A stretch of DNA of 64,000 nt from Mytilus californianus (lineage: Eukaryota). Positions within the stretch are counted from its first letter, which is position 1; each line of letters starts with the position of its first letter. Location of the stretch: assembly GCF_021869535.1 (NCBI RefSeq), contig NW_026262581.1:33976001-34040000 (forward strand). Direction: 5' to 3'. The position numbers and the translations under genes were made by a program. The notes beneath the pieces are model-generated. The model was not told the origin of the DNA, searched no databases, and saw only the letters and a list, made by a program, of their open reading frames with translations. This document shows, piece by piece, positions 1-64,000 of the stretch.

Positions 1-319
1 TTTTATGGCTAGCCAAACCTCCCGCTTATATGGCAATGTTAAAAATACCGCTAAAATGACAACATTACGTGACAGGAATGCAGTATAAATAAATGCAAGA
101 ACACTCAGGATGGAGAAATACATAAATAAATAATATAATAGTACAACATGTAAACCACAGAATAACAACGAACACCTAAAATTAATTTACGCAGAACACA
201 AATACAGCACAATAGAATTATGAACTGTGCATAAGTATATAATAAAAAATGGATAAACAGTAAAGGTTGAAAATATGCAAGGACAAAAATGGGGATCTTT
301 AGCACGTAATTAAGATGAT

Positions 320-620
320 AAAAAACATCAGTTCCTAGAATCTTTACTTCAAGACCCTTATGTATTTTATTTTAAGTTGATACGGAATATTTATTTACAA
401 GGTCTTGGTATCGTCCAATGAACTTTTTTAGAAACAGGGCGAGACGTTCTTTGACGTAACCTTGGCTCATCAACTTTCTGCTCAGACACTGGTGACGTTT
501 TTTAATCTGAGTAGCAGCTGCAAGCTCTTGAATACCGAATGAATTGGGAAATGTATATCCCGTATGCAGGAGAACTTGGTATATTGCTGGTAAGGTGGAG
601 AAAATTTATAATTTCAAAAA
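320..620 (-). mobile_element. C-terminal fragment of a second Penelope-like RT
   Basis: NFLHLTSNIPSSPAYGIYISQFIRYSRACSCYS, homologous to NFPLLCSNIPAAPA-GVYISQLIRYS at 46510-46600. Confidence 0.7.
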
Positions 621-699
621 TAAAATTGTGGAATGTATAGATACGTTGCCACGTTTGGTCAGTGTTTTCGTTAGAAGTTTTCTGCTTAATATCGCTGAG

Positions 700-1110
700 G
701 TAGGCTCTTTTCAACTGATTTTTATAGTTTGTTCTTATGTTTTATTGTTACACCGCTGTCCCATCTTAGGGGAAGGGTTTGGTGCCAGACATCTAGTTTA
801 ACCCCGCCACATTCTGTATGTGCTTGTCCGAAGTCAGGAGCCAGTAGTTCAGTGGTTGTCGTTGGTTCGTATCTTTCATATTTGTTTTTCGTAAAATCTT
901 TTGTTATAATAAATTCGGCCGTTAGGTTTTTCAATTGAATCGTTTCATATTTTTCATGTCGGGGCCTTTTAAAGCCGACTATACGGTATGGATTTTTTTC
1001 TCATTGTTGAAGGCCGTACGGTTGCCTATAATTGCTTACATTCACTTCATTTCGACTTTGGTAGATAGTTTTCTCATTAGCAATCCTACCACATCTCCTT
1101 ATTTTTATAT
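700..1110 (-). repeat. High-copy interspersed repeat family A
   Basis: Reverse complement of 4550-4960 (gatgtggta-gattgc-aatgaga...ccgtacggccttcaacaatgag...cctgacttgggacag). Confidence 0.8.
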
Positions 1111-1524
1111 TTTAAGTGATCATAAACGTATTCCCTATTTAAGTCGGAAAATGCAGAGTATAACAGTAATTGGGACAAGTTTTAATCCATAGCCTACTCT
1201 CCCCAATAATATTTGACAAGATATTTTTACTTCTTAAGAACAAATTAGTCTCAGCCCAGGCCTAAGGTGGCTATCGGTGGATAGTTAAATGCATCTGTTA
1301 GCTCCATCCTTTTAAATGTATTTTCTTTTACGATTACAAAATGTAACTGTAGTTTGGTCTGGTTTGACAGTAATGCTTCAGATTCAATTGGTTTTTATTT
1401 AATCATTTAATTAGATTGTTGTCAGGGTTTGATTAGTGCATGTAGTTAATGAGCTATTGATTATAGTATATTAATCGAGTGGTTTTATTTTGTTCCAGAT
1501 GACAATGTAGACGGTTAAACTATA

Positions 1525-1725
1525 AAAAAAGAAGATGTGTTATGTTTGCCAATGAGACAACTTTTCACAAGAGACCAAATGACACAGAAATTAACAACTA
1601 TAGATCACCGTACGGCCTTCAACAATGAGCAAAGCCCATACCGCACAGTCAGTTATAAAAGGCCCCGAAATGACAAATGTAAAACAATTCAAACGATGAA
1701 ACTAACGGCCTAATTTATGTTCAAA
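1525..1725 (+). repeat. Family A, 5' part
   Basis: aagaagatgtgttatgtttgccaatgagacaac...aactaacggcctaatttatg. Confidence 0.8.
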
Positions 1726-2249
1726 ATAACGTCCATAAGATAACGACCAACAAAGCATAAAATGTGCATAATTGTGTTCCCTTTTTGCTCAGTTCATAAA
1801 ATTGTTTAATTATGTTACACATAGGTTGATAACTTCTTCCAGCAATAGTGATTCAGTCGGTTTTAGATGTAGAGTTTATTATTTGCTTTCAAACGTTTTA
1901 CATCTCTGGTTTTCCACCTTTTAGTAAAGAGTATCCTTTGTAAAGTTTACTTACTCACACCCGAAATGAACAGTAATGACTTTTTAAAGAAGTATACTTC
2001 ACCGAAGAAGATGACTTGTTTTCCCATTGTGTATTTTTTTCATGTAACAACTTTCCAGCAGCCCATATATTCTGTAATATGTTTTCTTCCAATATTTGTT
2101 CCTTATTCGCTTTTTAAACGTTGTTCAACCAGCGCAAAAAACTGGTACATCTGCGCTTACATGGTTATTTTAACTCTTCAAACCCAGAACCAACAACAAA
2201 GACATGAAAAGAAAAAAAAAACAAAATCACTATACGCAGTTGCAACGTT

Positions 2250-3730
2250 TAAAAACAAATAAGTAGCGAATAAGTCATAGGGTATCATTCGAGCGGAGAA
2301 ACGGGTACATACGCGCCAACAGGGTAATTTGACCTCCACGAACCAATATCTAACACCAGAAACAGGAAAAGAACATTTAAAAAAGACACAACGTATAAAA
2401 AGCGAATAAGTAACAGGGTATCAGTCGAGCATAGAACTTGGTATAAATGGCCTTACAGGGTAATTTCAACTCCTAACACCAGAGATATAAACAGAAAAAA
2501 AAAAGATATCAATGAAAAGGGGTACCGTAATGAATAAGAAGTAGCAAATAAGTAACATTGTATCAGTCAAGGGCAGAAACTGGTACATATGCGCTAACAG
2601 GGTTATTTCAACTCCATGAACCCAGAACTAACACCAAATACATGAAAAGAAAAAAAAACATAAAAAAGAGCAACGCATAAAAGCAAACAAGGAAGGAATA
2701 AGTGACATGGTATCGGTCGAGCTAGGAAACGGGTACATACGCGCTAACTGAATAATGCAACCTCCACGAACCAATAACTAACACCAGAGACGAAAATAAT
2801 AAATTTAAAGAAAAGACAATCATATTAAATGGCGCAATATTTAAAAAAAATGAATAAGCAAGAATAAGTAATAGGATATCTGTCGAGTGCAGAGACAGGT
2901 ACATATGAGCCAACAGGGTCATTTCACCTCAAGGAGCCCTTAATTAGCACTGATACACGAAAAGGAAAGAAAAGAAAGCACTAAAACGATTGCAACATAT
3001 GAAAAGCGAATAAGGAACGAATAATTAACAGGGTATCAGTCGGTCGCAGAAACAATTACATACGCACCAACAGGGTAATATCACCTTCACGAACCAATCA
3101 CTTACACAAAAGACAATAAAAAAAATAAAAAAAGGGCAATGTTTAAGAAGCGAATAAGGGTTGGATAAGTAGCGAATAAGTAACAGGGTATCAGTCGAGC
3201 GCAGAAACTGATACATTTGCGATAACAAGGTTATTAACATCACAGACTCGAAATCGAAAGAAAAACCAAAATCATTAAAAAGGGGCAACGTATGAAAAGC
3301 GAATTAGAAACCAATAAGTAGCGAATAAGTAACAGGATATCAGTCGAGCGCGGAAACGGGGACATACGATCTAAAAGGATAATTTCTCACCTCTACGAAC
3401 CAAAAACTAACACCAGAGACTAGAAAATAACAGAAAAAGAACGTTTTCAAAAGAAGCAACTGATAAAAATCGAATACGGACGAGGAATAAGTAGCGAAAA
3501 AGTATCAATCAAAAGCGAAAACGGGTACATACGCGCTTACATAATAATTTTACCTCCACGAACCCGTAACTAACATCAGGGCGAAGAAAAAAGAAAATAA
3601 ATAAAAGCAAGCATTAAAAGGGGACAGCATATTAAAAAGCGAATAAAGACCGAACAAGGAACAAGTAACGAATAAAGAATAAAGAATAAGTGACGAATAA
3701 GAAATGAGTAAAGAATATGGAATAAGTATC
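2250..3730 (+). repeat. Degenerate satellite-like array, about 9-10 units of ~135-165 bp
   Basis: Recurring AAGTAGCGAATAAGTAACAGGGTATCAGTCGAGC-CAGAAAC-GGTACATA-GCGC-AACAGGGTAATTT-ACCTCCACGAACC with A-rich spacers. Confidence 0.85.
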
Positions 3731-4547
3731 AAATAAGGAATAAGTAACAGACTTGACTACCCTTCTAGTATACTAGTTTTCTTTTGCCTCCTCATCACAT
3801 ATTGATCTGGAGCACGAAGTTTCCCGTATACATTTAGAAATCTGGTGCTAAATGTTAGTGTCATTCCATTTCTATCTACAATTATCACTAAGTAATTTTC
3901 TTGATTAAACTTTTCATATCGTTGCCTTCTAAACTCCTTTTCGAAGCATATAGTCGACATTGCAAGATGAAAGTACGGTAGTTCATATTAAACTTCAGAG
4001 AAAAATATCCAATAAAAAGGCTAGAGTATATGAATGTGAATAGTCACAGAGATCACACGGCCTTTAACAATGAATAATTACATAATTTCTGATAGTTCCA
4101 TATTTTTCATTAGCGGAGGCATCCAAATTTTATATTTTATATCAACTGAAATACCACTTACTGCACGTGTTCTCATTGACCATGTTAAACCAATAGAAAT
4201 TAAAACAAACGAAAGGTTTAGTGTAACTCGTAATTTAATGGTTGTAAAAATCAAAATGTGCTTCGAAATGTGCTTCGGTTAATGCTTTTATACCCCAATG
4301 AAACTACAATATTTAATTCATAAGCAAAATCAACAGGAAGCTATAAAATATCAGAAAAAAAATACATGTGAAGCAATACAACAGAGAAAAGCTAACGACA
4401 TGATTTAAGCTAACAACATTGAACTAAAAGCCGTTATGACAGAAGGCAACCAACAACAACTCTTGCACTACAGGCTGATTGCCATGGCCAGGCGCATGAA
4501 GAAAATGGCGGGGTTATTTAGTAAAGAGTTTCAGCGCCTTAGATATA

Positions 4548-5120
4548 AAAAAGGAGATGTGGTATGATTGCCAATGAGACAAATCTCCACAAGAGACCAA
4601 ATGACACAGAAATTAACAACAATAGGTCACCGTACGGCCTTCAACAATGAGCAAAGCCCATACCGCACAGTCAGCTATAAAAAGCCCCGATATGACAATG
4701 TAAAACAATTCAAACGAGAAAACTAACGGCCTAATTTATGTACAAAAAATGAACGAATAACAAATATGTAACACATAAACAAACGACAACACTGAATTAC
4801 AGGCTCCTGACTTGGGACAGGCACATACATACAGAATGTGGCGGGGTTAAACATGTTAGCGGGATCCCAACCCTCCCCCTAACCTGGGACAGTGGTGTAA
4901 CAGTACAACATAAGAACAAACTATAAAAATCAGTTGAAGGAGGCTTAACTCATCGGATGGATAAAAATACAAATACTACAAATACAAGTGGACGTGGCCG
5001 GGTACTTGTACATCCAAACAACAAAAAGACACTAAGTACAGATCTGAGAGTACTCGCAGTTACTGACAGCTAGTTCAAAGCCACTAACAACTAATAAAAA
5101 AAATCATGCATCTAAGATTA
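4548..5120 (+). repeat. Family A, longest copy in the window
   Basis: Contains all segments seen in the other copies, plus a 3' extension. Confidence 0.8.
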
Positions 5121-5214
5121 AATTAGAGTAATTTTTATTTTTTATATAGGGCGCTTTATAAATTTTCATTATTATTATTAAAGTGGTGAAGTTGATGACG
5201 TCATCCCTTTGAAA

Positions 5215-5597
5215 ATGTTACGGACGCCATCACCAGTTGATTGACCGTTATGGAATATCTGTATAACAGATGACGACGGATATTTTACCAATTTATAACA
5301 CAATCTCGTCCTCTTTTCCTCGAATATGATCTATTGAATTAGACTCATCACAGAGATTGTAATTACATGAACAACACGACGAGTACCACATGTGAAGCAG
5401 GACCTGTTTACACTTTCGGAGCACCCGATATCTTTCCCGGTTTTTGGCAGGGTCCGTGTTGCTCAGTCTTTAATTTTCTATGTTGTGTTTTGTAGACTTG
5501 TTTGTCTTTTGGTCGTTTTTCGTGTTTTGCCATGGCATTGTCAGATCGTTCATGACTTATGAGTTCGAATATCCCTTGGTATCTTACGCCGCTCTCA
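5215..5597 (+). mobile_element. 5'-truncated Penelope-like 3' end (last RT codons ...YGRHHQLIDRYGIS plus tail)
   Basis: tacggacgccatcac matches 46703-46720; tail aacacgacg...ttacc/ctt...cgtgttgctcagtctt matches 46775-46990. Confidence 0.75.
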
Positions 5598-5659
5598 AAC
5601 ATGTTTTAAGTGTTCAATTCTCCTGTAACTGGGAAATTGGCACTATAGCACAACATTGT

Positions 5660-5865
5660 CATACAAGTGAGAGGTTTAGCTAGCTATAAAACCAGGTTTA
5701 ATCCACCATTTTCTACATATGAAAATGCCTGTACCAAGTCAGGAATATGACAGTTGTTATCCATTCGTTTGAATGTGTTTGAGCTTTTGAGTTTGCCATT
5801 TACTTAGGGAATTTCCATTTAGAATTTTCCTCGGAGTTCGGTATATTTGTTATTTTACTTTTTGG
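5660..5865 (+). repeat. Interspersed repeat family C (second copy at 28778-28945)
   Basis: atccaccattttctacata...cctgtaccaagtcaggaatatgacagt...ccattcgtttga...ttgagcttttga-tttgccattt. Confidence 0.75.
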
Positions 5866-6294
5866 AACAAAATGTGAAAATCAGTTGAAAATCTCAGATT
5901 GGCACTGAGCACAAAACTCTTTCTAAAATACAGAAAATACAAAACTCATATTTAAGAGCACTGTCAGTAAACGAATGCTAGTTCAAACAAATTACAAATT
6001 AAAATAAGATTTATAAGTTTATTTAACTGACCAATAAGTTTACATGAATTGCATCTTAATTTATGAGCTTTGAATCAACGAAGATATGACATCCCGTTTG
6101 TAATAAATTTAATTTAATCTTTCGTAACCAATAAGATATGATATCCCGTTTGTAATAAATTTATAAAACTACAACAAAAATATTAAACAAAATTTTTGTA
6201 TCTATGAAAAAAATTAAGAAAAGTTGTTAAGTAATGTTTTGTAATTAATCACTCACTTGATAATTAAAGATTTTATATATAGATTACTTATCTA

Positions 6295-6376
6295 CGACTG
6301 ACGACGACGGACGACGACGGACGCCAAGTGATGGCATAAGCTCACATGGGGCCCTTCGGGCCCGGTGAGCTAAAAA
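6295..6376 (+). mobile_element. 3' end of a HINE-like element (GACGACG microsatellite + hairpin)
   Basis: gacgacgacggacgccaagtgatgg...AGCTCAC...GGGCCC-TTC-GGGCCC...GTGAGCT aaaaa. Confidence 0.55.
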
Positions 6377-6643
6377 GGGAACGAATAATCATTCCTATTG
6401 TCGAAATTTAACAGTATTGCTTCCCTTGTAAGATTGGTACATTCCAATCACGAAAACGACAATTTTGGCTGTATATTTGAGGTTTATTAAAATAAGTTCC
6501 TTTGTATGTATTTTTGCAGTATATCTAATCATAGAGTTCTTTATTATTTAAAGCAAACATATCATCAAGGTAACGGTAAGTGTTATCAAATTTTTCTTAT
6601 AAATGGAATATAGACAGATCTTTTCTGCGTAGTATGTCTGTCG

Positions 6644-9600
6644 TCAAGACTTCGACATGTCTGTATTGTATTCAATTAAAAGTGAAGCAATATGTTCAAA
6701 GATATTCCATTTAGTGTTCAGATCATCAATATCATCCCTATCTTTCAAAAACTTGCGTTCATATTTGATAGATTTCAAAATTTCCAAAGAAACATGAAGA
6801 GGAGATTTTCCATCGTTATCTTCTTTGGAACTATCTGCATTTCCCCCTAATAATATTTCAACTATGTTGTCGTCGCCGAATTCGCACGCTAAATACAATG
6901 GTGTCTGACCTTTACTATTCTGTAAATTAAGGTCAGATTTCCTCGAGGAAAGTATTGTTTTTACCAGTTCATAATCTCCATACCTACAGGCTAGAAGTAA
7001 CGGAGTTTCCCCTTCATTGTCACGTGCATTCACCTCTGCATTATGATCAATTAGTGATTTTGTTATCGACTTACATTTCGTAGACATTTCAAAGACAAAC
7101 ATTGGAAGAGATTTTTTGATTTTTGGTCGAAAGTGAAACGAGCGTTTATATCTCTCGCAAATTACATGAAGGGGAGTTTTACCACCGTTATCACACAATT
7201 TAACGTTTGCTCCAGTTTCAAGCAATACTTCAACTATATCTGATTTCTTGTTTTGACAAGCAAGATGTAAAGGAGACCTGTTTTCATTGTCTTGCATATT
7301 GACTTTCGCTTTGTTGCTTATAAGTAATTTACATATGGAAAGCAAACCATTTTCACAAGCTAAATGTAAAGGCGATAACCCATATTCGTCCGGTTTGGAG
7401 ATGTCTAACTGATTTTGAATCAAAAGGTTAATAATAGATATGCGATCTTCGGATTCAGGAAAATTTTCACAAGTTGCGTGAAGCAATGATCGGCCATCAT
7501 ATCTAAATTGACAAATATCGAAACCTTGTGTCAGCAAAAATTGAGCTGTCCCTAGATTTCCTCCTGTACACGCCAAATACAAGGCAAAATCTATCTCTTC
7601 AACGGAACTGAACATTGTATTTTCCATGAATAATTTAACAATGTCTGTGCACCCATTAACCGCCGCAGTGCCCATAGACCTACACTTGTCAAAAGAAGAA
7701 AATTTGTCGATACATTTCTGTACTAATAACTGAATAACATTGAAATGATTATTTAGGCAGGCAACCTCAAGAGGTGAATATATTTCATCACAAGTATTTA
7801 TTTTTGGATATATGTCTGTATTGTCCAGTAACATTTTCACAATAGCTGCTTTTCCAGATTTACAAGCCAAGTATAGAGGCGATTTATTCGGCTTTAAACC
7901 GCAAACATCTGCTGCTGTTTTATTTTCCAGCAATTGTTTTACTATATCAGCATAACCTCCATCACATGCTAGACTCAAAGGAGTATCATCGAAGCGAGAA
8001 ACACTGTTTACATCTGCATTTTTTTCTAACAACAACTTTGCTACATCTAGGTTTCCAGCTTCACACGCCAAGTGGAGAGGACAAAACTCCATCCACGTAT
8101 CGGACACATTGATGTTAGTGTCATTTGGCAGAAGTAGTTTTACTATATTCACATTTCCATTCTTACAAGCTTCGCGTAACGGTGATGTATCATCTCTATC
8201 AAGTTTACAGACATCGACATTCTTTGCAAGGAGCAATTTCACTATGTGAGCATTTCCTGCTTTACATGCCATATGTAGTGGAGAAGATTCATTTTCATGG
8301 CACAAGGAAGCGTCGGCGTCATGGTTTAATAAAATTTCTACTATATCTTGATACCCACCTTCACAAGCTTTGTATAAGGCTGATCTATTAAAGCTGTCTA
8401 TTTTATTGACCTTGCAATCCATTTTGATAAGGAATTCTACTATATCCACAAACCCCTCGGTAGCTGCTTCTATTAACGGATATGTAACGTTAGTAACTTC
8501 ATCGTCAGTTATTTCATCGTCATCATCGGTATCATAAAAGTCATCCCAATCACAATGTCTTTCGCCAGTAACCAGTTTTATCCCATTCTTGTCGATTTCA
8601 CGGAATAAATCATGCACACCTTCGGCATTGCTGTTGAGATATTCAATAAGCATTTTTCTGAATGATTCGTGGACTAATTGTTTATTATGCAGAGTACTGT
8701 AGATATCCCCTTGTTTCAAATCATCAACTAGTCTTTCAAAATATTCTACCTCCATTTCTTTTGAAAGTACAATAAAGTCGTCGTTGGGATTAGTTTTAAT
8801 GAATTCGAATATATACTTATTACCAATAAATCTTCCATTAGCATTTCTAATAAAACATTCCTTGAGATACTGTCCGCATACAATGGATGCAATGTCGTAT
8901 ATTTTGTCATGAATTAAGCTGTATGTTGTTCCAATTTTTTTCAAAAATGTACCAACTAATGTCGAGAATCCATTTTTTAAAGATAATCTTACGAGTTCTT
9001 TATCTAAATCGACATCAAAGTGTGTCGTTATTTCTTTTAGTTTATTTATTAACATTTTTGGACCCACGTTCAATCTACAGTTAAGCCACTCCTCCTCAAA
9101 CCCTTCCTCAAACAAAATACACAAAACAAAGGCACACAATTGGTGTTTGTTTTTTGAAACTATTATATGTTTTATATTTTGTTTTATAGTACCAATCGGT
9201 GATGTGAAGAAGAGTTTTAAATTTTCATGTGCTATGTTTTTAGACATTTTACACAGGAGTGGAAAAAAGTCAAAATCGCATATATGATCTACCACATCAT
9301 CAATGTTATCGCTTTTTATATATTTCTTTATCATCACTATTCTTTCCTCTGGGAGAAGACAAAGCCTTTCAGCTAGAAGATCAAATGCATTTTTAGTAAA
9401 AAGCGTTAAACTTTTAAACTGTAATTCATTAAACACCGATAGCCTACATGATATTAAAAGTTTGGCACCAATGGTTTCTTCTTTGTCAGTTGAATTTGAT
9501 TTGAATATACCGTTTAGTTCTTCTGTGAAATTTTCCCATGTATTTACTAACTGAACATCCATTGTTCCTTTACCACATATATCATCAATTACAAAAACCT

Positions 9601-9858
9601 GTTTTCTATTTTTACTGTAATAATTCATAATATCCGATGGTGCCATTAAAAATGATAGAGGTATTATATCATAATTTTTCTGTCGATGTAACTCTAAAGC
9701 AACATGGTGAATGAGAAACGATTTTCCGGTCCCGGAACTACCCGTTACAACAGCTATATTACACTTTGAAAGCCATGACATTACACGTTCTGTTGCTCTA
9801 GTTTCAACAAATGTTTCATCATCTCTGTCCCAGTCTCGGATTTTTTCTTCATGACGAT
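6644..9858 (-). CDS. Paralogue 1, coding exon 5: STAND-class (nSTAND3-like) P-loop NTPase followed by a long ankyrin-repeat array; whole protein about 1377 aa
   Basis: Acceptor tttccag|AT extends ORF 6644-9781 upstream in frame (DRHEEKIRDWDRDDETFVETRA); Walker A GSSGTGKS (9719-9742), Walker B VFVIDD; many TPLHxAC/SPLHLAC...GxxxIVxxLL ankyrin repeats. Family assignment is by recognition, not by an HMM run. Confidence 0.92.
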
Positions 9859-10254
9859 CTGGAAATTGGCAATATTAATAAACAAATTAAACCACCAAAT
9901 ATAATGTCCTTGACGACAATAAAACAATGACAATAAGGTTGCAAATATCTATTATTTGTGTATATTAATCATGGTATTATTATGCATTACCCTTGAAAAC
10001 ATATAGAGATATTTCAGAGTGAATCATTTACAAATAATCTTATTCAATGTGAAAATTGCCATTAAATATCTATTTTAACTGAATTTCCATTAATATACTG
10101 CATTTACTTATTGATTTAAAATTCTTCAATCAAGTAACATGAATCTTTGCTTAACAATAACATCACCTTTCATTTGTGTATTAATACTGCCTTGTCCTCA
10201 ATGCTCTTCGACTTCGTACTTTTTTTGGCCTTCTTAACTTTTTTTTTATTCGAG

Positions 10255-10294
10255 CGTCACTGATGAGTCTTTTGTAGACGAAACGCGTCTGGCG
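10255..10294 (+). ncRNA. Minimal type I hammerhead ribozyme motif in a short interspersed repeat (~10185-10337)
   Basis: CGUCA-CUGAUGA-GUC(UUUUGUA)GAC-GAAA-CGC-GUC/UGGCG: stem I CGUCA:UGGCG, stem II GUC:GAC, palindromic stem III ACGCGU, GUC cleavage triplet ending at 10289. Confidence 0.75.
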
Positions 10295-10703
10295 CAAATA
10301 CAAAATTTCAATCTTGGTATCTATGATGAGTTTATTTACCCTTTCTGTTTTGTTGTTTTCAATAAAGTAAACATGCTTCTACGATTGATTTACCAATAAA
10401 CATTTTGTTTCAATATGTGCAAACTGGCAAAGAAATGTTGCTTTTCTGTAAACCTAGCAATCTTTTTTTTCATTTAAATACAGACGAAACTTGTACGAGG
10501 TAAGGATATGTAACTGATTTATACCCAGAGAAAATCCTTTCATAGGAATTTATAGTTTCGCGGCGTTGACACGGACGCTGGAAGATTAATTCATGTGATT
10601 CAACTGTTCTCACATCACACATAGGATTTTTAGATTTTGGTTCATTTCTCCAAGGAAGTTTGTTCTGCTCTTGATAAGTTTATGTTCTTTTTTAAACATT
10701 TAC

Positions 10704-10934
10704 CTCTTATATGTTTTGGAATTATTTCCTCCTGATGTCGACCTATGTCTTTAATTTCTTCCTTCAGCATCCTTATTTCATCTTTTAACATGTTGTCAAC
10801 TGCAGCTTTCTTTTCCATTTCATTCTGTATGTAATTTTTCAAACTTTTTGCGTATTTTGCTAGGACACCAGTCTGTTGACAAATTTCATTAACCAATTCG
10901 AGACCAAGTGTTGTGCCCTTGAACAAATTTATCC
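10704..10934 (-). CDS. Paralogue 1, coding exon 4: helical/coiled-coil-like linker (GINLFKGTTLGLELVNEI...EEIIPKHIR)
   Basis: Acceptor ttgcag|GG, donor AGAG|GTAAAT; 231 nt, phase 1-1; E/K-rich amphipathic sequence; paralogue exon also 231 nt. Confidence 0.85.
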
Positions 10935-11256
10935 CTGCAAGCAAAAAATGGGATAAGACTTTTAACTTTGTTTATTTTATCCGCGTTTATTACGTGCAAA
11001 CTAAATATTGTTTAAATGAATGCAATAGTTTAAGTTCGTTGAGCAGGCGATATTGGCCCTAAATCAAAAATCTCTTTTTATTTCGTTACTGGTTACGTAT
11101 ACTGGCATGGTTTTTTTTAAAGTATTTATTAACAAAATACGACTCATAGACAATCTTCAACTTTATTACAAATGCGCAAAATGACCGCAATTAATGATAA
11201 TTGCAACAAAACTTAGGTCAATATAAAGAATAAAATGTCTTAATATCAAAAATTAC

Positions 11257-11425
11257 CATTGGTTTTCCATCTTGTAAGTTCGCCTAAAATGTTCTTTTCC
11301 TTAGACGATCCGAGCTTCAGACTTGTTATCAAACTTTCCATCTCTCTAAATGAATTTGAAAATTTACCATAATTCCACTCTGAAAAATTACAGTGTGCCC
11401 AAGTATTCCTGATGTTTGATCGCAC
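11257..11425 (-). CDS. Paralogue 1, coding exon 3: HEPN motif exon (VRSNIRNTWAHCNFSEW...RWKTNG)
   Basis: Acceptor ctttcag|GTG, donor AATG|GTAATT; 169 nt (phase 0 to 1); Rx4H motif RNTWAH at 11393-11410; paralogous exon has the same length. Confidence 0.85.
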
Positions 11426-12050
11426 CTGAAAGTTTACCAATAAAATGTATCGTATTAGCTACAGTTTCAGTCAAGAAAGATAAATTAAAAAAAAAATACT
11501 TGACATGCATTGATGTTCAATCAGAAGCATATAATATAACAATGGCATATCACAAACACTTCCTTTACCCATGCAAGAAATAAGAAAATATAATCAAATA
11601 ATGTCAACTGTGAAACGAAGTCGTATTACAAATTATAGAATAATTTATAACGAAAAATACAGATAATAGAATGTTCAAAGTTCAAATGTTCATACGGGTC
11701 CGTGAATGGATAGATTTCAACGTGAAATCTCTTTTAGATAATCGGTTAATACTGTGTTAGTAGAATCATTTCATGACTCTGTACAAATGGTATGAAGGAA
11801 GAAGAATGACAGGACAATAATGACACGCATGTGCACTGTTAACTTCCATGGCATTAAAAGTCACTGTGAGATATAGTCGTCTCCCACTTTTTGTATAAAA
11901 ATCTTCTCTTCTTACATTTTTGGGCAAATGAATCTAAAAACCTGATGCAAACGTTGAAAAGCTTATTAAATTGAAAAGGGTCAAATATGCATGATGGGAA
12001 TATCATACATTCCTTAATTTAATATGTTTATAATCACAAATAATACCTAC

Positions 12051-25985: not shown

Positions 25986-26143
25986 CAGAGGCGTAGCAGG
26001 GAAAGTATTTAATATTTGTACGGCAAAATGTCCTTTCTAGAAGGGTTTGTGCCATATCATAAGAATAATTGGTATGGCAATGAGGTGTTTAAAAAATAAT
26101 TGGTATGGCGAAAGTGCCTGCAGTAAAAGTTGCTACGCCCCTG
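25986..26143. mobile_element. Small MITE nested in the CACTA element
   Basis: TIR CAGAGGCGTAGC ... GCTACGCCCCTG; no clear TSD. Confidence 0.55.
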
Positions 26144-27221
26144 GCCCCCTGTAAAATAAATAGCTGTGACTCATTAGGCCACTTAGTCGAGACAAGTTTG
26201 GCTTTAGCCATACATATTATTACTTCAAAAAAACCATTTTAATTTAATAGTCTGTCTTAAAAGTGTCTTTAGTCTTTAAAAAAAATCTAAAATAAATAAT
26301 ATAAGTTAACAATACAGAACTTCGTTAACTAATGATGCCATATTGGATAGGGGGCAGATTTTCTGGAAAATGGTATTAAAATATGGGAAAACCTATGCAT
26401 GTTTCCAAGTGGCTGTTCTGTTTTAATGATGTTTTTTAGTATTTTTCATACCATTTTCACCTCCAGTATGAAAATCTGCCCCCTATTCAATATGGGGTCA
26501 TTAACCGTGAAGTCCTGTATTGCATGGAATAATATTGTAGCTGTTTTAAGTACATGTATGTACATAAATGCCAAAAATTAATTTGAATATATAAATAGTT
26601 TTTTTATATACATGTATAATATATGTAATGTTTCTTTATTTATTCTAGGAATGAAGAGCAAAAGGATATAGCAGTCTTTATATAAAATAGTTCAGGACTC
26701 CAGTTGGAAAGAAGAGCTTTTCAGTTAAAAGTATTTCCTGGGAATAAACAGGAACTTCTATAAAGGTTTTTCTGGGAAAGTTATTCAAAAGGGCAGTGAA
26801 GTGAAGGATTACATTAGACAAATATTGCTGAAGTGGTAAAATCAGACCCAAGAGATGTACAAAATTTCTACAATACATGTTACAGCTGACTTTAGCTACT
26901 TAATCACATTGACATTTGTGTGCTTTTATGTTTTCTTTACATAATTACTACAGTTCTATTAAAATTAATATTTTTATTCTTTGTCACAATTATTACTAAA
27001 AAAAATACAGCATTTTAATATGGTTTTTCATAGTCTCACTTGCATTGTACTTAAATAAGTTGTCTGTAGATGTTTACACTAGGTTTCAGGCATTTCACTT
27101 CACTTGATTGAAACAGCATTTAAATTTTTTGTTAAATTATGGCCTGAAAAATACATTTAACATTAATGATTTTACAGGAGTTTTCACAATCAGTGAATGG
27201 CTGTTTATCACACTAGTTCAT

Positions 27222-27530
27222 GTACATTTCACGGTCTTTTCACAATGGGCACATAATTTATCACGACTTTTTCACGGTGTACATTTTTGTTTTTCACAGG
27301 GTTTCTACGGTCTTTTTACCCAAGTTTTCAGTTGGCACCTTTTCACGGCCTTTTCACGACAAATAAAGGCATATACTGTACTATATCTACATTTCACGGT
27401 CTTTTCACAATGGGCACATAATGCATTATCACGACTTTTTCACGGTGTACATTTTTTTTCACAGGGTTTCTACGGTCTTTTCACCCAAGTTTTCAGGTGG
27501 CACCTCTTCACGGCCTTTTCACAAACTTTT
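27222..27530 (+). repeat. Tandem duplication (~165 bp x2) in the right subterminal region of the CACTA element
   Basis: tacatttcacggtcttttcacaatgggcacataat...cttttcacggccttttcac occurs at about 27222 and 27388. Confidence 0.8.
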
Positions 27531-28039
27531 CACAGCCTTTTCACGACAGTCATTCCACGACATTGTCACGGATAAGTTTCTCGGCCCACCGTAAATTAAC
27601 CGTGACAAACACTGTAAAAATCACCAGCATTTTACGGACATTTTCACGGCCAATCTACGGGGCATTCTTCCAGTAGTGCTAATTGTTTCGTCATCATTAC
27701 AAGAATTCCATTCTTGCTTAACCAATTTTACTCCTAACACTATTTTTGAAATGGAGTGGTCATTGTTATTGGATCTTACGTGATTTCAATGGTTAGGGTT
27801 AGTATTGCTTCACTTCTAATTGCTAACATGTTGAAGTTTTGTCTTCGGGTATTATGTTTGAACGTGAACTTTTAGTATTTAAGAACGTAACAAGACCAAT
27901 ACAGAGTCTGGACCTGCGTTGCTATATGCAATTGATTTAGGTAACATTTTCACTGGAGCATAACGTATCATTCCCTTTTACTGATGCCAAGAAAACTTTG
28001 ATAAAAACAAAAAAGCAATGTAAGCAATGTAAAATTCAA

Positions 28040-28765
28040 ACTATCAGCAAACAGGAAATGGCTATATGGCAGATGTGAAAAGGTCAAAATCAAGGCTAAA
28101 GTGACCTCACTTTGATATTTGATACACTCCCATCTCATGATTCATCACCATACCAAGTTTGATCAACCTTTGTTCTAAGGTACAAAAGTTACAGGACACA
28201 AATCAAACAAGATTGACAAAGTGACCCGCCTTTAGTATAGGAATATGACACATCTAAAGCCCATGATTCATCTGCATATTAATACAAATAAGAAGATGTG
28301 GTATGAGTGCCAATGAGACAACTCTCCATCCAAGTCACAATGTATAAAAAGTTAACAACTATAGGTCGAAGTACGGCCTTCAACACGGAGTCTTGGTTCA
28401 CACCGAACAGCAAGCTATAAAGGGCCCCAAAATGACTAGTGTAAAACATTTCAAACAAGAAAACCAACGATCTAATCTATATAAAAAAACGAGAAACGAG
28501 AAACACCTATGAACCAAACCAACAATCGACAAACACTGAACAACAGGCTCCTGGTTTAGGACAGGTGCATAAAAATGCAGCGGGTTTAAACGTTTTAACA
28601 GGATCAGCTTAAAAGTTCAATGATACAAAAGTTATGGGCCGGACATGAAGCGGGCTGGACATGCAGACAGACGGAGAGACAGACAAACAAACAGACGGAC
28701 ATGGTGATTACTTTATACCGCAAGCTTTGTTTCTTGCGAGTATACCGCAAGCTTTGTGTCTTGCG
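28040..28765 (+). mobile_element. HINE-like element interrupted by a family-A repeat, ending in a duplicated hairpin
   Basis: aaagtgacc...catgattcatc cores before 28280; CAGA/CGGA microsatellite at 28660-28700; TATACCGCAAG...CTTGCGAGTATA twice (about 28713-28772). Confidence 0.55.
28285..28600 (+). repeat. Family A copy nested in a HINE-like element
   Basis: aagaagatgtggtatgagtgccaatgagacaactctcc...ggctcctggtttaggacagg. Confidence 0.75.
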
Positions 28766-29376
28766 AGTATACAATATAATCCACCATTTTCTACATAAGG
28801 AAATTCCTGTACCAAGTCAGGAATATGACAGTAGTTTTCCATTCGTTTGATGTCTTTGAGCTTTTGACTTTGCCATTTGTTAAGGGACTTTCCGATTAGA
28901 ATATTCCTTGGAATTCGGTATTTTTTGTTATTTTACTCTTTTTTTATATCTTGTTGATAAAAAAATGTTATTTGAAAACAAGTTAATTTGCACACAAATC
29001 TTTTTACACACAAGTCTACAGATATTAAATTGACCATCAAACTTGACACTGGACGAGTTCAATTTATTTTCATCAATGAAAAGAAAAGTTCGATTTGCCA
29101 GTTATTATTTTTTCACAATTTTACACTATTAGTATAGCATATTCATCAGAAATGTGAGAAACATTTCAACTGATAGTGCGTTTTAATCTCCAAAACGTAT
29201 TATTTCGAAGACAAACATTAAAATATATTATCCTCGTGTCTACGCAAGGTAGAAAGCTTGTGTGTTCTAACAGAAAATAACGGACGGTAACACTTTTCTG
29301 ACTTGTTATGCTGTAATTATGCAACAATTTTATAAAGTGTTATTTTCCTTTATATTTGTTTTCGTATTTCTAATAC

Positions 29377-29607
29377 CTCGTATATGTTTTGGGATTATTT
29401 CCTCTTGACGTTGGTTAATGTCTTTGATTTTTTCGTTCAGGGTCATTAGTTCATCTTGTATCACTTTGTCAGTTGCATCTCTCTTTTCTATTTCATTCTC
29501 TAGGATGAATTTCAAAACTTTTGCATATTTTGCTAAGACACTCGTCTCTTGACGAATTTCTTTAATCAATTCTAGACCCAGGATAGTGCCTTTTAAAAAC
29601 TTGGTAT
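29377..29607 (-). CDS. Paralogue 2, coding exon 4: helical/coiled-coil-like linker
   Basis: Acceptor tttgcag|AT, donor CGAG|GTATTA; 231 nt; DTKFLKGTILGLELIKEIRQ...EEIIPKHIR. Confidence 0.85.
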
Positions 29608-32159
29608 CTGCAAAGAAACAAAAATGGCAATATCATTTATATTTGAAGCTTAGTTATTCTTTCCGCAATATCAACGGTCTAGCGGACGTCGATTGTCCAT
29701 GTCTATCAGCTTCAAATTTAACATTGAGCAAATGAATGCAATTTGGTAAGTTCGTTAAGCTTAAATGCCCCTAATAAATACAACATTTATTTTTTTCTAT
29801 GCGTTATTCTATTTTATCAAAATCTAGATTACTACTTGAAAAACATTTCAATATCGTATTTTAAGGATGTTCTCCGCAAAAACCAAAAACAGAATACAAC
29901 ATAAATAATGTCTTTATTAATAGAAAAGTGACTTGTATAATTATAAAAAAAAGTATTTTAAAAAATCATGATAGTTCTGAGTGCTTAATTCTAAGCTACA
30001 GTCGACAAAAGATGGATATTTTCGTGGAAAAAGTTGTTTCTAATTTTCACAAGAATTTCTTTTATTTGCAGAAATGAGAGTTAAACTATGTGAAAAATAT
30101 TTTTTGAATAATTTTGACAATGGTTAAGCAGAAGTGTGTATCAGGAATAAGGTGTTAAAAAACACATGAGTTGTCCTGGAAACATTTTTATTAACAGATA
30201 TGGAGAAGAAGATTGAAAACATGAGAGGTGAACACCTTTTAATTCAAAACGATCTAGCCAACTTCGAAATGGGTTTTTACAAAAAGCAACCTCACAAATT
30301 AAATAACATTAGTTTTATTGCACTGTATGTAAATATTGATAGCTAAATAAATATTTGATTGGTTGCAATTTTTCAATGTTTAAGGGACTAAACATCATTG
30401 TCCACTCTGAACATCATATCACGTATACCTTGAGCAACGTAACGAGCGAGTTATTTAAGCATTTAAACGCACATACGCTCCGAAATTAATTCATGAAGAC
30501 GTCAGTTTAAGAGAGGCGAAAGATACCAAAGGGACATTCAAACTCATAAGTCGAAAATAAACTGACAACGTCATGTTGGGTACCCAAATTGCACCTATTT
30601 TGACAGTTTATTTATGATTCAGACGAAAGTTTCCATTCTCGGTTTATTTTGTAGATGTATCCTTATTTACTATATAGTTCCACCAATTTAGTTTGGAATC
30701 ATAGAAAAATGGGTTTGAACTGACCTCCAAACGATCAATTGATGAGGAGTACCCAAATTGCATCCATGCTTAAATTCACATCCTTAAAAATCGTATTACA
30801 GATGTTTTGTTTTATTTCTTCCAATATTTAGAACAATTTGACGTTAGTCCATGCTTACTATTCATTTTTTAAGAAATGGATGATTGCAACATATTTTATT
30901 TGCTCATTTGTAAAACTTTGACTTTAAATGATTTTTTGTGGACGTCGCATGGCGACATTTCTGTAGATTTTACTCTTTCCAGTGAATACTTCATCTGTTG
31001 ATATATACTGTGAAAGTTTTGTGCATATCTATATATAATTAGCTACGTTAAAAGACGTGCATAATGTGAAATCATAAAAATACAAATTGATTAGTCTCTA
31101 AAAAAAAGTAAAAATTTAACTAGAATGAAATGTAAATCCATATATTTCTATTCTGTTCTAACATATTAAATGAACATTTTCAAAATTAGTCGCACTGTTG
31201 TAAAGAATGCACGTAAAATCGGGGAAAATATGTAAGAATTGTCTAAAACTCATCATAACTCCAAATCCAATCTTTAGATTAAAATAGATATATATTTCCT
31301 TTGCTAATTTCTGTTTAATTAATATAAGATTATTAAGGGGTTACCGACTTACGGTTCAAAATATTTAATATTCTATTAATGTGGTTGTACCGAAAAATGA
31401 CAAAACATTTTGTCTTCGGATTTACAGCACTTTCAACATTACACTTATGTTGATGTCTTGGAAGATTTTTTTTCATTATGAAGACCACTTTGAATAATGT
31501 ATACAGACACAAAACAAATTATCATTCAAGTATGATTGTTTAAGTCAACAAATCGGAAATTCTCTTGACAACATTTTTTTGATTTAAAGAAAAATCTATG
31601 AAGTGATAATGGAGAAATGAGAATTTTGGGTGTATTTTTGGATAGTATATTCCAGATTTACGTGCATTCTCTATAACTTTGCAACTATTTCAAGAATTTG
31701 AGTTCACTAATTATATGTCAGAAAGCAAAAGTAATAACATATCTATTATTTCATTAGAGTTTAACATTTTCAAGTTGTATGCAAAATCTTACTCAATTTG
31801 CCCATTAACTATTCCTTTAATTTTGGTATAAAATACATTTTCTCTTTGAATACGTTTTTGGCGAGGGCTGCACTCTTTATCAATTCTCAATATTATTGAG
31901 TCAAACAATCAATAATTTGTGTTTAGTACCAATACGACCGTGCATCGTACTTTCCTCTTTTATAGTATACATCAATCATTAGACATGGTTTTTTTTTCAA
32001 TATTTCTTAAGTATGTTTTACAAATAATCTTTACCACCAATGTGCAAAATTACTGCAAATAGCCCATTAATAACGGTTACAAAGAAATTAGTGCGTACGT
32101 AGAGAAAATGGTGTCTTTTTTGTTATTTCAATTTGTTTGATTAAACTTATTTCATATAC

Positions 32160-32328
32160 CATTGGTTTCCCATTTTGTAATCTCGTCTAAAGTGGACTGT
32201 TTTACAGATGCTTTCAGATCTAGACTGCTAATAAAATTTCCCATCTCTGTAAATGATGTTGCAAATTTTCCTTTATCCCATTCTTGGAAGTTACAGTGCG
32301 CCCACGGATTTCTGATGTTGGATCGAAT
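32160..32328 (-). CDS. Paralogue 2, coding exon 3: HEPN motif exon (IRSNIRNPWAHCNFQEW...KWETNG)
   Basis: Acceptor ctttcag|ATT, donor AATG|GTATAT; 169 nt; RNPWAH at 32296-32313. Not in the ORF track; translated by hand. Confidence 0.85.
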
Positions 32329-33459
32329 CTGAAAGTGTATCCAAAATATAGCATTTAAGTTACTATTTCAGCTAAAAAAGGAAAAAAACATGAATTGGTG
32401 TTAATGTAATAGCATGGTACATGTCAATGAAATATCCAAATACTCATCTTATTAACTTGCATGTTGATGTATTTTAAGAAAATTAAAATCTTAAGTAAGT
32501 AAAAAGTTAAGTTATTGTACACTGACTGCATGGAAAAGGTAACATATGCTGAATGGATACATTTTGCTAGAAAGTTGCATATATAAGTCAATCGTATAGA
32601 TATAACCAATAGTGTATACTGTAAATTCATAAATTATTGCGAGGTTTTTATAATGCGAATAATGCGACTACTTGAGTATGGCAATAATAAGAACAAGCTT
32701 TCTGATATCAAATACATATATCGATGTATCTTTTCCTAAAATCGCAAATATTAAACTCTCATTTTTGTTAATTCTTCAAAAATCGCAATCAATTCTAAAT
32801 TTACAGTTTCCGAAGTTTTTTGTAAATTGACCCATTCACAAAAATAGTAAAGTAACGTGTTAATGACAACACTACCACATTCATGAAGACGACGTCATCG
32901 ACACCGTAAAAGTAAAATATATATCTAGCTTGGTTGGTTTCGTGTTGCTTTGTCATTAATTTTATATGTTGTATTTTGATGACCGTTGTTTGTCTCTTCG
33001 TCGTTTTTTTTTTATTTGGCGTTGTTTGTTTGACTTGGACTTATGAGTTTTGTCTCTCACTCCAACTATTGCAAAGCATGTGCATTATGTTACCAAACAA
33101 CCACCAATCCATGATTCGAAAAAATTAATATAAAGTATTAATATATCAATAGACAATAGTCAATATTAGCTTCAAAAGATTCATTTATTTACCCCCACTT
33201 TTTTAATTAAGAAATAGTTCGTTATTACAACTAACACAAGAATTAAACGTGAACATGAAATAATAAGTCTCGATGATTCAGTGAAAATTTTGCAATTTAG
33301 GACACTAAACTTGGAAGATTTGAAAGGCGCAGGTAATAACAAATCAAGTAATAAACACTAAAATAACAGAAAAAGCAAACTATTATCTACCAGGACACCA
33401 TACATGTGATGATAGTATCAATACTCGTGCATGTATTGTATTGCTAAACATTACAAAAA

Positions 33460-33464
<5 letters not shown>

Positions 33465-33497
<33 letters not shown>
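33465..33497. repeat. (TA)n microsatellite in intron 2 of paralogue 2
   Basis: Uninterrupted TA run. Confidence 0.9.
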
Positions 33498-33616
33498 AAG
33501 TTAACAAAGTATCAATAGAGCGATATCAAAATAAAGATGAATAATACACGTTAAATTATGGTTCAACAGGGAGTATTGCTATACAGTAATAATATTCATA
33601 ATCAATTAATACCTAC

Positions 33617-34032
33617 CATTTCAGCTTTTGAACGCACCGCTACAGGAAACTCGTCGATATTAATAATTATCCCAAGGAGAGCTGATGAATCGCATGAATC
33701 GTCTATACCTTGGTACTTTGCCATGTGTGTTTGAAGAAATAGCTTGGATAAATCCAGAGGATTTTTGACTCGGAAATCATAAAGTTTAGTACTTTTTCCA
33801 AAGATATCATTATTCTTATTTATCGTCTCATAATTTAGATTTGTCCCCGACAAGTATGTTTTTATGTAGGGATAAATTTGTTTGTCAATCTTGTATTTTC
33901 TTGTTAAGCGGTAATAAAGCTTTATAAGAATGGGTAAAATATACTCTCTTAGAACAGGAGATATTACAGTGTGCAAACAAATTCCAACAGTTAGCCATCT
34001 TTTCGAGTAGTCGTCTAAATCCTCCGACGGTC
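33617..34032 (-). CDS. Paralogue 2, coding exon 2: N-terminal part of HEPN-like domain
   Basis: Acceptor ttgtag|GA, donor ATG|GTAGGT; 416 nt; GPSEDLDDYSKRWLTVGICLH...; includes ORF 33602-33976. Confidence 0.85.
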
Positions 34033-35266
34033 CTACAATGTAAAAAGAGTACGCAGAGATGTTTTATCTAACACCTTTATAAAAAAAATTACTATACTTT
34101 AACCTGAAATTGAAACTTAGATATCATCTAGAAAAAGGGCAGAATTAAATATAATATTATTTGGCTTTCTCTTTTAAAATGAAGGGGCAAAATTTCATTT
34201 TAGTATCTTTGTATTACTAAATACGTGTCCAAATAATGTTTAAATGTTTACAAAATGTAACTTGGTATGTCCGTCCGGTCGTCTGTCTGTATGTCTGTTT
34301 GTCCAACAAATATTTTTGTCACACTTTTTTCAGTAACGTAAACACGAATGACTTGTTATTTGATTAGCAGCTTAACAATGACAGTAAATTGTGAAACATC
34401 CATGCATCGCCTTGTCAGCATTGTTTTTTTTTTTTATTCAGCATATACAGTTAATATAAAAAAGAGTAAGCTTAGAACAAGTTACTAAAAATGTTCGTAT
34501 AATTCAGCTTTTCTGAATATGCGACCCTACTACTGTCCACACCATGACATTTGAAGAACACACATTACTATTAAAAAATGTGACTAAAAGGACTTTTTTA
34601 TGCAATTAATATTACAATAAAGAATGTCCGTGTTAAAAAATTGCTTTGCTCGCTAAATTCGTACCCAATATTATACTTCTAATCATTGGCCACAATGAAA
34701 TTAAAAGGATAAGAATTATCTTTTTGGGACTTCGTTATGTTTACGGAGAGCCCTTCACTTCACCTTAATTTTTTCTGCAACATCAAGTAATAACAGATTA
34801 AACTTCAACAAAGATTACCATCCGACATGTTTGTAACCAAACAAAGTGAAGAATTCCGATAAGAAAATTCCTTCATTACCGATTTTTATTTTATATTGGA
34901 CGAAATCCGCATTGATAAAAATAAATGGCAAGGATGGCAACATTTTTATAATTCTTTTGTTGGTCCCTAGCTTATTTCGGCAGATATATTAAACTTCAGT
35001 CCGCTCCTTAAACATATATTCCAACTCAACTTTGTTGAATTTAATAGAACTTTTAAGGCCAAATTTGTGTTTTTGTTACCCTTTATTTTGTATCTACTTC
35101 CTGGTATGATTTTTATTGACACATTATGGCATGTTTAGTTTATGGTTTTGTGTGTGCGGTTTTTTGTCACTTCCTTGCTAGCTTACTGATAGGTTTGGGA
35201 ATTTCACTTGACACAAACAAATAAAAACAGACATGGCATAGTTACATATCAGTAATTTAGATGTAC

Positions 35267-35366
35267 CTGTTATACGAACAACTTTCGTCTCTATGGAAGT
35301 AACTGCATCCTATAAACCTGGTGGGAAGGCTCGCTTTAAGAACGAAGAGTGTATGTCTTCATCCAT
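35267..35366 (-). CDS. HEPN-STAND-ankyrin paralogue 2, coding exon 1, with in-frame TAG at codon 19 (MDEDIHSSFLKRAFPPGL*DAVTSIETKVVRIT-G)
   Basis: Same length (100 nt), Kozak context and phase-1 donor (ACAG|GTACAT) as 14663-14762; TAG at 35310-35312 aligns with GAA in paralogue 1. Confidence 0.65.
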
Positions 35367-35564
35367 GTTATGCCCTTATAATAAGGTATTGTCTATTTCT
35401 GCTATTTTAGGCTTCTTCACCATTTCAGTGCTAAAAATAGATGTTACGAAAAAAACTGTAATGCACTCCATGTAACAAATCTGGGGTAAAAAATGTTTCC
35501 GAAGTACGTGTATAAGTATCCGAAGTTTAAGAATATCAAATTCCCTTTTTACAACACAATTTGT

Positions 35565-35830
35565 CAAAATGAGACTTGTCAGCGGATCTGTAATTACATG
35601 AACAACACGACGGGTGTCAAATATGAAACAGGAACTGCTTACCCTTCCGAAGCATCCGGGTTCACCCCGGTTTATCGAGAGGTTCGTGTTACTCACTTTT
35701 TAGTTTTCTATGTAGTATTTTGTGAATTTATTCATATTTTCGTTGTTTTTGGTTTTTTTGCCATGGCGTTGCCAGCTTTTCTTCGTCCAATGAGTTTTAA
35801 ATGTCCCCCTTGGTACCTTCCACACCTTTA
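35565..35830 (+). mobile_element. Old Penelope-like 3' tail copy in the 5' intron of paralogue 2
   Basis: aaatgagacttgtc...aacacgacgggtg...tgcttacccttccg...ttcgtgtt; further partial copies near 30505-30575 (-), 32925-33060 (+), 59600-59780 (-), 60100-60390 (-). Confidence 0.7.
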
Positions 35831-36552
35831 AAAAATCGTCCAAATGGATAACCTTATCATAGAAGATCGCAAATAGAAAACAAATCAAATCTTAACTCTT
35901 TATTTAGCACGCTTGTGTCGTGTACATAAATACATTTTGAGACGTGTACCATTTCCGTCAAAATTGTGTTCGGATTGGATCGACCGATTTTTTTGTCAAT
36001 ATTGCCCTCATCGTCATCTTTAATCCTTTTACATATTCTGAATCTAAAGTTTCAGAACATTTCGGAATATTCTATCGTAGTATTTGGATTTTACTTCCCT
36101 TATATTAACCCATGGCATCATAAGTTGTGCTCATTTTTTAGTTACTCCTAATTGTGGTTTGCAGACTGTTGTTTGTCTGGTCATCTTTTTAATCATTCGG
36201 CCATGGTGATGCCTGTTTGTCTTCGACTTATTGCTTGTAATGGCCCCTTAAAACCTTCTTTTTTATTGAAGGTAAATAAATAATCCCTAAAATTATTCAG
36301 TATTGTTCAACTATTCCGTGACCTCGGTAAAATTGCACCCCATTTACAATATTTCTACTAAGCAATAGAGTAAGCAAATCAAGTCTAATAAGTTAAATTT
36401 GTATTGAAATAGAAAGTAAAAGTAAAAGTAAACAGTTAAAGGATAGTCTGAAATTGAAAATTATAATCGTATTTATATATACAAGAGGTCGGGTTTAAAA
36501 AGTTTGTATCGTCAACCAAAACTCACTTTATCAATCAAGCTATCACTATGAA

Positions 36553-36725
36553 AATAGGAGATGTGGTATGATTGCCAATAAGACAACTATCCACCAAAGT
36601 TCAAATGAAGTGGCCATCAACAATGAGATAAACCCATACCATATAGTCGGCTATAAAAGGCCCCGACATGAAAAATATGAAACAATTCAATTGAGAAAAC
36701 TAACGGCCTAATTTATAACAAAACA
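36553..36725 (+). repeat. Family A, 5' part
   Basis: ggagatgtggtatgattgccaataagacaact...aactaacggcctaattt. Confidence 0.75.
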
Positions 36726-36816
36726 ATATCACTATTCATTTGAATGGATTTTTTTTTAGTTTGTCATCTGAGTGTTCTGATAGAGGAGAGAGGTTGGATG
36801 TTAAAATTGTACTTAC

Positions 36817-37010
36817 GTGGCAGGTGTTCACGGAATACGACTATAACCACCTTTTTCTAACAAAATCTGTAAATCAATATGAATTTGCCCTTGGTAGTCC
36901 TCTTCAGAATTTCGGAATATGGGTCTACTCTAAATAAAAACACTAACCAGTCTTCTTTATTTTGTTATTGTGTTGACATGGTAGCATTTAAACTTCCACT
37001 TTGAACGAAA
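36817..37010 (-). other. Probable non-coding 5' exon of paralogue 2 (5' boundary uncertain)
   Basis: Donor AC|GTAAGT at 36815-36816; homologous to 15408-15600; all three frames contain stops. Confidence 0.45.
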
Positions 37011-37861
37011 ATGTTTAATATGCAAAGGTAATGCAGTTTAAAAACGGGTTAATGAAAATCGATCGAGCATAGAATATTTATACTTTATTTTCATATAGAA
37101 TACATTTGTATATGTAGAATATATGCTCATAATAAAGACCGTATGGCGACAATAAATTGTGTGTTTGCATCTTTGTTATTTGGACTTGTTAGACCAATGC
37201 ATGCATATATACTAAACTAAGTCCTGTATGCATGATTTCAACATTTATTACGAATCTATAACGTATTATCGACAAGTAATATTTCATTCAGTGATTGTTG
37301 ATCGCAAGCAAATTAACTTTTGCATTTGTTGCCAAAGTTTACTGGATCGTGCCATTGATAAACAATCAACACAGAGCAAGTGAAGCACTGAAAACTAAGT
37401 GAATTGATAGAGCCATGATATATTTTCCATGCGTTTCCTTTTGTTGATTACATTTTTCTTTTACAGTTGTTAAATGATTTTTGGTATTTAATTTGTTCTT
37501 TAAGAATCAGTTATTACTAAATACTTTCCAGTGCACGTTTTATTTACATTCTTTCATCACGGCTTTGCCCACGCAGTTGCGATGTGCGGTGGCCGAAGTT
37601 CTAACGAGAGGTCTCGTAGTAACGGTCAATGCATACGGAAAAATATCGGCGAATTAGAGTACGAGAAGACAATAATTCAATAGCAGTTTATCTGTGAAGA
37701 TTTTGATAATATAAAGGATTTTCTTTTGCCAAAAAGTTCACGTACACTTGCTATATAGTAAAACTTAGCCATTAAAGTATATAAAACATAGTCAACTTTT
37801 TTTTAAATTAGAAGTTTCATATGACTTTAATGTAATAAAAATTTAGCTAATATTTGTTGTA

Positions 37862-38492
37862 AATAAAGGCAACAGTAGTATACCGCTGTTCAATAGTCAT
37901 AAATCGATTAAGCGAGAAACAAAATCCGGGTCACAAACCAAAACAGAGGGAAACACATCAACTATATGATGAAGACATAATCTTTCAATCAGTTTAATTG
38001 AGGTCTGGAGCTGGCATGTCAGTCACTGTTAGTAGTCTGTTGTTATTTATGTATTATTGTCATTTTGTTTATTTTCTTTTGTTTCCTATTCTGACATCGG
38101 ACTCGGACTTCTCTTAAACTGAGTTTTACTGTGCGTACTGTTGTACGTTTGTTTTTTCTGCATTGGCTAGAGGTATAGGGGGAGGGTTGAGATCTCAAAA
38201 AACATGTTTAACCCGCCGCATTTTTGCGCCTGTCCCAAGTCAGGAGCCTCTGGCCTTTGTTAGTCTTGTATCATTTTTAATTTTAGTTTCTTGTGTATAA
38301 TTTGGAGTTTAGTATGACGTCCATTATCACTGAACTAGTATACATATTTGTTTAGGGGCCAGCTGAAGGACGCCTCCGGGTGCGGGAGTTTCTCACTGCA
38401 TTGAAGACCCATTGGTGGCCTTCGGCTGTTGTCTGCTCTATGGTCGGGTTGTTGTCTCTTTGACACATTCCCCATTTCCATTCTCAATTTTG
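37862..38492 (-). repeat. Interspersed repeat related to family A
   Basis: Shares the aacatgtttaaccc-ccgca...tgtcccaagtcaggagcc core and the ggggagggttg-gatc segment. Confidence 0.65.
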
Positions 38493-39045
38493 TAAGAGGA
38501 AAACAATGGAACAACAGAAACACTGAACTGCAACAAAAACAAACGCCAACATACATAGAAACGAACAATTTGATAACAAACATTTGTGTGCAGACAATGC
38601 CTTCTTTTATTAATAATTATTGCATTAAACACTAGCAAAAACAAACGACGAAAATAAGTAAAATTGAATTGGAGAAACAATCAATATTGATAAAAAATCA
38701 ATGTATTTTAAAATGTTTGGTTTGTTAGCTTTAAAAGTAATGTCTGAACATTTTTAACTTTAGTTTTACAGGATTTAAATATTTTGAAGGCCGGAAATGT
38801 TTGATTGTATACGTGACAGTTCCAAATTTAAGGCTGCTGGGCAAATAGCATCATTGAGGACAGATTTAAGAGGCATTTTAGATTGTGTTGATAAAATTCG
38901 TCCATACGCGGGTAAAAACTCATCGCCAGGCTTTATTTAGTACACAACACACAAGTTTCATCTACATAATACTTATCAGAAGAGCTCGAATTAAAAGGCT
39001 TTATATTAATTGTGCTTTAAAAACGTACAAAGAATGGATACTGTT

Positions 39046-40962
39046 TATAGGTATAGAACCACTAATTCTGGCCGTTCAGAAAGAACATACAAGAAAGTAG
39101 TACATATTTTAAACAAAATAGTTCCTATGCATAGCTGTAACTTTGTCAATAAGTAAAATATTTGTGTAATTTTGGTATCAAATGGAAGCTTAAGGACTTG
39201 TTATCACTTTAGAAACTTTCTTGAAAGTTTCATTTGAATGATACAAAAATATATCAAATTATAAAAAGAGGGCACATTTACCATGTTGTCGAGATCAGAT
39301 GTACCTCTTTTTGTACTACCAAACTTCCAGGAACCAGTGCGCTCTTATACGCAATTAAAGGTATGTTGAATTTTTCAGCACAAGTCAGGATAAGGTACTG
39401 TTTTGACATGAAATGACTACCACTTCATCTGAACTTAAGACAAAGTAGCCATTAATGCTTGAAATTGCAGAATTTAACATAAAAAGCAATGTGGCTATGA
39501 ATTAGTGGTTTTATTCCTATTACTTAAAGGCATGTGAAATTCAAATTTTAGAAATCATACCCATTACAATGAAAATTGGTCACATTTATTGTTTGTTATC
39601 ATGTTGCATTATTTTTTTATGTATCAATTATGTTGGTGTCAAATTACAGCCCTCAAATTGCTACAATAGGGTATTACAGCCTTTTTGGGGCATTTAGCAT
39701 GCACACAGTTAAGACTTAATCTGAAGTTTAAATTTTTGCATTATTTAATAATGAAATCAATGAAACATGTATATGATGACTGGTTTGTAGTAAGAATATA
39801 GCTTTTGGTCAAATTATCTAGAGAGTTTTCATGTTTTATTTGGTTTCTTAGTGTATCATTTATTTCTAAAGGAAATTGGTATATACTTATATAGGAATTC
39901 TAAAATCTCATTTGAAATGCAATTTTCAACAAGTTTAGCAAGTTGTCTAGCTGGAAGATACTTAAATTGCTCTTGCTGATCCATGTTTTTATATAAAAGT
40001 ATGTTTTTATCAAAACACACTCCTTTTCCAACATGTAAAAAAGAGGGGACAGAATTATGTATTATATTTTATGTTTGGACAACTCTATTTATATTTAATG
40101 AACAATCTCTGATAAAAATAAAACATATGGGTAAGAACATTGTTATTTGAGTATATATTAGAGCTATTTTCCTAATGCTTGTAGTTAAAAGGTTTGGTTG
40201 GCTTGCTTGCTTTGTTTTTGTATAAATGTTTGCTCAAGCATTCGTAATTAAGATTGACCTCTGCAATCAATAGATAGGTGGGGCTTCAGCTTGTATACAT
40301 TATACTCTGCATTATACTTAACATACAATAACATTTAAGTATATAATGTAAACAAGCTGAAGTCCCGCCTAACAAATAAGAAATGGAAATAATTGAAAAA
40401 TTCTCATATTGGTCACTATTATTATCCATATGGAGTTTTCTTTGTATAACGCATATGTTACTACCAGTCTAATTTGAGCTTGAATTCAGTAATATAGTGT
40501 TTCGACAAAAGCTTTATGTGTTTTCTATGCTAGGAATAGATCATAAAAGGAAAATAAGTAAAGCAGAAGTCAATATAACAGGTTTGGTGCTGTTATAGGT
40601 AAAGAACCACTAATTCGGGCCCGGTCAGAAAGAACATACAAGAAAGTAGTACATATTTTCAAATGGAAGCCTAAGGGCTTGAGATCACTATAGAAACTTT
40701 CTTGAAAGTTTCATTTGAATGATAAAAAAATATATGAAATTAAAAAAGGAGGGCACATTTACAATGTTGTTCAGATCAGATGTACCTGTTTTTGTACTAC
40801 CAAATTTCCGAAAACCAGTGCCCTCTTACATGCAATTTAAGGATGAGGTACAGTTTTGACATGAAATGACTACCACTTCATTTGAACCTAAGACAAAGTA
40901 GCCATGAAATTGCAGAATTTTACATAGAAAGCAATGGGGCTATGACTTAGTGGTTTTATTCC
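39046..40962 (+). repeat. Direct duplication: 39046-39518 and 40593-40962
   Basis: Collinear ttataggta-agaaccactaatt...cagaaagaacatacaagaaagtagtacatatttt...agatcagatgtacc...tagtggttttattcct; the second copy has internal deletions. Confidence 0.85.
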
Positions 40963-42199
40963 TTAAACAAACACAAAATTAGAGGCTTACATTTGTTATA
41001 GTTATCATGATTATTTTTGTTTTTATTATTATTGTTCCTACTATCATTTTTATGCAAGTCTAAAAGAATTGGTTATTTGTTAAATTGTTGATTTTATTCA
41101 AATTATGTTTGTTATTGATTTGTTTCTGAATCAAACTCCCACCTGGCTCAGTTTAAAAGACCGCAATTCCACGAATAAACTTTGGGTTCTAATAACTTAA
41201 CAGTTCAGGTAGTAGTTACGAAATAATCAAAAGAAGATTTATGTTTTTGTTTTATCTATTCATTTTTGTTTAAGATTACTAAGACATTACTTTATACCAG
41301 CTTAAGTTCTGTCGTAAAGAGTACATCAAAACATTAATGCAAATATATTGTAAAAAATTGTCAACAGTACCAGGCTTTTCATAACTTTTGAAAAACGCAG
41401 GTACATTTTAAAAACTCCTCAAAGATACCATGATCTGTATATTCGACAAAACCTACAATTTGCCGAATAAATAAAGCAGAATTTATACTGTCAATTAACC
41501 TGTGCAATTCATTTAATGGATAAATTGTGAAGTATCACATAATTGTGAATTTTTCAGTTTTAATCTCAATCGATAAGAATTATATACCCTTTCTTTTGTT
41601 TATTCGATTTTTTTCTATACCTGATTTAATTAAAAACCTATTCGTAATTCAAACATTCTCCAGAATTAAGTGTCACTTTAAAAATCAGTGTAATTGACAA
41701 GTTGGCAGGAAAGCATATCTATTACTTCATGGAAAAAATAGCTGATTCACAAACCACGTTTTTTTCGGGAAAACTATATAATTGTATGATAAGTTTTGTA
41801 TATTTACTAGCTTCAAAGATATGATCACCATGTTTGATCTAATAGAGACTATCTTTGGTATCTTTTCTCGTATAAATACAGTTCGGTAGCTGTCAAAACA
41901 AATTCTCAGGAATACTCAAAATGAAGGGAGGGGTTAAATATATATGAAACATTTAGGCAAAATTTCGGTATTTAATATCAAATACTAGTAAACAAAAACA
42001 AAATTCCCAGTTAAGTAAATCTATCATCTGTCTTTCAGAAAAAAAAAATGGTTTTGGCAATCTTTGATGCAATTTTTTGTTCAAAACACAAAAAAGTTGC
42101 AATATTTGTACTAAAATTGTTGTATTGCAATTATCTACGACTGCACTGAGTGTCACGTTTTCGTCGACATCAATTTGCGATAAAGTTGATTAATATAGT

Positions 42200-43165
42200 T
42201 TCAGTGTTTCGGTACTGACATCTTTTTTAACATGTGTTTCTAAAATTTCCCGTTGACCAATAAAGAAATTGCAAAGAAAATTAGGTTCCGACTCTCTCGG
42301 GCAAAGTCGACCTTAGCTGGATTTGGCTATTCCTTTAAGGTTCCTTTTTGGTCATATAGCTTCTAACACCTCTGCGTATTTTTACATCCCTCGCTTTCAA
42401 ATGACTGGTTTTTAACATTCCTGATGAAAGTAAACCCAGAAAAAACGCCTCGGCCATACGAAATTTATAAAGTGTTATTTCATTTTCAAGGTTGTGTAAT
42501 ATAAAGCGTATATTACTTACAAGAAAATATGTTTTTAGTTTCCTCACTACGCTACGTAAATTCGTAATGACGGAAATTGATAACAGTCTGTTGCGATTAC
42601 TTATAACTTACATATATGATTCAGACGCATATTTCAACCGCAAATGTAATTTTCAATCTTGTACAATACACGTGATACTAATTCATACGAACAGGCACAT
42701 CATCTCGCTCGATTTCTGCTGTTGTCTGTTAAAGGTACGTAACTTCTAAGTATTTTTCATCCCTCGCTTTTAAATGTTTATGTTTGACGCACAAAATTTA
42801 AAAAAGGTTATTTTCTTTTAGAAGCACTAGGTTGATACCTCTGCTGGTGGACTGTTAGTCCTTTGGGGTATCATCAGCTCAGTAGTCAGTGCTTCGGTCC
42901 TGACATGATTTATAACATACATTTCTAAAATTCTCCGTTGATAAATTAAGAAATTGTTTAACAAAAGTAAGGTTCCAGCTCCATCAGGCAAAGTAGACCT
43001 TAGATGAATTGGGCTCTTCTTTTTCAGTCTATTTAGGTCATACAGACTCTAACGTTTCTATGCATTTTAACATCCCTGGATTTTAAATGGTAGATTTGAG
43101 CGTCCTGATGAAAATACAGGAAAAGCGCTTCGGACGCACGGAATTTATAAAGTATTATTTTCGTT
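42200..43165 (+). repeat. Two direct copies (about 42200-42480 and 42880-43165) of the repeat family carrying the hammerhead-like motif
   Basis: Shared ggtactgacat/gtcctgacat...tctaaaatt...ggcaaagt-gaccttag...ggtcata...ctgatgaaa...gaaaa...cgaaatttataaagt. Confidence 0.7.
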
Positions 43166-43459
43166 TTCTTGTTATGTTATAGAATATATGTGGTTTCTTA
43201 ATCATTATTAAAAACTAAAATGCAAACTTTCAAAATATAATTTGGATGGAAATTCCCTTCGTTATGAAAACATTGATAACATCGGGGATAATTTATTGTT
43301 TATTTTTTCGATAGATGAAGTGGAACGTTTTGTACAGTAATGCATTAATTTATTTATTTCCAATTGAAAGATTCGGCACGTCCAAAAAACATGTTTTATT
43401 AAATTTAATTCGTCTTTTTGTGTACTTTATTTGGTTTTTCTCTGACGGAGTAAAAAAAC

Positions 43460-44160
43460 AAGACTTATGCGTGCTGCGTCCTGCAGCGGCGAAGGCGGTG
43501 TTATCAACAATTTGCAAAAGTCTGTTATAAGATCAGTTACAGAGGAACAACTAATGGTAAATCAATGATATTTGGTATGCAGTTGAATAAGTATTGGCAT
43601 GGAGATTATTTGCACCCCCTCAGTTATTGTCTATTTACTTTTAAAAAATTGCGAAGTTTAAATATTAAAGTTTGTGATAGGATCAATTTAAGGGGAACAA
43701 CTAATGATGAGTCAAGGATATTTGGTATGCATTTGATTTGCATAAGCATTGGCACATCTCATTTCAATGGAGATTTGTTGGATCTGCCCTTAGTCATGGT
43801 CTATTGCCTTCGGAATTTTGCATAGTTTACATGTTAAAGTTTGTGATATGGTCAATTCAATGGAAAATCACTTATGATAAGTCAACGATATTTAGTATGC
43901 ACTTGTATTATCATTGGCATATCGTATTTCTACATATGCTTATTTGCCCCGTACCGCTAGTCATAGTTCATTTACATTGAATATTTTGCATATTTTACAT
44001 GTTGAAGTATTGTTATTTCGATTTCAACATTTGCATTTTACTATCAATATTACACACGGCAACATATCACTATGTCAACAGTTTATGCTACCATCATTCC
44101 TCCAAAATTATCAGTAATTACTCAGCGATCTCATGACAGCTTGCACATCCAGGGTGCTTC
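43460..44160. repeat. Degenerate 3-unit array (~150-170 bp), probably a reversed HINE-like element
   Basis: ca(a)ctaatg...tcaa-gatattt-gtatgca...attggca recurs near 43547, 43698 and 43868. Confidence 0.5.
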
Positions 44161-44699
44161 ATTGTGTGGATTCTATCATAGACCCGTCAAAACGAAGACT
44201 TTAAAACTGGTAGGTGTTGCTTCTTCGCTATGTATGTAAAACATAGAAGTGAAAACTACGTATTGTCGGATTTTGTTAGAATAATAGGTAGGCCGAAATT
44301 TCTTATTTTTAACTATTCACTTCAAAGCTAGCACCTTGGAAATCCAAGTTAACGTGTCAGTCTAGTATAAGGAAATTCATTAAAAAAATACAAGTTTTAT
44401 AATTAAGTACACCAAACGAGCAATTGGCCAGTTGTCTCGAAACAGACAAGTTGGAATGCAAAGCAATAACGATGTTGAAAAACGTTGAAAGCCAAAATTT
44501 CTAAAATTTGAGAGCCATTTGTGTCTTGAGGTAGAATAATCGTAGTGTTTCCATTCATTTGTAACATCTGAGGCATAGTAAATTTACAGAATGATATCGA
44601 ATCAATGATATTTCCTGCCAGCACAGAACCGCTGACTATTTGTTTGGTTATGCCCTCGTGCACGACACGTCCAGCAAAACGAGGCATCCACTCAGATAC

Positions 44700-47000
44700 C
44701 TCTTTCAAAACGTCTTTCTCTATACAACTTATGTTTAGAAACCATTGTTGCAAACCCTCATTCAAACCAATATAAACTTACAATCATTTCGGATATTGCA
44801 AGTCACAGACTTTCAAACCAGTTCGCATTGGAAAAGATGAAAAAGAGAAAAAATCCTTTCTTAAACTTTCCTTTGCCAAACAAGGTCTCGATGCCATCAA
44901 CTTGGGCAATATCCTCCATCATAAATCAGTTCACTCGAAAATACCTCCCTATTTTAAAGATCAGTCTGTACCTATCATTTCGTATACCTATACCAAACCA
45001 ATTGCAACTAAAATTTTCAATTACAAACACGTGTTACAGGATCTCAATATTGAAGACTTCAAGTCTAAACCTTCTGATTGCACCTGTGCTAATTCCCCAT
45101 TCATATATATCCGACTGGCCACGTTATTACTGGTGACCAAACCATTGTCAATAACACTTCTCTGCGAAATGTGTTATCCAAAGGCCCGAAATATCGTGAG
45201 CCTAAATCCATCAATTGTAAAAACCTCTTCAAAATACTGATTGATTCAGTCGAGGATTATACCAGGCAATGGGCTAAACGCGAGAAAGAAGACGTAGATA
45301 CTCTTTCCGAATGGATTAAGGCTGTAAGGTCGTTAATACAAATCAGAATTAAGAAACTGAATGGGTCTATTAATACCCATGTTACATCAATCTTTAAAGA
45401 CCCAAATGTTGCTAAACACTTGTCCTACCTCCATGACAAATATGTTGTTGTCCCCGCAGATAGAGCCCCAAACAACATCGTTTTTGTGTGTAAATCACAT
45501 TACATAAACTACTTGATAAGTGAATTAGGTTTTGAAAATTCATTTGGAAACTCAACATATACCCCCACGACACTTACTAAAGAGGAAATCCTGGATAATC
45601 ATAGGTCTGTTCTATGTTCCTTTGGAATTTCAGCCAAAGATGAAGAACTGGATCTTCCATCACTGTATTGGACACCTAAACTACATAAGTGTCCTTACAA
45701 AAAACGATATATTGCTGGGTCTTCCAAGTGATCCACGAAACCTCTATTTAAATTATTAACATCAGTTTTATCAGCAATTAAAGCTGGGCTTCAAAGATAT
45801 TGTGAAACTATCTATTCTAGAGGTGGTTTGAATCAGATGTGGATACTAAAAAATTCTTTTAGAGGTCATACAATCTAAGACTCTTTCATCTTGCAGTAGT
45901 ATTAAAACATTTGATTTTTCTACACTGTACACAAGTTTTCCCCATTCCAAACTAAAAGACAAATTGAAAGAGTTGGTCCTACTTTATTACATAAAAAAGA
46001 ATGGCCAACGTAGATACAAGTATCTTGTCTTAGGAAGGGGTAAATCCTACTTTGTAAAAAATCACTCTGATTCTAACAAAACATTCTCTGAAACTGACAT
46101 TATCAAGATGCTTGATTTCTTGATTGACAACATATTTGTTACGTTTGGATGACGTGTTTTTCTCAACAAACAATCGGCATTCCCATGGGAACCAATTGTG
46201 CCCCTCTTCTTGCCGGCTTGTTCCTTTATTCATATGAGGCTGACTTCATACAGGAACTTCTTAGGAAGAAAAAAAGAAGTTGTCAGTATCCTTTAACTTT
46301 ACTTTCCGCTACATAGATGATGTACTCTCACTAAATAATTCAAAATTTGGTGACTATGTTGAACGCATCTATCCCATCAAACTTGAGATAAAGGATACAA
46401 CAGATACAGTTAAGTCTGCCTCATATCTTGACTTACATCTAGATATTGCTAATGAGGGTCGGTTGAAAACAAAACTTTATGATAAAAGAGATGATTTCCG
46501 CTTCCCAATTGTGAACTTTCCACTTTTATGTAGCAACATTCCAGCAGCGCCTGCATAAGGAGTATATATCTCCCAGTTGATACGATACTCAATGGCTTGT
46601 ATTTCCTATCATGATTTCCTTGATAGAGGGTTGATGCTCACAAGGAAGCTATCAAACCAAGAGTTCCAAGTGAGGAAGTTGAAATCATCCCTTTGTAAGT
46701 TTTACGGACGCCATCACGAGTTCCTGAACGTGACGTACCGAATTAGACTATTTACCGGGTTTGTACTAACATGAGCAACACGACGGGTGCCACAAGTGGA
46801 GCAGGATCTGCTTACCCTTCCGTAGCACATGAGAACACCCACAGTTTTTGTTGGGGTTCGTGTTGCTCAGTCTTTAGTTTTCTAGGTTGTGTTTTGTGTA
46901 CTATTGTTTGTCTGTTTGTCTTTTTCTTTTTTAGCCATGGCGTTGTCAGTTTATTTTCGACTTTTTTTTAATGTCCCTTTGTTATCTTTTGCCTCTCTTG
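44700..47000 (+). mobile_element. Decayed Penelope-like retroelement (RT pseudogene plus ~250 nt 3' tail); 5' limit uncertain
   Basis: Consecutive frameshifted ORF pieces: DCTC...GHV, KGPKYREP, VVVPADRAPNN, KLHKCPYKKRYIAG, IKTFDFSTLY, GIPMGTNCAP, RYIDD (46307-46321), SYLDL, LYDKRDDF, KFYGRHHE; several stops and frameshifts; no GIY-YIG seen downstream. Confidence 0.88.
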
Positions 47001-48006
47001 TAAAACTCAAACATGACATATTTGTAAGACATTAACATTATTGTTAAATATTGAAAATATCCGATTTTAAGCATTTGTTTTTTAACTCAATCGGACATGA
47101 CATCAGTAGCAACTTTTTGCTTGTCCCGTATGTTAAATGTTACAGCCGAAAAAGCACATTTGATTGATTATTCAATACACCAAGAATGGTTTTTATATTT
47201 GTATGAGGTAACAGGAAATGACAATTTTTGTATGAGGTAGCAAGAAATAACAATTTGCATCCTTTACTCACATTTTAGTGGTATTTCATTTAAGTGGTAA
47301 TATACTGAAATGTATGGATAATAAGGTTATCAAAACGACAATTGGGTTTCTTTCTTACAATTCCAAATCCGTACTGGCCTATCAAAAATGCTGTCGAGTC
47401 TGATTAATTTTAATTATGAGACTACATAAAACGTTTTAGGAGTGTTGTTTCCGGTTTTTTTTTCCTTTCTTGTTCGGGAGGGAGTGCATTCTTGGGCGTC
47501 AGTATTTACCCTACAGATGTGGCTTAGCTAGCTTTTTGTGGTACTGATCAAGTGTGACCATGATATCAATTATTGTATTACACTGTTTAATTTATATCCT
47601 GTAGGTAGCTTAGCTTTTCAGTTTTTTTTAATGTGTCATTTACTTTACGATATTTAAATTCCCTGATTTAAGTAAAAAAGACGTAAAACCAGTTTAACCA
47701 TACCAAATGTTATGCTTGTACCAAATGAGGCTTCCATAATTATGTGTTATTCGATTTTGTTTGTCTTTGTTTGAACGTATATTATTCGGTTGTTGATGGT
47801 AGGTGTGGTCTTTTGTTCTCACGTTCCCATGGTTTTAGAAAGTCTGTTTTACTTTTCATGTATTATTCATTTGTCATCATTGTTTTTTGGCAGTTTTTTT
47901 ACCTTTATATGTATACTATGTATTTGTATAAGGTCAGCAACGGGGTATTTTTATATTTTGTTTGTTTAATTTTTTTTTTATAAACTCAAGTATAAAGATC
48001 AAGAAG

Positions 48007-48085
48007 ATGAAGTTGTTTGTTCAAGCTGCCTTGTATGCTCTCTTGTCGTATCACTTGGTTGAAGGTGGCTGTGATTCTAATCTTG
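48007..48085 (+). CDS. C1q-domain gene A, exon 1 (signal peptide MKLFVQAALYALLSYHLVEG...)
   Basis: ATG, hydrophobic leader, donor CTTG|GTAGGT, 79 nt, phase 1. Confidence 0.75.
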
Positions 48086-48626
48086 GTAGGTAAAACACTT
48101 AACTTTAAAGTAATATATTGATATGAACATAATGTTGGTTTTTATATCAAGAAATGTTGACAGTGTCGTCGAAAAAATCTGCCTAAATACATAATCTCGA
48201 ATTTTCAATTGCTCTAGATCATATTCTCTTTATTTTTTGTCATTTGAGCTAAAAAAAAAAGCATTTATATTTGAAGAGCAAAGCTCTGCATGAAATGATT
48301 TAATATAAATTATATATATCTATCACATGTACATTTAAGTCAGTTGACTTTTTATGTGTAAATGAATAATCCGCCTAAAAACACAAAAAGCAAATAGTCA
48401 AATAATTTAAATTTTCTTTTAATTTTTAGAAAAAAATCTACATAACATATTAGTAAAGAATTTATGATCCGTTATAAATTCTTGCCGTGAATGGAAATTG
48501 AAAAGTGTGTTTTTTACGGGAAAACGCATGTCTCCCTCCCCCACCCCAACTTTTACAGAAAAAAATGGATGGTAGGTGCCTTAACATGTATGGTAATTTT
48601 TAATAGCATATACTTGTTTTCTTCAG

Positions 48627-48680
48627 GAAATGAGCTGATTGATGGACTTCTTGATATGATTCTGAAAATTAAACGATCCG
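48627..48680 (+). CDS. C1q-domain gene A, exon 2 (short helical linker GNELIDGLLDMILKIKRS)
   Basis: Acceptor ttcttcag|GA, donor TCCG|GTATTT; 54 nt phase 1-1, same size as gene B exon 2. Confidence 0.75.
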
Positions 48681-49564
48681 GTATTTATATTTACATATTT
48701 TTACATTTCCCCACAAATTGAATAATAATAAGTTGCGGAGGGGTAAAAGGTTTTTGACCCGTCCGTCAGTCCGTCCGCCAACACTTCGTTGTCGCCAGGA
48801 AAGAGCCTCCGTATGATCAGATCCTCTGCATTTTATGTGACATTACAATCCCGCACGAGTTAGATATAAAAACTGATATTGGACCATTTTTCGGGCTGGT
48901 AACTTTTTCAAACATTTCATGGAAATTCTCGTCGACAGGATAGCGCGAAGGTTGTCACTCATCAAAAGAATGGTTGACTTCGATGATCAGAAAAGTAGTA
49001 AGTTAATAGAGATAAAGTTGAAAGCTCGGGTGAGTTCGATACTTTGACAAATCTTAAACGGAGTGTTAATTCTTTAGGAAAGTGATTCGATAAAATATTT
49101 CTTAGGAACTCGCAGGGATTATGCCTTCGTTTTTACTAGATCACACATAATCCGACGAACGCTAATGAACATAACTTCACAAAATAAAAAAAAAACAAAA
49201 CACATAAAACAGTTTAAGTTGAAAAACCGAAAAATACAAACGAAGTTGTTTTATAAAGTTATCATTTCCTCTAAACGTAACAAACGAGGAGAGAGAATTA
49301 TACATTATAACGATGCGTAAAGACCTACGAAATTGACTTTGTTTTTCTGTTTGCCAAGTTCTCATAGGAAAAGAAGAAAGTATAACATGCTTTTAAACAG
49401 TAGGAACATAGAAATTAGTATATAGAAAGAGCTTTAGATATTGTATGTATGAATTTTTTTTCTCTTGGGATATTATCATTACGGTAAAGCTTAACTTCTT
49501 TTAAATGTCAGTTTTACGAGCTTTTAGTTCCTTTATTCTTTACATATTGAATGTAAAACAATAT

Positions 49565-49915
49565 AAAGATGAGAAGATGTGGTTAATTGCCAATGAGACA
49601 ACTCTCCGCCAGATGTTTGACATATAAGTTAATAACTATAGGTCACCGGACGGCCTTCAACAATGAGCAAAACCCATACGACATAGTAAGCTGAAATTAC
49701 AAATTTAAAACAATTCAAAAAAGAAAACTAACGGCCTGATTTATGTACAAAACAATTAATGAAAAACAAATATGATATACAGCAACAAAGACAACCACTG
49801 AAATACAGGATCTTGGCTTGGGATCGACACATATGGAATGTGGTGGTGTTCAACATGTTTGCTGGCGCCAACTTCCTCCTAACCTGGGACAGTGGTGTAA
49901 CAGTACACCATCAGA
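49565..49915 (+). repeat. Family A copy in intron 2 of C1q gene A
   Basis: gagaagatgtggttaattgccaatgagacaactctcc...cctaacctgggacagtggtgtaacagtac. Confidence 0.75.
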
Positions 49916-50139
49916 ACAAATGCATATTTGAACATTTATTTCTACACAAACAGTTTACAAATTATTAAGATAAATGCATAGTGGTTTCGAAATAATTTTA
50001 AATCATGGTCGCCTAAGTAGTAAAACTATTGACTTTCACATTTAAAAGCAAAAAGAGCTATATTTCCAATCACGTTTTAAATATAAAAGTTACCTTATAT
50101 TATTCAATTAGCATATACAAATTTTAATTTTATTTACAG

Positions 50140-50567
50140 GCAATAGTAGTGATACTACACCTACGGAAATTCCTGCCTTTTCTGTATCACTGACAAATGC
50201 AAAAGACCTAGGCACGTCTGAAATTATAAAGTTTGACAAAGTGTGGACCAATAATGGAAACCTCTATGACCCGAACACAGGGATATTTCAAGCACATCTT
50301 AATGGCGTGTACCAGTTTTCTTTCACTGTGATGTCCAAGTATGGGAAAAATTTGGAGGTATATTTATGGCAGAACGACACTCGTCTGGTTGCTGTATATC
50401 CGGGCACTGGTTATAACGAAGGGACTGCAAACATGGTGTTGAATCTTAAAAAGGGCGACAGAGTTTATGTTAAATGCGGAACAGCAAGTGGTGCAGTATC
50501 CATTCATACAAGCAATGGTTCCTGGTACAGCATGTTCTCTGGTTATCTTATACACGTTTCAAAATAA
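50140..50567 (+). CDS. C1q-domain gene A, exon 3 (globular C1q domain); secreted protein of 186 aa
   Basis: Acceptor tttacag|GC; PAFSVSL...IIKFDKVWTNNGNLYDPNTGIF...GVYQFSF...LNLKKGDRVYV...FSGYLI are typical gC1q motifs; AATAAA overlaps the stop. Confidence 0.93.
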
Positions 50568-51533
50568 AACAAATGTCTGAAAAGTGTGCTGCTTATATAA
50601 CGTGGTCTTAAAAAATATAGGATGTTGTATACCATTGTCAATGGTTCTTCCCACTGAACGATCAAAATGAGAGAAGAGACGTAGGTAAAGGTGTTATATA
50701 TCTTTTAATTCTTTAAATTTGTTACAAATTTGGTCACAGTGTTCAGTTTTATCGTCTCCTATTGAAATTAGTTACAACTTTTATAGACTCTGAGCTATTA
50801 AAAGCATGACCGTTAATGAGGACCGTTAAAAATACATCACATGCGGGCACAACTATAATAACTTCCTTTTCAAAACTGAATTCTGTGTACAAATTAGTTT
50901 CAGAAACATCAGATTCAAATCATTGCTTTTAAGTATCATGGCGTTTATTGCTATCACAGATGGCAGACACCGGAAATACGCATTTCTAAGATGATTATGC
51001 CTTCCGAACAACGCGTAGGTGCCATCAATTAAAGCATTATTCTCAATTATAAATCTGCACAATATAAAATAGGTTTGTTCTTTTAAACAGCTATTCGAGT
51101 TTGAATTGATTTTTGGTCATTTCTTTGTTTTTTTAATCTTTTTGATATTTTTTCTCTTTACATTATACAGTGAATTGAGCTTCTTTTATGAAAGAGTAGA
51201 GCTAATTTCACTCACAGGTACAAAATTCAACAGTGGTTAATACATACTGAAGTTGGAATATTAAAGAGTCTTTAAGATACACATTAAAGATTTTAAAATA
51301 ATTCTAGGAATACTAATAAGATAACAATGAAATGAATAATTGTAATGCTATTTATTGTTGATGAAGACGACCTTCATACAATATTGCAAAACTTTCATGA
51401 TTTTGTAAAATTTGGCATATACGGATCCTTAAAAAACGAGGATTAATTTGTATCTGAGAATACCAAACATAAATGAACGTCCAACTTAATTTTGGACATG
51501 GTTAGGATAACAGTAACGGTACCAATTGTTCTG

Positions 51534-51575
51534 CACCAGATGCACATTTCAACAATAAATGTCTCTTCAGTGATG
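51534..51575 (-). ncRNA. Minimal type I hammerhead ribozyme motif
   Basis: Reverse complement CAUCA-CUGAAGA-GAC(AUUUAUU)GUU-GAAA-UGUGCA-UC/UGGUG: stem I CAUCA:UGGUG, stem II GAC:GUU, near-palindromic AUGUGCAU, AUC triplet. Confidence 0.7.
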
Positions 51576-52329
51576 CTCGAGGCCAAAATAATTGAAAATC
51601 CAAAGCTAATTAAAAAGATGAGGAGTTATATAAAAAAAGGAAAAAAAAAGTATATTCAAAGCCAAGCAAGAAATCAGACCTTTGCATGAGGGAGAAATAT
51701 TCCTGAATTTAAAATAGGAGCGTCTTTCTTATAATTTTTTTCGATTTTTACTTAAAACTTGAAAAAATCAATCACGAATTGCAGTTTTGAGCCAACTTTC
51801 GGATCAAGTAACCGAAAAAAAACCAAGACAAGACATAGTTTGAAATACACAAAGGTATTGTTTAAAATCTCAAATGACACAAACGAAGCTTCCATATTGT
51901 AAACATCAGACAAGATTGAAATCATTTTGGATTTAGAACTTGAATTGGAAATGATATGAAATAATTTCAGGGGATATTGGCCCTAACTCTTCAAAAGAGT
52001 TTTGCGGATTTGAGGTTTAACATTAATAATACAGAGCTGTTTGAAGTAATAAAATCCATAATACATTGTACCTGAACGGTGAACGGCCGCGTGTAAAGAT
52101 TAGAAGGATTGATGTTAGGGTGATATGAATATGAAATATCAGAGTTGTTTGGCGTTCAATCATAAGAAAATTGGACTTCTGCTTTACACAATTTACACTT
52201 ATATTTAATCATGCATTGGTAGGATCTTTTTATACTGAGCGACATCATAGACAGAATTTCAGATAACCTACCCAATATTATGTATACAATTGCTATTAAA
52301 AACTGAAAACAACACGTTATAAAGTTCAT

Positions 52330-52371
52330 GCATCCGAAGCGCCTTTCTGGATTTACCTTCATCAGGAACGC
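52330..52371 (-). ncRNA. Hammerhead-like motif with non-canonical stem II base, in a repeat family also at 42200-42480, 42830-43165 and 56620-56700
   Basis: Reverse complement GCGUUC-CUGAUGA-AGGUAAAUCCA-GAAA-GGCGCU-UC/GGAUGC; stem I pairs fully, but the 10.1/11.1 positions are A and A. Confidence 0.45.
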
Positions 52372-53023
52372 TCAAACCCGAATATTTGAAATCAAGGATG
52401 TATAAGAACGGCAACAGTTGAAGAGCTATATGATCAAAAAGATCACGGCTGCAGTTATCATGGGCGAAATTTTAGACGCATTGGAATCGACTCAGTGGTG
52501 GTTATCAATGGAAGATACCAAGATGCAATTAAAAAAAATCGAAGTAAAAAAATGTTGTTTAAGGTCATTTTCTTGCAAAAAAAAATAGGATAAGAAGGTG
52601 GGTTTTTTTCTCATTTTTTCCCAGCTTGGGTACAGTACGTATGAGGTCTGCCTAAAATTTTCTCATGACTCACTGTGAAATTGGTAAATAAAAAATGTAG
52701 GGTAAAATATTGGAGGCGTTAAAACGGGATAGGTAGGGAACCCTAAACACAAGTATGTTTTTAAAATGTTTTGCCGACAGCATGGCCAAGATAGACAAGT
52801 GTCTTTGGGTTCCTCTCTCATTGACGAATTAAAATTTCAAAATCTATCAGGACTTAAATAATAAAACATGTCACCTTTACTTTCGTGATGAACCTTTCGT
52901 GACAAAAGTAAATTAAAAGATCAAATTACAACAGCTGTGTTATAACCCTAGAAATACGTTTAACTATATACTCAACAGTATATCGTGGTCATTTCACTCC
53001 AACGGAGGTATTAGCAGTGCACC

Positions 53024-53099
53024 ATGAAGTTGACACCAACTCTTTTTCTAGTCTTTGCAGTTTGCCATGTGATCTTGGTTGATGGAAGCTGTACTTTCA
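53024..53099 (+). CDS. C1q-domain gene B, exon 1 (signal peptide MKLTPTLFLVFAVCHVILVDG...)
   Basis: gcaccATGA start, hydrophobic leader, donor TTCA|GTGAGT, 76 nt, phase 1. Confidence 0.8.
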
Positions 53100-53678
53100 G
53101 TGAGTATAATTTAGATTTTTACTTATGCATGTTATCCACAGGCACTTGTCTCAGAATTTTTTTTCCCTATGTACTTTAATATAATAATTTATATAAGATA
53201 TATAGGGAACAAAATTCAGAGACAAGTACTTGTGATATTATCTCTATATTTCGTTAGTTGGTAAATTCAGTTGACAGGGTCTATACAAAGCGATTGGGAC
53301 ATACTAGATATGCCTCATTATCCTTCCTCCTATAAGCTTCTACGGATATCATTTGTTAAAAGCAAACATGTGGAAACCGTGTGTATTTATCATTATGAAA
53401 ATTATGAAAGATCTATTATAGACACAGAAGTCACCTAAAGACAAAAACATGCATTTTCAGTAATTGGAATAACGCCGATTAGTGTATTTAATAGAATAAC
53501 CATTTCAGGAGAAGTTCAAAGTAAGTAGTCAGCAACCTTAATAGATTTAAAATTTTTGGTTCAATGTGGCTCGCTCACTCAACCTGAAACCTTCGACTAT
53601 AGCTAAATAAATAAAGTTACATAAAAATAACATTGGAATTTGTCTTTTGTATCGACGTACTCTTTATGTTTATTGCAG

Positions 53679-53732
53679 AGTGTTCGCTGGTTGAGGATAT
53701 TCTAGCAATGATGTCCAAGTCTAGAGGATCTG
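53679..53732 (+). CDS. C1q-domain gene B, exon 2 (KCSLVEDILAMMSKSRGS)
   Basis: Acceptor ttgcag|AG, donor TCTG|GTAAGT; 54 nt phase 1-1. Confidence 0.8.
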
Positions 53733-53934
53733 GTAAGTACTTTTTGTCGACAGATTTTAAGAAAATTGAATTTTAATGTAACTTAGATTTGAAATCACAC
53801 ATTTTTAAAATATAGAGTAGGAGGAAACAAAAGCTGCTTTAATTACCACTCAGTAATGAAAGGTCGATTTAATTTTAAAAAAACCCAACTGAAATGTTTA
53901 AACAACTAAACTCAACGTAATTCACATCAATTCA

Positions 53935-54275
53935 CTATTTTGTCCAATCAAGAACATGATTAACAAAAATGTGGAGTAGGAATAAGGGCATGCATAAGTG
54001 TTCTATATAACATTTAAGCAACCATTAGTAAAATACCCGCGAGTTATACATGATGAGACTGAAATGTGTTGTGTAAAGGAACGGTTCGGCGCAAGATATC
54101 TTTTCTATTTTGTCCAATCAAGAACATAACCAACAAAAATGCGTGAAGTATGAATAACAGCATTCATGGTGCTTTAGATGATGTTAAACAATCATCAGTA
54201 CTATATCCGCATGGTATAAATGATGGGATTGAAATGTGTTGTGTAATGGAATAGTTCAAATGAAGATATCTTTTT
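53935..54275 (+). repeat. Tandem dimer (~170 bp) in intron 2 of C1q gene B
   Basis: ctattttgtccaatcaagaacat...tgaaatgtgttgtgtaa-ggaa...agatatcttt twice. Confidence 0.8.
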
Positions 54276-54528
54276 ATCAAAGTTGAAAATTCTGAAACGT
54301 TCACGTGAAGTTAGAACATTTAAACTTGACAGACATTTAAATAACTGTATTACAGTGAATCATGTACGAGTCGAGAAGTCATTGCCTTATAAGAATTCGT
54401 GTACTTACTTTATCTATAACTCTTCTTATTAAATATTAGAACTAGTAATTGAAATGTGTAAGTAATATAGGGGGAACTGAGAAACGTTACATTGTATACC
54501 GTACTCATCGAGATATTTTTTTCCCCAG

Positions 54529-54953
54529 ATAATTGTAGCTATCCAAAACTAAAAGAGATTCCTGCCTTTAGTGCATCATTGACAAATTCAAAAGTTCTTG
54601 GTGCCACCGAAATTGTAAAGTTCGACAAAGTTTGGACAAACAATGGAAACGATTATGACCCAAATACTGGAATATTTCAGGCGCCTTTTAAAGGCGTGTA
54701 TCAGTTCTCCTTCACAGTAATGTCCAGCAGAGGGAGGGATTTACTTGTTTACCTGTGGCAGAATGAAACCCGTTTGGTATCTGTATTTCCTGGTACTGGT
54801 TATAATGAAGGAACGGCTAATATGGTGTTAAATCTGAAAAAGAACGACAGAGTTTACGTCAAATGTGGCGGAAGCGGAATCGGATACATTCACACAGGCA
54901 ATGGCGCTTGGTACAGCATGTTTTCTGGATATCTCATACATGCAACTAAATAA
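54529..54953 (+). CDS. C1q-domain gene B, exon 3 (globular C1q domain); secreted protein of 184 aa
   Basis: Acceptor ttccccag|AT; PAFSASL...KFDKVWTNNGNDYDPNTGIF...GVYQFSF...FSGYLI; closely similar to gene A exon 3. Confidence 0.93.
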
Positions 54954-57421
54954 ATTATTTGTCTTATGATGAAATTTTGTTGTTGTTTATCAGCAAAAGG
55001 CGGGCTTTATTTTATCATTATTACTGATATTTATGTTACTATTAGTTGTCTTGGTCTCCATGATGATCCTTGCCCGACAATTAATGATAGTATTTTTTTT
55101 AGATTTCACTAGCCACTTAAAAGTGACTTTTGAAGAAAATAAAAATCTGAAAGAAATAAAATGTTATATGAATCTTTAATTTTCGTCAATGATCGTAATG
55201 CTTGTTTTCACTTCCGATAGCCAATGAGACAACCATCCAACCATCCAAAACGATTTTTATGGCATTCCTGAAATAACCTTTTTTTATAATGCCGTAAGGT
55301 CCAGTGATAAATTTTTTGATTTAATATACCAAATTTTTATATAGATTTGAAAATCTTACAGTTACAGCTTATCATAGCACTGTATCATTGAAAACAATAA
55401 AGCATCCTACAAGAGCCTCACGTTATTTTTCTCTTTTAAAGACATTGCAGCTGGGACCAATAGATGTTAGTCCCAGCTTGCAGAAATCCTTGATTTTTAC
55501 TTTAAGGTTTACGTAATTACTAGAATATGACTTTACCTTTATGTAACTGTTAATATTTTATAATGACTGTAGAAATGATAATTAAAGACATACAGATACA
55601 GTTTCCTAAGTCCCTTTGATAACAATAAAATAACTGCCAAAAACAAATGTATAATGTCTTCCAAAATACCGTTTCACGTTGGTAAGACGTCCATTGTTCA
55701 TGATGTAATTAACCTATCACAATGCTTTAGTGGACACTTTTGAAACCATTACTCCAAATGAATTATGTTCTAAATGTTGGAACTGTGTATTATGTAATTC
55801 GTCTGTCTTATGCATATAGATTTACATTTAAGATGAATTATGATATATTATACATGGGTATTTTCGGTAATCATACATTAAACTGAGATGTGCCAAACTC
55901 TACTTGTTTTCAGTGATTTTTGATATTGAGCTTAATCATTTTCAAAGAGATTAATAGAACCAAACTCTCCTGAGTTATTGAACAGATACCCCTAGTCTGT
56001 CTCTTTTTTTTATCAATAAGTTAATTGGCATTACCTCAGAATAACCTAAGTCATATGTGTAAAATAACAGAAGCACCGTTTTCATACTGTAGTAGAATAA
56101 ACATATTTATGTGTCTTGTATACGAAGAGTCTAGACTGTAAAGTCTGCTGCCTATATATGTCAAATGATAAGGCAAATGTTCTAATTTCAGTCTTTTAAT
56201 TGCTGCTGTAAACTTGACCCTTGATAAAATGACCTAATAACAACAAGGTTTTTTTCACATCAAAGCGTTTTGATAACAAAAAATGGGTAAAGATCTGATT
56301 TATTGCTCAGAAGATATTGACCCAAGACCAAACTTGACCTACTGACCTAAAAAAAAACAATTTTGCCCAAATTGCTATCAATAGCTAATATGGCCTTGAC
56401 CTCTGACCCCAAAAGCAAATGAAAAAGGAATATTCTCCACCCAATGCATTTTAGGAGCATAAACAAACCAAGAATGGTAAAAGTTGAACGTATGGTTCCT
56501 AAAATAATACCTGGAAATAAAATTTCCCAAAAATTTATGTCTCTTCTTTCTCCTTCATTAGATATGAAAATTCTTTCACATTTTGAAAAAGTGAAAACAA
56601 CACAATCTAAATTCCATGTGTCCGATGCGCTTTTCTGGATTTGCCTTCATCACGGACGCTCAAAGCTATATTTTTGAAAGCCAAGGATGTATAAAAACGA
56701 TTACTTTTCGGTGCATTCATTTGTGATGTTGCTTTAAAGTTAATTACAACATTTTTCTTTATTTATAAACTTTACAACTGTTATTTAACTTTCAATTTTT
56801 ACATTTTCATATATTGTTGGATATGTAGATAAAATAATAAGCACATTTATTTTGGCAGAGAGAATGTTTAAGGAGAACTACAAGCGTGAGTACATTCTTA
56901 AAGTTGTGAGAGGAATTTTGGTTTCAGATTTCGGGTGGTAGTGTATTCCAATCTTACATTGTTTGGTAAATGAATGAAAATTTAAAACTGAATGTGTTAC
57001 ATTGAAGTTGTCTGTATGCTTGTTGATGGGTTGATCTTGTTTTAGACTGTCTAGCTATAGCTGCAGTGACATTGATCTTTGGTCTACTGAACAAACAATA
57101 ATAGACGTTTCTTTAACACATGGGCCATTATTAAGCCAAGTTGAGTAAATACATTCTTTATGGACCAACAGACTTTGTATGGAAACCGAAATGTTGACAT
57201 CTGCACACCAGTACCAGGCATGTCTATATCATAAGCCAAGTTTGACTTCGTCACAACTTGGCTGTAAATTCAGTGTGGAGTTGTTTAGATGTTCATAACA
57301 GTTTATTTATAACTCCAGATGCCCTGACATGTCTAAAACTTAAATTTAATAACTAAGGGACATTCTGTACTTTTCTGATCTAGGGGAAGTAACTCAAAAA
57401 TTTTGTTTGTTATCACCTTTT

Positions 57422-57442
57422 CGGGGGGGGGGGGGGGGGGGG
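57422..57442. repeat. Poly-G run
   Basis: About 20 consecutive G. Confidence 0.9.
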
Positions 57443-58182
57443 ATTTGTTTAAATATCCATGTCAACAAGGAATATATTGTTTTAATATACCTTTTTTAAT
57501 TATCAATACTTATGTAATTTTACCAAAAAATAAAAATAAAATTTCATTCTACTCACTGAAACAGACTTATCTTCACATTCATTGCTTTCTAGCCGACTTT
57601 TTTCACAATTTTCTAACATTCTTGATATTTCCAATGATGAGAAGATCCAAGTATGACATGTATGTGACAATTTTTATTTGCTTTATTTTTCTACTCGTAA
57701 AAAACTCATGTAAATAAATTGCTCATAAAGATTATTTGGTTTACAGTACATCTTGTATTTCCATTAAAATATGCTTTTTCAAAGGTCTTCCTTTTATAAA
57801 CGTCTCACTGATTACATGACTTTTTATTTTATGAAAATTATAAAGATGAGGTTAATTTTGATTGTTTTCTTTAATTGATATTGACGAGAACACAAACATT
57901 TATATGAATATTCGCCATGTCAAACGTTTTCTTTTAAGTATTAAAGAGAGACAACTCAAAATCTCATGTTCTATATTGTGATTTGTTAATAGATCTTAAT
58001 AGAATTCATTTAATCAAGTTCAAATGAAAAGTAGTTTAATGTTGTTTCAGAATTATGGCTTAAGATGTAGTCATATCTAGCAAGTATATATTTCAAATGA
58101 AGTCATAACTGTTATTGTGTCTAGTAATTAAATTTGAACTATAAAAAAATAAAAAAAATAAATAAATTTACATGTATAAAAA

Positions 58183-59187
58183 CAAGCATTCTGAGAGTAT
58201 TGCATGGCAATACATAGTCCCCTACTGGTTAAGAATTCATTGTACTGGCACAAAATGCTAACTTGATCTATAACTTGTCATGGTGTAAACTATATAACAA
58301 ATATCAAGTCAATATCTTCAATCATGACGAAAAAAGTGTGGAAAACTGATTATTTAAGTGAATTTTCAAAGTCCAAGGACCATAACTCTGCACAAAATCA
58401 TCAGACTGGAACAAAATTCGAACTTGATCTGTAACTTGTAATAATTAAACTATATAACAATTATCAAATCAATATTTTCAAGCATGACGAAAAAAAGTGT
58501 GGAAAACTGATTATTTGAGTGAATTTTCAAAGTCCAAGGACCATAACTTTGCATAAAATCATCAGACCGGAACAAAATTTGAACTTGATCAGCAACTTGT
58601 TATGATAAAACTTTATTCCAATTATCAAATCAATATCTTTAAGCATGACGAAAAAAAGTGCGGCAAACTGATTATTTGAGTGAATTTTCAAAGTCCAAGA
58701 ACCATAACTTTGCATCAAATCTTCAGACCGGAACAAAATTTGAACTTGATCAGCAACTTGTCATGATAAATCTATATTCCAATTACCAAATCAATATCTT
58801 CAAACATGACGAAAAAAAGTGCGGCAAACTGATTATTTGAGTGAATTTTCTAAATCCAAGGACCATAACTCTGCACAAAATCATCAGACCGGAACAAAAT
58901 TCGGACTTGATCTGTAACGTGTCATGATAAAACAATAGACCAATTATTAAATCAATATCTTCAAACATGACAAAAAAAAGTGCGGAAAACTGATTATTTG
59001 AGTGAATTTTCAAAGTCCAAGGAACATAACTCTGCACAAAATCATCAGACCGGAACAAAGTTCGAACTTGATCTGTAACTTGTCATGATAAAAGTATATA
59101 CCAAATTTCAAATCAATATCTTCAAGCACGAAGACAAATAGTGTGGAAACCGATTTGCCGGACTGAAGGATGGACAGACAGACAGAA

Positions 59188-59243
<56 letters not shown>

Positions 59244-59293
59244 GGACGAAGTTCACACCTAAAGTCCCCTTCGACTTCGTCGGTAGGGGACTT
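58183..59293 (+). mobile_element. HINE/Helentron-like non-autonomous element: sub-terminal AGTCCCCT, 5 x ~161 bp core repeats, (CAGA)n, 3' hairpin
   Basis: CATGACG recurs at 58323, 58483, 58644, 58805 and 58966; (CAGA)n at about 59172-59245; hairpin AAGTCCCCT...AGGGGACTT at 59261-59293; AGTCCCCT also near the 5' end (about 58216). Confidence 0.75.
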
Positions 59294-59812
59294 ATAAGAA
59301 GATGTGGTATCACTGCCAATGAGAAAACTCTCCACTAGAGACCAAATGACTTGGAAGTTAACAAATATAGGCCACCGTAGTTATTCCTCATTCCTCGTTC
59401 TTAATCACTTGAACATTTATTAATATTAAAGCATTCTCATGATGGAACCTCAAATTATAAATTTGCTGCTTTATTATGGTATAATGCTTGAATGACATTT
59501 GTCATATAGCATTGTGTTAAATATCAAATACTTACTATGCATACTCTCAATTCATAAATTGGAAATGTAATAAGTAAAGGGTACTTTCAAAGCATTAATC
59601 GGCACCAAACAAAAAGGCGAAATATTCCAATGGGGACATTCAAAACTCATAAGTCGAAAAGAAACTGACAACGCCATGGGAAAAAAATGAAAGACAACAA
59701 ATAGACAAACAAGTCTATAAAACAATTGATAGAAAAATAAAGACTAAGTTAAACCAACCCCATGAAAAACTAAGGTGACTATTGTTAAATGTTTAATTTT
59801 CAAATCCGATAT

Positions 59813-60075
59813 AAAAATAAGGAGAGGTGGTATGATTGCCAATGGAACAGCTTTCCACCAGATTCCAAATAATGAACATGGATGTAAGCAATTATACGGC
59901 TGTTAACATGGAGCAAAACCCTAACTGTATAGTCAGCTATAAAAAAGCCCCGACATGACACAATATGAAATACAAAATGTAATTCAAACGATAAAACCAA
60001 CGACCTAATTTTTGACCCAAAAAAATAAAGTAAAACAAATATGACAGACAGAAATCATTGATAACCACTATTTGA
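59813..60075 (+). repeat. Family A, diverged copy (a short one also at 59295-59380)
   Basis: ggagaggtggtatgattgccaatgg...gtcagctataaaaaagccccgacatgac. Confidence 0.65.
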
Positions 60076-60417
60076 CAGGATCAGGATGGTTTTCAGCACG
60101 AAAAGAGGAAGAAGATACCAAAAAGGGTAATCAAAAACCATAAACCATGACAATGGCCGAAGGAAAATGAAAACTAGATATGAACAGACGGCCAAACAGG
60201 GGTAAATTAATATGCCCCTCGACATTTTGTCGCGGGGGCATAAAAAAGACATACAAATGTCCATAAAACATTAGCAAGAAAACTGAAGATTGAACAATAT
60301 GAACCTCACCAAATACTGGAGTTAAAACTCAGGTGCACTGGAACGGTTATCCATTCCTGCTCCAACTAGTTACACCTGTCGTGTACTCCTTTCAAAATCA
60401 CTTACTTGTAATCATAC

Positions 60418-63416
60418 ATAGAATCATGTGCATAACAGTGTAGCCGAGACCATTGATTGGCGCGCAAAAATATCCCATTGACTGGGTCAGATTAGGTGAA
60501 CGTTCGTCTGTAACGCCCAAAACTCACGACGTATTTATTATAGACATTTAAACTGTGAGGTCACCAAAGGGTCTCAACGCCTAAATAAAATAATTCGAAA
60601 AACTAATCAGGAATAACCTTTGTGTTTTGATTTATATTGAATACTTACACTGAACTGCGGTCAAGCTTAGCGAAAGGTCGTGCAACATAATCAGTCAAAC
60701 AAACTTTATTAGATTAACTCGTTAAGGAACGATCGTTTTCATTGGTCAATTCAAACCTTCGACCTCACACCTGCGAAAATAGAACACGCGTACTATAAAG
60801 ATGAATGGACTGATCAGTATTCACGTAGCCGGTCAAGGTCGTTAAAAACTTCCATCGTCGTATTCCCGAACATGATTGTGTTCTTGATTATCGCATGGCA
60901 ATTCTAGCTTTTATACATGTGCATGTAAAATTTTAAACTTTAATCTTAAGTCACGTCGAAATATTTAATTCAACTGTCTCCTCTCAATTGGTCCTGGATT
61001 AAGGGAGCTACCATTTTATTTTGATTGGGGGTGAAGGACTTGGATGAAACATTTTGTCCTGCATTTTTTTTAGTTGTTATCTCTGTCCTGTCTTTCTATT
61101 TTTCAGTCTGTTAGGTCCTGACTATATTTATTCGTTTATCCTGATTTTTTACATAAATCGTCATCCTGCCTTTTTTTGTCAAGTTGCTCACCCTGCCTTA
61201 ACTTTTATTCAATGGACTTGATGAATTAACGTTGTACTTGAAATGAAACCGTACTTAACTACAAAAATAACCAAATTACATACTAAAGATATTGCTCGAT
61301 TTTTATAGTAAATGGGTTTGTGTTATAAACTGTCAGTTCATTATTCATATTCTTTCATAAGTTTTAGGATAGTGTGATTTTTATTCTGATTTAGTTTACT
61401 TGATTTTGAAAAAAAAATCCCGAAATTCTAAGTAAATTCAGAACATGTAACCAGCCATGCTTTGTTTAGAGAAAAAATGGAGATGGCAAACCATGGCACA
61501 GTGGAAGGAAATGTACTTTATAAACTCCAGCGATATACTTTCTTAATTTATAATTAACTGTTTTGCTATCCTCGGTTGAAAATTATATATTGTAAATATT
61601 TAAATAGTTGCATAGAAAACAATCAGTTTTAAACAGTGTGGTTATTCACTAAATGTATTGATAAAAGGTGACTCCATTTTTGTACATACTTTTACAGTAG
61701 TCATCCTTAATTTCTTAATATTTCGTTTATAAGTTTATCATACATGTATGATTTTGTATTTAACTTTAATACGCACGCATGCCACACGTTACTTTGGCGG
61801 ATTGTTCAACAATGTTATGCAAAGCTCTATTCTTACGGTATGAAATTAAAGGATAAATTTTCAACCAATCAAAATCGAAAACAGTACATTTATATTGTTC
61901 CTTATAAACTACGACATTTCTCACAAGTATTTATTTATTTTTTAGTTCCACACATGCAAAAATAAAATCTTCGCCGATGAAACATTTCAAACCTTTTTAC
62001 ACCAACATGCCTTCACTGAATTCATTTGAATTTCGTGGTGACCATGATAGTACATTGCATAGTACATCTATATTCACGTGCACACATGGTACGATCTTTC
62101 GGGGACAATTTGCTCGTTTATGACACGTCATTTCTGAATGACCAAACGCTTAGCTTCTTTATTTTCGTTTTATAGCATTTATAGCAATAAAAGAGGAATG
62201 TGCAACCCATCATAAATTTGAAATGGATCAGTATTATGAGATCCTTATTATAAGGAACTACGACATTGTCAGGATAATAACCTAGCGTCAATATGAAAGA
62301 AATTAAAGTGGTTCATACATTCATTCATATAAAAGCGGCACATGTATTTTATTTTATCCTTATATTTTTCATAGTGCGGTACAAGTGCTGCATGCATAAA
62401 GAATATTACTTAACACAAATTATTAGTATAATATTTCGACCCCACTATTTGAAATTCACAAAATACTTATTTAATTATTTCGACCAAAAATCATTGTTTT
62501 TTTACGTTCGTAGTAACGTAGTACATTCCATTGTCGGTCACCTGTGTCAATTCACGTGCACACAACAATTGTTGTTGTATTTAAATCTTTCGGCCAATGA
62601 AGTGAGACGTTACAAGTTGTTTGTTTGTGATACGCCAGAATGTTATCAATGAATAATTATTATCAATCGCTAAACTTGACTGCATTTCAGTGTAAACGTT
62701 CTTTACTTGTGTTTTCGTTATGTTTTGATAATCAATTTTTATGACATCGCACGTTCTTTCAACAAAAAAAAAAAAAGATTTAACTGGCTTTAAAAGTTAC
62801 AATGCATGTGTTGATTATTATTTTTTTTTTGGACGTCAAAACGATTTAACAATTGCGGTTGCATGTCCAATTATGTCATCTTTTAACTTTTATCTGGTCA
62901 AAATTTTATTTTAGAACGAATGCATGATCAACTTTAAAAAGTGTGCGTACACAAAACATATAGACAAAATATACTTCTGTCCTGTCTTTTTCGTACTTGC
63001 AAGTTATTAGACAATAAAAAGGCTATTTGGATCAAGCCTTGTGGAATTTGCATTTACGTTTTTGAATAGGTAAAATGTATAGTTTGGTGAACTTTTCTGC
63101 TAACTACTATACTTGTGAAAAACCCTTGGCAACAGAAACATTTTCAGCTTTTTTTTTAATCGACCCAATTTACATAGTAATGGACGACTTCGTACATTTT
63201 ATGATCGCAAATAAAATATGTATATAATATACTGTGCACTGTAGTTCGTATATATACTGAAACCCTTTGGCAACCCCACAGTTTAAATGTTTATAATAAA
63301 TACGTCGTGAGTTGTGGGCGTTACAGACGAACGTTCACCTAATCTGACCCAGTCAATGGGATATTTTAGCGCGCCAATCAATGGTCTCGCCTACACTGTT
63401 TTGCACATGATTCTAT
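60418..63416. mobile_element. Non-autonomous DNA transposon with ~160 bp TIRs (3.0 kb), superfamily unassigned
   Basis: 60418-~60575 (ATAGAATCATGTGCA...GGGTCAGATTAGGTGAACGTTCGTCTGTAACGCCC...) is the reverse complement of ~63260-63416 with few mismatches; flanks ATAC / TTAC; no transposase ORF inside. Confidence 0.8.
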
Positions 63417-64000
63417 TTACTGATAAGGCATCACACGATAGCTGATTTAGTAAATGTCCGTTTTATAACAGTTAATTCATACATCATTGATATATGTAAA
63501 GCAAAATTAATTGGCAGAAACAATTTTTTTTAATATATGTTGTGGACATTATCAAGGAACACAGCTCCTGAATGATAAATATACATAAAATGTTGACAGG
63601 GATTTGTCTCACCTGCCTAAGCTTATCACAAACAACAATACTTGTTAATGCCACTTATATTGCTGACACCAGAAATAGCACACTTTAGTTTCAATGCCAA
63701 ATCGTTTTTTTTCCAGAAGAGTCAAAGATGTTAAATTAAAACTGATCTATGCCTAGACATGCAATCAACATTCAAAATGATTTTGTCAATAAGTTATGTA
63801 ACTGTTAAACAGAAACCTATTTTGTAACCTGTGGATGTTAAAGAGTAGAACTTACTGAGATCTGTTCATTTGGACTTAGAGCAGAAAGAATAGATTCAAC
63901 CCATTACTCCAATGAAAACTAATTACCCTAACAAATTAATGGGAATTAAATTTTTAGACTACACATGCATTGTTGGATTCTCCACGAAGTTGTGTACTAT

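Follow-up and report, generated by a model that had tools for sequence, protein, structure and literature searches.

A CXorf38/Swt1-like HEPN head on a STAND NTPase-ankyrin protein of the mussel Mytilus californianus, and the broken head of its tandem copy

An ankyrin sensor and a HEPN RNase are combined in one animal protein in RNase L, the activity of which needs ligand-driven dimerisation, and in SAMD9 and SAMD9L an animal STAND-like NTPase carries an N-terminal effector of RNase type that shuts down translation. For the animal HEPN-NACHT fusions a path leading from sensor to RNase was proposed in 2013 (PMC3710099), and the bivalve HEPN-NACHT-repeat proteins described in Pinctada fucata in 2022 were suggested to cut viral or transposon RNA (PMC9646362). 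In bacteria, HEPN is listed as one of the effectors at the head of NACHT and STAND proteins, and the CXorf38 family is itself classed as HEPN (PMC3710099). The HEPN-STAND-repeat layout and the idea of an RNase-L-like defence have already been published, in 2013, 2021 and 2022, the bivalve kind of gene being known from computational prediction, and the mussel locus described here adds an example, not a concept. Our smaller additions concern heads that are swapped on a shared body, a catalytic exon that is spliced alternatively and a head that has decayed in the second gene copy. We know of no bench test of a STAND or NLR-like animal protein that bears a HEPN head, and bivalves, cnidarians and amphioxus are rich in genes of this kind.

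In the window analysed, a 64,000-nucleotide stretch of M. californianus DNA (contig NW_026262581.1, positions 33,976,001 to 34,040,000), two long ORFs are present on the minus strand (6644-9781 and 20910-23855); they belong to two neighbouring HEPN-STAND-ankyrin genes arranged head-to-tail on that strand. Copy A (LOC127719286, full coding span 6644..14762) has five exons, placed by splice sites and frame at 14762-14663, 12469-12051, 11425-11257, 10934-10704 and 9858-6644, and its 1377-aa spliced product is identical at every residue to RefSeq XP_052081263.1 (isoform X1 of LOC127719286). The exon lengths given by the sequence-only reading (100/419/169/231/3215 nt for copy A and 100/416/169/231/3020 nt for copy B) were all correct, with AG/GT borders and identical phases in the two copies, and the junction check it had called for came out clearly for copy A: all four joints are carried, at the predicted bases, by RNA contigs of run X1. 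These contigs have no listed base differences in the pieces covering exons 5, 3 and 2, and two in the exon 4 piece. In the single raw RNA-seq run that was sampled, the exons of copy A drew zero reads, which we count against the functional reading proposed below. The gene structure of copy A, its transcription and splicing and the identities of its domains are established, that of the head almost certainly.

The head of copy A is encoded by exons 2 and 3 (11257..12469, minus strand; residues about 34-229) and belongs almost certainly to the CXorf38/Swt1-like HEPN domains and not to the DZIP3 kind found in close paralogues; relatives, an AlphaFold2 model and a fold match all bear on this assignment. 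Its Rx4H motif, RNTWAH (R179-H184), lies in exon 3 at 11393..11410 and is evident in the sequence, the alignment and the model, and the motif of copy B, RNPWAH (R178-H183), was read from the sequence of its own exon 3 at 32296..32313, also on the minus strand. An exhaustive HMMER search returned relatives of the head in 429 representative clusters, many of them stand-alone proteins, about 200-300 aa long, that have the same domain. Across 61 relatives with 29-56% identity, R179, N180, W182 and H184 are invariant, as is the form RNxW[AG]H, and D149 is nearly so; the same form is the usual one among 84 full-length matches, most of which carry it. The model of the head is all-alpha (pLDDT 95.6) and puts the motif (R150-H155 in domain numbering) where helix 136-154 ends, ahead of a loop and helix 163-180; HEPN domains are described as having their motif at such a passage from helix to loop (PMC3710099).

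In a Foldseek search against Swiss-Prot models the best match of the head was mouse CXorf38 (prob 1.00, TM 0.66, residues 15-200 versus 16-211), and the next hit had prob 0.08. Pfam found HEPN_Swt1 in 38 of the 61 relatives (best 6.9e-6) and DUF4559 in 23 (best 1.7e-7), and the atlas neighbours of the head bear HEPN_DZIP3, DUF4559 or HEPN_Swt1. The copy A head's own scores are below cut-off (HEPN_Swt1 E 0.17, DUF4559 E 0.056) and are likewise counted against the functional reading. A Foldseek search of the head model against the PDB gave nothing significant, and the alignments with solved HEPN structures do not rise above the noise that helical bundles give: Z is 6.5 over 116 residues for the C-terminal domain of yeast Swt1 (4pqz) and 6.1 for Csm6 (4rgp). 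Four conserved Cys/His residues, as needed for the zinc ribbon that was described in 2013 as an insert in the CXorf38 HEPN domain, were not seen in the invariant or near-invariant columns, and the insert 52-120 was modelled without a ribbon. A DZIP3/hRUL138-like identity (PF18738) was rejected for the head, which has no Pfam match to that family (one of the 61 relatives matches, at E 0.016); a profile-profile comparison with the DZIP3 heads of the paralogues gave a probability of 7.8%, with the motif helix alone aligned. The KEN family of RNase L and Ire1 was set aside as well, no kinase or KEN match having appeared in any Pfam scan.

Behind the head, exon 4 of copy A (10704..10934, minus strand; residues about 230-306) encodes a helical, coiled-coil-like linker with weak Pfam matches of coiled-coil type. 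The body that follows is assigned, from profile matches and modelling, as an nSTAND3-type STAND NTPase and then ankyrin repeats. The predicted NTPase cores lie, on the minus strand, at 9392..9811 in copy A and 23406..23882 in copy B (PF20720, 71.3 and 78.7 bits respectively against a cut-off of 27.2). The motifs named in the sequence-only reading, GSSGTGKS/GSSGAGKS, VFVIDD and RNTWAH/RNPWAH, are found in both copies; GSSG[TA]GKS and VFVIDD, with LLISCR, also present in both, indicate intact Walker A and B motifs and an arginine of sensor type; in copy A Walker A is at 9719-9742 and Walker B at 9581-9598, followed by LLISCR (Arg445), and in copy B Walker A is at 23790-23813. The AlphaFold2 model of the NTPase (pLDDT 85.7) matched NOD2, Dark/Apaf-1, NLRP3, NLRP9 and SAMD9 with a Foldseek probability of 1.00, SAMD9 having the top query TM-score, 0.39, among PDB matches, and in copy A a winged-helix-like and helical region comes after the NTPase. 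The ankyrin array of copy A (6647..8500, minus strand; residues about 760-1377; Pfam Ank families, E 1e-103) has at least 13 clear repeats by pattern, and that of copy B (20913..22622, minus strand) has at least 11, with a deletion of 67 residues, or two repeats, relative to copy A. Strict NLR status, which would call for both NACHT and LRR, was rejected: the NACHT score of 16.3 bits falls short of the 26.7 cut-off, there are zero LRR matches, and the repeats are ankyrin. The order that had been read from the letters, a HEPN-like head, a helical linker, a STAND P-loop NTPase and an ankyrin array, was in this way upheld by Pfam, exhaustive HMMER, AlphaFold and fold searches.

Judging by sequence similarity, copy A belongs to a large lineage-specific expansion in which one body is combined with interchangeable heads. 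On the same body its close paralogues bear other heads, among them a DZIP3-type HEPN and a CARD, those designated P0004, P0005 and P0017 matching PF18738 at E 1e-22 to 1e-39, and the similarity of copy A to its different-headed paralogues begins at residue about 281, near the end of exon 4. The HEPN type of copy A is in turn fused to NACHT-LRR in amphioxus, NB-ARC-TPR in Nematostella and Roc-COR in sea anemones. Because the same body accepts CARD, DZIP3 and other heads and the same head occurs on other STAND and Roc bodies, the HEPN head appears to occupy the effector position.

Copy B (LOC127719309; 20910..35366, minus strand) has five homologous exons (35366-35267, 34032-33617, 32328-32160, 29607-29377 and 23929-20910, placed by AG/GT borders and phases), and its amino-acid identity to copy A is 67%. 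The claim that its exons join in frame stood, and the claim of an open full-length frame did not: in exon 1, codon 19 is a premature TAG (35310..35312, minus strand), where copy A has GAA and the Mytilus coruscus orthologue has Glu. This stop had been overlooked and interrupts the frame of 1311 codons, the remaining 1292 being open. To describe the locus as two such genes in tandem is consequently half right, since in this assembly copy A can make the full-length protein and copy B cannot. The RefSeq product of LOC127719309 is 1175 aa long and begins at Met137 of the earlier model, within the head domain. By its sequence, copy B reads as a diverged paralogue the head of which is disabled in this assembly, and it would at best yield an N-terminally truncated protein. 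We consider it rather probable that copy A alone works as a gene of this kind, copy B being a decaying or null allele or, at the most, the source of a truncated NTPase-ankyrin protein that is HEPN-defective and acts as a decoy or regulator. Besides the stop codon and the RefSeq start, this is supported by the orthologue of copy B in M. coruscus, which retains Glu at codon 19 and has instead a 42-nt deletion in exon 2 with three stops and a W-to-R change in the motif; the lesions differ, and the copy B type of head therefore seems to have been damaged independently in the two species. On the other hand, codons 34-136, which precede the RefSeq start, have a Ka/Ks of 0.41 against copy A, and the other 1292 codons are open; a recent or segregating variant may therefore account for the stop, or another first exon may serve. 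Ka/Ks between the copies is about 0.4 in every region, pointing to purifying selection, and this speaks for the functional reading proposed below.

We propose, with a probability of about 0.55, that the product of copy A is an NLR-like STAND protein of the cytosol in which a ligand drives oligomerisation and thereby the formation of a HEPN dimer with RNase activity. A ligand derived from a pathogen or from stress would bind the ankyrin array and release an NTP-dependent oligomerisation of the STAND module; within the oligomers the HEPN heads would together form the composite dimer site on which HEPN RNases depend, and the dimer would cut viral or host RNA, with translation arrest or cell death as the outcome. 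RNase activity and ligand gating of copy A are reasonable as an inference; against them, we know of no RNase activity of any CXorf38-like or DZIP3-like HEPN domain.

The entire Rx4H catalytic motif is carried by exon 3 (169 nt), which behaves as a cassette, being included in run X1, mixed in run X4 and missing from the sole long transcript of run X2. In RefSeq isoform X2 an internal donor takes out the final HEPN helices, and isoform X4 is an NTPase-ankyrin protein without HEPN. A part of the transcripts thus omits the catalytic exon or a portion of the head, and this counts against the reading of copy A as an RNase receptor. It is conceivable, if quite improbable, that regulated splicing of exon 3 serves as a safety switch between an armed RNase receptor and a HEPN-less NTPase-ankyrin form that restrains the armed one; were this so, splicing and exon-level swapping of heads on near-identical bodies would amount to a modular arming and disarming of animal NLR-like receptors.

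The HEPN head could instead be an RNA-binding or homotypic adaptor and not a nuclease, sensing RNA itself or recruiting HEPN-bearing partners while the output lies elsewhere. The HEPN domain of DZIP3 is reported to be an RNA binder. The HEPN domains of sacsin are reported as such (PMC13669270), a 2026 preprint models CXorf38 as possibly autoinhibited, the numerous free-standing proteins with the same domain could be the partners, and the CARD in the head position of paralogues is an adaptor. Against this, strict conservation in the 61 diverged relatives, of the Asp upstream as well as of R, N and H in the catalytic-type motif, is what an active site would be expected to show, and inactive HEPN families are usually without the motif (table in PMC3710099), so that we regard an adaptor head as unlikely. 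Least probable of all is that the protein has no part in defence and serves housekeeping or development as a lineage-expanded ankyrin/NTPase scaffold, the HEPN head acting in normal RNA processing. The eukaryotic HEPN proteins Las1 and Swt1 do act in RNA processing and surveillance, but the locus has several marks typical of conflict systems: a large expansion within the lineage, with heads swapped, CARD heads on sister genes, tandem duplication with decay, and the same head on NACHT-LRR, NB-ARC and Roc-COR bodies. Arguments of this kind were made earlier (PMC8195603, PMC9646362).

For a bench test of the proposed ligand-gated RNase, copy A is well suited, being clean and transcript-supported, with a product of 1377 aa, intact motifs and a confidently modelled head. 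If the proposal is true, animals would possess a one-protein pathway from sensor to RNase that parallels bacterial STAND defence, and the human orphan family CXorf38 would gain a function.

Among described systems, the "NLR-like" proteins of Pinctada (Takeuchi et al. 2022, PMC9646362) share with the mussel protein the N-terminal Rx4-6H HEPN, the central STAND module and the C-terminal repeats, and both sets of genes are bivalve-specific expansions in tandem, copy-number-variable arrays; the Pinctada proteins, however, combine a DZIP3-type head (PF18738) with NACHT and LRR, TPR or WD40, whereas the mussel protein has a CXorf38/Swt1-like head without a Pfam call, nSTAND3 and ankyrin. With the CXorf38 family (Pfam DUF4559) the mussel head shares a motif of RNxxxH type, RNEIMH in human, and the Asp about 28-30 residues upstream; it differs in its sub-threshold DUF4559 score and in the Cys set of zinc-ribbon kind, which is not conserved. 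Vertebrate CXorf38, unlike copy A, is a small protein, stand-alone or linked to a dsRBD, and fusions of its family to NACHT, ankyrin, CARD and DEATH were described in amphioxus and cnidarians (Anantharaman et al. 2013, PMC3710099), similar ones being found here. Bacterial Avs and bNACHT proteins resemble the mussel protein by layout only, in the order effector-NTPase-sensor; they recognise phage proteins with sensors that are for the most part TPR-like, whereas the putative sensor of the mussel protein is an ankyrin array. nSTAND3-ankyrin ORFs with 25-27% identity do occur in ENA contigs; these contigs are gene-sparse, and the ORFs are probably eukaryotic. SAMD9, with its AlbA-type effector and TPR/OB sensor in place of HEPN and ankyrin, is alike in the fold of the NTPase and in the N-terminal place of the effector. 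RNase L, finally, binds 2-5A through ankyrins at its N terminus, dimerises through a pseudokinase module, ends in a KEN domain and has no STAND NTPase; in mussel copy A this order is reversed, and a P-loop switch stands in the middle.

Both genes lie on the minus strand of this Mytilus californianus window, head to tail, and their last exons appear as two long ORFs, 6644–9781 in copy A and 20910–23855 in copy B. These ORFs are 100% identical to RefSeq LOC127719286 and LOC127719309, respectively, which are annotated as uncharacterised proteins, and the exon 5 open frames reach slightly beyond them on the upstream side, as far as the AG acceptors (9858 and 23929). When the sequences upstream of both ORFs were compared, four conserved blocks emerged per copy. 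The sequence-only reading had proposed five exons per copy with the same phases, and this was borne out when open exons of the proposed lengths between AG and GT borders were sought, exactly one solution existing for each exon: 14762–14663 (100 nt), 12469–12051 (419 nt), 11425–11257 (169 nt), 10934–10704 (231 nt) and 9858–6644 (3215 nt) for exons 1 to 5 of copy A, and 35366–35267 (100 nt), 34032–33617 (416 nt), 32328–32160 (169 nt), 29607–29377 (231 nt) and 23929–20910 (3020 nt) for those of copy B, with identical intron phases. The window contains no additional paralogue copies or stray exons, and an Rfam search of it gave no match. A 153-aa ORF on the plus strand (54492–54953) that encodes an entire C1q domain (Pfam E 1e-26) presumably belongs, as one exon, to one of the numerous C1q-domain genes of mussels.

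The spliced product of copy A is 1377 aa long and identical to RefSeq isoform X1 (XP_052081263.1) at every residue. All four of its joints, from exon 1 through exon 5 (12468>14662, 11423>12049, 10933>11256 and 9858>10704), are found at the predicted bases in contigs from RNA-seq runs covering 9300–14900, their ends reading CT..AC on the plus strand. The contigs of run X1 (run names are separate from the RefSeq isoform names) list no base differences in the exon 5, 3 and 2 pieces and two in the exon 4 piece; the sampled 6% of raw run X21 placed none of its reads on the exons. A joint in RNA contigs that uses an internal donor of exon 3 (10933>11367) corresponds to RefSeq isoform X2, in which 37 head residues are lost. 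Exon 3 (11257–11425), which holds the whole Rx4H motif, is also skipped entirely (joint 10933>12050) in the sole long transcript contig of run X2 (4151 nt) and partly in run X4. At about 97.5% identity to the window, the skipping contigs represent another allele or a very close paralogue; on the reference allele the skipping of exon 3 leads to a frame shift and then an immediate stop. RefSeq isoform X3 joins exon 1 to exon 3, and isoform X4, which begins in exon 4 and is devoid of the head, probably derives from the exon 3-skipped transcripts. Two stretches of the copy A introns (10235–10421 and 12479–12852) have RNA contig depth in the thousands with reads that fit only partially, and probably represent copies of a repeat that is abundant and transcribed; the copy B introns contain pieces related to them, one of which is inverted (12788–12722 against 30509–30575, 89.6%).

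The predicted P-loop NTPase with an ankyrin array was confirmed in both copies. The nSTAND3 match is far above the Pfam cut-off, NACHT falls under its own cut-off, and the Walker A (GSSG[TA]GKS), Walker B (VFVIDD) and LLISCR motifs are all present in both proteins. The AlphaFold model of residues 300–790 (pLDDT 85.7) matches NOD2, Dark/Apaf-1, NLRP3, NLRP9, a plant resistosome and SAMD9, and also ORC, DnaA and RFC, as is expected of a modelled STAND or AAA+ core that carries helical and winged-helix modules. Searched by profile against PDB sequences, the NTPase block returned only ankyrin proteins. Clear C-terminal ankyrin repeats number at least 13 in copy A and at least 11 in copy B, the latter having two fewer because of a 67-residue deletion.

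The identity of the head was less evident from curated models. Pfam called no curated HEPN family on the single exons or on the spliced head, HEPN_Swt1 (E 0.17) and DUF4559 (E 0.056) both remaining uncalled on the spliced N-terminus. The closest paralogues, with bodies 60–66% identical, bear a clear DZIP3-type HEPN head (E 1e-38); assignment of our head to this type was rejected after a weak profile–profile comparison with DZIP3 heads (probability 7.8%). An exhaustive HMMER search with residues 30–232 brought together 429 representative clusters of relatives. Among 61 full-length domains of 29–56% identity, R179, N180, W182 and H184 (RNxW[AG]H) are invariant and Asp149 is nearly so. Pfam scans of these relatives taken singly matched HEPN_Swt1 in 38 of the 61 and DUF4559 in 23 of the 61, and Atlas neighbours bear HEPN_DZIP3, DUF4559 or HEPN_Swt1. 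The AlphaFold model built from the 61-domain alignment is all-alpha (pLDDT 95.6, pTM 0.90) and places the motif at a helix end and the start of the next loop, exactly where the 2013 HEPN survey (PMC3710099) located the Rx4-6H motif. Its only strong fold match among the Swiss-Prot models is the mouse CXorf38 homologue (probability 1.00, TM 0.66), a member of a family classed as Swt1-like HEPN in the same survey. A 2026 preprint modelled the catalytic pair of CXorf38 as the His of RNEIMH and an Asp 28 residues upstream, a spacing of the same class as in the copy A head. Solved HEPN structures scored within the helical-bundle noise of a wide structural search (yeast Swt1 Z 6.5, Csm6 Z 6.1), Foldseek of the head against the PDB gave no match, and a profile search of PDB sequences gave nothing except USP7 by chance (E 1.6). 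From the invariant motif, the head model, the CXorf38 fold match and the Pfam matches of the relatives, which together support the HEPN-like head of the sequence-only reading, we assign the head to the HEPN domains, within a CXorf38/Swt1-like subfamily missed by the curated models.

For copy A the sequence-only reading proved correct; for copy B it was incomplete. The copy B exons do join in frame, yet the frame is interrupted at codon 19 of exon 1 by a TAG (35310–35312; GAA in copy A) that had gone unnoticed, and is otherwise open. An ATG-started alternative exon 1 at 35655–35556 was ruled out because its ATG is outside the open frame. The RefSeq protein of copy B (1175 aa) starts at Met137 of the five-exon model, within the head domain, which removes the long first helix of the head. 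The two copies are 67% identical in protein with an overall Ka/Ks of 0.38; for codons 34–136, upstream of the RefSeq start of copy B, Ka/Ks is 0.41, and so this region was coding sequence through most of its evolution. Around exon 2, flanks included, the copies share 85% DNA identity, and Ks, 0.5–0.8 elsewhere, falls to 0.23–0.25 across exon 1 and the upstream half of exon 2 (12051–14762 versus 33617–35366), which may be a trace of gene conversion near the 5' end. The M. coruscus orthologue of copy B (contig CACVKT020005621.1; locus positions 1025–1186, 4173–4328 and 5728–6120) has a Glu codon in place of the TAG, while its exon 2 has lost 42 nt and contains three in-frame stops, and its motif reads RNPRAH, the invariant Trp being gone. 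A second exon-1-like remnant with a stop lies about 3 kb further downstream, between exons 1 and 2 of this orthologue. The head of the B lineage was thus damaged independently in the two species, with the NTPase–ankyrin exon still open.

Between copy A and a DZIP3-headed paralogue (P0004) similarity begins abruptly at residue ~281, near the exon 4/5 border, being 69% from there onward and undetectable before. Other Mytilus genes combine the same nSTAND3–ankyrin body with CARD, NDK or DUF4559-like heads, and this HEPN type also occurs in fusions with NACHT-LRR in Branchiostoma and with NB-ARC/TPR/beta-helix in Nematostella, and at the C-terminus of CAP-Gly/Roc-COR proteins in the sea anemones Actinia and Exaiptasia (P0163, P0201). 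In these last proteins it is carried by a GTPase switch and not by a STAND ATPase. The swapping of heads on one body and the recurrence of this HEPN type on other switches argue that the head occupies an exchangeable effector or adaptor position, and that the small 5' exons form a swappable cassette. Bacterial counterparts were also sought; the candidates, nSTAND3–ankyrin ORFs of 25–27% identity in ENA assemblies, have no called head and are located on a gene-sparse contig, which makes a eukaryotic source probable and leaves them silent on a bacterial origin. One of them, a 1335-aa ORF at 8001–12008 of the 521-kb contig ctg25713l, where few genes are called, aligns with copy A at 26% identity across 95% of the query; it is probably the large exon of a related gene of another eukaryote and not a bacterial homologue.

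The gene structure, transcripts, domain identities, intact motifs, purifying selection and modular family context established here support the domain reading. STAND proteins undergo ligand-released, NTP-dependent oligomerisation, and HEPN RNases have a composite active site spanning a dimer. By analogy with both, the ankyrin array would sense a ligand, the NTPase would oligomerise, the heads would pair and the paired heads would cut RNA; to this model as a whole we assign a probability of about 0.55. Its final step presumes a catalytic head, which conservation of the motif suggests. The main rival, in which the head is non-catalytic and serves as an RNA-binding or adaptor module, appears rather unlikely to us.

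As an idea, the sensing-to-RNA-cleavage model is not new. The 2013 survey (PMC3710099) described fusions of CXorf38 heads with NACHT, ankyrin, CARD and DEATH modules and of DZIP3 heads with NACHT and ankyrin, the latter expanded in oyster; it proposed an RNase-L-like defence and pointed out a resemblance to HEPN-STAND proteins of bacteria. For bivalve expansions, Kaur et al. 2021 (PMC8195603) reported modules of the HEPN, STAND and ankyrin types, and Kibby et al. named HEPN as one of the effector heads of bacterial NACHT proteins. In Pinctada, Takeuchi et al. 2022 (PMC9646362) reported over 50 NACHT proteins that bear a DZIP3-HEPN head at the N-terminus, and regarded them as NLR-like receptors of tripartite build that may break down RNA of viruses or transposons. 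The mussel genes are thus of a kind already known from computational prediction, to which our analysis adds the assignment of the head to the CXorf38/Swt1-like subfamily, the swapping of heads at an exon border, the removal of the putative catalytic exon by alternative splicing and the decay of the B-lineage head, independently in two species.
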